This document shows, one piece after another, positions 1-64,000 of a DNA stretch of 64,000 nucleotides (the stretch's first letter is position 1; each line of letters starts with the position of its first letter). The translations under genes were made by a program, and so were the position numbers. Under the pieces are notes generated by a model. The model worked only from the letters and a program-made list of their open reading frames with translations. It was not told the DNA's origin and searched no databases. The DNA comes from Salinivirgaceae bacterium (lineage in GTDB: Bacteria > Bacteroidota > Bacteroidia > Bacteroidales > SZUA-534): contig JAKSOL010000004.1 of assembly GCA_024405635.1 (NCBI GenBank), forward strand, positions 64,001-128,000, written 5' to 3'.

Positions 1-420
1 CTTATCAAGCACATGGAAGATTTCCTTCTGGAGTTAGGTAAAGGATTTGCTTTTATTGGTCGCCAGTATCGGTTGACCATAGACAATGACGACTATTATG
101 CCGACCTTGTATTTTATCATGTCATACTTAAATGCTATGTGATCATTGATTTAAAACGTGGTAAAGTAAAGCATGAGGATATTGGGCAGATGAATATGTA
201 TTTGGGTTATTTTGCGATGGACAAGAATACAGAAGGAGACAATCCTCCCATTGGCATTATCCTTGCTGCCGACAAAAACGATGTGATGGTGCAATATGCC
301 ACATACGGCATGGATGCTAATTTATTCGTCGCAAAATATCAACTCTATTTGCCAGAAATTAACGAATTAAAAAGGCTGGTTCAAGCAGAACTTGACAGAC
401 TTAACAATAAAACTGAATAA
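1..420 (+). CDS. YhcG/DUF1016 family PD-(D/E)XK nuclease-domain protein, C-terminal part (5' end outside window)
   Basis: Frame is open from base 1. FLLELGKGFAFIGRQ, ADLVFYH..KCYVIIDLK, DIGQMNMY and DNPPIGIIL are characteristic YhcG C-terminal motifs. Confidence 0.9.
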   Translation, partial: LIKHMEDFLLELGKGFAFIGRQYRLTIDNDDYYADLVFYHVILKCYVIIDLKRGKVKHEDIGQMNMYLGYFAMDKNTEGDNPPIGIILAADKNDVMVQYATYGMDANLFVAKYQLYLPEINELKRLVQAELDRLNNKTE

Positions 421-436
421 TACTTTAATAGATAAT

Positions 437-490
437 AAAACAGAAAAATAGATTTTTAAAACTAACATAGTATTAATCATAGCGTTTGCT
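437..490 (+). repeat. Intergenic ~50 bp direct repeat, copy 1
   Basis: AAAACAGAAAAATAGATTTTTAAAACTAACATAGTATTAATCATAGCGTTTGCT; the last 20 bp are identical to copy 2. Confidence 0.85.
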
Positions 491-500
491 ATTTATTCGG

Positions 501-875
501 ATGAATACGGAGAACTATAAAATACAAAATATCGATGATTATGCTGAGTTGCTTAAGCAAGTCAAGCATCGCATTGGTCTTGCCCAAAAAAGAGCCATCT
601 ATTCTGCGAATGGAGAGATGTTGCACATGTATTGGGATATAGGGAAACTCCTTCAGAATAAAATAGATGAAGCAAATTGGGGAGATAAACTGTTAGAGAG
701 ACTCTCCATTGATTTAAAAAACGAGTATCCAACAGTAAAAGGGTTTACAACACGTAACTGCCGATATATGATGCAGTTTTATCGTGAATATAATCAAGAA
801 CTTACATTTGTGAAACTGCCCGTTTCACAAATTGAAGGTTCGAATGAAAATGTGAAACCAATCATTTTAAATTAA
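501..875 (+). pseudogene. YhcG/DUF1016 N-terminal domain only (truncated gene or stand-alone N-domain)
   Basis: MLHMYWDIGK, WGDKLLERLSIDLK..PTVKGFTTRNCRYMMQFY match the DUF1016 N-domain. The ORF stops before the nuclease domain. ATG at 501 is preferred over TTG at 486. Confidence 0.75.
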
Positions 876-889
876 ATAAGTAGTTTTAC

Positions 890-939
890 AAAACAGAAAT
901 AAATTTTAAACTAAAATATTATTAATCATAGCGTTTGCT
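890..939 (+). repeat. Intergenic ~50 bp direct repeat, copy 2
   Basis: AAAACAGAAATAAATTTTAAACTAAAATATTATTAATCATAGCGTTTGCT. Confidence 0.85.
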
Positions 940-949
940 GCAATTTGAG

Positions 950-1981
950 ATGAAAGAAAAAAAAGACATAATACATATTCCTGTTGACACATCCTTTCTT
1001 GCGGAGGTGAAAAACATTGTTGAGCAAGGTCGCCAACAAGCATACGCTTCTGTAAGTCAACTGATGATTGAAACTTATTGGAAGATAGGTGAACGTATTG
1101 TGTTACAAGAACAGAAAGGTAAAGACCGTGCAGATTACGGTACGCAACTCATTGAAGTGCTTTCAGAAGAATTGACCCGAACTTACGGGAAAGGATTCAG
1201 TAAAAGAAATCTCCAGTATTTTCGTGCGTTTTATTTGAGTTTCAATGATTTAGAAATTGTGCACACGCGTGTGCACAATTTATCTTGGTCACACATACGA
1301 ACTGTTTTACGAGTGGATGACATAACAGCGGCTCGTTGGTATTTGTTAACCGCCTCCCAAGAAATGTGGAGTGTGCGAACACTTGATAGAAATATTTCTA
1401 CACAATATTATGAACGTCATTTTAAGCAACCACAAATAGTAGAAAATACCCAAGAGGTGGTTGCACCCAACAAGTTGGAACTTCTGAAAAGTCCAATTGT
1501 TGCAGAATTTTTAGGATTCAAGAAAGATGACAGTTATAGCGAATCCGATATTGAAAGTGCCATTATCTCTCATTTGCAGGAGTTCATCATGGAAATGGGA
1601 CGTGGCTTTGCATTTATGGGTCGTCAAGAGATGATAAGAACAGCAAATAACGACTATTTCATTGATTTGGTATTCTATAATGTTGTGCTGAAATGTTATG
1701 TGCTTATTGATTTGAAAATAGGAAAGATTACCCATCAGGATGTTGGTCAGATGGATATGTACGTAAGAATGTATGATGACCTGAAACGTACTGAAGGCGA
1801 TAATCCTACAATAGGAATAGTATTATGCAGTGAAACTGATGCTGATATTGCGAAATACTCTATTCTTAAGGGTAACGAGCAACTGTTTGCTTCAAAATAC
1901 AAACTTTATTTACCTACGGAGCAGGAACTTCGCAGGGAAATAGAGGCTCAAAAAGAATTGTTCAACTTACAAAATAACTGA
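950..1981 (+). CDS. Full-length YhcG/DUF1016 family PD-(D/E)XK nuclease-domain protein
   Basis: YWKIGERIV, YGKGFSKRNLQYFRAFY, LSWSHIR, WSVRTLDRNI, GRGFAFMGRQ, IDLVFYN, DVGQMDMY, DNPTIGIVLC, LFASKYKLYLP. ATG at 950. Confidence 0.93.
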   Translation: MKEKKDIIHIPVDTSFLAEVKNIVEQGRQQAYASVSQLMIETYWKIGERIVLQEQKGKDRADYGTQLIEVLSEELTRTYGKGFSKRNLQYFRAFYLSFNDLEIVHTRVHNLSWSHIRTVLRVDDITAARWYLLTASQEMWSVRTLDRNISTQYYERHFKQPQIVENTQEVVAPNKLELLKSPIVAEFLGFKKDDSYSESDIESAIISHLQEFIMEMGRGFAFMGRQEMIRTANNDYFIDLVFYNVVLKCYVLIDLKIGKITHQDVGQMDMYVRMYDDLKRTEGDNPTIGIVLCSETDADIAKYSILKGNEQLFASKYKLYLPTEQELRREIEAQKELFNLQNN

Positions 1982-1983
1982 AA

Positions 1984-2031
1984 AAAACAAAAATAATTTT
2001 AGACTAACATATTAATTAACAAGCGTTTGCT
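1984..2031 (+). repeat. Intergenic ~50 bp direct repeat, copy 3 (more diverged)
   Basis: AAAACAAAAATAATTTTAGACTAACATATTAATTAACAAGCGTTTGCT. Confidence 0.75.
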
Positions 2032-2054
2032 TATTATTCTAAAACGTCCTTAAA

Positions 2055-2252
2055 ACTTGGCGGTTTGAAGATGTAATTGGGGAATAATAAAGCAGGTGCT
2101 CACGTGTATACGTGGGTACTTGATTTATCTCTAATTACGGGTTCCGCCAAGTACCCAAGGACGTGGATAAATTGAGTATCCACGTTTTTTATTAGGTACT
2201 TGGCGGAACAGAAGGTTTTATTACTAATATGCTAACGCGTTAGTAATAAAAC
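2055..2252 (+). promoter_or_regulatory. Structured 5' leader of the R-M operon (nested and alternative inverted repeats)
   Basis: 15 bp IR 2141-2155/2195-2209; 9 bp IR 2161-2169/2177-2185 followed by a T-run; 10 bp alternative pairing 2113-2122/2148-2157; 13 bp IR 2215-2227/2240-2252 ending 4 nt before the ATG. Confidence 0.6.
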
Positions 2253-2256
2253 AATT

Positions 2257-3294
2257 ATGACTAGCGCTGACATTATTGGCGTTGTAGATATTAGTGAAGA
2301 TGAAATCAAAAATTGGATTCCAGATTTATTAAATGTTCTACTGCGCGATCATTCTGCAAAACATGATGCTAAAATCGGGTCAAGCAATCCAGATGAACAT
2401 CATATCATTTGGGCGACTGATAGTTACGAGACTCTCGGTAATTGCTACAACAAACGTGCTCAAATTAGAGCTGAACTTATAACTGGCAAAAACGGACGAG
2501 TAATCCGCCCGCGTGCTGTAAAAACAAAAGTTGAGCAGCAAACTCGTACACGCAACAAAGCCGAGGTTTTTACGCCATCATGGGTTTGTAATGCCCAAAA
2601 CAATTTAATTGATAACGAATGGTTTGGTCGCATTGGAGTTTTCAATACGGAAAATAACGACAAAACCTGGACCACTAATCCGGAAAAAATAACCTTTCCA
2701 GAGGGTAAAACATGGATTGACTATGTAAAAGATTGCCGCCTTGAGATAACATGTGGCGAAGCTCCTTACTTAGTTAGTCGATATGATACCGTAACGGGCG
2801 AATATATTCCAGTTGAGAAACGAATAGGCCTACTTGACCGTAAGTTGCGAGTGGTGAACGAAAACACCTCTACGCCCGACGAATGGGTACCTTATGCTCA
2901 TTTGGCACTAGCATCTGTTTATGGCTACGAGTGGCAAGGCGATAGTTTGCTATTGGCCCGGGAGGCTGCGCTATGCACATTCATGGACCATTTTTGGCAA
3001 AAATTCCCCAACGAAAATCTATTTGACAAAACCATTATCAAGTCAGCTTATATCATAAGCTGGAACTTGTGGCAAATGGATGGCCTAAAAGGAAAAATCC
3101 CTTATTCTGAAAAAGTAGTTATTAACACAGACCTTTATGGTTCAGAAGAAAAAACCATAGAAGAAGGAGTTTACTGCGAGATTCTCTCATGGAAGTTAGA
3201 GCCTAATAAAAAAGGCATACTCAATTTAAGAAAGGACAAAAAAAGTCAATTTTTCTCTACAAGTCTTTGTCTCTCAAAAAAATACAAAAAATAA
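2257..3294 (+). CDS. Restriction-modification methyltransferase subunit, N-terminal (SAM-binding) half only
   Basis: KAEVFTPSWV (motif X), LEITCGEAPYL (motif I) and YGYEWQGDSLLLAR (motif II) are present. No NPPY/DPPY catalytic motif. Lies directly upstream of the R-M fusion gene. Confidence 0.75.
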   Translation: MTSADIIGVVDISEDEIKNWIPDLLNVLLRDHSAKHDAKIGSSNPDEHHIIWATDSYETLGNCYNKRAQIRAELITGKNGRVIRPRAVKTKVEQQTRTRNKAEVFTPSWVCNAQNNLIDNEWFGRIGVFNTENNDKTWTTNPEKITFPEGKTWIDYVKDCRLEITCGEAPYLVSRYDTVTGEYIPVEKRIGLLDRKLRVVNENTSTPDEWVPYAHLALASVYGYEWQGDSLLLAREAALCTFMDHFWQKFPNENLFDKTIIKSAYIISWNLWQMDGLKGKIPYSEKVVINTDLYGSEEKTIEEGVYCEILSWKLEPNKKGILNLRKDKKSQFFSTSLCLSKKYKK

Positions 3295-3316
3295 TCTCTT
3301 AAATATTTCATACACT

Positions 3317-6300
3317 ATGGCAAGTATTGAATTTGAAAATGTTAGTAGTTGGCATATCATTTATTTATACACAATAGATGATGAGCAACATAAAGATCTT
3401 GTTAAGGTTGGAAAAACAAGTACCAACGAACTAGACCCAACCGATGACGACATAAAAAATGCAGCAATTGTCTGTATTCGGGGTCAGTTGAGCCGAGCAG
3501 GCATGTCATACAAAGATTTTTATGCAGAAAAGGCAATTTGTAGAGACAAAGATGGTAGTATAATAAACTTTTGGGACTACGATGTTCATGATGTTCTTGA
3601 ACGCTCAGGAATAAAAAACAAAAAGTTCAAAGGAAGTTCAGGCCGAGAGTGGTACGAGTGTTCAATGGAAACTGCCAAGGCCGCAATTAAAGCAGTAAAA
3701 GAAGGCAGACAATCGTTAAATGACAACGAAATCCGTGCTGACGTTAAACCAATTGTGTTTCGCGAGGAACAGCGTCGAGCAATTGATCAAACAAAGAAGG
3801 CTTTCGTAAATCACCAAGAAATGCTTTGGAACGCAAAAATGCGGTTCGGAAAAACTGTGTCAGCCTTGCAAGTGGTAAAAGAAATGAAATTCAACCGCAC
3901 ACTTATTGTTACTCATCGTCCTGTGGTTATTGATGGCTGGTTTAAGGACTTTGGTTGGATTTTTCACGACTGCACAAATTTTCAGTTCGGTTCAAAAAAA
4001 GATTATGGCTCTGACTACAATAAATGCGAAAGCGATTTGAAGAAAAAAGGAATCAATTATGTTTTTTTCGCATCAATACAAGACTTGCGCGGTTCGGATA
4101 AAGTTGGTGGTAATTATGAAAAAAATACCGAATTGTTCAGCACCAAATGGGATTTGCTAATAGTTGATGAAGCTCACGAAGGAACTTTAACCGCATTGGG
4201 TGATAATGTGTTGAGCGAATTGATAAAAACTAAAACCAAAGTGCTGAAACTCAGCGGTACTCCATATAATCTTATTGACAAATTCGACAAAGAGGCAACA
4301 TTTACGTGGGATTATGTGATGGAGCAACGCGCTAAAGTAAATTGGGAAAACGAACATCATGGAGAACCCAACCCTTACGCGTGTTTGCCTTCAATGTGTA
4401 TTTACACTTACGACTTGCCTGCGCTTATGAATCCTTCAATTGAAGCAGATAGCATGTCGTTTAATTTTCGCGAATTTTTCAAAACCGATGGAGACTTTGA
4501 CGATAAGTTTGTTCATGAGGATTCGGTAAAAGCCTTTCTTGATTTGTTGGTTGAAAATGATGCAAATAGTACTTATCCTTTTTGCACTGACCGCTTCATA
4601 AATACTTTCCGCCATACGCTTTGGATGCTGCCAGGTGTTAAAGCCGCTAAGGCAATGAGTAAGTTGTTAAAGAGTCATAAAACATTTAACCAATACGAGA
4701 TTTTAAACGTGGCTGGTAACGGTGACGAAGACGAAGAAAATGAAGAAGCATTGCAAAAGGTAAAAAATGCTATAGGCAACAATCCTCTTACATCAAAAAC
4801 CATCACTTTGTCATGTGGCCGTTTAACAACTGGTGTAAGTGTTCCTGCGTGGACAGGTGTCCTTATGCTTGCAGGTACAGCAACCACTTCGGCAAGCGGT
4901 TATATGCAAACTATTTTCCGAGTGCAAACACCTTGCAACCTTGGCGGAATGCAAAAAGAACAATGCTTTGTGTTTGACTTTGCGCCCGACCGTACACTAC
5001 AAGTACTTGCTGACGTAGCTCATATTGAAAGTGTAGGTAAAGGAACTACCGAGAGTCAACGCCAAACTTTAACCCAATTCCTAAACTTTTGCCCTGTTAT
5101 TTCGCTTAACGGATCTACTATGCAAGAGTACAATGTTGACTCCTTGTTTACCAAACTTAAACGTGTATTCATAGAACGCGTTGTTCAAAGCGGATTTGAG
5201 GACGAACACATTTTCAACCAAAAATCGTTGCAAGGATTAAGCGGCTCCGAACTTAAAATGTTTGATAAACTACATTCAATTATCGGCTCAACCAAGGCAA
5301 TGCCAAAAACCAAAAACATTGACATTAATAAAAAGGGATTAACAGAAGAAGAACAAGAACTTGTTAGTGAAATAGAAAATAAAAAACGTGGCGGGAAAAA
5401 ACTTACTAAAGAAGAACAAGAACTACTTGAACGCCATAAAGCCGAACTTGAACAGATGCATGCGGCTGCAAGCATTTTGCGAGGAATTGCAATACGAATG
5501 CCGTTAATGATTTTTGGTGCTAATGTGAAAGAAGGAGAAGAAGAAAAGGAATTTACCATTGATAATTTTGACAATTTGGTTGACGATGAATCGTGGAAAG
5601 AGTTTATGCCAAAAGACGTAAGTAAAAAGCTATTCCGCGATTTTAAAAAATACTTTGACAAAGACATTTTTACAGCAGCCAGCCGCCGCATTCGTGAATT
5701 AACAAAGGAGGCCGACTCTATGAGCATTGAAGAACGTATGGAACAAATCCATACAATCTTTAACTATTTCCGTAATCCAGATAAAGAAACAGTTCTTACT
5801 CCGCCACGAGTGGTAAATATGCACATGAGCAATACTTTGGGTGGATATTGTTTCTACGACGAAGATTTTGAAGAAATGCTTACGAAGGACCCTTGTTTTG
5901 TTAACCACAGCGAAGTAACAAAACAAGTTTTTTCAGCTCAAAGCCAAATTCTAGAAATAAACTCAAAAAGCGGACTATATCCGCTATATGCCGCATACTC
6001 AATATATAGGAGCCGTTGCTCAATAGCTCGCGAGAAAAACCAAAAACTTACACTCGCTCAGCAACAAACAATTTGGGACACTGTGCTTGCCGAAAACATT
6101 TTTGTGTTGTGCAAAATACCAATGGCAGAGTTCATTACAAAACGTACACTTGGCGGATTTCGCAAAGTGGCATTCAATGTGGCTTATTATAAAAATTTGC
6201 TCGTTGAGATTAAAAATTCACCCGATAAATTGATTAAAGCCCTTTCTAACTCAAAAACTTACAAATCAGCTAAAAACAATTCTAATATGATATTTGATGC

Positions 6301-7324
6301 AATTATAGGAAACCCTCCATATCAAGAAAACGATGGTAGTGGCGCTGCTGGTGATGCCGCTATGCCGATATATAACAAATTTGTTGACTTAGCTCTATTG
6401 TTAAAACCTACATATATTACAATCATTATGCCGTCAAAGTGGATGATTGGTGGTAGAGGTTTGGATAAATTCCGAACAAGTATGGTTGAGGACCATCATT
6501 TAGCTAAGTTTTTTGACTATGAAGACGACTCCTACATTTTCCCTAATACACACATAGATGGCGGTATTTGTTATTTCTTATGGGATAAAAAGCATAATGA
6601 CAAAATGCAATATTCATATCGTACTAAAGATGGTGATGTTATTAATACTGTCAGATTCTTGAACAATGACACTTCATCTTTTATCATTCGTGATTTTAGG
6701 CGTCAATCAATTATTGAGAAAGTCACTAAAAGAGCGTCTTTTAAAGAAATTGTATCATCATCGCGTCCATTCGGAATTAGAAAAGATCTGTTTAATTCTC
6801 CAGAACGCTATCCTGATTCTAGACTTTCAGAAAAAATGTTTGAAAACGCAATTCAAATTCATGGAGTAAAAGGAGTAAAGGGCGGAGCTAGAAGACAATT
6901 AGGTTTTATTAATTCAAGTGTAATAACACAAAATGTACAATGGATACCTCTTTATAAATTGTTCTTTACGACCACTTATTCTACAGGTGCTATTAATTTT
7001 CCTGAAATCATAGTTGCAGATTCGAATGTTGTATGTACAGAGACCTTTTTGGTTATAGGTCCATTTAATACGAAACTCGAACAGCAAAATTGTTTGAAGT
7101 ATACCAAAACTAGTTTCTTCAAAACACTATTGTTTTTTGGTAAGGGATCAATGCAAGTAACACAAGAAGTTTTTTGTTATGTTCCTCTCCAAGATTTTAC
7201 CTCAAATAGTGATATTGATTGGAGTCTAAGTGTTGAGGAAATTGACAATCAACTATATAAAAAGTACAACCTTACAAATGATGAAATTGCGTTTATAGAT
7301 GTTTTGATAAATCCAAAGGAGTAA
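3317..7324 (+). CDS. Fused restriction-modification enzyme: GIY-YIG/T5orf172-like nuclease + SF2 (DEAH) helicase + Eco57I-type N6-adenine MTase + target-recognition domain
   Basis: VKVGKT..EWYECS at the N-terminus. NAKMRFGKT (Walker A), IVDEAH, LSGTP and YMQTIFRVQTP helicase motifs. TVLTPPRVV, LEINSKSG and IIGNPPYQ MTase motifs. C-terminal VPLQDF..IDWS..LYKKYNL tail. Confidence 0.85.
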   Translation: MASIEFENVSSWHIIYLYTIDDEQHKDLVKVGKTSTNELDPTDDDIKNAAIVCIRGQLSRAGMSYKDFYAEKAICRDKDGSIINFWDYDVHDVLERSGIKNKKFKGSSGREWYECSMETAKAAIKAVKEGRQSLNDNEIRADVKPIVFREEQRRAIDQTKKAFVNHQEMLWNAKMRFGKTVSALQVVKEMKFNRTLIVTHRPVVIDGWFKDFGWIFHDCTNFQFGSKKDYGSDYNKCESDLKKKGINYVFFASIQDLRGSDKVGGNYEKNTELFSTKWDLLIVDEAHEGTLTALGDNVLSELIKTKTKVLKLSGTPYNLIDKFDKEATFTWDYVMEQRAKVNWENEHHGEPNPYACLPSMCIYTYDLPALMNPSIEADSMSFNFREFFKTDGDFDDKFVHEDSVKAFLDLLVENDANSTYPFCTDRFINTFRHTLWMLPGVKAAKAMSKLLKSHKTFNQYEILNVAGNGDEDEENEEALQKVKNAIGNNPLTSKTITLSCGRLTTGVSVPAWTGVLMLAGTATTSASGYMQTIFRVQTPCNLGGMQKEQCFVFDFAPDRTLQVLADVAHIESVGKGTTESQRQTLTQFLNFCPVISLNGSTMQEYNVDSLFTKLKRVFIERVVQSGFEDEHIFNQKSLQGLSGSELKMFDKLHSIIGSTKAMPKTKNIDINKKGLTEEEQELVSEIENKKRGGKKLTKEEQELLERHKAELEQMHAAASILRGIAIRMPLMIFGANVKEGEEEKEFTIDNFDNLVDDESWKEFMPKDVSKKLFRDFKKYFDKDIFTAASRRIRELTKEADSMSIEERMEQIHTIFNYFRNPDKETVLTPPRVVNMHMSNTLGGYCFYDEDFEEMLTKDPCFVNHSEVTKQVFSAQSQILEINSKSGLYPLYAAYSIYRSRCSIAREKNQKLTLAQQQTIWDTVLAENIFVLCKIPMAEFITKRTLGGFRKVAFNVAYYKNLLVEIKNSPDKLIKALSNSKTYKSAKNNSNMIFDAIIGNPPYQENDGSGAAGDAAMPIYNKFVDLALLLKPTYITIIMPSKWMIGGRGLDKFRTSMVEDHHLAKFFDYEDDSYIFPNTHIDGGICYFLWDKKHNDKMQYSYRTKDGDVINTVRFLNNDTSSFIIRDFRRQSIIEKVTKRASFKEIVSSSRPFGIRKDLFNSPERYPDSRLSEKMFENAIQIHGVKGVKGGARRQLGFINSSVITQNVQWIPLYKLFFTTTYSTGAINFPEIIVADSNVVCTETFLVIGPFNTKLEQQNCLKYTKTSFFKTLLFFGKGSMQVTQEVFCYVPLQDFTSNSDIDWSLSVEEIDNQLYKKYNLTNDEIAFIDVLINPKE

Positions 7325-7346
7325 CACATATAAACAACCCTCCCCC

Positions 7347-7377
7347 AAAAGCCTCCGTCACCAACGGAGGCTTTTTT
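7347..7377 (+). terminator. Intrinsic terminator after the R-M operon (possibly bidirectional)
   Basis: AAAAGCCTCCGT-cacca-ACGGAGGCTTTT followed by a T-run. Confidence 0.85.
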
Positions 7378-7533
7378 GTTGTTTTTCCACATCCTAAAAC
7401 TTTCCTACTGAAAACTTTTGCGCATTTTGGTCAAAAGTTTAAAGTACAGGCGAAAACTATTTGCTTGGTGTGGAATAACGTTTTGGCAATGCGTTAGTTA
7501 GGATTGAATATTTTCAAAACGCTGGAATTTGTT

Positions 7534-8352
7534 CTATTTCAGCAAGTTGTAAACATATTGCACGCTGTTGGCGTATTCCTCGTCGGTGGTTAGGTGCTCA
7601 ATAATCATTGGCATGTTGGCGTTTTCTTTTTCGGCTAACCCAATGTATCGTTTAATGTCGAGCGAGCCATCGCCACAGGCACATTCCTGAAGTTGAAAGG
7701 TGTATTCTTCTTTTAGTTTGATGTCTTTCAAGTGGCAACTGCAAATGTGGCCTTTCAGTTTGGCAAAACACTCGTCAAGAAAGCGGTCGTTGAAGAAATA
7801 GCGTTCGGGCGAGGTTATCATGTTCACCACATCGAGGTGCGCTCCAAATTGAGGACGGTTAACATCGCTAATCAGGCGAAGGTATTCGTCGGGGTTGCTT
7901 GGAATCATCCAAGGCATTGATTCGATGCAGAATTTGGTGTGTTGAGGTTGGGCAGTGTCAATAATCTGGCGAATCATGTCAACGGCCATTTTCCACAATT
8001 CTGTGCTGAAATTTTGGCGATAACCGCCATCCCAACGAGGTCCGTAGGGAGTGCCCACTACATTTACGCAACATGTGGCGCCAATGCGGTCGGCCATGCG
8101 CAATTGGTTAATGGCATAGTCAATCCAGTGGGCGCGTTCGTCAAGATTGGCCGCAAGGGTATTGCGCCAAATGCCCACTTCGGCAATTAGTAAACCGGCT
8201 TTGTCGGCTGCATCTTTGTAAGCCATATAAACATTTTCGCCAGCCAAATAATCAACAGGAAAATTTATGCTTTTCAGTCCAAGGGCTTTGTGTTTGGAGG
8301 CCCAATCGGTGGGAGACGAATGCTCTAAACAAGAAGAAATTCCGAGTAACAT
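7534..8352 (-). CDS. Sugar phosphate isomerase/epimerase (xylose-isomerase-like TIM barrel, AP endonuclease 2 family)
   Basis: Metal-ligand pattern CIESMP / HLDVVN / CHLKD / IIEH; 272 aa. Confidence 0.8.
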   Translation of the reverse strand: MLLGISSCLEHSSPTDWASKHKALGLKSINFPVDYLAGENVYMAYKDAADKAGLLIAEVGIWRNTLAANLDERAHWIDYAINQLRMADRIGATCCVNVVGTPYGPRWDGGYRQNFSTELWKMAVDMIRQIIDTAQPQHTKFCIESMPWMIPSNPDEYLRLISDVNRPQFGAHLDVVNMITSPERYFFNDRFLDECFAKLKGHICSCHLKDIKLKEEYTFQLQECACGDGSLDIKRYIGLAEKENANMPMIIEHLTTDEEYANSVQYVYNLLK

Positions 8353-8379
8353 GGGTGAGTGGGTGTTTGGTTGTTTTTA

Positions 8380-9294
8380 TTAAAAATTACGATGATGCAA
8401 CACTGTGGAGTCCATTTCGTTTAGGTTATGCACACCAGTGCGGGCCATTGTGCTTGCAAGTTCGGCAGTCATGTCGTTGATGCGTTGCGACACTGCGTCG
8501 GAGCCTTTTTTTAGCAAAGGCATCAAATGTCGGCCTACTGAAACAGCTTTGGCTCCAAGTGCCAGACATTTATAGGCATCGATGCCGCTTATTATGCCGC
8601 AATCGACAAACACATCGACGTTGTTGCCTACGGCTTTAAGTATATCGCCAATAACCATTAATGGCGGAACTGCATATTGCATAATGCCATGGTGATGCGA
8701 CACAACTATTGCCTTGCAGCCGGCTTTGGCACATTTTTCGGCATCAAAAGCGCTCAACACGCCTTTAACAACAAAAGGAACGCTTGCGGCTTGTACAAAC
8801 TCTGATATTTCGGCTATCGATTTTGGTCGTAAAGGAATATCAAAGCAACTATCGTATCCGCCATTACCATTAAAGGCGTGGTCGATGTCCATGCCCACAG
8901 CCACGCAGCCAGCGTTAACGGCATGTTCAATCTTGCGGAACACCTCGCGGTTGTCGGCATAAGGTTTAACAACTTTAACCGATTTGGCGCCAGTAGCAAT
9001 AATATCTTCTAACTCTTGGTCGTCGCCCATGCCAACCCAGTGTAGAGTGTTGCTTTTAGCGGCGGCCTCGGCATATACAATCATTCCGTTAGTGGCTTTT
9101 TCCTCAATAAAACTTGCGCTCTCTTTGCCTCGCGAACCAAGATGTGAGAGTGCGGCTGTCATAATAGGAGTTGAGAATTGATGTCCAAAAATCTCAATGT
9201 TGGTAGATGGAAGGTCAGAGTCGATGTAGCGAGGTTCGATAAGAAGCGAATCGAAAAAATCGCGGGTTATTTTATCGGAAGATGAGGTGTACAT
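8380..9294 (-). CDS. FMN-dependent alpha-hydroxy acid dehydrogenase/oxidase family protein
   Basis: FSTPIMTAALS, VPFVVKGVLS..DA, IVVSHHHG, VFVDCGIISGIDAYKCLALGAKAVSVGR. Confidence 0.82.
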   Translation of the reverse strand: MYTSSSDKITRDFFDSLLIEPRYIDSDLPSTNIEIFGHQFSTPIMTAALSHLGSRGKESASFIEEKATNGMIVYAEAAAKSNTLHWVGMGDDQELEDIIATGAKSVKVVKPYADNREVFRKIEHAVNAGCVAVGMDIDHAFNGNGGYDSCFDIPLRPKSIAEISEFVQAASVPFVVKGVLSAFDAEKCAKAGCKAIVVSHHHGIMQYAVPPLMVIGDILKAVGNNVDVFVDCGIISGIDAYKCLALGAKAVSVGRHLMPLLKKGSDAVSQRINDMTAELASTMARTGVHNLNEMDSTVLHHRNF

Positions 9295-9318
9295 AAGTCA
9301 ATTCTTTTTATAAAGAAC

Positions 9319-9348
9319 AACCCGTTGCGCATAATACACAACGGGTTA
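9319..9348 (-). terminator. Hairpin downstream of the beta-barrel gene (probable terminator)
   Basis: AACCCGTTG...CAACGGGTT stem located between 9373 and 9294. Confidence 0.5.
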
Positions 9349-9372
9349 TTATAGTACTTTGACGATAGTTAT

Positions 9373-10251
9373 TTAAAATTTTCTGACGCTTTTAACGTGC
9401 AACATTTGGTGCAACTTGTCGAAGTTGATCATCAAACTGGCTTTAACACCAAATTGTAGAGGATTGGCGTGTTTGCATTGGTTTGAAGCAAGCGAGCCGT
9501 TGTAGGTCCCATCGAACGACACAATAGGTTGGTTGCTTTTGTTGGCAATGCTGATAAGGCTGTAGCCAAAGTAGGCACCGCCATACACAAACGTACCTTT
9601 GCTTATTTGGTATGATAAACCAGCCTCGCCGCAAAGAGAAAGGCTAAACGATTTGCAATCGGCAGGTTTCTTTAGTTTGTTTAGTTCAATGGCCGAAAAA
9701 CCATGGTTAGGCAACGAGTCGTAAACCTCGCCAGTTGAAGGGTAGAATCCTTGGGTTTCGTACGAGCCTTCTTTCAGTTTGTACTTCTTAACAATAGGAA
9801 CACCAATCTTTAGGCCAACACCACCAATAAAGTTCACTCCGCGCGATATGTTTGGAATTTGGTAAAGTCCCATGATAGGAATTTCGAGTTGAGTAACTTT
9901 TTGTTTTTCAACAAAATTGGTAAACACAGTTCGCAACTCAAACTCTTCGCCTTCGGGGCTTACTTCGGCATCGAAAGCAGAGCTGCGTTCAATAAAATTG
10001 AAGGTTGTTTTGGCGCCATAGGTTGAAAAGCCAATGCCAGTGCCAACTCCCCAATTGTCATCGATAAAGTAGCGATAACCAAGGTTGAAGGTGATGCCCA
10101 TTTGAGGACCATGGTCGCCGTTGGAAGTTTTGCCTTGCAGAGTGTGCAGTCCGCTACCAAGGTCAACATGTAGCAGTTGGTTTTCTTGAGCAAAAGAGGT
10201 TGCTGCAACAAATAAAAAGGCAGCCGAGAGAAATATCTTGTTCATTTTCAT
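9373..10251 (-). CDS. Outer-membrane beta-barrel protein (OmpA/PorT-like barrel family), paralog A
   Basis: Signal peptide (..ATSFA-QE) and amphipathic strands FNLGYRYF, WGVGTGIG, LEIPI, VYGGAYFGY, FGVKASL. Clear paralog of 31251-32129. Confidence 0.75.
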   Translation of the reverse strand: MKMNKIFLSAAFLFVAATSFAQENQLLHVDLGSGLHTLQGKTSNGDHGPQMGITFNLGYRYFIDDNWGVGTGIGFSTYGAKTTFNFIERSSAFDAEVSPEGEEFELRTVFTNFVEKQKVTQLEIPIMGLYQIPNISRGVNFIGGVGLKIGVPIVKKYKLKEGSYETQGFYPSTGEVYDSLPNHGFSAIELNKLKKPADCKSFSLSLCGEAGLSYQISKGTFVYGGAYFGYSLISIANKSNQPIVSFDGTYNGSLASNQCKHANPLQFGVKASLMINFDKLHQMLHVKSVRKF

Positions 10252-10255
10252 TGCA

Positions 10256-13200
10256 TTACTGTTTTACTACGTTAACCGATTGATTGCCAACCATAATCAG
10301 GTAAGCGCCTTGTGGCAAAGCCGAAAGGTCAATTTGCATGTTGTTGTCAACGGTTTGTTGCAATAGCAGTTGGCCGTTGGCGTCAAACACTTTTATGCTT
10401 TGTCCAGCTTCAATGTTGCCGCCACGTATGGTCACTAGGTTAAGCGTTGGGTTTGGATAAGCGGTTAGTTCAATGGTAGGTCCAAAATCCATGCTGCACG
10501 AGTAATAAGTTTGACCGTCTTTGTTGGTAGCAATAAGGTAGTAGGTGCCAGATAGTCCGCCTACCTCGTTGTAGTAAGCATTGGTGCAAACTTGCTTGTC
10601 GTTGTGCATCCACACGTAGTTATTAAACTGATGTTCAACATCGACAATAGAAACAACGTCGTCCCACATTTTTCTGATAAAGCGTTTGCGAACTTGGTAG
10701 TCAATTTGTTTGGTCAAATGGCTTGAACCAAGTTGGGCGGTTATGCCAATCACACCTTGAGCCGATGCGGAGTCGGGTATGGTGTAAGTGATTCCGTTTT
10801 GGCTGTTGTCGGCAGTTCCGTTTATGGTGTAACTGTAGTTAACGTTGTATAAGGCGCTCGATTTGGTTACTGAAATTTCAAGATCGTCGTCGTTTTCGCA
10901 AGTTACAAACGGATTAGGAGCATCAAAATCGATAAGCGCTTTAATGTCGGTAATGTTTTTGTCGGCAATGCCGTCGCCATCGGTGTCGATGTTGAGGTCG
11001 GGGTTGCCGTCGCCGTCAATGTCGCAGTTAAGGTTGCAAATGCCGTCGTCGGTAAAGTCAACGTTTATTTCGGTGTTCTGTTGCCAAGTAGCAACAAATG
11101 TCAAATTGTGGCTTGGCATTGTGCCAAAGTTGGTAACTAATGTGCCGTTATCGGTTGCCCAACCAGTGAATTTAAATCCAGCTTGGGTTGGAGTGTATGC
11201 AACAATTGGCTCGCCAAACAAAATGCTGTCAACTTTTGAAGTGGTTTCGGTTTCGGCCCAAGTAATGGCGTATTTGTTTTTGTTCCACAAACCAAAGAAT
11301 TCAACAGTGTCGGTAGCAGAGCCAAAGTCGGAAATGGCAACGTTGCTGTTTTGTGAGTTAGACCAACCTGCAAATGAGTAACCGTCGAGCGAAGGATTGG
11401 CGGGAGCTACAATAGGTTCGCCGCGCATCAGTTCAACGGTTGTGGTAATGTCGCCGTTGTTTGGAGTCCAGCTAATAAGCAAATGATTTTCGGTCCAAAG
11501 AGCAAACAAAGTATCGCCAAGTTCGGTCATGGTACCAAATTGGGTTTCAGCATCACCATCGGCAGCATGGCTCCAACCTGCAAAGGTGAATCCATATCGG
11601 CTTGGGTTGGTGGCAGGAGCAACAATTTCGTCGCCAAAATTGAGCGACTTGCTGAAGAATACGCTATCGGTGCCGTCGTTCATCAACCAAACGCTAGCAT
11701 ATTGTTTAACCGACCATATAGCGGTAAACGAAATGTCGTTGGCGGGCATTGTGTTAACCTCGGGAGCCCATGTGTAGTCAAAACCATCGCGCAAAAGAGT
11801 AGGAGCAACAATGGGGCTTTGGTACATGGCTGAGGTGTGAGTGTAAGGCATGTTTAGGTTTATAATGCCATCGCCAATGTTCCAAGTAACGGAGTATGAG
11901 TTTCGGCTATAGAAAACATCTTGCACCGATGAGCCGTCGCCAGCAATGGTTCCAGCCTCAAAAGCGTTAAGAGTAAAGCCGGTGTAGTTATTAGGAATAA
12001 CCTCCATAAGGTCGCCTGTTTTACCGGTGTTGGTAGTTGATTCGGCAAGAGTGTAAGAGCCGTCAAGTTCTTGAGTAAAGTGGCGAACGGTGTAGATTAT
12101 ACCATCGCTTGCCTCCCAAACAACGGTGTAGGTAGCATCGGAGTTAGGCATAGTGGCTGGCACTTGTGGCGACCATGTGTAAGTGAAACCATTGCGGTTT
12201 AATGTTGGAGCAACAAGAGGAGTTCCGTAGTAAACCAATCCATCTTCGGTGTAAGCTGATGCTTCAACCAAGCCTTGAGTAGTAATCCAAGCAAGTGAGT
12301 GTTGGTTGCGAGCGTAGTCGATGCGAACAACTGTTGAGCCATCGCCGTTTATGGTGCTTTGGCTGAAGTTTGCGGTAAAACCAACGGTGTCTTTAGCCAC
12401 TGCAACTGTAGCAGCATCGGCTAAACCCGAAAGAGTTTGAGAGTAAGTGGCGGTTGCGGGATAAGTGCCATCAAGTTGCATAAAGTAATGCTCAACGGTG
12501 TAGTTGGTTGCGCCTGCAGTCCAAACAGCGTTGTAGGTTAGCGCGTTGGCAGGCATTGTGGTAGCAGGTGTTGCGTCCCAAGAGTAACTATATCCAGCCT
12601 TGTAAAGTTGAGGTGCTGTGATGCTAGCGCCATAAACCACCGAACCGCTGGTGTAGCTGTTGGTTGCTGTTCCTCCGTTAAGATTCCAAGTTAAATCGTA
12701 ACTATTGCGGTTGTAGAAAATGTCAATGTCGTTGTTGGCATTGGCGGTAATGGTTTTTTGGCTGAAGGTTTGGCTTGTGAAACCAGTGTACGATTTTGCC
12801 TCGGCAGCAGTAGGAGCATCGGTTTTGCCGCTCAACTGTTGTGTGCTTGATGCGTCAACAGTATAGGTGCCATCAATATTTTGAAGGTTGTGGCGCACAG
12901 TGTAAAGGTTGTCGTTAGCCACCCAAACCGAAGTGAAGGTGGTGTTGGTAGCCGGCATGTTGGATATCACGTTGTCCCACGATCCTGTGTATCCAGCACG
13001 AACAAGCGTAGGAGCGGTAATAGGCGCATCAAAGTAGATGCTGCCAGCAGCAGTGTATGAACCAGTTGCAGAACCTCCGTTGGTAATGTTCCAAGTTAGG
13101 GTGTATTGGTTGCGAGTGTAGTTGATGGTTATTACAGTGCCACCGTTGCCGTTAATAGTGCTTTGGCTTATGCTTTGAGCAGTAAATCCTTCGTATGTTT

Positions 13201-16200
13201 TGGCGGTAGCAGCAGTCGTGCTGCCAGTGGTGCCGTATTTGGTTTCAACATTAGCTTCGGTATAAGTTGAACCATCAAGATTCATTTTGTAGTGTTTAAC
13301 AGTGTAAGGAGTACCTGATGCGGCGGTCCAAATGGCGTAGTAAGTAACGTTGTTTGCAGGCATGGTGCTTATGGTTGCCACAGCGCCTGTTGCCGAAGTT
13401 GACCAACCTGCAAGTTCGTAGCCCGAGTTGGTTACATCGGGAGTAAGAATGGTTGTTCCGTAAGCAATGCTGCCACTTGTGTGTGTGGTGCTAGTTATAC
13501 TTGCTGATGCACCATTATGGCTAGCGTTTAGGTCCCATGTTAAAGTATAGTTGTTAACTGTCCATTTTGCGAACAATGTTCCGTTAGCACTAAACGCTGT
13601 GTTATCGGCAGTGGTGGTAATAAATCCGTTTGCGTCAATCATTTGAGTGCCGTTGCCGTTAACAGCGGTGTAGTAACCGCCAAAGGTGTAGCCTGTTTTG
13701 GTTGGAACGGTGATGGCGTTTGCGCTTGCGGTCATGGCAGCGCCGCCGTTTGTTAGCGCAAATTTGTTGCCGTAAGTTTCGTAAACAGCAGCAGTACCAG
13801 CCGATGTTGCTCCTTGGTTGTCAAGCGTAATGGCATAAGTGTTAGCAGTCCATTTTGCATAAATGGTAACAATGTTTCCGTTGCTTGTAGTAAGGTTAGT
13901 AACACTTTGGCTGTTGGTGTAGTTAGTGCCCGAACCATCGGCATTTGCGGTCCAACCAGCAAATGTGTAACCAGTGCGGGAAAAGGCGTTCGCCGAAAGA
14001 GTTTTAGCAACGTTGTAAGTGTGGCTGCTATTGGTCATTGTGCCATTTGTAGCGCCGTTGCCGTTGTAAGCTACTTCGTAGGTTATGGCAGTCCATTTTG
14101 CATACAAAGTGCCATTAGCGCTAAAGTTGGTATTGCTAGCGTTGGTGGTAATAAATCCGTTTGCATCAATATATTGTGTTCCTGCACCGTTTGCAGCAGT
14201 GTAGTAACCTCCAAAAATGTAACCAGTTTTGGTAGGAACGGTAATGGCGTTTGCACTTGCGGTCATGGCAGCACCGCCATCGGTTAGCGAGTAGTTTTTG
14301 CCAAAGGTTAAATAAATGGTTTGTGTGCCAGCGGTAGTTGCGCTTGCGTTATTAAGAGTAATGGTGTAACTGTTAGCGCTCCATTGAGCGTAAAGGTCAA
14401 CAATTGCGCCATTGGTGTTGCTTAGGTTAGTAACACTTTGGCTGTTTGTGTAGTTAACACCGCTACCATTTGCAGCAGTGTTCCAACCAGTAAAGGTGTA
14501 ACCTGTGCGGGTGAAGGAGTTTGCCGAAAGAGTTTTAGCAGCGTTGTAAGTGTGGCTGCTATTGGTCATTGTGCCACTGCCGTTGTTGGCATTATATCGA
14601 ACTTGGTAAGTGTTGGCAGTCCATTTTGCGTACAAAGTTCCAGCCTCGCTGAATGCAGTGTTGCTTGCATCGGTGGTTAAAAATCCGTCAGCTCCAATAA
14701 ACTGAGTGCCCTCGCCATCTTGTTCGGTGTAGTAGCCGCCAAAGGTGTAGCCTGTTTTGGTTGGAACGGTAATGGCGTTTGCACTTGCGGTCATGGCAGC
14801 ACCGCCGTTTGTAAGAGCAAATTTGCTACCAAATGTTTCGTAAATGGTTGCGCTACCAGTAGTGGTTGCGCTTTGGTTATCGAGCGTAATAGCGTAAGTA
14901 TTGGCGCTCCATTGAGCATAAATGGTGTAAGAACCGTTATTAGCACTAACTAAGTTCGAAACCAAAACTTTATCGGCATACGATGTTCCGCTACCGTTTT
15001 CTTTGGTGTTCCAATTGCTGAATGTGTAACCAGTGCGAGTGAAAGCGTTGGCGCGTAAGTTGCCAGCCACTCCGTAGGTCATGTAACTAGGTGCCATTGT
15101 ACCACTACCGCCATTTGGTTGGTAGCTGATAGTGTACGAATTGGCTGTCCATTTAGCATAAAGAGTGGTGTTAGAAGTAAAGGTAGTTGAGGTTGCCAAA
15201 ATGGTTCCCGATGCATTTACATATTGAGTGCCACCACCATTTATAGCAGTGTAGTAACCGCCAAAGGTGTAACCAGTGCGAGTAGGAATGGTTACGCTTG
15301 CAGGACTATAAGCATTAGCGTAGGTTAGCAACAACGAAGCGGTGCCTGCAGTAGTTGCTCCTTGATTATCAAGAGTTATGGTGTATGTTTTGGCTGTCCA
15401 ATTGGCATACAAAGTAATGTTGGCAGTTGTGGCAGTGTTGCTAGCTACAATTTTACCTGTAGCATCAATATACTTAGTGCCACCGCCGTTTGTAGCAGTG
15501 TAATAACCGTCAAAGTCGTATCCAGTTTTGGTTGGAACGGTAATGGTTGTAACGGCAGCACCTCCATTTGTGGTAGCAAATTTGGTTGCATAGGTCAAGT
15601 ACAAAGTGTTAACCGATTGTGTGCCGCCTTGAGCATTTAATGAAATGGTGTAGGTATTAGCAGTGGCTATTACATAAAGTGTTTTGTTAGTAGCATCGTT
15701 AGCACTAGGAGTAAATGCTGCGCCTGCCTCGTAATTTGTTCCGCTACCATTTGCGGCAGTGTTCCATTTACAAGAGTAACCAGTTTTGCTGATGCTTGGC
15801 AGAGTGAAAGTTGGTGCGGTCCAAGTGGCAGTTAGTGCTACCGAAGCACCATTTGTGCTTGCTAAATTCTTAAAGTATTGTGCTGTTGATGCAGTGCCAG
15901 TCCAGCTTGTGGTAACGTTGGTGCTTGCAGTTCCACTTAATGCCGACGAAGCCAACCCTGTTGCTGTCCATCCAGCAAATGATGCAGCTTTGCTATCAGT
16001 TGTTTTGCCAATGGTGGCGCCAGTGCTATTAGCATTGTATGCCATTGTAAAGGTTTTGGTTGGGTTGCTTATGTTTTTCACTTCGTCAAACAAAGCCGAA
16101 GTTGGCGCACTTGAACCCGCAGTGCCATTGTTAAGCGAGTACGAAATGGTGTAACTATTAGCTGTCCATTTAGCATACAAGGTTGCACTAGCGTTAAAGT

Positions 16201-19200
16201 AAGTGTTGGCTGGTAGAGCGCCATTGGTGCCAATAACTTGTGTGCCGCCACCATTTGCAGCGGTGTAGTATCCGCCAAAAGTGTAGCCAGTGCGTGTAGG
16301 AACGGTTATGCTTGTAACTGCAGTGCCGTTGCTGGTAAGCGCATATTTGCTACCGTAAGTTTCGTAAACCACATCAGTGCCGTTGGTAGCACCAGCGCGG
16401 TCAAGAGTAATGGTGTACTCGTTAACTGTCCAGTTGGCGTACAAAGTTGTGTTTGCGCTAAATTGGGTGTTTGCAACGGTAATAACACCAGTTGCGCTAA
16501 TGCATTGTGTGCCACCACCATTTGCAGCAGTGTAGTAACCGCCAAAGTTGTAACCTGTTTTGGTAGGAATAGTTATGCTGCTTGGACTGAAACTATCGCC
16601 ATAAACCTCGGTTATGCTAGCAGTTCCTGCTGTAGTGGCACTTTGATTGTTAAGGGTGATGGTGTAGCTATTTGGGCTCCAAATGGCGTAGAATTTATTT
16701 CCGCCCACAGCCACAGTGCCGTAGCTTGATATTGTACTGCCGTTATTGGAAGCACTCCAACCCTTAAACGTGTAACCTGTTCTGCTAGGATTAGCTGGAG
16801 CGCTAATGCTGCTGCCAAATGCTGCGCTATTGCTTTCAACGGTTGTACTTGTTCCATCGTTTTTGTACCACACCACATCGTAGTTGTTTACTGACCATTG
16901 TGCGTACAAAGCACCATTTGCACTAAAGTTGGTGCTGCTAGCGTTTGCGGTAATGTAGCCGTTAGCATCAATGTATTGCGAGCCACCACTTGCAGCAGTG
17001 TAAAATCCGTTAAACGTGTAACCGGTGCGAGTTGGCACCGTTATGGCGTTGGTGGTTACAGTCATTTTGTTGCTTACAACGCCCGATGTGTTGGTTAGAT
17101 AAAAACCGTTGTTGTAATTTTCGTAAATGGTTGAGGTTTCAAGGTTGCCACCTTCGGCACTTAAACTGATGCTATAGGTCAAAGGAGTCCAAATAGCATA
17201 ATAGGTTAAGTCTGATGCGGGCATTGTGCTTGCTACTGAGCCTGTTACAGCATCGGCGTTAGTGCTCCAAGTAAGTAAGTAGCCTGTTTTTGTAGGACTT
17301 GGAGCGGTAATGTTGCTTTGGTATTTGGTGCTGATTGTGGTAGTGTTGCCATCGTTAACCCAATTCAAATTGTAGCTGTTGCGTGTGTATAGGTATTTTA
17401 CCACGCTTGTTCCATCGCCAGCAATGGCTACGTTTTGTACTTCGCTGAAAGTAAAACCAGTAACGGTTTTTTTAGCTGAAGCAGGTTCAGTTGTCATTGT
17501 TCCGGTTGTTCCAGTTTTGTTTTCGGCAGTGGCAAACAATTCGGTATAAGTTCCAGCAGTGGCAAGGCTTTCGCCTAAGTGCTGAACTTGATAAGGTGTG
17601 TTGGTGTTTGGATTCCAAAATGCATACAATGTGTTTGATGCACTATATGTGCTGAATAAATAGCTTCCACCTAAATCCCAAGTTTTGACGTTACTGTTGG
17701 CATCTTGTGCCCAACCTTGCAGCGTGTATCCAACTCGTGTAAATCCGCCCCTTGGCAAAGTGATTGACGAACTTGTGGTGCTACCTGTCATTGCATCAAT
17801 GGTTCCTGTACCTCCGTTGGCATTAAAACTGATGTTGTAACCTATTAGAGCTAGCACATTAAACGATACCGATTTTTCGTCGTTTTCGGCATCGTTGTCG
17901 CAACTAATGCGAGCCATGTAGTTGTAGGTGCCTTGTGCATTTGGGTTAATGGTGAATTTGAGTGTGGCTGTGCTGCCTGAGGCAAGTGTGCCCACAGTCC
18001 AAATGCCAGAGTTGAATGTTCCTGCTGTTGGGAACCCGCTTACTGCTGTTGGTGTGCTACTGCTCGAAATGGATGTAGGGAACACAACTTGTACGTTTTC
18101 GGCATTGGTTGGATTTAAGTTTTGTACTACTATCTCAACATTAACCAAGTCGCCCTCGGTTATTTTTTTGCCCGAAATGCTTGTGCCGTTTTTGTCGGTT
18201 AGCGTAAGTGTTTTTATAGTTGCATCAAAACCAGCGTAGCAACCTGCATTCTTTGCAAAGGTTAGTGCTTGCTTAACGTTTATTGTTTGGTTTTGCCCCG
18301 ATGTAAAGTTGTAAGCTACACCCGATGCCGAGTTTGACGAGTATTTTATTTGATAGTTTATGTTCCCTCCTTTGGGGTAAGGTACCGCCGACATGCAGAA
18401 TAAACCACTGCCGTTGGTAACCGCACTAAATGGTTCGTTGTTGCCGTCAAGAATTTGCGAACTTCCATCGGCATTCCAAAGTGTTACAGTTATTCCTGCC
18501 AATCCCAGTTCGCTTGCGTCCCAAGTTTGGTTTTGGTTGTTGTCAAAATATACTTTACCTTGAATAATGCCATAGTTATATATTGCATCGGCATCGTCAA
18601 CTGCTATCTCGCTTATTTTAACATAGTCGTCGCCTTCTTGGGTTTTGTAGGCCCAAAAGTCAAGTATAGAGTTATTGCCAAGGCTGTTTGCATTGTATGA
18701 AAATTTTAATGCACCGCCACTTGATTGGTTAGAGTAGTATGGATTACCAGCTGTAAAAGTGCCAGGATTTGGAGTACGATTGGCTACATTAACGTATGTT
18801 CCGTTGTAGGTGGTGTAACTACCGCCATCAAAATAAACGGCATATTGCTCGTTGCTGTTAAGCGATGTGCTACCAGTAGCAAGTGCATTCATCAGTTTCA
18901 AAATACAGCCGTTAGGGTTTCCTTCAACGTCAAACATTGGCAAGTGAACCTCGCCTCCGTGAACTCGCAACTGAACTTCGTACTTGTCGGCATCTTTGGT
19001 AACAGCATTGCCTTGGGCATCGGTTCCGTCCCAAATAATGTAATTCTGCCCTTTTGATGCTGCGTTCATAATAACCTTGTCGCGGTAGTCAAATACTACA
19101 ACATCGTTACCAAAGTTGTCAACATCGCGGTTGGTGTTTATAATAAGTTCGTAGGTGCATTGTTGGTCAAAATTCATGGTAAACATGCCGCCACTGCCTT

Positions 19201-20338
19201 GGTTTGCAATGCCTATGTTACCTGGATTTCCGTTTTCGTCATTTTTGTTGCTGCGGTTGCCAATAAAAGTTAGCGAACCATCGGTAGCCTTGGCAAATTC
19301 TTTGGGTTTGGTTGGAAATTTGCTCATTATTTGGCTAATGCCTTTGCCAGAACCAATTTGGGTAACTGTATCGGGATAGTTTAGGAAAATGGCATGGGTA
19401 ACCACAGTTTGGTCGTTTTGCCAGTCGGGCTGTGGAAATGTTACGTTACCCATCAACGGATTAGTGTCGAGGTTTGGGCTACTGCTCGATGCACTAGTAA
19501 TGCCGTGTTTGTAAAGTGTTTGGTTCGATGTGCCGTCAATCAAACCCACGTTGTTTGAGTAGAATTGAAACGCGCGAGGATCCATTCCGTTAGGCAAAAA
19601 GTTATAAACGTAGCCGTCTTTGGTTAGTATGTAAAGATCAGCAAACCAGTTTAAGTTAGCTCCATTTTCTGCAAGGTCGAGTGCGGCAGCGTAAAAGAAT
19701 ACACGGCCATCAATTGGTTTTTGTTTGTCAATGCCAAATACTGTAATGTCCCAAGCGCCAGTAACTGTATTGCATTCTGAAATGTTATCGTTCCAATTGC
19801 TTGCAGTTCCATACCCTCCAGTGGCTTCGCTTTGTGAGTAAAAACGGAACTCGTAAATACCATCTTCGGGCACAGTGAATGTGAGAGGAATGTAATAATT
19901 ATCAGGGCTCTGACTTGCGTTTATGCCATACCGTGGACCGTTCTTCTCTTTGGTACGAGTGTTAATGTAGCCTATGCAATTTGTGGAGTTAACGGTGCCT
20001 CGATTGTTTGTGCTTTTTGTAACGTTATATTTCCACTCAGTACCAGTCGATTGACGCACAATTGATATGTTGCAACCATATTTAGTGCTTTTAGTTGCGT
20101 TACTCGAACCAAAGCAAATGGTTTCGTCTTTGCGAGCAATAACCATAAGGGTAGTTTGCATTTCGCGACCAGCTTTTTTCCAAGAACTGGTGTAGTGTAG
20201 ATATGCACGTTTTGCGTTTGCGCTGGCATTCTTGGGGTTCATATTAAGTTTGTACGAACCTTCGGCCATGCTAAGCATTGGTAATAGAAACAAAGCTGCA
20301 AATAACATTGCCGCTTTGCAAAGTCTTGACTTTGTCAT
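10256..20338 (-). CDS. Giant T9SS-secreted surface protein/adhesin (3360 aa): unique N-terminal head, SdrD-B-like and DUF11-like Ig domains, many Listeria-Bacteroides (InlB B/Flg_new) repeats, type A CTD
   Basis: Signal peptide; IQGKVYFDNNQN..LAGITVTL; repeated PTKTGYTFGGYY..TLYAKWTAN units; DxDGDG motifs; C-terminal AYPNPT..DLSALPQGAYLIMVG. Confidence 0.88.
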   Translation of the reverse strand: MTKSRLCKAAMLFAALFLLPMLSMAEGSYKLNMNPKNASANAKRAYLHYTSSWKKAGREMQTTLMVIARKDETICFGSSNATKSTKYGCNISIVRQSTGTEWKYNVTKSTNNRGTVNSTNCIGYINTRTKEKNGPRYGINASQSPDNYYIPLTFTVPEDGIYEFRFYSQSEATGGYGTASNWNDNISECNTVTGAWDITVFGIDKQKPIDGRVFFYAAALDLAENGANLNWFADLYILTKDGYVYNFLPNGMDPRAFQFYSNNVGLIDGTSNQTLYKHGITSASSSSPNLDTNPLMGNVTFPQPDWQNDQTVVTHAIFLNYPDTVTQIGSGKGISQIMSKFPTKPKEFAKATDGSLTFIGNRSNKNDENGNPGNIGIANQGSGGMFTMNFDQQCTYELIINTNRDVDNFGNDVVVFDYRDKVIMNAASKGQNYIIWDGTDAQGNAVTKDADKYEVQLRVHGGEVHLPMFDVEGNPNGCILKLMNALATGSTSLNSNEQYAVYFDGGSYTTYNGTYVNVANRTPNPGTFTAGNPYYSNQSSGGALKFSYNANSLGNNSILDFWAYKTQEGDDYVKISEIAVDDADAIYNYGIIQGKVYFDNNQNQTWDASELGLAGITVTLWNADGSSQILDGNNEPFSAVTNGSGLFCMSAVPYPKGGNINYQIKYSSNSASGVAYNFTSGQNQTINVKQALTFAKNAGCYAGFDATIKTLTLTDKNGTSISGKKITEGDLVNVEIVVQNLNPTNAENVQVVFPTSISSSSTPTAVSGFPTAGTFNSGIWTVGTLASGSTATLKFTINPNAQGTYNYMARISCDNDAENDEKSVSFNVLALIGYNISFNANGGTGTIDAMTGSTTSSSITLPRGGFTRVGYTLQGWAQDANSNVKTWDLGGSYLFSTYSASNTLYAFWNPNTNTPYQVQHLGESLATAGTYTELFATAENKTGTTGTMTTEPASAKKTVTGFTFSEVQNVAIAGDGTSVVKYLYTRNSYNLNWVNDGNTTTISTKYQSNITAPSPTKTGYLLTWSTNADAVTGSVASTMPASDLTYYAIWTPLTYSISLSAEGGNLETSTIYENYNNGFYLTNTSGVVSNKMTVTTNAITVPTRTGYTFNGFYTAASGGSQYIDANGYITANASSTNFSANGALYAQWSVNNYDVVWYKNDGTSTTVESNSAAFGSSISAPANPSRTGYTFKGWSASNNGSTISSYGTVAVGGNKFYAIWSPNSYTITLNNQSATTAGTASITEVYGDSFSPSSITIPTKTGYNFGGYYTAANGGGTQCISATGVITVANTQFSANTTLYANWTVNEYTITLDRAGATNGTDVVYETYGSKYALTSNGTAVTSITVPTRTGYTFGGYYTAANGGGTQVIGTNGALPANTYFNASATLYAKWTANSYTISYSLNNGTAGSSAPTSALFDEVKNISNPTKTFTMAYNANSTGATIGKTTDSKAASFAGWTATGLASSALSGTASTNVTTSWTGTASTAQYFKNLASTNGASVALTATWTAPTFTLPSISKTGYSCKWNTAANGSGTNYEAGAAFTPSANDATNKTLYVIATANTYTISLNAQGGTQSVNTLYLTYATKFATTNGGAAVTTITVPTKTGYDFDGYYTATNGGGTKYIDATGKIVASNTATTANITLYANWTAKTYTITLDNQGATTAGTASLLLTYANAYSPASVTIPTRTGYTFGGYYTAINGGGTQYVNASGTILATSTTFTSNTTLYAKWTANSYTISYQPNGGSGTMAPSYMTYGVAGNLRANAFTRTGYTFSNWNTKENGSGTSYADKVLVSNLVSANNGSYTIYAQWSANTYAITLDNQSATTTGSATIYETFGSKFALTNGGAAMTASANAITVPTKTGYTFGGYYTEQDGEGTQFIGADGFLTTDASNTAFSEAGTLYAKWTANTYQVRYNANNGSGTMTNSSHTYNAAKTLSANSFTRTGYTFTGWNTAANGSGVNYTNSQSVTNLSNTNGAIVDLYAQWSANSYTITLNNASATTAGTQTIYLTFGKNYSLTDGGAAMTASANAITVPTKTGYIFGGYYTAANGAGTQYIDANGFITTNASNTNFSANGTLYAKWTAITYEVAYNGNGATNGTMTNSSHTYNVAKTLSANAFSRTGYTFAGWTANADGSGTNYTNSQSVTNLTTSNGNIVTIYAKWTANTYAITLDNQGATSAGTAAVYETYGNKFALTNGGAAMTASANAITVPTKTGYTFGGYYTAVNGNGTQMIDANGFITTTADNTAFSANGTLFAKWTVNNYTLTWDLNASHNGASASITSTTHTSGSIAYGTTILTPDVTNSGYELAGWSTSATGAVATISTMPANNVTYYAIWTAASGTPYTVKHYKMNLDGSTYTEANVETKYGTTGSTTAATAKTYEGFTAQSISQSTINGNGGTVITINYTRNQYTLTWNITNGGSATGSYTAAGSIYFDAPITAPTLVRAGYTGSWDNVISNMPATNTTFTSVWVANDNLYTVRHNLQNIDGTYTVDASSTQQLSGKTDAPTAAEAKSYTGFTSQTFSQKTITANANNDIDIFYNRNSYDLTWNLNGGTATNSYTSGSVVYGASITAPQLYKAGYSYSWDATPATTMPANALTYNAVWTAGATNYTVEHYFMQLDGTYPATATYSQTLSGLADAATVAVAKDTVGFTANFSQSTINGDGSTVVRIDYARNQHSLAWITTQGLVEASAYTEDGLVYYGTPLVAPTLNRNGFTYTWSPQVPATMPNSDATYTVVWEASDGIIYTVRHFTQELDGSYTLAESTTNTGKTGDLMEVIPNNYTGFTLNAFEAGTIAGDGSSVQDVFYSRNSYSVTWNIGDGIINLNMPYTHTSAMYQSPIVAPTLLRDGFDYTWAPEVNTMPANDISFTAIWSVKQYASVWLMNDGTDSVFFSKSLNFGDEIVAPATNPSRYGFTFAGWSHAADGDAETQFGTMTELGDTLFALWTENHLLISWTPNNGDITTTVELMRGEPIVAPANPSLDGYSFAGWSNSQNSNVAISDFGSATDTVEFFGLWNKNKYAITWAETETTSKVDSILFGEPIVAYTPTQAGFKFTGWATDNGTLVTNFGTMPSHNLTFVATWQQNTEINVDFTDDGICNLNCDIDGDGNPDLNIDTDGDGIADKNITDIKALIDFDAPNPFVTCENDDDLEISVTKSSALYNVNYSYTINGTADNSQNGITYTIPDSASAQGVIGITAQLGSSHLTKQIDYQVRKRFIRKMWDDVVSIVDVEHQFNNYVWMHNDKQVCTNAYYNEVGGLSGTYYLIATNKDGQTYYSCSMDFGPTIELTAYPNPTLNLVTIRGGNIEAGQSIKVFDANGQLLLQQTVDNNMQIDLSALPQGAYLIMVGNQSVNVVKQ
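13560..15200 (-). repeat. Near-identical intragenic tandem units (~530 bp period) within adhesin A
   Basis: GGAAMTASANAITVPTKTGY-coding DNA recurs near 13700, 14230 and 14760; MTNSSHTYN.AKTLSAN-coding DNA recurs near 14000 and 14530. Confidence 0.75.
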
Positions 20339-20382
20339 ATTGTTTGGTTTTTATTAAGTCTTAAAAAGTTTTTTCTAAACTA

Positions 20383-20390
20383 CAAAACTA
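20383..20390 (-). promoter_or_regulatory. Candidate Bacteroidota -7 promoter element for adhesin A
   Basis: TAGTTTTG on the minus strand matches TAnnTTTG, 45 bp upstream of the ATG. No clear -33 element. Confidence 0.45.
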
Positions 20391-20596
20391 ATACTTATTA
20401 ACAAATTGTTGATAAGTGTAAACGTTGATAATGGCTAAAAATCAGTCAAATACATCATTTAGCATGTGGTTGCAGTTTTTTTATTGATAAATAGAAGAGA
20501 AAAATGCTGAAGGGAAACGAGCATTCAGTAAAAAAAGCGCAGCAACATGGGCTTTTTTGCGCTGAAAATAAAAGTGCTGATTAGTGTAATTTGAAC

Positions 20597-21901
20597 TTAA
20601 ACAATAAGTTCTGACAATAGTTTAACTTGTTTTTCTCTTGAGAATTGTTCACTATTCTGGCAGTTGCAAGCAATTTCGCCACACTGAAATTGTGTATATA
20701 ATGTAGGTAATAGTTCCAAAAGATGTTGCTTGTTGCGTACAATAGTTCCAGCTTTTGCAGTTTCTATAATTTCTTTCTGCGGATTTAAGTTGCAATCTTC
20801 TTTCCCAAAATGACTTTGCTTTAATAGTAAAGCTTCATTGTCGTTGTCGTAACAAAACAAAATGTGCCTTTGCAATGCAACATAGTCGTAGATTTTTGTG
20901 CCTACTATAGAGTAATAATTGAACAAAAGCAAAATGTTATGCTTGGCAAGTTCCTTTAGTAAGTCTTTATTATTTAATTGGGGAACGATGTTTACGTATG
21001 GTTTTAATTGAGGATACTTTGCATCTAAAAGATGTTCAATTCCAATAAAGTCGCGAATGCCGAAGAAATTTATTTCAAAATTGTCAATTTGCTTTTTTGT
21101 TACAACTTGACAGAAACAATCGAGTACGCTATCTAACGGGTGATATTTGTAAATGGTACCAACGTAGGCAAACCTAAGTTTGTCTGATTGCTGTTGTATG
21201 TTCTTAATTGCGTTTATGGCGTCGGGGTCGTAGCCGTTGGCAATAACAAAAGCATCGTTTTTAACAAGGCTTTTGATTTTTGAAACAAAATAATCGTTAA
21301 CGGTGGTAACGAATTTTGCATTTGAGGTAAACTTTTTTTCAAAAAACGTGTTTCTCCAAAGCAGAAACCTGTTTTTACTTCTGGTAGGATCTTGAGTCCA
21401 TGGGTCTCTGTAGTCGGCAATCCATGGAATGTTATGCAATCTGCTTAATTCAGATGCGTATTTAAAAAGAACAAAAGGTTCGCCAGTTGCTATAATGTAA
21501 TCAACCGAATTGTGCTGCAAGTACTTTTTGGCGCCCTTATATATGCCCGCTTTTGGTCCTATGTTAAAAATGTATTGAACATTGTCGAAAAACGCACTGA
21601 TGGCTTTACGTATAAAAGCATATTTGTTTTTTCCGTGTTTAAGCAGAATCTTGTTTGCAATATTGGGTTTATAAGGTGTACGTATTATGGTGCCATATTC
21701 GGTTTCTTCAACAATAGTTTCTTGTGTTGCCGAAGGGGCAATGTAGTCTAATTCGTTACCATATTTGTTTTCCCATTGGCGCGTAACAACAATAGGGTAA
21801 ACTCCATTTTTTTTAAGGTACTTATACCAGGCAAATGGGCGCAATCCTCCAACTGAAACATAAGGAGGAAAGTCGTATGCCAGGATAAGTAATCGTTTCA
21901 T
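20597..21901 (-). CDS. Glycosyltransferase, GT4/GT-B fold
   Basis: LILAYDFPPY..GGLR, PWIADYRDPW, VIANGYD, YVGTIY, GTKIYDY. Confidence 0.85.
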   Translation of the reverse strand: MKRLLILAYDFPPYVSVGGLRPFAWYKYLKKNGVYPIVVTRQWENKYGNELDYIAPSATQETIVEETEYGTIIRTPYKPNIANKILLKHGKNKYAFIRKAISAFFDNVQYIFNIGPKAGIYKGAKKYLQHNSVDYIIATGEPFVLFKYASELSRLHNIPWIADYRDPWTQDPTRSKNRFLLWRNTFFEKKFTSNAKFVTTVNDYFVSKIKSLVKNDAFVIANGYDPDAINAIKNIQQQSDKLRFAYVGTIYKYHPLDSVLDCFCQVVTKKQIDNFEINFFGIRDFIGIEHLLDAKYPQLKPYVNIVPQLNNKDLLKELAKHNILLLFNYYSIVGTKIYDYVALQRHILFCYDNDNEALLLKQSHFGKEDCNLNPQKEIIETAKAGTIVRNKQHLLELLPTLYTQFQCGEIACNCQNSEQFSREKQVKLLSELIV

Positions 21902-21926
21902 TTTTGTATCAATTTTACCGCCATTC

Positions 21927-22535
21927 TTACTCCAACTCGCCCTTTCCTTCGCGAATTATCTCAAAGTCGTTTGTAGTGCAATCAACTACTGTTGAGGGTT
22001 GGTTGTCGCCATAGCCGCCATCAATAACAAAATCGACTAAGTGACCGTACTTTTCGTTTATCAGTTCGGGGTCGGTAATGTATTCTTCAATGTCGTTGTC
22101 GGCATGAATGGAGCTTGATAGCATTGGGTTGCCCAATTGTGCAATAATGGCTTGCAGTATGTTGTTGTTGGGTATGCGAACTCCAACTGTTTTGCGTCGC
22201 ATTTTAAATTGGCGAGGAATGTTGCTATTTGCCTCAAGCACAAAAGTAAAAGGACCTGGGGTGTTGCGTTTTATCAACTTAAAGGCAGGTGTTGGCAGTT
22301 TGGTGTAGTCCGATACGTGCGATATGTCGCTAAAAACAAAAGAAAAAAAGGCTTTGTTCATATCTACGCCTTGTATTTTTGCCAAGCGTTCAACGGCCTT
22401 GTGTTGGTTAATGTCGCAACCAATACCATATATAGTGTCGGTTGGGTATATAATAACTCCGCCGTTTTTCAGCACTTCAACCACGCGGTCAATCTCGCGT
22501 TTGTTAGGATTGTCGGGGTGAATTTTCAGTATCAT
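21927..22535 (-). CDS. Sua5/YciO/YrdC family L-threonylcarbamoyladenylate synthase-like protein
   Basis: GGVIIYPTDTIYGIGC, PGPFTFVL, RKTVGVRIP, IDGG..PSTVVD. ATG at 22535 preferred. Confidence 0.9.
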   Translation of the reverse strand: MILKIHPDNPNKREIDRVVEVLKNGGVIIYPTDTIYGIGCDINQHKAVERLAKIQGVDMNKAFFSFVFSDISHVSDYTKLPTPAFKLIKRNTPGPFTFVLEANSNIPRQFKMRRKTVGVRIPNNNILQAIIAQLGNPMLSSSIHADNDIEEYITDPELINEKYGHLVDFVIDGGYGDNQPSTVVDCTTNDFEIIREGKGELE

Positions 22536-22581
22536 AGTTGTTTGTTTTTGGTTTGCCAAAAGGGGCTAATTACTAAAACAA

Positions 22582-23268
22582 TTATTTGTTATAGGGTTTG
22601 TGTATGGTATGCCACAACTTTTCAAATTCGGTTTTGTATTGCTGAACTAGCGCATAGTTGCTGGTAACCAAAAGGTTTTCTTGGTTGTGCTTTATTGCGG
22701 TGTATGTCCAGTTAAAACTGCCAGTAAATAGCAACCTTGAGTCAATAATACCAAATTTGTTGTGCATCAGGTGTTGCGAGTGGTTTGTTCGTAACGGAAT
22801 GTGCTTTTTCTGCAAGAAACTTATCATTGAGCCTGTGTCGGTGGTTTTGTTTATGTCCGACACCAATCGCACTTTAATCCCACGGTTGCGCGCCTCAACC
22901 AATTCGGTAGCAAGCGGCTTGTAACTTATTGTGTATATGCACACATCGATGCTGCGGTGTGCGTGCCTAATCAAATCAAGAATGGTTGTGGGAATGTCGT
23001 CGCTTGGGCTAAAGTAAGCGTGGTGAAAACGAAAAGTGTAGCGGTCAATGGTGTCGAAACAGTTTTCGAGCCATATAAGTGTGTCAAGCTCGGGGCGGCG
23101 AACCGACAACCGATGCGCATAATTAAACAGCAGTTTCTTCATGTCGCCGCGGCCCACTCGGTCTATTTGGTTTATCTTGTCAATAATCTCTTGCGGTATT
23201 TGATCTTGAAACCGTTCGCCAATGTGCTTCACAAAGTATTCGGCTATTTCGTATTTCACTTTATTCAT
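22582..23268 (-). CDS. Phospholipase D-superfamily single-HKD protein (Nuc/Zucchini-like)
   Basis: YFSP, SIDVCIYTI, HNKFGIID (HKD), TGSFNWT..A...NQENLL. Confidence 0.85.
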   Translation of the reverse strand: MNKVKYEIAEYFVKHIGERFQDQIPQEIIDKINQIDRVGRGDMKKLLFNYAHRLSVRRPELDTLIWLENCFDTIDRYTFRFHHAYFSPSDDIPTTILDLIRHAHRSIDVCIYTISYKPLATELVEARNRGIKVRLVSDINKTTDTGSMISFLQKKHIPLRTNHSQHLMHNKFGIIDSRLLFTGSFNWTYTAIKHNQENLLVTSNYALVQQYKTEFEKLWHTIHKPYNK

Positions 23269-23581
23269 TCCTGCTGAAATTTGCCGTAAGATAAGGCTTT
23301 AACGTAATATGAAGTGATGCTTTGTGGCGATTTTTATAAAAATGTAGGTTTATGTATCGGCCATTTGCATCAAAATATATTGCCTACTTGCTATAACACT
23401 AATAGTAGTGTGCCTTTTGTGCAGTTTTGGATCTTTGCAATCGGTTGTAAATGAGTGCGTAAATGCCAATATGTGGCACTTTATTAACATGTTTATTAAC
23501 CGTTCGCGTGGCAAATGTTGCATCTTATATAGTTTCAATGTGCACTGGTGTAAAAAAAAATACAGTTGGCATTTAACTATA

Positions 23582-23589
23582 TACGTTTG
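23582..23589 (+). promoter_or_regulatory. Candidate -7 promoter element for adhesin B
   Basis: TACGTTTG matches TAnnTTTG, 28 bp before ATG 23618. Confidence 0.5.
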
Positions 23590-23617
23590 TGCACTAGAAT
23601 CAAAAAACCATACTCAA

Positions 23618-26600
23618 ATGAATTTGAAAAACAAACTGGTATTTGCGTTGATGCTGTGTGCATCGGCAGTATTTGCACAGGTTGAAGAAAGTAGTACCGA
23701 TTTTGGTGAGGGTATTGCTTACGACTACGATTATTATAGCAATGGAGAAGAGGCTGGTGGAGTTTATTTTAAACTCGATGCTTCAACATTACAGGCTACA
23801 GTTGTTGCTGGTCCGTTCCAATATCGTGGCGATGTTGTAATTCCTGCAACTGTTACGGTTGATGGAAAAACCTACGCTGTTACTACTATTGGTAAAATGG
23901 CGTTTTGTAACTGCTTGGAATTGAATTCAGTTAAGTTGGGCGACAATGTTGAAACCATTAAAACACAGGCTTTTTACATTGCCGACAATGCTACAAGTGG
24001 TTCAGCTCGTCCGTTTTTTATGGACCTCGATGCTCCAAAACTTAAAACTCTTGAGTCTAACTGCTTTTATTCAACTTATGTTATTGGTAATACCGACATT
24101 AACGGCAACGCTGTAACAAGCAATACCGCTACCAATTCAGTAATTAAAATTGGTAAAAACGTACAGACTATTGGTAGTGGTATTTGGCAATGGGGCGGCG
24201 GCAACTATGCGCAAAAATTTGTGGTTGACCCCGAAAACCAATACTACTGCACCGACGAGTATGGCATTCTATATAGCAAAGACAAAAAAACATTGGTAAT
24301 TGCTCCACGCTATTTGAAACTAGCAATGGGCAACCCAACAACCTTTGAATATAACATTCCCGAAACCGTGACATTGGTTCACAGTTTTGCTTTTTATTTT
24401 GTATCAACCAACAACTGGCTTAGTCTTACTGGTCTCGATGGCATTTCATCAATAACCAGTTGTACAGTTGGTAGCGCAATTAAGTCGCTCAACATTGGTC
24501 GCAATGTTAAAACAGTAAACATTGGTGGTATTATGTATTCAGGCTATACCGATTACACAGTATCGGAAGGTAGCCCATATTTCACTGTTATTGACCACGT
24601 GCTTTACAAGTTGAACAGCAGCGGTCAACCATCGGAACTTGTTCATGTATCGCGCGCAAGCCGCAGCGACACTGTTCGCCTTCCTGCAACTGTTACATCA
24701 ATCGGAACGTATGCTTTTTACAGCAACCAATATGTTAAAGGAATTGACTGCTCAAAAGCAACAAACCTAACCTCCATTGCCGAAACTGCAGCTCATGGCG
24801 CAAAATTTGAGATTGAGTATTCTAATCTTCCTCCGGGCGACAATTCGCCTATTTATGTTGACCAATACGGTATTCAATATTCAAAAGACCGAAAGAAAAT
24901 GTTGCTTTGGAGTTCAAACGTCAAAGCCGATACTGTTATTCTGCCTGTTGAATTAACAACAATTTCGGTTTCGGCATTGCGCGAAAACAATTACATTCAG
25001 CACATTGTGATGGGAAAGAATGTGAGCAGCATTGCCGACCAAACATTTAATCATCGCTTTGCCAATCTTAAGAGTTTTAGTGTTGATCCAAATAACAAAA
25101 ACTTTAAAAACGACGAAAGCGGTGCTCTTTACTCAAAAGATGGCAAAAAACTTCGTTGTTTCCCTCGTGGCAACGATAGCTTAACTTACAAGGTACTACA
25201 AGGCACTACCGAGTTGCCTCGTTATAAAGTTTTTTCGGGTAACAAAAACTTGCAGATTATTGACCTTGGTAACACAATGACCAAAGTTGATGAGCAAACC
25301 ATTACCGATATACCAAACTTGAGTCTTATTCGTGTGGGAACTAAAAACCCACCTCACGCATATCTAAGCTCGTTCTCTTCAAACATGTATGGACGTGTGC
25401 GTTTGTATGTGCCAAAAGAATTTGAGAGATACTACGAAACTGCATCAATTTGGAACAAGTTTGTGATTATTAAAGACTTGGCAGAGTATGAAAAAGACGT
25501 TGAAACTCTTGAAATTGAAGTTCCTGTTGAAATTTACGAGGAGAATATTGACGACAACGACTATACTTTTGCATCAACCAAAAACGGTTACAAAGTAGTC
25601 TTTAGAGAGTGGACTAACTACGACATGGAAACCTACAAAGAGGGTTTCACTATTAAACGTCCAATACAGCAAAAACAAATCAACCGCGGCGGTCAAGCTA
25701 TATCGATTTATGCAATCCGTAATCGTTACAATGTATCGTGGAAGGTTGGCGACACCGAAGTTTCTTCAGCTTCGTTAAAATATGGTGCGCAAATTTATCC
25801 TCCTGTTGATCCTGCTGCTCCAGTTGACTACAAATTCATTGGTTGGAGCACCAATGCTTCGGCTACATCGGCAATAAACTTTAGCGATGTTTACACCGTG
25901 CCAGCAAACAACATTACTTTCTATGCAATTTTTGTAAAGAAAGATGCTGCAAACTACACAGTGAACCACTACAAACAAGACCTTGGAGCCAAAACATACA
26001 CTTTGGTTAGCACACAAACAGGTTCCGATATTCAAGACCGTAACACCAATGCCGTTGCCGAGTCGTATGAAGGATTTACCGTTGTACCATTTAGCCAAAA
26101 GGTTATTGCAGGCGATGGCTCAACTGTGGTGAATATTTATTACAACCGCAACAGTTACAGCCTAGGTTGGAATTTTGCCGACGGAACACCTTCTGATCAA
26201 AACTACACCAAATCGGGTAGTGTACAATATGGCGCAGCTCTTGTTGCTCCAACTCTTTTGCGAACCGGCTACGACATGGCTTGGGAAACAACTATTCCAA
26301 GCACAATGCCTGCTCAAGATGTTACTTACACAGCAGTTTGGACAGCAAAAGAATATCCAATTAAATGGATGATGAACGACGGCACCGATGTTGTTTACTC
26401 ATCGGGCAATGTGAATTATGGTACCGACATTGTTGCTCCTGCAGTTAATCCATCGCGTGTGGGTTACACTTTTGAAGGTTGGAGCGATTCGGAAAATGGT
26501 GCTGTTATTGCAAATCTTGGTAAAATGAACACTACAAGCCAAGTAACTTACTACGCAGTGTGGACAATAAAACAATACACCGCAACTTGGCATCTTAACA

Positions 26601-29600
26601 ATGGTAGTGGCACTGATCAAACAACCACCATTACTTATGGTCAGCCAATAAGCCCAATTGCCAATCCAACTGCTCCAGCCGATTACGACTTTGTAGGTTG
26701 GAACACCAACGCATCGGCAACTTCGGCCATTACATTTGACAATAATTACACAGCACCTGCTTCAAATGTCGATTTTTACGCCATTTATGCAATGAAAGGT
26801 GCTGCACAATACACTGTTAATCATTACAAACAAGACCTTGGCGCAACAACCTATACTTTGGCAAACTCGCAAACAGGTTCCGATATTCAAGACCGTTTGA
26901 CAAATGCAGTGGCCGAATCGTACGAGGGTTTTGCAGTTCAACCATTTGACCAAAAAACCATTACAGCCGATGGCAAAACAGTAGTTGACATTTACTACAA
27001 TCGCATTAGCTACAACCTAACTTGGGATTTTGCTGGTGGCACTTCAACCAACAACAACTACACCCAAGCAGGTGCTGTGCAATATGGCGCAACCATTGTT
27101 GCACCAACCCTAAGCCGCACAGGTTACGAAATGAGTTGGGCTACTCCTATTGCTAGTACCATGCCAGCCGAAAATGTTACATACACAGCAAGCTGGAATG
27201 CTAATAGCTACACCATTAGTTGGTTGATGAACGACGGAACAAACGATGCGTTTACTTCAACCTCAGTTAAATTTGACAACGATATTACTGCTCCAGCAAC
27301 AACTCCAACTCGCACTGGATACAACTTCAATGGTTGGGCTTCGTCTTCAAACGGCGCAGTGATTTCCAACTTTGGCAAACTTGCCACCACAAACGCAGTT
27401 TCGTACTACGCAGTGTGGTCAGCTAAACAATTTACTGCAACTTGGCACAAAAACGACGGCTCAAATGCTACTTCAACCACAAGCATAGTATTTGGACAAA
27501 CTGTTGAGCCAATTGCCAATCCAACTGCACCAACCGACTATCGTTTTGTAGGTTGGGGAACTTCAGCCGATGCAACTATTGCTATAAACTTTAACAATTA
27601 CACAGCATCAACCGACGTCGATTTCTATGCTATTTATGCAATGAAAGATGCTGCACAATACACAGTTAACCATTATCAGCAAGACCTTGGCAAAACAACA
27701 TACACTTTGCACCGCACTCAAACTGGTTCCGATATTCAAGACCGTTTGACCAACGCTGTTGCAGAGTCGTACGATGGCTTTGCAGTTCAACCGTTTAGTC
27801 AAAAAACTATTGCAGGCGATGGTTCAACTGTGGTTGACATTTACTACAACCGCATTAGTTACAACTTGGCTTGGGAGTTTGCAGGTGGAACACCAACAAA
27901 CAACAAATATACTCAAGCGGGAAGCATTCAATATGGTGCTGTAATTACCGCTCCAACTCTAAAACGCACAGGCTATTCTATGGTTTGGAACAATCCTATT
28001 GCTGCAACTATGCCTGCTGCCGATGTAACATACACTGCCGAGTGGAGTGCAAACGAGTATTCGGTTAAATGGATGATGAACGATGGAACAAACGATGTTC
28101 ACACTACATCGTATGTTTTGTTTAACGACAACATTGTGGTTCCTTCGGGTATCCCAAGTCGCGATGGTTATACTCACGCTGGTTGGAGCGATAGCAAAAC
28201 AGGCTCTGCTCTTACCGATTTTGGTAAACTAACAACTGCTGCCGACAAATCGTTTTATGCCGTTTGGGCTCCAAACCAATACACCGCAACTTGGCATTTG
28301 AATAATGGTTCTGACGAAACACAAACTAGTACAATAGTTTATGGTCAGCCAATTAGCCCTATTGCTAATCCAGCTGCGCCAACCGACTATGTTTTTGTAG
28401 GTTGGAATACCACCGCATCGGCTACAACAGCCATCACATTTAACGAGAGTTATGTTGCTCCTGCTTCAAACGTCGATTTTTACGCCGTTTATGCAATGAA
28501 AGGATCAGCGCAATACACAATTAACCATTATAAACAAGATTTAGGAGCCGATACCTACACCTTGGTAAGCACCGAAAAAGGTTCCGACATTCAAGACCGT
28601 TTGACAAGTGCACAAGCCGAATCGTTTGAAGGATTTGCAGCTCAAGACTTCGATCAACAACTAATTGCTGGCGACGGAACTACAGTGGTTAATATTTACT
28701 ACAATCGTATAAACTACAGCTTGACTTGGGATTTTGCCAATGGCACTCCAGTTGATGACAATTACACCAAATCGGGCAATGTGCAATATGGTGCAGCCAT
28801 TGTTGCTCCAACACTAAACCGCGTAGGTTATTCAATGGAATGGGATTCCCCAATTGCCGAAACAATGCCATCAAGCGATGTTTACTACACTGCACAATGG
28901 ACAGCTAATAACTACTCTGTCGATTGGATGTATAACGATGGAACTAGCCAACTATTCACAACAACAAATGTTGACTTTGACGAAAACATTGTAGCTCCAA
29001 CCGAACAACCAAGCCGCTTGGGTTACACTTTTGCTGGTTGGTCAAACACTCAAGACGGCGAGGCTGTAACCGACTTCGGAAAACTTACAACAACCAATCA
29101 AGTGTCGTTATATGCTACTTGGACAGCCAATAGCTACACCGCAACTTGGTTCAATAACGATGGTACCGATGACCAAACAACCACTCAAGTTGAATTTGGC
29201 CAATCTATTGTTGAGGTTGCTTCTCCTTCTCGCGAGGGTTACACCTTTGCAGGCTGGGGCGATGCAGCTAATGCTGAAACTGCCATTTCTGACTTTGGTA
29301 CAATGACAGTTGACGGTGCCGAATTCTTCGCTTTGTGGACAGCAAACAACTACGAAGCAAACTGGTACAACAACGATGGAACCGACAATAAAACAACCAC
29401 TCAAGTGGCATACGGACAACCAATTGAGCCAATTGCCGACTTGGAGCGCGAGGGATTCGCATTTATTGGCTGGGGACACGAACTTACTAGCGTAAGCAGC
29501 ACTATTGTAACCGATTTCGGTACAATGACTACCAACGGCGCTGATTTCTATGCAGTTTGGGAAAAGAACATTTACACCATCTCATGGTTTATAAACGATG

Positions 29601-31246
29601 CAGCCGGCTCAATGGTCGAAAGCAAAGCAAGTTTCAACGACGAAATAGTAGCGCCTATCACACCAATGATTACAGGATTTGCCTTTAATGGTTGGAGCAA
29701 GAGCGTAAGCGGAACAGTGGTTGATCTTTCGCAAGAGCGCATGCCAAGCCACAACGTGTCGTACTATGCAAGTTGGACTCCATGCAACTACACCATTAAT
29801 TGGTACAACAACGATGGAACCGACGATGTTCTAATCACCGAATTTGAATTTGGTCAACAAATTATAGCTCCTGAAAGCCCTACTCGCAAAGGTTACTTGT
29901 TCGCCGGTTGGGGAACCTCTGCCGATGCAGTTGAACCTCTTGCCGATTTGGGTACAGTAACCGTAAATGGTGCCGATTTTTATGCCATCTGGACTGCAAA
30001 TAGCTTTGCTGCAGTTTGGAACCTTAACAATGGTACCGACAGTTGCATAGTCAATACCGTAAACTTTGGCGATATTATTGTTGCTCCTGCTAATCCAATC
30101 CGCACAGGCTACAATTTTGTTGGTTGGGGCATATCTGCCGATGATTCTGAGCCACTTGCAAACTTTGGTACAATGACAACCAACGGTGCAACATTCTACG
30201 GCATTTGGACCAAAAACTCATACAATGTCGAATGGATGTTTAACGACGGAACCGACAATAAACTACAAACCGCAGTTGCATTTGGCGACAAAATTATAGC
30301 ACCAGCTAATCCTTCGCGCGACAATTACGTGTTTGCCGGTTGGAGCAACAGCGCTAATGGCAATGTGATAACCGACTTTGGAACAATGCAAGCCGACCAC
30401 TTAACATTCTACGCTAAATGGACCTTTGCTAACTCCGACTTTGACGACGACGGCATTTGCGACCTAAACTGCGATATTGATGGTGACGGTATTCCTGACC
30501 TTAACATCGATACCGACGGCGACGGAAAAGCCGACAAAAACATTGTCGATATTAAAGAATTGCTAACCTTCGACGTGGTTGACTATTTCACAACCTGCGA
30601 GTTTGAAGATGATATTGAATTGACTCCAGTAAGCGATTCAAAATACATGAACTACGTTGATTACACCTTCTCAATTGGCGATGCAAATTGTAGTGCAAAT
30701 GGTACAAGCATCAGTTTGCCAAGCGATGCAAACATTAACGACACCGTTACCATTACTTCGCAAATTGGTACCAGCCACTTGAGCAAACAAGTTGCTTACT
30801 CAATCAAACAACGCATTATAGCTACCATGTGGGACGATGTTGTAAGCGTAATCAACACTAACCATCAGTTTAACTCATACGTTTGGATGCACAATGGTAA
30901 AGAGGTTGGCACCAAACCGTTCTATCAAGAAGTGGGCGGTATAACCGGTCAATATTCGCTTGTGGCAACCAAAACCGATGGCAGCGTAGTTTACTCGTGC
31001 GACGAAAACTTTGGCTCAGCTCAACAACTAGTTGCTTATCCAAACCCTGTTGTCGATGTAGTTACCATTGCTGGTGGAACTTGGCATAGCGACCAAATAA
31101 TTAAAGTGTACAGCGCTAGCGGTGAGTTGGTTCTTGAACAACAAGCAACCGATGGTGAAGAACAAAAAATCGACCTATCGTCGTTGCCTCAAGGATCGTA
31201 CTTAATAATGATTGGAAACAAATCGGTTAACGTTGTAAAACAATAA
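23618..31246 (+). CDS. Giant T9SS-secreted surface protein/adhesin (~2540 aa): BspA-type LRR_5 head, InlB B/Flg_new repeats, type A CTD
   Basis: Signal peptide MNLKNKLVFALMLCASAVFA; YRGDVVIPATV..VTTIGKMAF and LPATVTSIGTYAF (TpLRR); repeated PSRxGYTFAGW..FYAVW units; AYPNPV..DLSSLPQGSYLIMIG CTD. Confidence 0.88.
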   Translation: MNLKNKLVFALMLCASAVFAQVEESSTDFGEGIAYDYDYYSNGEEAGGVYFKLDASTLQATVVAGPFQYRGDVVIPATVTVDGKTYAVTTIGKMAFCNCLELNSVKLGDNVETIKTQAFYIADNATSGSARPFFMDLDAPKLKTLESNCFYSTYVIGNTDINGNAVTSNTATNSVIKIGKNVQTIGSGIWQWGGGNYAQKFVVDPENQYYCTDEYGILYSKDKKTLVIAPRYLKLAMGNPTTFEYNIPETVTLVHSFAFYFVSTNNWLSLTGLDGISSITSCTVGSAIKSLNIGRNVKTVNIGGIMYSGYTDYTVSEGSPYFTVIDHVLYKLNSSGQPSELVHVSRASRSDTVRLPATVTSIGTYAFYSNQYVKGIDCSKATNLTSIAETAAHGAKFEIEYSNLPPGDNSPIYVDQYGIQYSKDRKKMLLWSSNVKADTVILPVELTTISVSALRENNYIQHIVMGKNVSSIADQTFNHRFANLKSFSVDPNNKNFKNDESGALYSKDGKKLRCFPRGNDSLTYKVLQGTTELPRYKVFSGNKNLQIIDLGNTMTKVDEQTITDIPNLSLIRVGTKNPPHAYLSSFSSNMYGRVRLYVPKEFERYYETASIWNKFVIIKDLAEYEKDVETLEIEVPVEIYEENIDDNDYTFASTKNGYKVVFREWTNYDMETYKEGFTIKRPIQQKQINRGGQAISIYAIRNRYNVSWKVGDTEVSSASLKYGAQIYPPVDPAAPVDYKFIGWSTNASATSAINFSDVYTVPANNITFYAIFVKKDAANYTVNHYKQDLGAKTYTLVSTQTGSDIQDRNTNAVAESYEGFTVVPFSQKVIAGDGSTVVNIYYNRNSYSLGWNFADGTPSDQNYTKSGSVQYGAALVAPTLLRTGYDMAWETTIPSTMPAQDVTYTAVWTAKEYPIKWMMNDGTDVVYSSGNVNYGTDIVAPAVNPSRVGYTFEGWSDSENGAVIANLGKMNTTSQVTYYAVWTIKQYTATWHLNNGSGTDQTTTITYGQPISPIANPTAPADYDFVGWNTNASATSAITFDNNYTAPASNVDFYAIYAMKGAAQYTVNHYKQDLGATTYTLANSQTGSDIQDRLTNAVAESYEGFAVQPFDQKTITADGKTVVDIYYNRISYNLTWDFAGGTSTNNNYTQAGAVQYGATIVAPTLSRTGYEMSWATPIASTMPAENVTYTASWNANSYTISWLMNDGTNDAFTSTSVKFDNDITAPATTPTRTGYNFNGWASSSNGAVISNFGKLATTNAVSYYAVWSAKQFTATWHKNDGSNATSTTSIVFGQTVEPIANPTAPTDYRFVGWGTSADATIAINFNNYTASTDVDFYAIYAMKDAAQYTVNHYQQDLGKTTYTLHRTQTGSDIQDRLTNAVAESYDGFAVQPFSQKTIAGDGSTVVDIYYNRISYNLAWEFAGGTPTNNKYTQAGSIQYGAVITAPTLKRTGYSMVWNNPIAATMPAADVTYTAEWSANEYSVKWMMNDGTNDVHTTSYVLFNDNIVVPSGIPSRDGYTHAGWSDSKTGSALTDFGKLTTAADKSFYAVWAPNQYTATWHLNNGSDETQTSTIVYGQPISPIANPAAPTDYVFVGWNTTASATTAITFNESYVAPASNVDFYAVYAMKGSAQYTINHYKQDLGADTYTLVSTEKGSDIQDRLTSAQAESFEGFAAQDFDQQLIAGDGTTVVNIYYNRINYSLTWDFANGTPVDDNYTKSGNVQYGAAIVAPTLNRVGYSMEWDSPIAETMPSSDVYYTAQWTANNYSVDWMYNDGTSQLFTTTNVDFDENIVAPTEQPSRLGYTFAGWSNTQDGEAVTDFGKLTTTNQVSLYATWTANSYTATWFNNDGTDDQTTTQVEFGQSIVEVASPSREGYTFAGWGDAANAETAISDFGTMTVDGAEFFALWTANNYEANWYNNDGTDNKTTTQVAYGQPIEPIADLEREGFAFIGWGHELTSVSSTIVTDFGTMTTNGADFYAVWEKNIYTISWFINDAAGSMVESKASFNDEIVAPITPMITGFAFNGWSKSVSGTVVDLSQERMPSHNVSYYASWTPCNYTINWYNNDGTDDVLITEFEFGQQIIAPESPTRKGYLFAGWGTSADAVEPLADLGTVTVNGADFYAIWTANSFAAVWNLNNGTDSCIVNTVNFGDIIVAPANPIRTGYNFVGWGISADDSEPLANFGTMTTNGATFYGIWTKNSYNVEWMFNDGTDNKLQTAVAFGDKIIAPANPSRDNYVFAGWSNSANGNVITDFGTMQADHLTFYAKWTFANSDFDDDGICDLNCDIDGDGIPDLNIDTDGDGKADKNIVDIKELLTFDVVDYFTTCEFEDDIELTPVSDSKYMNYVDYTFSIGDANCSANGTSISLPSDANINDTVTITSQIGTSHLSKQVAYSIKQRIIATMWDDVVSVINTNHQFNSYVWMHNGKEVGTKPFYQEVGGITGQYSLVATKTDGSVVYSCDENFGSAQQLVAYPNPVVDVVTIAGGTWHSDQIIKVYSASGELVLEQQATDGEEQKIDLSSLPQGSYLIMIGNKSVNVVKQ
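25740..29130 (+). repeat. Four intragenic tandem modules (~850 bp period) within adhesin B
   Basis: YT.NHY.QDLG..TYTL...GSDIQDR-coding DNA recurs at about 25976, 26831, 27680 and 28536. Confidence 0.8.
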
Positions 31247-31250
31247 GACA

Positions 31251-32129
31251 ATGAAAATGAATAAGATTATACTTTCGGTTGCATTGTTTTTTATAGCAGC
31301 AACCATCAGTGCTCAAGAAAACCAATTGTTGCACGTCGATTTAGGAACCGGACTACACACCTTGCAAGGTAAAGCCGCCGATGGCGACCATGGTCCACAA
31401 ATGGGCTACACCTTTAATCTTGGTTATCGCTATTTTATCGATGCCAATTGGGGCGTTGGCGCTGGCTTAGGCTTATCGAGCTACGCGGGAAAAACAACAT
31501 TTAACTTTGTTGAGCAAAGCGAGGCTTTTGACCCAAATGTATGGGTAGGTGGATCAAACTATTCGTTTAATACTTACTACAAAAACTTTGTTGAAAAACA
31601 GAGAGTTACTCAACTCGAAATTCCAATTGTTGCATACTACCGCATGCGCGACATTTCGCGTGGCTGGGACTTTGTAAGTAACATAGGCTTTAAGATAGGA
31701 GTGCCTGTTGTTAAAAAGTACAAACTTAAAGATGGAATGTACGAAACAAAAGGATATTACGATTCAGTTTTTGTAGAGCTCGACACATTGCCAAATCATG
31801 GTTTTTATGTGGTTGAGGCCAATAAACAGAAAATAAAGAGCCAATGCAAAAACTTTAGTCTATCCATTTGTGGCGAGGCTGGATTGCAACGTGTAATTAG
31901 CAAAGGAGTTTATGTTTATGGTGGCGTTTATTTTAGCTACAGCTTGTTAAGCTTGGCACAAAACAACAACAAACCACTTGTGTCGCCCAATGGAACATAC
32001 AACGGAACAATGGCATCAAACCAGTGCAGCCACGCCAACCCTTTGCAATTTGGCGTTAAAGCAAGCTTGTTGGTAAACTTTAACAAAGTGCGACAAATTT
32101 TGCACATACAAACTCGCACAAAATTCTAA
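31251..32129 (+). CDS. Outer-membrane beta-barrel protein, paralog B
   Basis: Same length (292 aa) and motifs as 9373-10251: QENQLLHVDLG.GLHTLQGK, HANPLQFGVKASL. Confidence 0.75.
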   Translation: MKMNKIILSVALFFIAATISAQENQLLHVDLGTGLHTLQGKAADGDHGPQMGYTFNLGYRYFIDANWGVGAGLGLSSYAGKTTFNFVEQSEAFDPNVWVGGSNYSFNTYYKNFVEKQRVTQLEIPIVAYYRMRDISRGWDFVSNIGFKIGVPVVKKYKLKDGMYETKGYYDSVFVELDTLPNHGFYVVEANKQKIKSQCKNFSLSICGEAGLQRVISKGVYVYGGVYFSYSLLSLAQNNNKPLVSPNGTYNGTMASNQCSHANPLQFGVKASLLVNFNKVRQILHIQTRTKF

Positions 32130-32148
32130 ATAGTTTATCCAAACCATC

Positions 32149-32193
32149 AAAAAACGGGAATTTTCACCACTACTGAAGATTCCCGTTTTTTTT
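32149..32193 (+). terminator. Intrinsic terminator after the adhesin B-barrel operon
   Basis: AAAAAACGGGAAT...ATTCCCGTTTTTTT. Confidence 0.85.
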
Positions 32194-32253
32194 GTGTCGA
32201 GCGCTAACCTTATCCTATTGTTAAAATAGTAACTGCTTTTTGAAAGGAAAGCA

Positions 32254-32261
32254 TACCTTTG
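32254..32261 (+). promoter_or_regulatory. Candidate -7 promoter element for the S46 peptidase
   Basis: TACCTTTG, 26 bp upstream of the ATG. Confidence 0.55.
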
Positions 32262-32287
32262 TCATCAAAAGAAAAATTTAAAGAGTT

Positions 32288-34429
32288 ATGAAAAAAATAT
32301 TGCTTTTTGCAGTTACTGCAATTCTGCTATCGACATCAAAAGTTAGGGCCGACGAAGGAATGTGGTTGCCGTTGCTTATTGAGCGAAACATGGCAACAAT
32401 GACCGAGTTGGGATTAAAACTCACAGCCGACGACATTTATAACATTAATCAAGCCTGTCTTGCAAATGCCATTGTAGCACTCGACGAAGGAAGTTGCACA
32501 GCATCGCTTGTGTCGCCTGAGGGTTTGCTTATCACCAACCACCATTGCGGCTACGGCGAAATACAAAATCATAGCACAGTTGACAACGACCTGCTCACCA
32601 ACGGTTTTTGGGCTCATAGTTACGCCGAAGAACTGCCAAATCCTGGCAAGTCGGTTCAGTTTTTACTTAAAGCCGAAGATGTAACGGAGCGTGTGTTGTC
32701 GGCAGTACCAAGTAACGCTTCGTATGATGAGCGTCGAAAAATTGTTGATAGCGTGTGCGCCGTTTTGTTCAACGAAAATACAATTGAGGAAAAACAGATA
32801 TTTGGCCTTGTTGAAAGTGTTTTCGAGAGTAATAAATACTATTTATTTGTATATCAACATTATAACGATGTTCGTTTGGTAGCAGCTCCACCCGAGTCGC
32901 TTGGCAAATATGGCGGCGACACCGATAATTGGATGTGGCCTCGTCACACTTGCGACTTTTCAATGTTTCGCGTTTACTGCGCACCCGATGGCTCTCCAGC
33001 TAAGTATAGCGAGAACAATGTTCCTCTAAAATCGAAACAATTTTTGCCCATTTCGCTTAAAGGATACAACAAAGGCGACTTTTCAATGGTTATGGGTTAT
33101 CCAGGCTCAACCGAGCGCTACATAACATCGTGGGAAACACAATCGCTTATGACCACCAATGCCGACCGTGCAGCTATTCGTGGTGTTAAACAAGATATTT
33201 GGAAAAAACACATGGATGCCAACGAAAAAACACGCATTCAGTACGCTTCAAAGTACGCTCGCTCGTCAAACTATTGGAAAAACGCCATTGGCCAAAACCG
33301 CGGACTAAAACGCTTGCATGTGGTTGAAAGCAAACGTCAACTTGAGTCACAATTTGCTAATTGGGTAGCACAATCGCCCGAGCGCCAAACCAAATACGGC
33401 AAAGCTTTAAGCTTGATTGAAAACAATATTGTGCCTTGCGCAAAAGCATCGCAAATCGATAATTATTTGTACGAAACACAATGGGGTGGCTCTGAAATAA
33501 TTCGTTTTGCAAGCCGATGCTATCGTTTAGAAAAAAAATTGAAAAGCGGCTCAACCGACATTGAAAAAGATGTGGCAACATTGCGTAATCAAGCAACCGA
33601 CTTTTTCAAAGATTACAACGCAAACCTTGACCGCGAAGCAACAACCGCATTGGTAAAAATGTATATGGACAACATCGACTCTCAATATTGGCCACATTAT
33701 ATGTTTACCATCAAAAACAAGTACAAAGGCGATGTGAACAAGTTCGTGAACCAAATGTTTGCTAAATCAATATTCTGTAACGAACAGAAATTCAATGCTT
33801 TCCTTGCAAAACCAAGTGCAAAACAACTTCAATCCGATTTGGCATTTGTAGCAGCAACAAGCATTATCCAGATATCGCAAAACTCGCAAACCGAAAACAA
33901 CGAAAAGCTATTGAACGAGGGAAAACGCCTTTTTCTTGCTGGACTTATGGAAATGTTCCCCGATAAGAATTTCTATCCCGATGCCAACTCAACCATGCGC
34001 TTAACTTACGGAACAGTAGGCGATTACAAACCAGCTGATGCGGTTCGTTACGATTATTTTACCACCATGGATGGTGTGATGGAAAAAGAAGACTCAACTA
34101 ATCGTGAGTTTATTGTTCCTGCCAAGTTGAAAGAAATTTACCAAGCAAAAGATTACGGCCAATACGGAAATGCCGACGGCACAATGAACGTTTGTTTTAC
34201 CACCAACAACGACATAACTGGAGGTAATTCGGGTAGTCCAGTAATAAATGCAAACGGCGAACTTATTGGTCTCGCGTTTGATGGTAACTGGGAAGCTATG
34301 AGCGGCGACATTGCTTTTGAACCTGAACTGCAAAAATGTATTGTAGTCGATATTCGCTATGTGATGCTGATTATCGATAAGTTTGCTGGAGCACAAAATC
34401 TTGTTGATGAGATGTTGTTGCGCCAATAA
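32288..34429 (+). CDS. dpp7: S46 family dipeptidyl peptidase, DPP7-like
   Basis: ADEGMWLP N-terminus, TNHHC, DNWMWPRHTCDFS and DITGGNSGSPV catalytic Ser motif. FDGNWEAMS has Gly (DPP7-type) rather than Arg (DPP11-type). Confidence 0.88.
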   Translation: MKKILLFAVTAILLSTSKVRADEGMWLPLLIERNMATMTELGLKLTADDIYNINQACLANAIVALDEGSCTASLVSPEGLLITNHHCGYGEIQNHSTVDNDLLTNGFWAHSYAEELPNPGKSVQFLLKAEDVTERVLSAVPSNASYDERRKIVDSVCAVLFNENTIEEKQIFGLVESVFESNKYYLFVYQHYNDVRLVAAPPESLGKYGGDTDNWMWPRHTCDFSMFRVYCAPDGSPAKYSENNVPLKSKQFLPISLKGYNKGDFSMVMGYPGSTERYITSWETQSLMTTNADRAAIRGVKQDIWKKHMDANEKTRIQYASKYARSSNYWKNAIGQNRGLKRLHVVESKRQLESQFANWVAQSPERQTKYGKALSLIENNIVPCAKASQIDNYLYETQWGGSEIIRFASRCYRLEKKLKSGSTDIEKDVATLRNQATDFFKDYNANLDREATTALVKMYMDNIDSQYWPHYMFTIKNKYKGDVNKFVNQMFAKSIFCNEQKFNAFLAKPSAKQLQSDLAFVAATSIIQISQNSQTENNEKLLNEGKRLFLAGLMEMFPDKNFYPDANSTMRLTYGTVGDYKPADAVRYDYFTTMDGVMEKEDSTNREFIVPAKLKEIYQAKDYGQYGNADGTMNVCFTTNNDITGGNSGSPVINANGELIGLAFDGNWEAMSGDIAFEPELQKCIVVDIRYVMLIIDKFAGAQNLVDEMLLRQ

Positions 34430-34617
34430 ATCAAAATAAGAATTGCAAGCAGACAAGTTGTTTGACCTGAAAAATAGTTGAAGAAAGACTTGGTTTTTAG
34501 AGCGTGAAAACAAAAAAATACTCGTCAAACAATAAATTGCTATATTCGCACGCTTTTATGCAAGGTGGAGCAGTGGCTCTTGCCTTATCAAATGGAAAAT
34601 ATTTAAACTGATATAGA

Positions 34618-35754
34618 ATGAGAAAATCAATTCGTTCAATCCTTATGGTGTTGGCTGTTGGCTTGCTTTCGGTTAACTGTGAGGATACCGAAGATTACCT
34701 TGGTAATTGGGTTCACTCTGCCGACCTTAATGCTCGTGGTCGTTCGCGCGCAACAGCATTAATGATTGGATCAAAAGTTTATTTGGTTGGTGGTATTGGA
34801 TACTACAAAACCGTAGAGTATTACCGCGATGTTTGGGCATTTGATGCAGCAACTCGCACTTGGGACCCAGGAAATCTTTACGATTCAATTCCAGAAACCG
34901 ACTCGGTAAAAGCTCCTTTAACAACCAACTATAAAAAAGGTCGTAGTGGACGTGGCTCTGGCGCCGGTTTTGTTGTCGATGGCAAAGCATACTATGGCAC
35001 AGGTTTGGGTAAAGATGGTATCTACTACCGCGACTTCTATCGTTTTGACCCAACAGCCGAAAAAGGTTCGCAATGGACTAACCTTGAAACCGAGGGCGAC
35101 ATTTATCCTGGCGATGAAGTGTATGGCGCAGTTGGCTTTGAAGTTGACAATATTGGTTATATCGGTACAGGATTGACCAAAAACTTTGGATATTCAAACA
35201 CCTTCTATCAATACGATCCAACCAAAGCTAAAGGTGAACGTTGGAGCATTGTTGAAAACGTAAGTGCAGCAAAACGCTCAATGGCTTGCACCTTTACTAT
35301 CGACAACAAAGTTTACATATTCGGTGGCGTTAAAAACGGCATTTTGGTTGAAGAGTTTGAACGCTTTGATCCAAATGCAGGCGAGGGTGGAATACGTTGG
35401 TATAAGGTTAGTCAAGACTATCGCCGCGACTATCACGAAAACACTATGAACCGCCAAAACTGCGCAGCTTTTTCAGCTGGTGGCCGTGGTTATGTTGTTG
35501 GTGGTCAACGTTCGTCAGGCTCAGTACTAGGCGACACTTGGGAGTATATTCCTCGTGGTGGTCGATACAAACGTGGAGTTTGGACTCAACGAGCATCAAT
35601 CGAAGGAGCAAGCCGCTATGGTGCAGTTGGTTTCTCTTATAACGATATTGGTTTTGTTGCTTGTGGTCAACGTGGTAGCGATGCTTCAAGTTACTTTGAA
35701 GATGTTTGGAGCTTCTATCCACAAGAAGATTACGACAAGCATACATATAAATGA
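34618..35754 (+). CDS. Kelch-repeat beta-propeller lipoprotein
   Basis: Lipobox-like LLSVN-C; repeated R....F.I..K.Y..GG/TG....D.W.FDP....W units. Confidence 0.85.
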   Translation: MRKSIRSILMVLAVGLLSVNCEDTEDYLGNWVHSADLNARGRSRATALMIGSKVYLVGGIGYYKTVEYYRDVWAFDAATRTWDPGNLYDSIPETDSVKAPLTTNYKKGRSGRGSGAGFVVDGKAYYGTGLGKDGIYYRDFYRFDPTAEKGSQWTNLETEGDIYPGDEVYGAVGFEVDNIGYIGTGLTKNFGYSNTFYQYDPTKAKGERWSIVENVSAAKRSMACTFTIDNKVYIFGGVKNGILVEEFERFDPNAGEGGIRWYKVSQDYRRDYHENTMNRQNCAAFSAGGRGYVVGGQRSSGSVLGDTWEYIPRGGRYKRGVWTQRASIEGASRYGAVGFSYNDIGFVACGQRGSDASSYFEDVWSFYPQEDYDKHTYK

Positions 35755-35772
35755 TTTCAATCTTAAAACAAT

Positions 35773-35800
35773 AAGGGGAATCGGCTTGGTTTCCCTTTTT
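35773..35800 (+). terminator. Hairpin plus T-run between the Kelch paralogs
   Basis: AAGGGGAAatcggcttggtTTCCCTTTTT, with an imperfect stem. Confidence 0.5.
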
Positions 35801-35834
35801 GTTTTTGTACAATACCAGACACAAACAAATCATT

Positions 35835-36902
35835 ATGCGTCACAATAACAAAAAGTTGCCTATAGCGTTTCGCGTAGTTATTGCTCTTTTTGCATCGGCT
35901 ACAATGCTTTTGTGCAGTTGCGAAGACGATGATTACTATGGCAATTGGAAAATATTGTCAAACGTAAACGAAAAAGGATTGTCTGATGCTTCGTCGTTTG
36001 TTATAGGAAACAACGCATACATGGTTGGCGGATATGGATATTACCGCACATACGTTTACTTTAACAAAACATGGCGTTACAATTCTGAAAATCGTGCTTG
36101 GACCGAAATGGATTCGCTGCCAGGTAAAGGACGTTCGCAAGGCGTGTCATTTATGATTGGCAATAAAGCCTATTTTGGTACAGGAATTGCTTCAGATGGT
36201 GAGTTTTTTGACGAGTTTTTTGAATTCGATCCGTCGCAACCAAAAGGTAGCCAATGGAAAAAAATTAACGACCCAATTCCTTGTGGACCTTGTTATGGCG
36301 CCATGTCGTTCGTAATAAATGGCAAAGGTTATGTTTGCGGTGGTTATACCGAACAAAAAGGTATGAGCCGCGAAATGTACAAATTCGACCCATCGCAACC
36401 CGAAGGCTCACGTTGGAGTTTGATTGAAACAGCCCAACTCGTTAAACGAATGGAAGGCAATGTTATGGTAATTGACAACAAAGCCTACATTATTGGTGGA
36501 CGATCAAACAAATCTAAAGTCCCAGAATTTGAATGTTTCGACCCAACTACCGAAACTATAAGAATGGTGAGTGAAAATGTGGCCGACGATTACACCGAAA
36601 ATCTTTTGCGATACGAAGCAAGTTCATTTGTGATTGATGGACGCGGATACATGTGCTGTGGTATAAAATTTAGTGGTGAGGTGCTACGCGATATGTGGCG
36701 ATTTACTCCTAATAACGGCAAAGGCGTATGGCAAAAAATGTGCGATTTTATTGGCCCTAGCCGCAGTGGAGCCAGCGGCTTTGAAATAAACGGAATAGGC
36801 TATGTAGCTTGTGGTCAAAACGGTGTTGGTGGATATAATTTCTACGACGAAATTTGGTCGTTTGACCCTAACGAGCGTTGGAGTCGCCGAATCTATAAAT
36901 AA
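35835..36902 (+). CDS. Kelch-repeat beta-propeller lipoprotein (tandem paralog)
   Basis: LLCS-C lipobox; CEDDDYYGNW matches CEDTEDYLGNW of the upstream gene; Kelch GG/W repeats. Confidence 0.85.
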   Translation: MRHNNKKLPIAFRVVIALFASATMLLCSCEDDDYYGNWKILSNVNEKGLSDASSFVIGNNAYMVGGYGYYRTYVYFNKTWRYNSENRAWTEMDSLPGKGRSQGVSFMIGNKAYFGTGIASDGEFFDEFFEFDPSQPKGSQWKKINDPIPCGPCYGAMSFVINGKGYVCGGYTEQKGMSREMYKFDPSQPEGSRWSLIETAQLVKRMEGNVMVIDNKAYIIGGRSNKSKVPEFECFDPTTETIRMVSENVADDYTENLLRYEASSFVIDGRGYMCCGIKFSGEVLRDMWRFTPNNGKGVWQKMCDFIGPSRSGASGFEINGIGYVACGQNGVGGYNFYDEIWSFDPNERWSRRIYK

Positions 36903-37004
36903 TCTGTATTAGATTGATATTCAGGTAAAAAGCGCAACTGCAATAACATTGTATAGTTGCATTTAGTTGTTAGTAACTTCCAAATTGAAGATTGAAAAAA
37001 AACA

Positions 37005-37012
37005 TAAATTTG
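37005..37012 (+). promoter_or_regulatory. Candidate -7 promoter element for dnaN
   Basis: TAAATTTG, 27 bp upstream of the ATG. Confidence 0.55.
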
Positions 37013-37039
37013 AACTCGCAATAAAAAATCATTTACTGT

Positions 37040-38170
37040 ATGAATTTCATAGTATCTAGTTCACTTTTGAGCGCACACTTACAATCAGTAGGCCGTGTAA
37101 TTAGTTCAAAACCTTCAATGGCTATTCTTGGAAACTTTTTGTTTGAACTGAATGGTAACATTTTGACAATAACTGGTACCGATATTGAAACAACAATGGT
37201 TTCAAAACTTGAGGTAGAAAGCGCAAGTGGCGATGGCAAAATAGCAATTGAGGCAAAACGTTTGACCGATTTTATGAAAGTGTCAGGCGAACGCCCAATG
37301 ACCTTTAATATTAATGAAGCAACCTTGCAAGTTGATATTATTACCGAAAATGGTAAGTACAACATTGCAGCTTTTAACAGCGACGATTTCCCAAAAACTC
37401 AAGAGTTGAACGATGATGCTACCGATATTAAGATGAGTCAAGAGGCTTTGCTACAGGGTGTTACAAAGGCTTTGTTCGCAGCATCAACCGATACCTTGCG
37501 TCCTGTAATGACAGGTGTGTTTGTTGAAATTTTTGCCGACCGAGTAAACTTTGTTGCTTCTGATGCTCACAAATTGGTTCGCTACACTCGCACCGATATT
37601 ACTTCTGGAATTGAAAGTTCATTTATATTGCCTCCAAAACCAGCCAACATGTTACAAAGCTTTTTGTCAAAAAGCGAAAGCCAAGTTCGTGTGGCATTTG
37701 ATAAAAAGAACGCAATTTTTGAAACCGACGAGTATAAATTAGTTTGCCGCCTAATTGAGGGAAATTTCCCAAATTACTCTAAAATCATTCCCCCCGAGTC
37801 ACAAAACAAAGTTGTGATTGACCGAAGCGAACTTATTGGTTGCTTGCGTCGTGTGGCAATGTGCGCAAACCAAGCTAGTAACCTAATCAAATTCAGCATT
37901 GCAGCAAACCAACTTACCGTTTCGGCTCAAGATTATGATTTTTCAACTTCGGGCCACGAGCGTATAAGTTGCCAATATGATGGCGAGGAAATGGAAATAG
38001 GTTTCAAATCAACTTTCTTGCTCGATTTGTTGAAAAACCTTGACTCAACAAACGAAATTGCAATAAGCCTTGTTAATCCAGGTGCAGCTGGAGTTCTTAC
38101 TCCATACGATAACACATCGGAAAAAGAAGACGTGCTAATGTTGCTTATGCCAATGAAGTTGGAAGACTAA
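37040..38170 (+). CDS. dnaN: DNA polymerase III beta sliding clamp
   Basis: ILGNFLF, TGTDIET, LRPVMTGVF, FVASDAHKL, RLIEGNFPNY, IGFKSTFL, LLMPMKL. Confidence 0.97.
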   Translation: MNFIVSSSLLSAHLQSVGRVISSKPSMAILGNFLFELNGNILTITGTDIETTMVSKLEVESASGDGKIAIEAKRLTDFMKVSGERPMTFNINEATLQVDIITENGKYNIAAFNSDDFPKTQELNDDATDIKMSQEALLQGVTKALFAASTDTLRPVMTGVFVEIFADRVNFVASDAHKLVRYTRTDITSGIESSFILPPKPANMLQSFLSKSESQVRVAFDKKNAIFETDEYKLVCRLIEGNFPNYSKIIPPESQNKVVIDRSELIGCLRRVAMCANQASNLIKFSIAANQLTVSAQDYDFSTSGHERISCQYDGEEMEIGFKSTFLLDLLKNLDSTNEIAISLVNPGAAGVLTPYDNTSEKEDVLMLLMPMKLED

Positions 38171-38194
38171 TACGTAATTATATTTTTATTGTAT

Positions 38195-38230
38195 AAAAAA
38201 GGAAGGTGACATAATTACCTTCCTTTTTTT
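38195..38230 (+). terminator. Intrinsic terminator after dnaN
   Basis: AAAAAAGGAAGGT...ACCTTCCTTTTTTT. Confidence 0.85.
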
Positions 38231-38298
38231 GTGTAAAAAAATGTGATTGAAATCCCTGTTTTGTGATTTTTAATAATTTTGCGCCGCAAATTCAAACG

Positions 38299-39597
38299 AT
38301 GATTACGGTACTCCCAACATCTATCTCGCAAAGTGACTCTTTGCAAGTGCAATCCGCGACTGCACCATTGGTTGTTAGTCGTCAGGTTTTGAACACCGAT
38401 AGTTTTGTAATCGATTCAAGTCGATTGCAACAAAAAACGGTTTCGACACCTGTTGTTAAAACAGTACCATTTATTCCGCAAAACGATTCGGTAGCGCACC
38501 CAACCTACGATGTTATAAACAACGACTTTGTTATTACGCATAACGAAACGTTGATGGACCAGTTAGGCATCAACCCAATTGACCCAATAGATGTTGAGCA
38601 CGAATCGTTTGCAACAGTGGAGGTGAATCAACCAGTAGAGGAAGTTGCACAAACTGAGCAACCTGCAGTTTTGGCTGATACAACACCAGTTGTTGAATTA
38701 GTGTTGGAGCAAGCTCAACCTCAAACTATAGTAGAGGAACCAATTGCGCAAGCACAAGTTGAAATTCAAACTGAATCTAATTCAATTACTGAAGTTGCTG
38801 ACACTATAGCAGCGGTTGATTCGGTTGCATTAGACTCGTGCGTGGTTTTGGCATCAGATAGTGTGGCTCAAGTTGCAAAACCTCGTACCCACACCACTCA
38901 AGATGTTGCCATTTTGCGAAAAGTTCGCAGCATTTCAGCAAATAAGTTGCTAGCCGATGCCGATTGGATGTTAATAACAATCATAGTGTCGTTTGTGTTG
39001 TTTGCATGGGTGCGATTTACCTCGCATCGTTTTGTTCAATCGGTGCGTCAAACAGTAACAAATATATACGCAGCAGTGCGCTTTTATGAAGAACATAACC
39101 TTACTCGCGGTAGAGTATTCTTTATGCTCAACATTTTGTTCTTCATTAACTTGAGTTTGTTTGTTTGCCAATGCTTTGATTTTTATTCAATAAACATTGA
39201 AGGACTTGCAGGATTTAAGCTATTTGCGATTTTGTTCACTGTGTTTGTTGTTTTGCTGGGCCTAAAGTCGTTTGTGCTTGCCGTTTTGGAGTTGATTTTT
39301 CAAACCGATGGAGCATTTGGCTTGTACAATTTTTCAATGTTCTGTTGCTACAAATTATACGGAATGTTAATGTTGCCAGTGGTGGCAGCCTTGCCATTTG
39401 TAAGTGCAGATGTGGCCGAAAAGTTGATTTGGGTGGGGCTAGGCTTGTTTGCTTTTGTTTATTTGTACTCTATTCTTCGTGGATTTAGAATAGCCATAAA
39501 AAATAGAGCATCAATTTTTTACATGTTATTATACTTAAGTGCGATAGAGATTTTACCCTTAACATTCATTTTGAAGTGCATATCGCTTTATAGATAA
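38299..39597 (+). CDS. DUF4271-family membrane protein with a long acidic low-complexity N-terminus
   Basis: Multiple C-terminal TM helices ending FYMLLYLSAIEILP. Lies directly upstream of hemD, as is usual in Bacteroidota. A TAATTTTG -7 element at 38274-38281 supports ATG 38299. Confidence 0.75.
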   Translation: MITVLPTSISQSDSLQVQSATAPLVVSRQVLNTDSFVIDSSRLQQKTVSTPVVKTVPFIPQNDSVAHPTYDVINNDFVITHNETLMDQLGINPIDPIDVEHESFATVEVNQPVEEVAQTEQPAVLADTTPVVELVLEQAQPQTIVEEPIAQAQVEIQTESNSITEVADTIAAVDSVALDSCVVLASDSVAQVAKPRTHTTQDVAILRKVRSISANKLLADADWMLITIIVSFVLFAWVRFTSHRFVQSVRQTVTNIYAAVRFYEEHNLTRGRVFFMLNILFFINLSLFVCQCFDFYSINIEGLAGFKLFAILFTVFVVLLGLKSFVLAVLELIFQTDGAFGLYNFSMFCCYKLYGMLMLPVVAALPFVSADVAEKLIWVGLGLFAFVYLYSILRGFRIAIKNRASIFYMLLYLSAIEILPLTFILKCISLYR

Positions 39598-39633
39598 TGC
39601 TGAGGGGAGTGTTTAATATAAATACCAAAGTTT

Positions 39634-40389
39634 GTGAAAGTTAAGAAGATATTGGTTTCGCAACCAAAACCTGCTGATGGCGTTAAATCGCCGTACTACG
39701 ACTTGGCCGAGAAGTATAACCTAAAAATTGATTTCCGACCATTTATTTACGTTGAACCTGTTGATGTTAAGGAATTTCGCCAAACACGCATCAACATTCT
39801 TGATTACACTGCAATCATTTTTACCAGCAAGAAAGGCATCGACAATTTCTTTAAAATGTGCGAAGCTTTGCGAGTTAACTTGCCAGAAACAATGAAATAC
39901 TTCTGCATCACCGAGTCAATCGCTCTTTATTTGCAGAAATACATTGTTTACCGCAAACGTAAAATATCGTTTGGAAATGGAACATTTGACGAGTTGCTAA
40001 CCTTGCTCGACAAACACAAAGAGGAGAAATTTTTGCTCACATCGTCAGATAAATACAAACCTGAGGTGCCAGTTAAGTTGGAAGAGCACAAGATAAACTA
40101 CACCATGGCAATTCTTTACCGTACCGTTGCAAGCGATATGACCGGAATTATGGAAGAAGGCTATGATGTTTTTGTATTCTTCAGCCCTGAAGGTATTAAG
40201 TCGCTAAAAGAAAACTTCCCCAACTTTGAGCAAGGCGAAGTTAGAATTGCAGCATTTGGACCAAACACTGCAAAGGCAGTGCGCGATGCTGGTTTGCGAC
40301 TCGATATTGAGGCTCCGCTTCCCGATGTCCCATCAATGCCAGCGGCTTTGGATTTGTACATTAAAAACGCAAACAAATCACATAAATAA
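39634..40389 (+). CDS. hemD: Uroporphyrinogen-III synthase (HemD) family protein
   Basis: MKVKKILVSQPKP..SPY, IDFRPFI, FFSPEGIKSL, IAAFG, PSM Bacteroidota-type signature. Confidence 0.88.
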   Translation: MKVKKILVSQPKPADGVKSPYYDLAEKYNLKIDFRPFIYVEPVDVKEFRQTRINILDYTAIIFTSKKGIDNFFKMCEALRVNLPETMKYFCITESIALYLQKYIVYRKRKISFGNGTFDELLTLLDKHKEEKFLLTSSDKYKPEVPVKLEEHKINYTMAILYRTVASDMTGIMEEGYDVFVFFSPEGIKSLKENFPNFEQGEVRIAAFGPNTAKAVRDAGLRLDIEAPLPDVPSMPAALDLYIKNANKSHK

Positions 40390-40390
40390 T

Positions 40391-40423
40391 ACAAAGCCCG
40401 CCCAAAAGCGGGCTTTGTTTTTT
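40391..40423 (+). terminator. Terminator-like hairpin between hemD and rnpA
   Basis: ACAAAGCCCGC-ccaaaa-GCGGGCTTTGT followed by a T-run. Confidence 0.7.
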
Positions 40424-40430
40424 CTAAAAA

Positions 40431-40820
40431 ATGGAGCAATTCTCACTTAAACGACGCGAACATTTAAAAAGCCAAAAGACCATTGACGGACTTTGGGCGC
40501 AAAACACTGCGCTTAAAAACTATCCAGTGAAAATGGTTTATGGAACTGCACCTTGCGACAATTTTAGCATCGAAGTGGGATTTGTTTCACCAAAAAAATT
40601 TCATCGTCATGCAGTTGACCGAAACCGTACCAAGCGCCAAATGCATGAAGCCTTTCGATTGAACCGAAATTTGCTTAATCAACTGCAAAATCAGTCAATT
40701 AAACTTTCGATGATTTTTGTAGCACAAACCAGCGACATGCTCAATTCGGCAGAGGTTAACTCAAAAATTAAAAACTTACTTGAACGTTTGGTTGAAAAGA
40801 TGCAGCAAACAAATGCCTAA
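40431..40820 (+). CDS. rnpA: Ribonuclease P protein component
   Basis: FSLKRREHLKS, SPKKFHRHAVDRNRTKRQMHEAFRLN (RNR motif). Confidence 0.92.
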   Translation: MEQFSLKRREHLKSQKTIDGLWAQNTALKNYPVKMVYGTAPCDNFSIEVGFVSPKKFHRHAVDRNRTKRQMHEAFRLNRNLLNQLQNQSIKLSMIFVAQTSDMLNSAEVNSKIKNLLERLVEKMQQTNA

Positions 40821-40871
40821 TTGCGGCAATGTTTTATTTTTGTTGCTTAAGGTTTTTGAAAAACTAAACGT

Positions 40872-42566
40872 ATGAAAATTTCTATGATAAAAGGATTGCG
40901 CCGAGCAACCATTTGTGCTGTGGTGGTTGTTGTAGCTTTGGCTACCATAGCTTTTTCGCGCTCCGACGACCACGATTTTGCTTTCGTAAAGAACTTTGAT
41001 ATATACCAAACTCTGATGCGCGAATTGGAGTTGTATTATGTCGATCCTATTGATGCTGGCGACCTTATAACAACCAGTATAAACGAAATGCTGCTAACTC
41101 TTGATCCTTACACAGTTTACATTCCTGAGGATGATATTGAAGATTTTAGAACAATGACCACAGGAAAATATGGCGGCATTGGAGCAATTATTCGTAGCGA
41201 AAAAGACCAAGTGATTATTGTTGAACCTTATAAAGGCTTTCCTGCCGATAAAGCAGGCTTGCGTGCTGGCGACATTATTCTTGAAATTGACGGTAAAGCA
41301 GTAGGTAAATACAAAGTTAACGACGTAAGCGAACTGCTGAAAGGCGACCCCAAAACATCGGTTCAACTTACTATTAAAACACCATTTACCGATAAAATAC
41401 GAAAAGTAAACGTAGTGCGCGACAATGTTAAGATAAACAGCGTTGGCTATGCAGGCTTGGTTGCCGATAGCATTGGCTACATATCGTTGTCAAACTTTAC
41501 CGAAAACTGTGCTCAAGAGGTAAAAGCCGAACTACTTAGACTAAAACGCGAGCATAATATCAAAGCTTTGGTTTTTGACCTCCGAGGCAATCCGGGCGGA
41601 TTGTTGAGCGAGGCGATAAATGTTTCGAACTTATTTGTAGAAAAAGGACAAGAAATAGTAAGCACCAAAGGCAAAATGCAGCAATGGAACAAAACATACA
41701 CCGCATTAAACGATCCAACTGATACTCAAATACCTTTGGTTGTGTTAGTGAATAGCGGGTCGGCATCGGCATCGGAAATTGTGTCGGGCGTTATTCAAGA
41801 CCTTGATCGCGGTGTAATTGTTGGAACCCGCACTTATGGTAAAGGACTTGTGCAAACCACTCGCGACTTGAGCTACCAAACAAAACTGAAACTTACTACA
41901 GCAAAATACTATATCCCTAGTGGTCGCTGTATTCAAGCACTCGATTACTCGCACCGAAACGAAGATGGTAGCGTTGGTAAAGTGCCCGATTCGCTTATCA
42001 GCAAATTTAATACAAGAGTAGGCAGAGAGGTGTTCGATGGTGGCGGTGTGCTACCCGATGTTGAGGTTGAACTAAAATCGTTGAGCATAATTGCAACAAG
42101 TTTATACGCTAAACATTTGTTGTTTGACTATGCAACATATTATCGTCAGCATCACGATACCATTGGCAATCCTCGCACCTTTAAAATTAGCGACGAAACT
42201 TATGACGATTTTAAAAAATTCTTGAGCGACAAGAATTACGATTATACTCTTGATAGCGAACGTGCGCTTAATCACTTAGAGAGCGTACTTAAAAAAGAAA
42301 AGTATGACGACCAAACAGTTGAAGAGTTGCAATCGTTGCGAAACAAATTGGCTCACGATAAAAACAAAGACCTTGAAACGTTTAAGAACGAGATTGTCCA
42401 ACTATTGAGTTCGGAAATAGCTTGTCGCTATTATTACCAAGATGGTCGCACAATATCGGCATTTGCCGACGATATTACACTCGACAAGGCAATTGAAATT
42501 CTGAACAATAAAGAAGAATATAAGCGTATTTTGTCGGCACCAGAAAAAGAACAACCAACCAAATAA
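40872..42566 (+). CDS. S41 family carboxyl-terminal processing protease (PDZ + peptidase)
   Basis: LDPYT, GKYGGIGA, DLRGNPGGLL, SASASEIVSG, GTRTYGKGLVQ, TTAKYYIPSGRCIQ. Confidence 0.93.
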   Translation: MKISMIKGLRRATICAVVVVVALATIAFSRSDDHDFAFVKNFDIYQTLMRELELYYVDPIDAGDLITTSINEMLLTLDPYTVYIPEDDIEDFRTMTTGKYGGIGAIIRSEKDQVIIVEPYKGFPADKAGLRAGDIILEIDGKAVGKYKVNDVSELLKGDPKTSVQLTIKTPFTDKIRKVNVVRDNVKINSVGYAGLVADSIGYISLSNFTENCAQEVKAELLRLKREHNIKALVFDLRGNPGGLLSEAINVSNLFVEKGQEIVSTKGKMQQWNKTYTALNDPTDTQIPLVVLVNSGSASASEIVSGVIQDLDRGVIVGTRTYGKGLVQTTRDLSYQTKLKLTTAKYYIPSGRCIQALDYSHRNEDGSVGKVPDSLISKFNTRVGREVFDGGGVLPDVEVELKSLSIIATSLYAKHLLFDYATYYRQHHDTIGNPRTFKISDETYDDFKKFLSDKNYDYTLDSERALNHLESVLKKEKYDDQTVEELQSLRNKLAHDKNKDLETFKNEIVQLLSSEIACRYYYQDGRTISAFADDITLDKAIEILNNKEEYKRILSAPEKEQPTK

Positions 42567-42579
42567 CACAAACAATTAT

Positions 42580-43710
42580 ATGGAACAGAAACTGAAAATA
42601 TTTGCCATTGTTCCCAAAAAACTAAAGGAACCACTTGATGGCGACAAAAAAGGTATTTGCTGTTATTTGGATGCTTTGGGAAAAATATCGCAACTCACTG
42701 TAATTGCCGATGTTGAATCGGAAGCCGATGACTTTTCGTTTCGCTTGCGCCCAATTATCTTTTCGCACCGACCATTCAAACGCATATCAAAACGAAATGC
42801 GAAGATTATATACGAGCAGATTCAGAAAGATGCTCCCGACGTTATTATTCTTGAACAACCATTTTTAGGTTGGATGGGACAGGTTTCAAAAAGCACAGGT
42901 GTTCCATTTTTCCTCGATATGCTGAGCATTGAGTATTTGCGCATAAAATCGGTAGGCCGTTGGTGGTGGATGCTAATGTACGGCTGGGAACGTTGGGCAA
43001 TGACTCACTCGCGAGGTGCTTTTTTTGCCACAAACCAAGACCGTTTGATGGCCATAAAAAAATTTAAGCTTAACCCCGAACGAGCATTCTTGCGTTCGCA
43101 TGGGTTCCCTCAAACATCGTTGCCCGTTGTCGATCAAAACGAGCGCGCTCAAGTTTTATCACGCCACGGAATAAACCCTAACAACAAAGTGTTTATGTTT
43201 TTTGGCGTGCTTAAATATTTGTCGAGTCTTGAATCGCTATCAAACATAATTAACGAAATAAGTCCGCGACTGAAAGCCAAATTAGGTGGCGGCTACACCA
43301 TTTTAATTTGTGGAGGTGGGTTAGCACCATCGTTCCAAAAAAGTTTGCAAAAGCTTGAGTGCGACAACATTGTATATGCAGGTTTTGTTCCTAACATCGA
43401 TGAATATATACGCAGTTCAGATGTTGTGATGAATCCAGTAGTGCAATACGGAGGAATAAAAACCAAGGTGATTGAGGCAATAGGCCAAAATAGAACTGTG
43501 GTGTCAACCATTTCGGGCATCGAAGGAATAGATGCTGCTGTTTGCGGCGACAAACTAAAAGTTGTTACCGACAACGATTGGGATATGTTTGTCAATTGTA
43601 TGATTGATTCGCTTGAATCTGATAGCAAGACAACACAAGAATTTTATGACAAATACAGCATCGATGGCATTGCAAAAGACATTTACAACATATTAAATAA
43701 ATACAAATAG
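42580..43710 (+). CDS. Glycosyltransferase family 4
   Basis: FMFFGVLKY, YAGFVPNID, GGIKTKVIEAIG..VVST. Confidence 0.82.
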   Translation: MEQKLKIFAIVPKKLKEPLDGDKKGICCYLDALGKISQLTVIADVESEADDFSFRLRPIIFSHRPFKRISKRNAKIIYEQIQKDAPDVIILEQPFLGWMGQVSKSTGVPFFLDMLSIEYLRIKSVGRWWWMLMYGWERWAMTHSRGAFFATNQDRLMAIKKFKLNPERAFLRSHGFPQTSLPVVDQNERAQVLSRHGINPNNKVFMFFGVLKYLSSLESLSNIINEISPRLKAKLGGGYTILICGGGLAPSFQKSLQKLECDNIVYAGFVPNIDEYIRSSDVVMNPVVQYGGIKTKVIEAIGQNRTVVSTISGIEGIDAAVCGDKLKVVTDNDWDMFVNCMIDSLESDSKTTQEFYDKYSIDGIAKDIYNILNKYK

Positions 43711-43711
43711 C

Positions 43712-44770
43712 ATGAATTTTTTAGAAACAACTTTTTGGGGCAGCACAGCCAAACAATGGATTTTTTGTGCCGCATTTTGGTTGGGAACTTATTTCATCAC
43801 AAAAATCATTTTGTGGTTTTTCGACAAAGTAATACATCGCATTTGCCGTAATACCGAAACAAAACTCGACGACATTGTGTGCGAAACACTTCGAGGTCCA
43901 CTCTCGTTTGGCTTTGTGTTATTAGGTGTTTGGCTTGGATTGCAGCAACTAACATTTGAATCGGGTTTATCCGATTTTCTTGGAAAGGTTTATACATTTT
44001 TGGTAACCATAAACGTAACATGGTTTGTGTCGCGCCTACTTACAGGCATAGTAACAACCTACGTTGATCCAATAATGTCAACCAAAGAGAACAAAGTTGG
44101 AAAACAAGTTGTGTCAATGCTCAAAAGCGTCATTCATGTAGTAATATGGGCATTTGGCGTTGTAATGGCGCTTAATAATATTGGTTACGATGTTGGCGCT
44201 CTTATAGCAGGTTTGGGTCTAGGAGGTTTAATGGTTGCCATGGCTGCCAAAGACACAGTGTCAAACTTCTTTGGCGGAGTAACCATCTTTATCGACAAAC
44301 CATTTACCATTGACGACCGTGTTCGTGCCGAAGGATTTGATGGCTTTGTTACCAAAATAGGAATGCGCAGTTTCTGCATCAAAACACTTGATGGTACTGA
44401 GGTTGTTATTCCAAACTCAAAGGTGATTGATGGTGTGGTTGAAAACGTGAGCCGCGAACCAGCTCGTAAAGTGATTTTGGATTTGGGCTTGACTTACGAC
44501 ACAAAACCAGAACAAATGCAGCGCGCCATGGACATTTTGCGCGAAATATCGGCACAAAACACAAACTTAGACAACACCAACACAATTGTGTCATTTACCA
44601 CATTTGGTGATTTTTCGTTAGGCATCAAGTTTATTTATTACATCAAAAGTGGAGCCGATATTTTTGGAACACAAAACGATGTAAACATGAGCATACTTTC
44701 GCGCTTTAATGCTGAAGGATTGAACTTTGCATTCCCAACGCAAACTATTTATGTTGAAAAAAACAACTAA
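43712..44770 (+). CDS. Small-conductance mechanosensitive channel (MscS family)
   Basis: LIAGLGLGGLMVAMAAKDTVSNFFGG..DKPF, IGMRS, IPNS, FAFPTQT. Confidence 0.92.
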   Translation: MNFLETTFWGSTAKQWIFCAAFWLGTYFITKIILWFFDKVIHRICRNTETKLDDIVCETLRGPLSFGFVLLGVWLGLQQLTFESGLSDFLGKVYTFLVTINVTWFVSRLLTGIVTTYVDPIMSTKENKVGKQVVSMLKSVIHVVIWAFGVVMALNNIGYDVGALIAGLGLGGLMVAMAAKDTVSNFFGGVTIFIDKPFTIDDRVRAEGFDGFVTKIGMRSFCIKTLDGTEVVIPNSKVIDGVVENVSREPARKVILDLGLTYDTKPEQMQRAMDILREISAQNTNLDNTNTIVSFTTFGDFSLGIKFIYYIKSGADIFGTQNDVNMSILSRFNAEGLNFAFPTQTIYVEKNN

Positions 44771-45462
44771 TGGATAAAAAATTGGTTATAGCCATTGATG
44801 GCTTTTCGTCGTGCGGCAAAAGCACAGTTGCCAAAGAATTGGCAAAACAACTAGGCTACACATACATCGATAGCGGAGCAATGTATCGTGCTGTTACATT
44901 GTATTGCATCGAAAATGGTTTGATTGACGATGATGGAACAGTGAACGAACCAGTGCTTGAAGCCGTTGTTAGCACCATCAAAATTGGTTTTACATACGAT
45001 GCCGATGCACGCGTTTACAAAACTTGGCTCAACGGACAATTGGTTGAGGATAAAATTCGCACCATAGGTGTATCGAACAAAGTGAGCTACGTGAGCAAAA
45101 TAGGCTTTGTGCGCGAGCAAATGGTTGAACTACAACGCCAAATGGGAGCAGAAGGAGGAATAGTGATGGATGGCCGCGACATTGGTACTGTGGTTTTCCC
45201 AAATGCCGATTTGAAGATTTTTATGACCGCATCGGTTAAAGTGCGTGCACAACGCCGTTACGACGAGTTGCAAGCCAAAGGCGACAATGTGACGTTTGAC
45301 GAAGTGGCCGCCAATATTGAACAACGCGACTACCTTGACCAACACCGCGACATTTCGCCATTGCGTCAGGCTGACGATGCTGTGGTGGTTGACAATAGCA
45401 ACCTTACACGCGAACAACAATTGACTGAAATAGTTCGTTTGGTTGAACAACGCCAAAAATGA
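44770..45462 (+). CDS. cmk: Cytidylate kinase
   Basis: IAIDGFSSCGKST, IDSGAMYRAV, VMDGRDIGTVVFP. Confidence 0.97.
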   Translation: MDKKLVIAIDGFSSCGKSTVAKELAKQLGYTYIDSGAMYRAVTLYCIENGLIDDDGTVNEPVLEAVVSTIKIGFTYDADARVYKTWLNGQLVEDKIRTIGVSNKVSYVSKIGFVREQMVELQRQMGAEGGIVMDGRDIGTVVFPNADLKIFMTASVKVRAQRRYDELQAKGDNVTFDEVAANIEQRDYLDQHRDISPLRQADDAVVVDNSNLTREQQLTEIVRLVEQRQK

Positions 45463-46322
45463 GCAACGTAACCATATCAATCGATCCGCATTCGGGGTTT
45501 TGCTTTGGCGTGCAAAATGCTGTGAGCAAGGCAGTTGAAGAACTGGCTAAAGGTGCACCATTGTATAGCCTTGGCGCTATGGTGCATAATCCAGCCGAGG
45601 TTAAACGTCTTGCCGATATGGGCTTGCAAGTTATTGACCATGAGCAGTTTAATAAAATAAACAACTCAAAAGTGCTTTTTCGTGCTCACGGTGAGCCGCC
45701 CGAGAGTTACATTAACATACAACAGCGTGGAATTGAATTGATTGATGCCACTTGTCCTGTGGTTTTGCGGCTGCAACAACGCATAAAATCGGCCTACCAA
45801 AAGGCTATTCAAAAAAATGGGCAGATAGTGATATTTGGTAAAAAAGGTCATGCTGAAGTGGTTGGTCTTATTGGGCAAACCAACGGCACCGCCATTTTGA
45901 TAGAATCGGAATTGGATCTTGATAAAATTGACTTTAATAGACCTATTGAATTCTTTTCGCAAACCACCAAAGATGTAGGCCATTTTATGCAATTAGTTGC
46001 CATTATTGAGAAAAAAGCAACCGATTTTAGTTGGCACGACACCATTTGCCGTCAAGTTGCCAATCGTGGACCATTGTTGCACGATTTTGCTGCTCATCAC
46101 GATTTAATGATTTTTGTTGGTGGCTCCGATAGCTCAAATGCCAAGGCCTTGTTCGATATATGCAAGCAAGTTAATCCGCAATCAATATTTGTAGAGTCGC
46201 CTGCCGATATTACAGCCGACATGCTCAAAGGAGCTGCAAGCATCGGTATAAGTGGTGCCACTTCAACGCCATCGTGGCTCATACAAAATGTTGAGTCGTA
46301 CGTTAGGGGATTGGTGGGGTAG
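45459..46322 (+). CDS. ispH: 4-hydroxy-3-methylbut-2-enyl diphosphate reductase
   Basis: GFCFGV, VHN, FRAHG, IDATCPVV, GHAEV, SQTT, DTIC, SSN, GATSTP. Confidence 0.96.
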   Translation: MSNVTISIDPHSGFCFGVQNAVSKAVEELAKGAPLYSLGAMVHNPAEVKRLADMGLQVIDHEQFNKINNSKVLFRAHGEPPESYINIQQRGIELIDATCPVVLRLQQRIKSAYQKAIQKNGQIVIFGKKGHAEVVGLIGQTNGTAILIESELDLDKIDFNRPIEFFSQTTKDVGHFMQLVAIIEKKATDFSWHDTICRQVANRGPLLHDFAAHHDLMIFVGGSDSSNAKALFDICKQVNPQSIFVESPADITADMLKGAASIGISGATSTPSWLIQNVESYVRGLVG

Positions 46323-46459
46323 TTCAACAAATCAAAAGCCATAAACTTGCATAGTTAGTGCTTGTAACTAAGCCTATTAGATTTTGTTTTTCCCAAAAAA
46401 GTTTGATAAACAGCCTTAACTAATAAATAGAGGTAAGTGCTAAAAACACAACGCTTTAT

Positions 46460-46467
46460 TAGTTTTG
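46460..46467 (+). promoter_or_regulatory. Candidate -7 promoter element for the wzm-wzt glycan operon
   Basis: TAGTTTTG just upstream of the wzm start. Confidence 0.45.
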
Positions 46468-46481
46468 CAATAAACACGTAA

Positions 46482-47324
46482 ATGATGGAAGCTGAATACA
46501 CCACCATAAAACCGCAATCGAGTCTGCTCGACATTGACATGAAAGAGTTGTGGCGATACCGCGATTTGATTTACATGTACACCAAGCGCGACATTGTTAC
46601 ATTCTACAAGCAGACCATACTTGGTCCGCTTTGGTTTGTAGTTCAGCCTGTTCTTACCACCGTAATGTTCATGTTTGTGTTTGGCAACTTGGCAGGAATC
46701 TCCACCGATGGCATTCCTGGCGTGTTGTTCTATTTTAGCGGCATCATTATTTGGAACTACTTTGCCGACTGCCTTAACCGCAACTCAAAAACCTTTACCG
46801 ACAACCAAAGCGTTTTTGGCAAAGTGTATTTCCCCCGTTTGGTTGTGCCCATCTCCGTAACCATTTCAAACCTAGTTAGGTTTCTCATTCAGTTGGTGCT
46901 ATTTGTTGTAATTTATTTGTACTACATAATTACAGGCGCAGGCATATTGCCTAACCTTTATTTGCTTTTGCTGCCACTGCTTGTGCTGATGACCGCAGGC
47001 ATAAGTCTTGGTTTCGGCATAGTGTTTTCGTCGCTTACAACCAAATATCGCGACCTTACCTTCCTCCTTCAATTTGGCGTGCAACTTTGGATGTACATAA
47101 CTCCAATTATCTATCCACTTAGCAGCATATCGGCCGACAAACAATGGCTAATACAGCTAAATCCAATGACATCGATAATTGAAACATTCAAGTTTGGAGC
47201 CTTAGGTACAGGCGTATTCTCGTGGGGGTGGTTAGGCTACAGCTTCGGATTTATGACTCTAATATTGTTTATTGGCATAATCATTTTCAACAAGATAGAG
47301 AAAAGCTTTATGGATACGGTGTGA
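46482..47324 (+). CDS. wzm: Polysaccharide ABC transporter permease (Wzm/RfbA-like)
   Basis: ELWRYRDL..KRDI..YKQTILGPLW..QP, KVYFPRL, YRDL, TPIIYP, LNPMTSIIE. Confidence 0.9.
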   Translation: MMEAEYTTIKPQSSLLDIDMKELWRYRDLIYMYTKRDIVTFYKQTILGPLWFVVQPVLTTVMFMFVFGNLAGISTDGIPGVLFYFSGIIIWNYFADCLNRNSKTFTDNQSVFGKVYFPRLVVPISVTISNLVRFLIQLVLFVVIYLYYIITGAGILPNLYLLLLPLLVLMTAGISLGFGIVFSSLTTKYRDLTFLLQFGVQLWMYITPIIYPLSSISADKQWLIQLNPMTSIIETFKFGALGTGVFSWGWLGYSFGFMTLILFIGIIIFNKIEKSFMDTV

Positions 47325-47328
47325 ATTC

Positions 47329-47359
47329 GGCTATTTGCTTTTGGCTTTTGGCCATTAGC
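47329..47359 (+). repeat. Heptamer tandem repeat, left arm (GGCTATT TGCTTTT GGCTTTT GGCCATT AGC)
   Basis: 7 bp periodicity; complementary to the right arm at 47760-47794. Confidence 0.75.
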
Positions 47360-47397
47360 AGTGGCTGATGCAAAATTGTTAACCAACAAAAAAAGGA

Positions 47398-47775
47398 ATG
47401 AGAGATTTTAGAAAATATGATGTTTGGAAATTGGCAATGGTCTTAACTAAAGACATTTACAACATTTGCGCTACATTCCCACAAAAAGAGCAATTCTCTT
47501 TAGCAAATCAAATGTGCCGCGCTGCTATATCCATTCCTTCAAACATTGCAGAAGGATGTTCTCGAAGTTCCAATATTGAATTTGCAAGATTTATTGAAAT
47601 AGCTATGGGCTCTGCTTTTGAATTAGAAACGCAATGCGAAATAGCAGAAACCATTAATTACATAACAACAAATCAAAAGGACAGTTTAATAGAAAAACTT
47701 AATATTATTCAGCGCCAATTAAATGCGCTTAATAGCAAAATTAAACCGCAAAAGAAACCAAAGGCCAATAGCTAA
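47398..47775 (+). CDS. Four-helix-bundle protein (23S rRNA intervening-sequence protein family, Avd-like fold)
   Basis: FRKYDVWKLAM, FPQKEQFSLANQMCRAAISIPSNIAEG..R, FIEIAMGSAFELETQ. Confidence 0.92.
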   Translation: MRDFRKYDVWKLAMVLTKDIYNICATFPQKEQFSLANQMCRAAISIPSNIAEGCSRSSNIEFARFIEIAMGSAFELETQCEIAETINYITTNQKDSLIEKLNIIQRQLNALNSKIKPQKKPKANS

Positions 47776-47794
47776 TGGCCAATAGTTAATAGTT
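47760..47794 (+). repeat. Heptamer tandem repeat, right arm (AAAGGCC AATAGCT AATGGCC AATAGTT AATAGTT)
   Basis: 7 bp periodicity; GCTAATGGCCAA (47771-47782) is the exact reverse complement of TTGGCCATTAGC (47348-47359). Confidence 0.75.
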
Positions 47795-47799
47795 TGAAC

Positions 47800-49092
47800 A
47801 TGCCCACAGCAATAAAAATAGAAAACCTAAGCAAGCAATACCGTCTTGGAGTGATTGGCACAGGCACATTGAGCCACGACCTTAACCGTTGGTGGACCAT
47901 GAATGTGTTGCGAAAAGAAGACCCATACCTTAAGATAGGCGAGACCAACGACCGCACCACACGTGGCGAATCGGACTATGTGTGGGCCTTGCGCGACATA
48001 AACATGGAAATAGAGCAAGGCGATGTGGTTGGCATTATTGGCAAAAATGGAGCAGGAAAATCAACGTTGCTGAAAATCCTATCACGCGTTACTAAACCCA
48101 CAACAGGCACAATTAAGTACCGCGGACGCATTGCTTCGTTACTCGAAGTGGGCACTGGTTTTCATGCCGAAATGACTGGACGCGAAAACATATACATGAA
48201 CGGCTCCATAATGGGCATGACACGCGCCGAAATAACCCGCAAACTCGATGAGATTGTCGATTTTGCCGGCATTGAGCGCTACCTCGACACTCCCGTAAAA
48301 CGCTACTCAAGCGGCATGACCGTTCGCCTCGGGTTCTCCATTGCCGCCCACTTGGAACCCGATATCCTTGTAGTTGACGAGGTTTTGGCCGTTGGCGATG
48401 CCGAATTTCAAAAGAAAGCCATTGGCAAAATGCAAGACGTAAGCAAAGGCGAAGGCCGTACGGTACTGTTTGTGAGCCATAATATGGCGAGTGTAAAAAG
48501 ATTATGCAAAAATGGCATATTATTAGAAAATGGACTAATCAAAAAATCGGGATTAATCGACGAAGTCATCGATTACTATATAGACAACTATCAATCAGAG
48601 AAATCAATGCCATATGTGGAAGTGACCAAAGAAATGCATGACAAAAATAGAAGTTTGAAAGCAAAATTTCTTTCGTTTGAACACATAAAAGGATCCACTA
48701 AATATGCAACGGACGAGGATATTGTTTTGCGAATAAAAATATACTCTGATTATGACATTCAAAATTGCAGAATAAATTCAACCGTTTATACATCTGAAAA
48801 AGTGGCAATATGCAATAACTCTTCAGAAGACTATTTCCATATTTATGCTGGCCAAACGATTGATGTTGAATACATCATTCACAATCCCGGATTAGTCATA
48901 GGCAATTACAATATGAATTTTTCTATTGGCATAGGGAATATGACTGAAGGTGAAACCAATTACGATGTAGTGAAAGCTCCTATAACATTTGAGATTGACA
49001 AGCCTTACAAAGATGAGAATAAGTACTATGTCAAATGGGACAAACATGGATGGGGGAACATATACATGCGTACGGAGACAAGAGTCCTTTAA
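47800..49092 (+). CDS. wzt: Polysaccharide ABC transporter ATP-binding protein with C-terminal carbohydrate-binding (Wzt_C) domain
   Basis: GKNGAGKST, LLEVGTGFH, YSSGM, LVVDEVLAVGD, LFVSHN; about 170 aa C-terminal extension. Confidence 0.92.
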   Translation: MPTAIKIENLSKQYRLGVIGTGTLSHDLNRWWTMNVLRKEDPYLKIGETNDRTTRGESDYVWALRDINMEIEQGDVVGIIGKNGAGKSTLLKILSRVTKPTTGTIKYRGRIASLLEVGTGFHAEMTGRENIYMNGSIMGMTRAEITRKLDEIVDFAGIERYLDTPVKRYSSGMTVRLGFSIAAHLEPDILVVDEVLAVGDAEFQKKAIGKMQDVSKGEGRTVLFVSHNMASVKRLCKNGILLENGLIKKSGLIDEVIDYYIDNYQSEKSMPYVEVTKEMHDKNRSLKAKFLSFEHIKGSTKYATDEDIVLRIKIYSDYDIQNCRINSTVYTSEKVAICNNSSEDYFHIYAGQTIDVEYIIHNPGLVIGNYNMNFSIGIGNMTEGETNYDVVKAPITFEIDKPYKDENKYYVKWDKHGWGNIYMRTETRVL

Positions 49093-49109
49093 CAAAAAAA
49101 AACTAAACA

Positions 49110-50054
49110 ATGCAATATCGCACATTAGCGGATTTGAGTAATCTCGTCAGAACCAACATATACATAGTTCCACACGATATTGATTTGGTTGTAGGAATAC
49201 CACGGAGTGGAATGTTGCCTGCAAATATGATTGCACTGTTTCTAAACAAAAAGATGTCCGACATAGACTCTTTTTGCGAAGGCAGGATAATGTCAACAGG
49301 GAAACGCTCTCAATATATTGCCGATACAGATATTAAAAGAGTCTTAATTGTAGATGACAGCGTTAATCAAGGAAATTCAATTAAAGCCGCAAAAGATAAA
49401 CTTACAGTACTGAATGACAAATTTGAATTTGTATATTTAGCTCCAATAGTATCTTCTTGTGGAAAAGAACTCGTTGACATCTATTTTGAAATCATAGACG
49501 ACAGAAGAATCTTTGAATGGAATCTATTTCATCATCCAATTATTGGAAGATCATGCCTTGACATAGACGGCATATTAAACAAAGACCCTGAAATTGATGA
49601 TGATGGCAATATCTACAAACAATTTCTTCATGATGCTACACCTATGTTTCTACCTACAGTAGAAATTGAAACATTGATTACATGCCGTTTAGAAAAATAT
49701 AGGAATGACACTGAATCTTGGTTAAAACGACATAATATTAGATATAAAAATCTTGTAATGCTAGATTTACCCTCACGCGAAGAACGAATCAAATGGGGCC
49801 GCTATGGAGAATTCAAAGGAGAGTATTACAAAAATAACAATCAAGTGTTATTCATTGAAAGCAACAAAAAACAAGCACAAATAATAGCTAACATTTCTAA
49901 CAAACCTGTAATTTGCTTAGAGTGCAATTCTCTTATCTCTCCAGAAACGAGCGTTAAGCTAAAAGAGAACAGCAAAAGTCTTATAAAAAAAATGATAAAT
50001 TTGATTTTACATGGCAAGATTTTTCTCTCTTTATTATTAATAATAGGAAAATGA
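49110..50054 (+). CDS. Phosphoribosyltransferase-like domain fused to a HAD-like domain
   Basis: VVGIPRSG and VLIVDDSVNQG (type I PRTase PRPP loop); CLDIDGIL (HAD motif I); LITCR. Confidence 0.7.
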   Translation: MQYRTLADLSNLVRTNIYIVPHDIDLVVGIPRSGMLPANMIALFLNKKMSDIDSFCEGRIMSTGKRSQYIADTDIKRVLIVDDSVNQGNSIKAAKDKLTVLNDKFEFVYLAPIVSSCGKELVDIYFEIIDDRRIFEWNLFHHPIIGRSCLDIDGILNKDPEIDDDGNIYKQFLHDATPMFLPTVEIETLITCRLEKYRNDTESWLKRHNIRYKNLVMLDLPSREERIKWGRYGEFKGEYYKNNNQVLFIESNKKQAQIIANISNKPVICLECNSLISPETSVKLKENSKSLIKKMINLILHGKIFLSLLLIIGK

Positions 50055-51169
50055 AAATATTAGTATTTACACATAAAAGTAGTTTTTTTGGCGCTTCAAA
50101 ATCTATTTTTGAAATAACCAATGTGCTATGTAGTGAGCATGAAATAACTTATGTCATTCCCAACCATGGGAAAATGGAAGTGGAATTACAAAATGCTCAC
50201 TATAAATACCTTATACTTCCTAATCCTATTTGGACAATCACACCTAAACCTAAAAAATATAGTAATTGGAACTATTCTAAGCACTATATCAAGACGAAAC
50301 TTACATTTCTCATTTCATTTTTATATGCATATAAACAAAGCATCAACACCGTAAGACGATTGAATCCGGACATTATAATTACAAATACAAGCGTAGCTCC
50401 AATGGGGTTAATTGTAGCAAAACACTTGGGAATACAATCCATACTATGGATACGTGAACCATTATGTAATAAGACAGGCTGGCAAATTCCTACAATTTTT
50501 ACAATAAGGCAAGTCGCAAACGTGATTAGCAAGGCTAACATTGTTATTGCCCCTTCAAAATACTTAAAGGATTATTATGAAAATACATTTAAATTAAGCA
50601 ATGTTTACGTCTTGCCTAACATCATTAATTTTTTTCCCAAAAAAATTAATGAACCTCCAAAATATACATTTGGCATGGTGGGGTCGATAACGGAACGTAA
50701 AGGTCAATACGAATTTGCAAAAGCAATGTTAGAGAATACTACCAAAACATCATTAATCATTTGGGGAGAAGAGGGAACTGAATATTCACGGAAAGTTGTC
50801 AATCTAGCAAAAATGAGTAATGGGAGAATTATAATGGGAGGCTATGAAACAAATTTAGATAGGATATACTCGTCATTTCATATTTATGTAAATATGGGAA
50901 TCAACGAGACTTTTGGTAGGACCACCATTGAGGCTATGAGAGCTGGCCGATTGGTATTTGGTCGAAATTCTGGGGCAACACCAGAATTAATTCAACACGG
51001 AATAACAGGCTTTTTATTTAATACGCCGGAAACAATTTTTAATATACTTGGTGACATGGAGTCTTTTTTTGAAAACGATAAATACAATGACATAAAGGTA
51101 AATGCTCTAAAATTTTCTATGAACTATTTGCCGCAGACTATCAAGGAAAATGTGTCATCTTTATTTTAA
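50051..51169 (+). CDS. Glycosyltransferase family 4
   Basis: FGASKS, GMVGSITERKGQ, ETFGRTTIEAM..G, GATPELI. Confidence 0.88.
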   Translation: MKILVFTHKSSFFGASKSIFEITNVLCSEHEITYVIPNHGKMEVELQNAHYKYLILPNPIWTITPKPKKYSNWNYSKHYIKTKLTFLISFLYAYKQSINTVRRLNPDIIITNTSVAPMGLIVAKHLGIQSILWIREPLCNKTGWQIPTIFTIRQVANVISKANIVIAPSKYLKDYYENTFKLSNVYVLPNIINFFPKKINEPPKYTFGMVGSITERKGQYEFAKAMLENTTKTSLIIWGEEGTEYSRKVVNLAKMSNGRIIMGGYETNLDRIYSSFHIYVNMGINETFGRTTIEAMRAGRLVFGRNSGATPELIQHGITGFLFNTPETIFNILGDMESFFENDKYNDIKVNALKFSMNYLPQTIKENVSSLF

Positions 51170-51200
51170 ATAGTCATAGCCACCCTAATTTAATAACACG

Positions 51201-52034
51201 ATGAATAAGAGTCCTTTGTTTTCTGTTTTGATTGCAAACTACAATAATGGTTGTTATTTACAAGAATCAATTGATAGTGTTATAAATCAGACATATCACA
51301 ATTGGGAGATAATAATAGTAGATGATAAATCTACTGACGATTCCTATTCCATATATAACATATATGGATCAGATGATAGAATTCATATTTATTTTAATAA
51401 AAACAACAGAGGATGTGGGTTTACGAAAAGAAAATGTATAGAAATGGCTAATGGGGATTTGTGTGGCTTTTTAGATCCTGACGATGTTATTTTGCCTAGA
51501 GCCATTGAAATTATGGTCGAAAAGCATCAAAAGGAGCCTAAAGCATCTGTTGTTTGCTCTAGACATTATCGTTGTGATGAGCAATTAAATATTTTAAAAG
51601 AAAGCCCTCTTTTGCAAATACCTATTGGTATGGACTATTTTTCGATGAATTCATATAGGCCTCTTCCATTTGCTTCATTCAAGAAAAGTTTGTACTTAAA
51701 AACCCAAGGACTATCCCCTCACTATCTTGCAGCCGTAGATCAAGAATTATATTTTATCATGGAGGATGTCGGATATATTTGTTCTATAAATGAATTTACA
51801 TATAAATACAGGATACACAACAGAAGTGTTGCTCATTCTAAAAATTCTTCAGCGGGATACTGGAATGTGATTGCCATTTATGAGGCTTGTAAAAGAAAAG
51901 GGTTGAATCCTATGATATATTCTTATCCTTTATATCAAAAGTATATTGAACTATATAGTAAATCTACATCCTACAGAATAGGAAGACTATTATTGACTCC
52001 TTTAATTTGGATAAAAACAAAATTGAAAAAATAG
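51201..52034 (+). CDS. Glycosyltransferase family 2
   Basis: FSVLIANYN, WEIIIVDDKSTD, GFLDPDD. Confidence 0.92.
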   Translation: MNKSPLFSVLIANYNNGCYLQESIDSVINQTYHNWEIIIVDDKSTDDSYSIYNIYGSDDRIHIYFNKNNRGCGFTKRKCIEMANGDLCGFLDPDDVILPRAIEIMVEKHQKEPKASVVCSRHYRCDEQLNILKESPLLQIPIGMDYFSMNSYRPLPFASFKKSLYLKTQGLSPHYLAAVDQELYFIMEDVGYICSINEFTYKYRIHNRSVAHSKNSSAGYWNVIAIYEACKRKGLNPMIYSYPLYQKYIELYSKSTSYRIGRLLLTPLIWIKTKLKK

Positions 52035-52048
52035 TTTTGTGCTCAACT

Positions 52049-52858
52049 ATGATTTACAAACATTTCTTAATAACACGATTTAATATCCCGCATAGTTTCG
52101 ACAAAGACAAAAACGGAGATGATACAAAGACAGATTCTTATATGGAAAAAAGAATCTGTCTTTTTGAAACATTTTGTCTTCCTTCCGTACAAAACCAATC
52201 CAATAAGGACTTTGTATGGTTTGTCTATTTTGATAAGCACTCACCTCAGATGTTAATGGACAAAATAAAATCATGGGAAAGGGCGTGTTCTGTTTTTATG
52301 CCCAAATATGTTGTTGATTATGATGAATGGCAAAAACATATTTGTAGCGAAGATATTATTAGTGCTGTAGATGGGCATAATGTTGAATATATTATTACAA
52401 CAAGGTTAGATAATGATGACGCACTTGGCAAAAATGCAATTCAAGAAATACAAAACCATTTCATTTCACAAGACAATACAATTATTGATCTAGTTAATGG
52501 TGCATGCTATGACGAAGAAAACCATATATTTTCAATGTTTCGCTATAATGGAAATCCTTTTATATCTTATATAGAAAAAAAAACATGCGAACTGCCATCT
52601 ACTGTTTATAGAAAGAAACATAATGGTTATGGCGGTGACACCAATATCACTACAATCCTTACAACTGATCCAATGTGGATGCAAGTTATTAGTAACACCA
52701 ACATTCTAAACCAAATGTCATATGGGAGATGCCTATGTTCTATCGGCAAGGACAAGTTTGGATGTGTTGTCGCCATTAACAAAGCCCAATGTCTAAAAGG
52801 CAACATGTTTTATCTTTTATCACGCATAAAAAAAATTATTAAAAAACTATTCACATAA
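52049..52858 (+). CDS. Putative glycosyltransferase (putative rhamnosyltransferase family)
   Basis: HFLITRFN, RICLFETFCLPSVQNQSNKDFVW, TTRLDNDDAL. Confidence 0.75.
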   Translation: MIYKHFLITRFNIPHSFDKDKNGDDTKTDSYMEKRICLFETFCLPSVQNQSNKDFVWFVYFDKHSPQMLMDKIKSWERACSVFMPKYVVDYDEWQKHICSEDIISAVDGHNVEYIITTRLDNDDALGKNAIQEIQNHFISQDNTIIDLVNGACYDEENHIFSMFRYNGNPFISYIEKKTCELPSTVYRKKHNGYGGDTNITTILTTDPMWMQVISNTNILNQMSYGRCLCSIGKDKFGCVVAINKAQCLKGNMFYLLSRIKKIIKKLFT

Positions 52859-52892
52859 TCTTAAACTTCGGTCAATTTATTTGTCGTAATAT

Positions 52893-54077
52893 ATGAGAGT
52901 CTATTATAACATAGCATTTACTATCACCTTATTGACATATTGGTTTTTAACTAAAATATATCCTTATTTCATACGGCAAACACACAGACAATCAGGAATT
53001 TTGTACTTAGAAAACTTTCCAATAGAAAATTCAGGTTATCAGTATAGAGCTTACAAATGGGCTGAAATACTTTCTCAAAATGGTATAAAATGTGAAATAA
53101 AGACAATTCTGCCAGACAAACATGACTTTGACATTTGTAGTCCGCAACGTTTTCTCATTATTTCAATGCGCAAACGATTTTGGCAATGTTTATATGCTAG
53201 AAGGTTTAAAACAGTCATTGTACGAAGAGAGCTTCTTCAGTTCAACGACTATGGCAATCTTTTCATGGAGAAATTCCTACTGAAGATACATCCTAATGTT
53301 ATTCTTGACTTTGATGATGACATTGCATCTGCCAAGCGACAACCTCATGAAATAACCAATTTATACGGAAAACTATTTTTAGAAAATGGGAATAAGTTCA
53401 ATGACTCATTAAGATTATATAGCAAATTCATTGTAGGTTCTGAATACCTTAAAAGCAAGGTATTATACGAGAATCCCGATGTTTCAGATAATTCTATTTT
53501 AGTAATTCCTACTTGTGTGGACTATGATAAATATTCAGCCAAAGAACATCAAAAAGACAATGATGAAATCACACTTGGTTGGATAGGTGGAAATCAGAAT
53601 CTTAATTATTTGGACAAACTAATTGAACCTTTGAACTTATTATCAAAAGACCACAAAATCAAATTAGTTGTTGTTGCGGGTAAAGACTATGAGCACCCAA
53701 ATGCAAGATTCAAGATTGAAAACAAGCAATGGAGCCTTGAAGGTGAAAAGGATTTGATTCGCAGTTTTGACATTGGACTAATGCCAATTGAAGATAATGC
53801 AATAGGTCGTGGAAAATGTGGATTCAAGCTACTTCAATATATGGGGCTTGGGGTCATTGGAATAGCAACAAATGTTACTATAAACGGCGAGATAATTACA
53901 GATGGAGAAAACGGATTCCTAGTTAAGTCCGACAATTCCAATTGGTATGAAGTGTTGAAAAAAGCAGTAGATTTGAATGATAAATTTGTGATAATGGGTC
54001 AAAATGCAAGGAATCAAATACTAAGCAGGTACACATTCTCTTCTAACATCAATAAATATCTAGAATGGGTTTCTTAA
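52893..54077 (+). CDS. Glycosyltransferase family 4
   Basis: [39 protein letters not shown]. Confidence 0.85.
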
Positions 54078-54721
54078 AAAGAATATGGACTGACTTTAAA
54101 ACCTACTATAAGATAAATTCGGTTTATCCAAGACAATATAAGAATTCCACCATTGAATCTTATATTGTAAATGAGTCTATTATCCCCCAAAATATCATAA
54201 TTAAAAAGGAGGTTTGCATTAGCCAGACATTAACAAGCATTGGAGAATACTCATATATAGGAACCCGTTCTGAGATATTGAACTGCGAAAGGATAGGCCG
54301 ATTTGTTTCGATTTCACACGATGTAAAAATTGGGCTTGATAACCACAAATTAGACGCAATTGGTACTAACCCAATCTTTTATTCACGCAGTAGGGAATGG
54401 GTGGATATTGATTGTAACAAGAAATACATTCCTACAGTAATAGAAAATGATGTTTTGATATCTGCAAATGCCATGATAATGTCTGGCATTACAATTGGTA
54501 CAGGTGCTGTTATTGGTGCAGGTGCGTTCGTAAACAAAGATGTACCGCCTTATGCAATTGTTGTTGGCATTCCAGCAAGAATCATTAGGTATAGATTTGA
54601 TGAAAAGACAATTGAACGGCTACTAACATCAAAATGGTGGGAGAAGTCAAAAAATGAATTATTGACATACAAGGATAAATTTAACAATGTTCCTTCATTT
54701 TTAGAAGAAATTGAGAAATGA
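54065..54721 (+). CDS. CatB-related hexapeptide-repeat O-acetyltransferase
   Basis: [54 protein letters not shown]. Confidence 0.88.
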
Positions 54722-55884
54722 AACACATTGCAGTACTGTTAAATGGCCCAATAGCAAGCGACTCTCGTGTAATACGCGAAATCAAGACAATGTCGCGCAT
54801 CGCAAATATAGACTTGTTTTACACAAACGGAAACGAAACTGACAACTGCATTTTCGAGAACAATGTGCGCCTTTTCAATTGCATCAAGGAGGAAAACCTT
54901 CGTTCAAAATTCATACGGCATACTTGTTTCTATAACGAATTCATGTTCTTTGTTCCCAAAGTTTTGGAACAAGGCATAGCATATGACTATATCTGGGCAA
55001 ATGATTTACCTGACTTAAAGCCAGCATTGAAGATAAAAAAGGTCATTGGCTCCAAAGTTATTTATGACTCACACGAAATATATATCGGCACTCTGAATCA
55101 ATTTTTTCCAAGCAAGGCAAAGTTTTACAAATCCCTATTGCATAAGACTGCATTGTTCTTGATGACTGCGCTTGGCCATATGGCTGAAAAAAAAATGGTG
55201 AAGCAAATCGATGAATTTGTAACGACAAGTGTTTCTTTTAAAAACTATTTTCAGCAGAAATATAACTTGAGTGACATCAAAATAGTAATGAATTGTCCTA
55301 GGACACAAACTGATACTGATTTTTTTGACTTTAGAAAGGAATGTGATTTGCCAGCCGATTCATTTATTATATTATTTCAAGGTCGGCTCAATGCAGGACG
55401 CGCTCTTATGGAAATGATAGAAGCACAACAATATGTAAAACCAAACATTCATTTATTTGTTTTGGGTGACGGTCCTTTAAAGAAAGATATGATAAATTTT
55501 TGCAACAAGTTATCATTGCAAAATGTCCATTTTATAGATGAGGTCCCCTCTTCTGAATTGTTACATTATACAAGAGGAGCAAATGCAGGAATAAACTTAC
55601 AAGCAAGTATAAACATAAGCAAGCACTTAGCATCGGCAAATAAATTATTTGAATACACTCATTCTGGCATTCCTACCATAGGTTCTGATGTACCTGAAAA
55701 TAAATTGATAATTGAAAAATACGATTTAGGGTTATTAGTTAAAAATGAACCTCAAGAAATAGCATCTGCAATTAATAAAATGTCAGTAATGGATTTGTCA
55801 AGATACAAAGCAAATTGCCAAAAAGCTACTCAAGAATACAATTGGGAAAAACAAGAAAATATGATTTTGCAGATCATTAAGTAA
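54718..55884 (+). CDS. Glycosyltransferase family 4
   Basis: [43 protein letters not shown]. Confidence 0.87.
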
Positions 55885-56188
55885 TAGTTATACTATTGTG
55901 CATGGAGAAATCATGTTCAACTAATAGTTTTACAAGGAGTAGTCATGAATAAAAACACCCAATGATTGTCTTTCCTTAGAGTTTTTACAGAAATGTATCT
56001 CTCCCAAATCAATGGTTAAAAATGAGGTTGGGCAAAATGGAATTATGATAATTTTAACCAAAACATCTACGAGTATTAGTTCAAATATGTGGTTAAAAAG
56101 CGTATTTATGGCAAAAACGCTAGCTTAAATCAAAACATTATTCTATCTAAATACGTATATTATATATTTGATTGATTATAGTCGGCGT

Positions 56189-59100
56189 ATGAAGCATATA
56201 CTCACTCTAGCATTTTTATTTTTGGCATTTATTGCAAATGCGCAAAGTACAAAGAGCATGCGTGACATTGAAGGTTTAGTGGCATGGTTTTCAGCCGACT
56301 CTGTTCATTTGACAGATGATGGACATGTTGATATTCTTTACGATAAGAGTGGGAATAGTAGGCATGCAGTGCAAAACACTGTAGGTAAGCAACCTATTTG
56401 TATGGAGAGAGATTCTTCCATCAACTATCAACGTACTTTGTATTTTGATGGAAATGATTTTTTTACTTCTTCTTTTGGACAATCCATTTCACAGCCTAGC
56501 ACCATAGTTGTGCTTTGGCAGCAATTACAGTCAAACGCAAGTACTACTTGTTATACAGGATTGAGTTCAACCTCTAGGAACCAACTTTATTTATCAAAAA
56601 ATAAATTTGGATTATATGCTGGACTTGAGTTAAATGCGAAAAACGTTTCAACTACTACATTCAAACATTCCATTTTCTTCTCGCTATTCAATGGTAATAA
56701 TTCCTTTTTGGCAATTAACAATCATATTACCATAAGTGGAAATGTAGGAGGATTGGCTTCTGACGGATTAATAATTGGTTCATACATTAGTAACAAATAT
56801 GGCATTGTCGGCAATATCACTGAACTAATATTCATTAATAACACATTATCTGTAGCTGACTCATCCGTAATCATGGATTACTTACGCGACAAATACGCTC
56901 CAGCAGTTTCACTTAAAGAATTTAATTCTTCATACGGCTTCAAGCCTATGGTATTCAAAAAGCCTTGGCTTACAAGCCTAATATGGAATGACGGATATAC
57001 AGATTCTATTAGAGTTTTCTCTCACAACGGTTTTTATAAAGTCACAGCCACCGACATCTTCGGTTTTACATCTTCTGACTCTGCATACATCTCCATAGTA
57101 GAGCCCAATGCTCTAACCGACACCACCATCTGTCTCGGCGACACCATAACATGGAACACAAATCTTGCAGGTCCATACACCTACCTCTGGAGCAATGGCA
57201 GTACAGACCCTTCGCTCAATATTTCAAGCGGAGGACAGTATTGGGTAGTTATTACCGACACAGCAGGCTACTCTTGGCACTCCGACATCATTACCGTAAC
57301 CGTTGATAGTTTTCCAGTTCAAGCAACCCTTGGACCTGATACCATTCGAGCTTGTGTTGGCAATTACATTTACCTGGCCAATGGCTACGAGAGTGCAACA
57401 TCGTACTTGTGGTCAACTGGCGACACCACTAACCACTTTGAGATTTTCGAGAGTGGACTATACAGCGTTAGTGTGGTTAATAATCTAGGTTGCCGCGCTA
57501 TCGATACTGCCTATTATCACGTTGAGGGCATTGCTCCAACTGTTAATTTTTCTTACGATTCGCTTTGCCAGACGCGCAACATAAAGTTCACCAATCTATC
57601 GCATAGCAATGACGAAAGTCCTATTTCTACTTTTAATTGGTGGTTTGGAAATGGAGATTCCTCAGTTCAACAAAACCCAGAATATACATTCCAATCAAGT
57701 GGAAATTTCGAGATAAAACTAATGGTTGAGTGCCAAAATGGATGCGCAAACGAAGTCCGTAAATCGCTTACAGTATGGCAGTTACCTACTGCCGATTTTG
57801 TGCCTGATGCAGTCTGCTCTGATACAGAAACACAACTCTTTAGCCGCAGCAAGTCACCTGACGATACCATCTCACTTTGGCAATGGACCATTGGCGGCAT
57901 CGGTTATTCCGAAGTTAATCCAAAACTGCAATTTGCCGATGCTGGTAAGGTTGGGGTAACCTTGGCAGTTGCAACAGCTCATGGTTGTACCGATACAATA
58001 AGCAAAACCATCGTTGTGCGTAAAGGTCCTCAAGCCGATTTTAATGTGGGCCCAGTTTGCGTCGATGCTCCTATTTCGCTTACCAATGCCACCATTAACT
58101 ATCTCAACTTGGCGGTTGATTATAAGTGGGAAATTGATGACACTGATTTTTCTAATATGCGCAATGCCGAGTTGGTGCTAAACGATACCGAACCTCACAA
58201 AGTAGTTATGACTGTTCGCCAACATTCAAACGGATGTGAATCGAGCGTGCATAAAACTCTTCAAGCAAAATCTCGTCCCAACGTTGGCTTTGATGTTAAC
58301 GATGTGTGTGCCAATAGTTTACCTAAACTTATCGCTGCACAAGGTAATAATGTTGAACAACTTGATTGCGTGTGGACCATCGACACGTTGCCAAAAATCT
58401 TTGGTAAGTCGGCCCAGCTAATTAACTTGAAGGAAGGGCCCCATGCCATTACACTTGTTGCTACCGATGAGGTTGGCTGTCACGACACGGCATCGGCAAT
58501 CTTCAATGTATTGCCTGATGTTCAAGCTACTTTCGTTGCTGATGTTGCTGAAGGTGCAGTACCTCTTGTTGTTACTTTTAAAAATACAACCACTCAAAAC
58601 TCGGAATTCAATTGGGATTTTGGCGATGGATATTTTGCAACAGAGCGAAATGTTCAGCATACATTTGCCGATAGTGGAGTGTTTAATGTTACGCTTACTA
58701 GCACCACTCCAAATGGTTGTGTTACAAAGGCCGAAAAACAAATTTCAACACGAGTAGCACATTCAAACCTTGCCATAGCTCTTGCAAAAGCCAATGTTGT
58801 GACCGATTATATTGAAATTGAGGCAACACTCATCAATAAAGGTACAGTTGACGAGCACAATGTGCTGATTAACTGTACAAACAATTTAGGCCTTGACATA
58901 ACCGAAGCTTTGCCCGATACCATTTTTGCGCATAAAGTTTATCAGCATAAACTAAATGCACGGCTCAACTCGCGCGACTTGCAAAACCTTGAGTTTGTGT
59001 GTCTAAGCATCAAATCGGATAATACAGACGAAGACGAGACCGATAATGAATTCTGCATATCGTTTACCGATAATAGGTTTGTTGTGCTTCAGCCAAAACC

Positions 59101-59338
59101 AAACCCAGCAACCGACCATGTTAACATCGAATTTGTGACACAAGATGGTGGTAATGCACAACTTGCAGTGTATAATGCCAATGGTAAGCAAATAATGTCA
59201 AAAGAGGTAGTTGCCGAATCGGGCATTATGCGCATAAAAATTGATGTAAGCACACTGCCTACAGGTAATTATGTGTGCATGTTGTGCCACAATGGTCATG
59301 TGAGCAAACAAATGTTTGTGGTGATGCGCGGAAAATAG
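56189..59338 (+). CDS. T9SS-secreted PKD-domain protein with an N-terminal LamG/concanavalin-like domain
   Basis: Signal peptide; LVAWFSAD..DKSGN and GNITELIF (LamG-like); YLWSNG/YLWSTG units; WWFGNG and WDFGDG PKD motifs; PKPNPA..STLPTGNY CTD. Confidence 0.82.
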   Translation: MKHILTLAFLFLAFIANAQSTKSMRDIEGLVAWFSADSVHLTDDGHVDILYDKSGNSRHAVQNTVGKQPICMERDSSINYQRTLYFDGNDFFTSSFGQSISQPSTIVVLWQQLQSNASTTCYTGLSSTSRNQLYLSKNKFGLYAGLELNAKNVSTTTFKHSIFFSLFNGNNSFLAINNHITISGNVGGLASDGLIIGSYISNKYGIVGNITELIFINNTLSVADSSVIMDYLRDKYAPAVSLKEFNSSYGFKPMVFKKPWLTSLIWNDGYTDSIRVFSHNGFYKVTATDIFGFTSSDSAYISIVEPNALTDTTICLGDTITWNTNLAGPYTYLWSNGSTDPSLNISSGGQYWVVITDTAGYSWHSDIITVTVDSFPVQATLGPDTIRACVGNYIYLANGYESATSYLWSTGDTTNHFEIFESGLYSVSVVNNLGCRAIDTAYYHVEGIAPTVNFSYDSLCQTRNIKFTNLSHSNDESPISTFNWWFGNGDSSVQQNPEYTFQSSGNFEIKLMVECQNGCANEVRKSLTVWQLPTADFVPDAVCSDTETQLFSRSKSPDDTISLWQWTIGGIGYSEVNPKLQFADAGKVGVTLAVATAHGCTDTISKTIVVRKGPQADFNVGPVCVDAPISLTNATINYLNLAVDYKWEIDDTDFSNMRNAELVLNDTEPHKVVMTVRQHSNGCESSVHKTLQAKSRPNVGFDVNDVCANSLPKLIAAQGNNVEQLDCVWTIDTLPKIFGKSAQLINLKEGPHAITLVATDEVGCHDTASAIFNVLPDVQATFVADVAEGAVPLVVTFKNTTTQNSEFNWDFGDGYFATERNVQHTFADSGVFNVTLTSTTPNGCVTKAEKQISTRVAHSNLAIALAKANVVTDYIEIEATLINKGTVDEHNVLINCTNNLGLDITEALPDTIFAHKVYQHKLNARLNSRDLQNLEFVCLSIKSDNTDEDETDNEFCISFTDNRFVVLQPKPNPATDHVNIEFVTQDGGNAQLAVYNANGKQIMSKEVVAESGIMRIKIDVSTLPTGNYVCMLCHNGHVSKQMFVVMRGK

Positions 59339-59358
59339 AGTAGATATGTCATAGAATA

Positions 59359-59392
59359 AAAAACGCTCGGCTTTTAAAAAACCGAGCGTTTT
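59359..59392. terminator. Bidirectional terminator between convergent genes
   Basis: AAAAACGCTCGG...CCGAGCGTTTT. Confidence 0.85.
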
Positions 59393-59417
59393 GTGTAACT
59401 GAAAAGGTAGCTGATTG

Positions 59418-60074
59418 TTATTTGAAAGTCTCAATCAAAATTACGCCATTAGCAGCGCGCACACCGTAAATACTCGACGATGCAGCATCTTTTAGCACAT
59501 CGATGCGTTTAACTTGGCTAGTTGGAATGTTGTTGAACGAGCTACTTTCAATGCCGTCAATTATAATCATTGCGCATTGTGTCCCGTTAGGTGAACCAAC
59601 ACCCCTAATAATAACACAATCGCCATTAACCTGAACATTACTTACTGTGGCCGAAATGGCGTCACCAACGGTGGCAAAACGCCCGTATCCGTAATTTAAA
59701 TCAATGTAAGTTGTTGCAGTTGTGCGGTTGTCTTCGCTAATGTATCCGTAGCCTATTGCTTTATCAACAGCATCGCGTGTGCGGGGCGATTTTAGTTTAA
59801 CAACAAGAGGTTGACGAGTTTTTGAACTTACTTTAATCTTTTGGGTGTCAAAAACCTTGCTAGTAAAAACCAACTCATCTTTATCGTTGCACACAATTGA
59901 AAAATTGCCTGTGCTATCCGACTTGGTTGTTGTTCCCGATTTTTTTGCACTAATGCTTAGATTAGCTACTGGCAAATCGTTCATTACAACCACTCTGCCA
60001 TTAACAACGTGCGTTTGTGCCAATGCGCTGAAACTTGTACAAATTGCTAGCGCAAATGATAGTATTTTCTTCAT
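59418..60074 (-). CDS. Short SusC-like protein: carboxypeptidase-regulatory-like domain + TonB-dependent receptor plug domain, no barrel
   Basis: Signal peptide; SDSTGNFSI; IIRG..S..MIIIDG..IDVLKDAASSSIYGVRAANGVILIET then stop. Confidence 0.8.
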   Translation of the reverse strand: MKKILSFALAICTSFSALAQTHVVNGRVVVMNDLPVANLSISAKKSGTTTKSDSTGNFSIVCNDKDELVFTSKVFDTQKIKVSSKTRQPLVVKLKSPRTRDAVDKAIGYGYISEDNRTTATTYIDLNYGYGRFATVGDAISATVSNVQVNGDCVIIRGVGSPNGTQCAMIIIDGIESSSFNNIPTSQVKRIDVLKDAASSSIYGVRAANGVILIETFK

Positions 60075-60152
60075 GTTTAGTAGATTGTAGTTATGACCGA
60101 AAGATAATTATTATGGCTTTTCGCCAAATACTTTTTACGTACTTTTATCGCG

Positions 60153-61979
60153 ATGGAATATACCGAGCATTTGCAACATATTAAGGAGTTAATTGCCACG
60201 TTACCCGATAGTCCTGGCGTGTATCAGTATTTTGATAAAAACGGCACGGTGATTTATGTGGGCAAGGCAAAAAAACTAAAACGTCGCGTGTCGTCTTACT
60301 TCACTAAGTATCACGAGAGCGCTAAGTTGCGTGTGTTGGTTAAAAACATTGCCGACATTAAACATATTGTGGTCGAAACTGAGCAAGATGCTTTGCTGCT
60401 CGAAAATAACTTGATAAAAAAGTATCAGCCTCGCTATAATTCGCTTTTAAAAGACGACAAAACCTATCCGTGGATTTGTGTAAAAAACGAACCGTTTCCT
60501 CGTGTAATTTCAACTCGTAGGTTTGTGCGCGATGGCAGTACTTACTTTGGTCCTTATACTAGCACAACAACGTTGCGTATAATGCTCGACCTTATAAAGC
60601 AACTTTATCCGTTGCGCTCGTGCAATCAAACCGTTTGCAATCAAACAATAGCACAAGGCAAGCACAAGGTTTGTCTCGAATATCACATTGGCAACTGTCT
60701 TGGTCCATGCGAAGGTTTTCAAACTGAAAAAGATTATGCCGAAAACATAAGCGCCATTAAGGAATTGCTTCGTGGCAATATGGGTGCGGTTATCAATATG
60801 CTTAAGCAAAAAATGCTGGCCCTAAGTGCCGAATATAAGTTTGAACAAGCTCAAGTCGTAAAAAACAAAATGGACAAACTATCGGAGTTTCAAAGCAAAT
60901 CAACCATAGTAAGTCCAACTATACACAATGTTGATGTGTTTAGTATTATCGACGACGAAAACTTTGCCTACGTTAACTTTATGAAAGTGGTTAATGGAGC
61001 CATTGTTCAAGTTCACACCTTCGAGGTACAAAAACACGTTGACGAGGACCGCGAATCGATATTGTTCACCGTAATTAACGAGGCTCGCGAGCGACTAATG
61101 TCCACCGCGTTTGAGATTATTGTGCCAATTGAACCTGAATTTGGATTTGAAAAAGTTGAGTTCACAGTCCCGGTTCGTGGCGATAAAAAGAAATTGCTCG
61201 ACCTTAGCCAACGTAATGCTTTGGTTTATCGCGATGAAAAACTCAAGCGACAACTCAATCGCAGCCCGCAAAAACGAGTTGATAGACTAATGGAAACCAT
61301 GCGCTCCGATTTGCGATTAAAAGAACCTCCTGTGCTTATCGAGGGCTTTGACAACTCAAACATACAAGGAACAAACCCAGTGGCTTCGTGCGTAGTATTT
61401 CGCAATGGTGCGCCAAGCAAACGCGACTATCGCCACTTCAATATAAAAACCGTTGTAGGCGCAAACGACTTTGCCTCAATGGAGGAAATTATATATCGCC
61501 GTTATCGTCGTCAACTCGACGAAGGCAACCCTTTGCCGCAACTTATTCTAATCGATGGTGGTAAAGGCCAACTTGGTGCAGCAGTTAGCAGCCTTACCAA
61601 ACTGGGAATAATTAACCGCGTGCAAGTTATCGGTATCGCTAAGCGGCTCGAAGAACTTTTCTATCCAGGCGATCCTGTACCTTTGTACCTCGACAAAAAC
61701 AGCGAGACACTGAAAGTGTTGCAGCATGTGCGAAACGAGTCGCACCGGTTTGGTATCGGATTCCATCGCGATAAGCGCTCAAAGGCCTTCTTGGTGTCAG
61801 AACTTGACTCAATAAAAGGAGTGGGCGACAAAACAAAAGAACTGCTGATGCGCGAATTTAAGTCGGTTGAGGCTATTAAAAACGCAACTTTCGACCAACT
61901 CGCTCATCATATTGGCGACTCAAAAGCAAAAATTGTGATGGAATATTTTGCCGAAAAGAAACGTCAAGAAACACTTTAA
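60153..61979 (+). CDS. uvrC: Excinuclease ABC subunit C
   Basis: PGVYQY..IYVGKAKKLKRRVSSYF, LKDDKTYP, IEGFDNSN, LIDGGKGQL, VRNESHRF, C-terminal HhH. Confidence 0.97.
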   Translation: MEYTEHLQHIKELIATLPDSPGVYQYFDKNGTVIYVGKAKKLKRRVSSYFTKYHESAKLRVLVKNIADIKHIVVETEQDALLLENNLIKKYQPRYNSLLKDDKTYPWICVKNEPFPRVISTRRFVRDGSTYFGPYTSTTTLRIMLDLIKQLYPLRSCNQTVCNQTIAQGKHKVCLEYHIGNCLGPCEGFQTEKDYAENISAIKELLRGNMGAVINMLKQKMLALSAEYKFEQAQVVKNKMDKLSEFQSKSTIVSPTIHNVDVFSIIDDENFAYVNFMKVVNGAIVQVHTFEVQKHVDEDRESILFTVINEARERLMSTAFEIIVPIEPEFGFEKVEFTVPVRGDKKKLLDLSQRNALVYRDEKLKRQLNRSPQKRVDRLMETMRSDLRLKEPPVLIEGFDNSNIQGTNPVASCVVFRNGAPSKRDYRHFNIKTVVGANDFASMEEIIYRRYRRQLDEGNPLPQLILIDGGKGQLGAAVSSLTKLGIINRVQVIGIAKRLEELFYPGDPVPLYLDKNSETLKVLQHVRNESHRFGIGFHRDKRSKAFLVSELDSIKGVGDKTKELLMREFKSVEAIKNATFDQLAHHIGDSKAKIVMEYFAEKKRQETL

Positions 61980-62013
61980 ACTTAATTACGAATAAAGAAA
62001 AACGAATAACAAA

Positions 62014-62691
62014 ATGCGCATCGATATACTATCAGTGGTGCCCGAATTACTCGATGGCCCATTCAACCACAGCATTATTAAACGTGCAGCCCAAAAAGGC
62101 ATTGCCGAGATTCACGTTCACAACATTCGCGACTATTCAACCGATAAACACCACCGTTGCGACGATTATGCTTTTAGCGGAAGTGCTGGTATGGTTATGA
62201 CTATTCAGCCCATTGAGGCAGCCATTGAGGCCTTGAAAAAAGAGCGCAACTACGATGCCATTATATACACCTCACCCGATGGCGAAATGTTCAATCAACC
62301 TATGGCCAACCAACTATCGCAACTCAACAACATTATTATCCTATGTGGCCATTACAAAGGTGTTGACCAACGAGTACGCGACCATTTTATTACCCGCGAA
62401 ATATCAATTGGCGACTATGTGCTCACTGGTGGTGAGTTGGCTGCTGCTGTTATTGCCGATTCTATTATTCGGCTTATTCCTGGCGCCATAAGCGACGAAA
62501 CTTCAGCACTGTCCGATTCTTTTCAAGACAATCTGCTTTCGGCGCCAGTTTACACCCGTCCTGCCGATTACAAAGGGTGGAAAGTTCCCGATATCCTACT
62601 TTCGGGCAACGAACGAGCAATTGAAGAGTGGAAACTAGAGCAAGCTCTTGAACGTACACGTCGTCTCCGTCCCGATTTGCTTGGCGAATAA
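62014..62691 (+). CDS. trmD: tRNA (guanine37-N1)-methyltransferase
   Basis: [41 protein letters not shown]. Confidence 0.97.
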
Positions 62692-62724
62692 CTAACAAGA
62701 ATGAACTAATAAAATAAACAACCA

Positions 62725-63408
62725 ATGAACGCGATTAGCCAAAAAGTTATGCCTTTTCTTATCGACCTTGGCAATAACAACAATCGCCCGTGGTTTGAAA
62801 CCAATCGCGGCCGTTACCAAGATGTGCTAGCTGAATTTACAGCATTTGTAACCGAACTCATCTCGCGCATCTCAGTTGACGATACAACTCTAGCAAACGT
62901 AAGTGCCAAAAGCTGCATTTACCGTATTTATCGCGATACGCGTTTCAGTGCCGACAAAACTCCATATAAAACGCACATGGCGGCTTCAATATCTGCAGCA
63001 GGAAAAAACCACGTCAGCCCATCGTTTTACGTTCATTTTCAACATGGAAACGAATCTATGTTTGGTGGAGGAATGTTTATAACGGATAGCAATCTACTCA
63101 AACAATTTCGCAACGAAATATGTTCTGTTCCCGAAGATTTTTACGATATAATTAACGCACCAGAGTTTCGCCGCTTTTATCCCGAAGGTTTGTGGGATTA
63201 TCAAAAATTGAAGAACGTGCCAAAAGGTTATGATATTGATGAACGCTATGCCGACTTGCTCAAATACAAACACTACCTTATAACAGGGACGTTGCCCGAT
63301 AAATCTTTGTCGGACGAGCACTTGATGGATTATTTGGTTGAAGCACATAGAGTTATACTCCCATTTAACCGATTGCTACTCGATGTAATGAACTCAAGCA
63401 ACGCGTAG
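62725..63408 (+). CDS. DUF2461 family protein
   Basis: NNNRPWF, IYRIYRDTRFSADKTPYKTH, LKNVPKGY, DLLKYK. Confidence 0.88.
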   Translation: MNAISQKVMPFLIDLGNNNNRPWFETNRGRYQDVLAEFTAFVTELISRISVDDTTLANVSAKSCIYRIYRDTRFSADKTPYKTHMAASISAAGKNHVSPSFYVHFQHGNESMFGGGMFITDSNLLKQFRNEICSVPEDFYDIINAPEFRRFYPEGLWDYQKLKNVPKGYDIDERYADLLKYKHYLITGTLPDKSLSDEHLMDYLVEAHRVILPFNRLLLDVMNSSNA

Positions 63409-63430
63409 ATTTATTAGATAGTAGAAAAAC

Positions 63431-63475
63431 AAAAAACCTTGCAAGCGATTGTTTAGCAACCATTTGCAAGGTTTT
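63431..63475. terminator. Hairpin between DUF2461 and the convergent tRNA pair
   Basis: AAAACCTTGCAA...TTGCAAGGTTTT. Confidence 0.7.
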
Positions 63476-63484
63476 GTTGTTTAG

Positions 63485-63570
63485 TACCCGGAGCCGGTTT
63501 CGAACCGGCACGTCCATTACTGGACACAGGATTTTAAGTCCTGCGCGTCTACCGATTCCGCCATCTGGGC
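63485..63570 (-). tRNA. tRNA-Leu(TAA)
   Basis: GCCCAGATGGCGGAATCGGTAGACGCG CAGGA-CTTAAAA-TCCTG, long variable arm, GCCGG-TTCGAAA-CCGGC; CCA not encoded. Confidence 0.95.
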
Positions 63571-63602
63571 AACCATTATTTGTGGAATGGGCAAAAAAAA
63601 AG

Positions 63603-63675
<73 letters not shown>

Positions 63676-63686
63676 GATTGCGGTTG

Positions 63687-63694
63687 CAAATATA
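63687..63694 (-). promoter_or_regulatory. -7 promoter element for the tRNA-Gly/tRNA-Leu transcript
   Basis: TATATTTG on the minus strand 11 bp upstream of tRNA-Gly, with ATTG about 20 bp further upstream. Confidence 0.7.
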
Positions 63695-64000
63695 GAGCTA
63701 CTAGCCGTTTCTGCAATAGGTTTCTTATAAAAAGTTGAATTATTTTTAATGTCGATTGATTATCAGTCGTTTATGATGATATTTTTTTTGAAAAACAACG
63801 TCGCAGTGCTTGTTTAGTTGGCATTTTTGAAGGTTTTTTGCCTTGTTTTTGTATCGAAAAACGCGAGTTTTTGCGAAACGATGCTAAAAATTAAAGAAAA
63901 GAGCTCCAAAAAACGCATTTCGGCAAACCCCGATTTATTGCTATATTCGCACCGATTTGGCAAAAAATGCCACTATCGCTTAAAAAATCTGACAGATGCA

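Follow-up and report, generated by a model that had tools for sequence, protein, structure and literature searches.

An in-frame DNA palindrome with arms that change together occupies one fixed slot of YhcG/DUF1016 genes

REP/REPIN sequences are extragenic, conserved in sequence and present in many copies, and the RAYT protein that goes with them is an HUH enzyme. Classical fragile palindromes are longer than 100 bp, while the attC site of integrons is an imperfect palindrome of 55–140 bp that lies between cassettes. Coding inverted repeats have been described in mitochondria, where, according to the portion of the report available, they reach 284 bp, are numerous per genome and are lineage-specific (PMC6649704, 2019). 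The accessible text of two further studies describes the homogenisation of short inverted repeats by template switching in proteobacteria (PMC5941160) and template switching in yeast coding sequence (PMC8604942). For YhcG/DUF1016 proteins, the available passages speak of nuclease activity as a prediction only (PMC9881135, PMC4316617). The literature searched, as far as its available text extends, contained no family-wide, position-fixed coding palindrome with a peptide that follows the DNA, and no description of the YhcG palindrome reported here.

The window (the whole stretch of 64,000 nucleotides of a Salinivirgaceae bacterium that was analysed) begins within an array of DUF1016 genes (family Pfam PF17761 and PF06250; Table 1). 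DUF1016_N scored 152.9 bits in the full-length gene g4 and 82 bits in the truncated gene g3t (curated cut-off 32.8), and the PD-(D/E)XK domain YhcG_C scored 181.9 bits in g4 and 168.2 bits in the 3′ part of g2 (cut-off 32.5); no YhcG_C domain was found in g3t. A search of solved structures by sequence returned no relative, its one match being spurious (E 0.81). As the first-pass annotation had stated, g4 holds a perfect palindrome with zero spacer, AAATTGTGCACACGCGTGTGCACAATTT, and g3t holds a hairpin, ATTTGTGAAAC-tgccc-GTTTCACAAAT, at the equivalent protein position. Both palindromes cover residues 103–111 of their own protein, and the nine codons in question directly precede the S-W of LSWSH. 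In this slot g4 encodes (E)IVHTRVHNL and g3t encodes FVKLPVSQI. The dyad centres lie half a base apart: that of g4 falls on the junction of codons 4 and 5, that of g3t on the first base of codon 5. The sole mismatch of the g3t palindrome is a T/C pair two bases off centre. Each of the remaining three DUF1016 copies of the genome has a slot palindrome as well, and that of g2 is a perfect 13-1-13 (G000:C31:63685-63711, 290–316 bases upstream of the window). Folded as DNA, the g4 palindrome, its central CGCG forming the loop, is predicted to reach -12 kcal/mol (z -4.75), and the g3t palindrome -11.1 kcal/mol (z -4.4).

Table 1 Features of the DUF1016 array in the window.
Feature	Coordinates	Strand	Remarks
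DUF1016 paralog g2, 3′ part	1..420	+	YhcG_C E 1.6e-49; full gene G000:C31:63392-64420
Conserved intergenic element	446..502, core 460-490	+	deletion joints fall inside
Truncated DUF1016 gene g3t, 124 aa, N-terminal domain only	501..875	+	DUF1016_N E 5.6e-23, profile positions 1-92 of 137
g3t slot palindrome	806..832		odd type, 11-5-11, 12/13 pairs about base 819
Left-arm repeat	847..859	+	TGTGAAAC at 851-858; weak evidence
Conserved intergenic element, second copy in window	895..949, core 909-939	+
Full-length DUF1016/YhcG gene g4, 343 aa	950..1981	+	DUF1016_N E 7e-45; YhcG_C E 9.8e-54
g4 slot palindrome	1254..1281		even type, perfect 14+14, unique in genome
Conserved intergenic element, third copy in window	1997..2039	+	after last array gene

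The reading frame of g3t continues for 14 codons beyond its hairpin. The alignment with its closest relative (55% identity) ends at residue 111, and other relatives show a fainter likeness for about 10 codons further; the frame and these alignment ends together place the breakpoint downstream of the palindrome at a distance of at most about 50 nt, and not demonstrably inside it. A half-site before the g3t stop, next to which the first-pass annotation had placed the breakpoint, is indeed present, since TGTGAAAC occurs at 810–817 and again in the left-arm repeat, but the alignments of relatives do not put the breakpoint there. Relatives of g3t have two or three palindrome units in this region, and 847–859 may represent the left half of another unit that is broken. 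The intergenic element, of about 50 nt, lies upstream of every DUF1016 gene of the array, and a joint 453→1997, which corresponds to loss of the g3t and g4 pair, occurs in contigs from two public runs. Where contigs of four public runs cover the palindromes, no base difference was listed within either of them. Short contig matches stop at 830 and at 1281/1282, which may reflect mosaic boundaries or equally an effect of the 88% likeness cut-off. Over bases 1–2400, Rfam gave three matches below the gathering score, all away from the palindromes, one of them to DUF3800-I (2085–2196; 34.9 bits, gathering score 44.2).

The slot palindromes of the paralogs are not a chance product. Across the 2.66-Mb genome there are only 75 perfect hairpins with arms of at least 11 and loops of at most 7, mostly terminator-like, and three of these occupy the DUF1016 slot of three adjacent paralogs. 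When perfect hairpins (arm at least 10, loop at most 4) were counted well inside open reading frames of at least 120 codons, 11 were found; two are those of DUF1016, with arms of 14 and 13. Only one other arm is as long (14; window 50622–50652, in a glycosyltransferase gene), and it consists almost entirely of A/T. Coding hairpins with arms of 10–11 lie in Hsp70-like, PGI, YidC, transporter and unnamed genes, in a number close to that predicted by chance from our own arithmetic, ~13 per 2.66 Mb for arms of at least 10 and loops of at most 4. A whole-genome search for other copies of each palindrome, proposed in the first-pass annotation, found none at up to three substitutions. Single 12-nt arms with at most one mismatch gave 32 to 37 genome matches each, taken as background without a shuffle control. 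Within 6 kb of the array (C31:58000-72000), no orphan palindromes with at least 10/12 pairs were present besides a terminator at window position 7361.

To place these palindromes in their family, we scored 113 distinct DUF1016 genes, drawn from this genome, from 30 loci of relatives and from 80 loci of many phyla (searched with nine full-length proteins), taking the best centre within the 225 nt that precede the W codon, over 12 Watson-Crick pairs. At least 10 pairs were found at the slot in 105 genes, at least 11 in 85 and all 12 in 37, versus at least 10 pairs in 1/225 control windows of the same genes, although the sequences are related and these counts therefore overstate independence. Absence of such enrichment among homologs was the refutation that the first-pass annotation had set in advance, and the strong enrichment seen does not refute it. 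The centre fell at a codon boundary or on base 1 of a codon in 106/111 cases (86 odd type, 20 even type). An in-frame DNA palindrome is present at one fixed nine-codon slot, directly ahead of the conserved L-S/T-W-S/T-H motif in the N-terminal domain, of nearly every YhcG/DUF1016 gene examined, and its origin is ancient. It is a coding inverted repeat, near-perfect, within the reading frame and with both arms coding; palindromes are 25–36 bp long, arms range from 8 to 18, and about 42% of genes have one uncorrected mismatch.

Synonymous resampling of the 113 genes gave a mean of 6.25 pairs versus 10.99 observed, and in 95 genes fewer than 1% of resamples matched the observed count. Arm changes are compensated beyond what the peptide requires. 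Among 41 distinct odd-type rows, 93.8% of cells were paired versus 66.2% after shuffling, with 140 double-changed cells versus 40.7, values that none of 500 shuffles reached; when the partner was slid, pairing fell to 31–47%. Twenty even-type rows gave the same picture (97.5% paired versus 78.9%; 48 double-changed cells versus 16.8; 0/500 as high). Twelve of the 13 odd-type pairs vary, 11 of them through changes on both sides, and both-sided variation was seen in 8 of 14 even-type pairs, the outer, coding-constrained pairs being invariant. Close relatives of g4 (83% identity) show compensated pairs together with changed residues, as in IVHTRVHNL versus IVQSRLHNL. The conserved feature is the Watson-Crick symmetry of double-stranded DNA, with its dyad at the junction of codons 4 and 5, while sequence and peptide drift and the two arms change together. 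These data bear out the proposal in the first-pass annotation that dyad symmetry is kept while inner sequence and peptide differ, and that selection or a process acts at the level of nucleic acid; the protein is not where the constraint lies. An operator of a dimeric DNA-binding protein was rejected, as the half-site sequence lacks conservation.

Which nucleic acid is involved is indicated by the mismatches and by the dyad centre. The 106 mismatches comprise 21 G/T, 35 A/C and 50 others. Bases at the centre form the loop of a folded strand, yet the odd-type pair two bases off centre is Watson-Crick in 97%. At codon 4, NCN codons end in A in 67/78 cases and in C or T in 0/78 (background fraction ending in A 0.18–0.38, by residue), and at codon 5 Leu or Val codons end in G in 60/62. 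Of 17 even-type haplotypes, 12 have a codon 5 that is the exact reverse complement of codon 4, and the remaining five are one base short; the pairs are ACG/CGT, TCG/CGA, GCG/CGC, GAG/CTC, ACA/TGT and GCA/TGC, with matching residue swaps between T/S/A/E and R/L/C. Since G·T is not favoured and complementarity extends to the would-be loop positions, the symmetry belongs to DNA and not to RNA, so that of the two levels left open in the first-pass annotation only the former stands, and a structured RNA stem was rejected on the same two grounds. An RNA hairpin in the mRNA, with a role for instance in pausing or processing, or as an internal 3′-end barrier, is accordingly improbable, even though the predicted stability (-15.6 to -18.6 kcal/mol, z -3.5 to -5.1) favours it and the E. 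coli orphan copies described below lie 15 nt past stop codons like 3′-end stem-loops: loop positions stay complementary despite the cost in residue changes, and Rfam 15 covariance models gave no match at 806–832 or 1254–1281, even at E ≤ 1. Nor does a T-run follow, the g4 palindrome being followed by ATCTTGG and that of g3t by TGAAGG. As both also lie inside open frames, an intrinsic terminator with a G+C-rich stem was rejected.

The explanation that we favour, with about even confidence, is that the arms are kept alike by template switching during replication and that the peptide follows. One arm would be copied from the other by switching across the dyad (quasipalindrome correction), so that a mutation in one arm would either be undone or also appear in the other. 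The inter-strand form is probable because it is able to copy the centre too. Of 88 centre bases, 43 are G and 36 are C, and between near-identical arms the centre difference is most often C/G (14 of 27 pairs), a pattern that tolerance of Leu and Val could also yield. In the protein, the slot would correspond to a short helix-turn segment in which paired amino-acid changes are tolerated. In-frame tandem duplication of units, deletions and stray copies beside genes would be by-products of the palindrome, as would truncated copies such as g3t.

E. coli served for a population test across strains. Its yhcG gene has three palindrome units and two flanking orphan copies, and all five matches to the unit pattern in K-12 lie in yhcG, 15 nt past the yhcG stop or 15 nt past the gltD stop. 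Copy-number changes, deletions, truncations and insertion-sequence junctions among strains cluster at the units, and the orphan centre is G or C depending on the strain. In nine strains, the imperfect units 2 and 3 remain imperfect over ~4% divergence, and correction is therefore not fast. Taken together, the arm covariation, these rearrangements and a slot variability above the protein average fit best with the mutational process or recombination hotspot that the first-pass annotation had offered among its explanations.

Several observations argue against arm copying alone. Mutation bias does not explain long coding palindromes confined to DUF1016 in this genome. It also leaves unexplained why all five K-12 copies lie in or border the yhcG locus, and why RhuM, another passenger family of restriction loci with no relation to DUF1016, has an analogous position-fixed, covarying palindrome (17/20 genes, at -18.3 or -15.3 codons from YNLD). 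The prevalence of 93% over many phyla looks like selection. These points favour a selected DNA structure or site, a cruciform or single-strand hairpin, which we regard as possible but doubtful; the YhcG nuclease itself, or host proteins of recombination or replication, might target it by its structure, or it might serve passenger genes in restriction and defence loci as a site of exchange or rearrangement. In keeping with such a site, the RhuM and Bro-N genes of this genome score 10/12 and 11/12 pairs, DUF1016 flanks hold 36 palindromes with at least 11/12 pairs in 254 kb versus 74 in the 2.66-Mb genome, and rearrangement ends in E. coli cluster at units, although breakpoint clustering is expected of any palindrome. 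Against it, the sequence is unconserved and arm length varies as given above, complementarity at the dyad centre is useless to any fold, and each palindrome is unique in this genome, with no orphans within 6 kb of the array. A stronger proposal would make the palindrome a functional cis element of a novel type, an in-frame cruciform or hairpin common to YhcG/DUF1016, RhuM and Bro-N, which are unrelated passengers in restriction and defence loci. It would be read by structure and not by sequence (for example by the YhcG nuclease) and would drive gene exchange, duplication and truncation; in our view this is unlikely.

Two further readings concern the peptide. The palindrome might be kept because copying doubles arm mutations and so speeds change of a specificity-bearing peptide in an arms race. 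Paired residue changes at 83% overall identity are consistent with this, as is a mean entropy at slot residues 2–7 of 2.65 bits versus 1.41 for the whole protein (42 g4 relatives), a value inflated by subfamilies with a shifted slot; the slot residues rank only 20 to 86 of 343 in variability, other parts of the protein being more variable, and we consider this reading quite improbable. The operator or variable identity tag put forward in the first-pass annotation, by which each paralog would use the encoded peptide to recognise the palindrome in its own gene, is hardly credible: paralogs of one genome do differ in both palindrome and peptide, but arm copying alone yields the same pattern, each site occurs only once in this genome, no mechanism is known by which a peptide could read its own encoding DNA, and a structure model of the helical N-domain places the slot in a predicted short helix and a turn. 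Nothing pointed to sequence-specific recognition.

In this family, which occurs in E. coli K-12, gut Bacteroidales and many other phyla, a stretch of amino acids is set by the symmetry of its encoding DNA, with residue pairs such as I/N, V/H, W/P and T/R arising because their codons are reverse complements. It is a clean natural case in which a process or constraint at the DNA level overrides conservation at the protein level over long times. The K-12 yhcG gene, with its units and orphans, offers a tractable model for the concerted evolution of palindrome arms, and the slot palindrome marks a rearrangement hotspot in defence loci. For Pfam models there is a caution, in that a conserved motif such as the stretch before LSWSH can mirror nucleotide symmetry instead of protein function. 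If the site is used, it would define a new class of cis elements that lie in frame and go with the passenger genes of restriction loci.

Among known systems, an integron attC site was rejected, as the YhcG palindrome is shorter, near-perfect and inside a gene. REP/REPIN sequences with RAYT are similar in that short palindromes are tied to one gene with copies alongside; the YhcG palindrome differs in being in frame and unique per gene, with only the five local copies in K-12, and its gene product is of PD-(D/E)XK type. A REP/RAYT-type repeat was rejected, there being no dispersed copies in this genome at up to three substitutions and none but local ones in K-12. The E. coli yhcG units resemble fragile-site palindromes in the clustering of deletions, truncations and insertion-sequence junctions, but the YhcG palindromes are short and persist over long evolutionary times. 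Mitochondrial coding repeats, in the available part of their description, share perfect inverted repeats in coding sequence, both arms encoding conserved protein, with protein function and DNA symmetry kept together (PMC6649704); YhcG differs in having one palindrome at one homologous position, passed down through a bacterial gene family in many phyla and with varying sequence. Homogenisation by template switching (Lavi et al. 2018, PMC5941160; yeast, PMC8604942; RNA hairpins, PMC8794818) shares complementary arms with paired changes, arms that can lengthen and possibly a spacer or centre that can invert. As far as the accessible text of these reports goes, that process is general and mostly non-coding or sporadic, whereas the YhcG palindrome is family-wide, position-fixed and coding.

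The structures analysed here lie in a tandem array of DUF1016/YhcG genes whose end occupies positions 1-2040 of the window, on contig C31 of a 2.66 Mb genome (G000; 40% G+C) with Bacteroidales and Paludibacteraceae assemblies as its closest public relatives. A sequence check confirmed the two palindromic structures that the first-pass annotation had placed in the full-length gene g4 and the truncated gene g3t, and both span the nine codons preceding the S-W of a conserved LSWSH motif (hereafter the slot). The slot of g2, upstream of the window, holds a perfect 13-1-13 palindrome, g1 has two weaker copies (units) 54 nt apart, each with 10/12 pairs, and the fifth paralog carries one unit with 10/12 pairs. 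Each of the g2, g3t and g4 palindromes is unique, with no further copy in the source genome. Genome-wide, there were only 75 perfect hairpins with an arm of at least 11 nt and a loop of at most 7 nt, most of them terminator-like and three in the DUF1016 slot; other coding hairpins, apart from one almost pure A/T hairpin, had arms of 10-11 nt, were close to chance in number, and fell in housekeeping or unnamed genes.

Published work predicts that DUF1016 proteins are PD-(D/E)XK nucleases and reports that their genes are often located within restriction loci and are 17-fold enriched beside genes targeted by programmed inversions (PMC9881135, PMC4316617). An antisense RNA at the yhcG 5' end is the topic of PMC7967276. 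In the titles, abstracts and passages retrieved by literature searches on yhcG/DUF1016 and palindromes, we found no published description of the slot palindrome.

Coordinates of the features discussed (G000, source genome; C numbers, its contigs; L131 and L134, fetched E. coli loci)
Feature	Location	Description
g1	C31:62192-63316	DUF1016/YhcG array gene
g2	C31:63392-64420 (end = window 420)	YhcG_C in the portion within the window (Pfam)
g3t	window 501-875	truncated; DUF1016_N alone (Pfam)
g4	window 950-1981	DUF1016_N + YhcG_C (Pfam)
Fifth DUF1016/YhcG copy	C7	full
g4 palindrome	window 1254-1281	28 bp, perfect
g3t palindrome	window 806-832	arms 11 nt, spacer 5 nt; 12/13 pairs about base 819
~50-nt element, window copies	446-502, 895-949, 1997-2039	
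~50-nt element, further C31 copies	G000:C31:62120-62195 and 63318-63395	
~50-nt element, two extra copies	C23:141527-141574, C1:236922-236968	before Dam-like methylase gene and putative restriction-modification gene pair
DUF3800-I-like stretch	window 2085-2196 (+)	below-threshold Rfam match, 34.9 bits (gathering score 44.2), E 0.0057
Inverted repeat, 18 nt	window 2141-2158 / 2192-2209	
Inverted repeat, 13 nt	window 2215-2227 / 2240-2252	
345-aa ORF	window 2257-3294	without Pfam match
1335-aa fusion	window 3317-7324 (+)	T5orf172 + ResIII helicase + Eco57I/N6-methylase domains
A/T hairpin	window 50622-50652	perfect, arm 14 nt, nearly all A/T (TCATTAATTTTTTTCCCAAAAAAATTAATGA); within group-1 glycosyltransferase ORF
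RhuM of source genome	G000:C35:84465-85229	in-frame palindrome, 10/12
Bro-N of source genome	G000:C31:47847-48140	palindrome 11/12, encodes VVSATNQL
Orphan, perfect	K-12, 15 nt past yhcG stop codon	
Orphan, 11/12	K-12, 15 nt past gltD stop	7 kb upstream of yhcG
Two K-12 orphan copies	L131 8633-8657 and 16971-16995	
101-aa gene	L134 1765-2070	annotated 'transposase' (WP_000639208.1)

A second repeated feature of the array is an element of ~50 nt, each copy deviating from the core AACTAACATATTATTAATCATAGCGTTTGCT at one or more positions. It is found ahead of all four DUF1016 genes and again behind the last one, and it is conserved although the flanked genes are only 30-48% identical at the protein level, the range among the DUF1016 paralogs of this genome. 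It was present at three or fewer mismatches in 6/41 related genomes, where at least four copies directly adjoin DUF1016 genes by their coordinates, and could serve as a common promoter or mark the edge of a cassette. Public gut-metagenome contigs include a joint from 453 to 1997, by which g3t and g4 are lost via the repeated element, in one DNA run (with the full form present too) and one RNA-library run; single contigs showed joints 488 to 906 (g3t lost) and 258 to 1925 (fusing g2 to g4 as a chimera), and many contigs match just ~40 nt of the element, with unrelated flanks. On the 3' side of the array, the DUF3800-I-like stretch and its nearby inverted repeats lie just 5' of the 345-aa ORF, followed by the 1335-aa fusion, which is likely a single-chain restriction-modification enzyme.

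The prevalence of the palindrome was assessed in 113 distinct DUF1016 genes, comprising the source-genome copies, 30 loci from related genomes, and 80 loci from a scan with one genome per species. By record titles, the latter covered Bacteroidota, several Bacillota families, Fibrobacter, Verrucomicrobiota, Lentisphaeria, Sulfurimonas, Treponema, Brocadiaceae, Nitrospiria, beta- and gammaproteobacteria, Edaphobacter, Anaerolineaceae, Eggerthellaceae and a Mycoplasma. In 83 of 114 ORFs, a set that includes one duplicate, the gene's longest perfect hairpin was centred at one of six set offsets from the W codon (-5.8, -6.0, -5.7, -9.8, -8.8 or -16.8 codons). When 12 pairs were scored around the best centre in the 225 nt preceding the W codon, at least 10 were Watson-Crick in 105/113 genes (at least 11 in 85, all 12 in 37), counts that are not independent because the genes are akin to each other, versus 1/225 control windows of equal length from the same genes. 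Homologs are enriched for palindromes at this position. The centre fell on base 1 of codon 5 in 86 genes (odd type) and on the codon 4/5 junction in 20 (even type, the g4 clade), with arm lengths from 8 to 18; genes with insertions kept the palindrome, followed by more units of similar peptide.

The symmetry exceeded what the encoded peptide imposes. With the peptide fixed and codons redrawn by each gene's own usage, the mean was 6.25 pairs versus 10.99 observed across the 113 genes, and in 95 of these fewer than 1% of synonymous redraws attained the observed pairing. That redraw mean is already double the 3 pairs expected at random, because the slot residues come in reverse-complement pairs; codons k and 9-k of the even type are reverse complements of each other (I/N, V/H, W/P, L/Q, T/R). 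Pair counts on ungapped alignments, compared with shuffling, also revealed that the arms covary strongly: odd-type cells were paired in 93.8% versus 66.2% when shuffled, and 140 were double-changed versus 40.7 (0/500 shuffles as high), with pairing of only 31-47% when the partner was slid by 1-3 columns. For the even type, the values were 97.5% versus 78.9%, with 48 versus 16.8 double-changed cells.

In an RNA stem, G·U is tolerated above all other mismatches. The 106 non-Watson-Crick pairs at the slot comprised 21 G/T, 35 A/C and 50 others, and comparison of the sequences indicates that the symmetry acts at DNA, not RNA. It also extended through the dyad centre. In the odd type, the pair two bases off centre was Watson-Crick in 97%, the synonymous third base of an NCN codon 4 was A in 67/78 and C or T in 0/78, and Leu or Val at codon 5 was G-ending in 60/62; the central base was G in 43 and C in 36 of 88, and C/G accounted for 14/27 centre differences between near-identical arms. 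Even-type central codons were exact reverse complements in 12/17 haplotypes, the remaining five being off by one base, and the central residues swap to match (T-R, S-R, A-R, E-L, T-C, A-C). Since the dyad-centre bases form the loop upon folding, hairpin stability does not explain their complementarity.

Rearrangement ends lie near these units. The best relative of g3t (55% identity) aligns up to residue 111, the final palindrome codon, while other relatives, which have two or three units there, show weaker likeness for ~ten codons beyond; the frame stops 14 codons past the hairpin, running into the conserved intergenic element. These limits place the breakpoint within ~50 nt 3' of the palindrome, without fixing it at the half-site at 847-859. 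Escherichia coli K-12 yhcG has three in-frame units at 39-nt spacing, with 11, 10 and 11 of 12 pairs; together with two copies outside the gene (orphans) they account for all five chromosomal matches to the unit pattern. A 221-nt query spanning the units matched 3963 of 5426 complete E. coli genomes, with only 2706 covering at least 80%. Among ten other strains fetched, one O157:H7 strain had lost 78 nt and retained a single unit, whereas a second O157:H7 strain had three; a separate deletion of 80 nt shifted the reading frame. In two strains, yhcG broke off precisely where unit 3 ends on its right side and the 101-aa gene came next, an arrangement shared by many E. coli strains. An IS1 copy was also seen two bases past the gltD orphan, together with a deletion that reaches into unit 3 and stops there. 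The centre of the downstream orphan was G or C by strain. Across the nine strains tabulated (eight plus K-12), unit 1 was perfect in eight, K-12 having one unpaired change, while units 2 and 3 were imperfect throughout ~4% divergence, which argues that any correction of the arms is not rapid.

One reading of these data is that selection maintains the palindrome as a DNA structure or site. The following would not be expected from mutation bias alone: the confinement of long coding palindromes in the source genome to DUF1016 genes (bar the near-pure A/T hairpin), the restriction of E. coli orphans to the edges of the yhcG locus, and the palindromes of RhuM and Bro-N. The RhuM genes, likewise passengers of restriction loci, have an in-frame covarying palindrome of their own at a set position ahead of the YNLD motif (loci L144-L172; one example, AACTGTTCGGAAATTCCGAACAGTT, encodes TVRKFRTV). 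Among 20 genes passing a motif and length filter, from 30 loci, the best palindrome lay -18.3 or -15.3 codons from YNLD in 17, and 17 had at least 10/12 pairs. Palindromes of the RhuM type also turn up repeatedly in regions flanking DUF1016 genes. For these reasons we give a selected structure or site appreciable weight, while regarding it as less likely than copying between the arms.

We infer instead that the arms are kept alike by copying one from the other, a proposal based on the strict Watson-Crick pairing right up to the centre, the free sequence, the paired changes, the variable arm length and the frequent C/G alternation at the centre. In an AlphaFold2 model of g4 (mean pLDDT 77), slot residues 103-111 cover the last part of a short helix (101-107) and the turn leading into helix 113-119, and residues 2-7 of the slot vary more than the protein does on average (2.65 versus 1.41 bits); on these grounds the protein seems able to accommodate the changes that the DNA imposes. 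Replication template switching, the known process of one-arm-to-other copying, is the most likely candidate, and by our own reasoning from existing models a switch across to the opposite strand could copy the dyad centre too. Short inverted repeats of proteobacteria are reported to be homogenised by template switching (PMC5941160), which is also reported for yeast coding sequence (PMC8604942) and RNA hairpins (PMC8794818).
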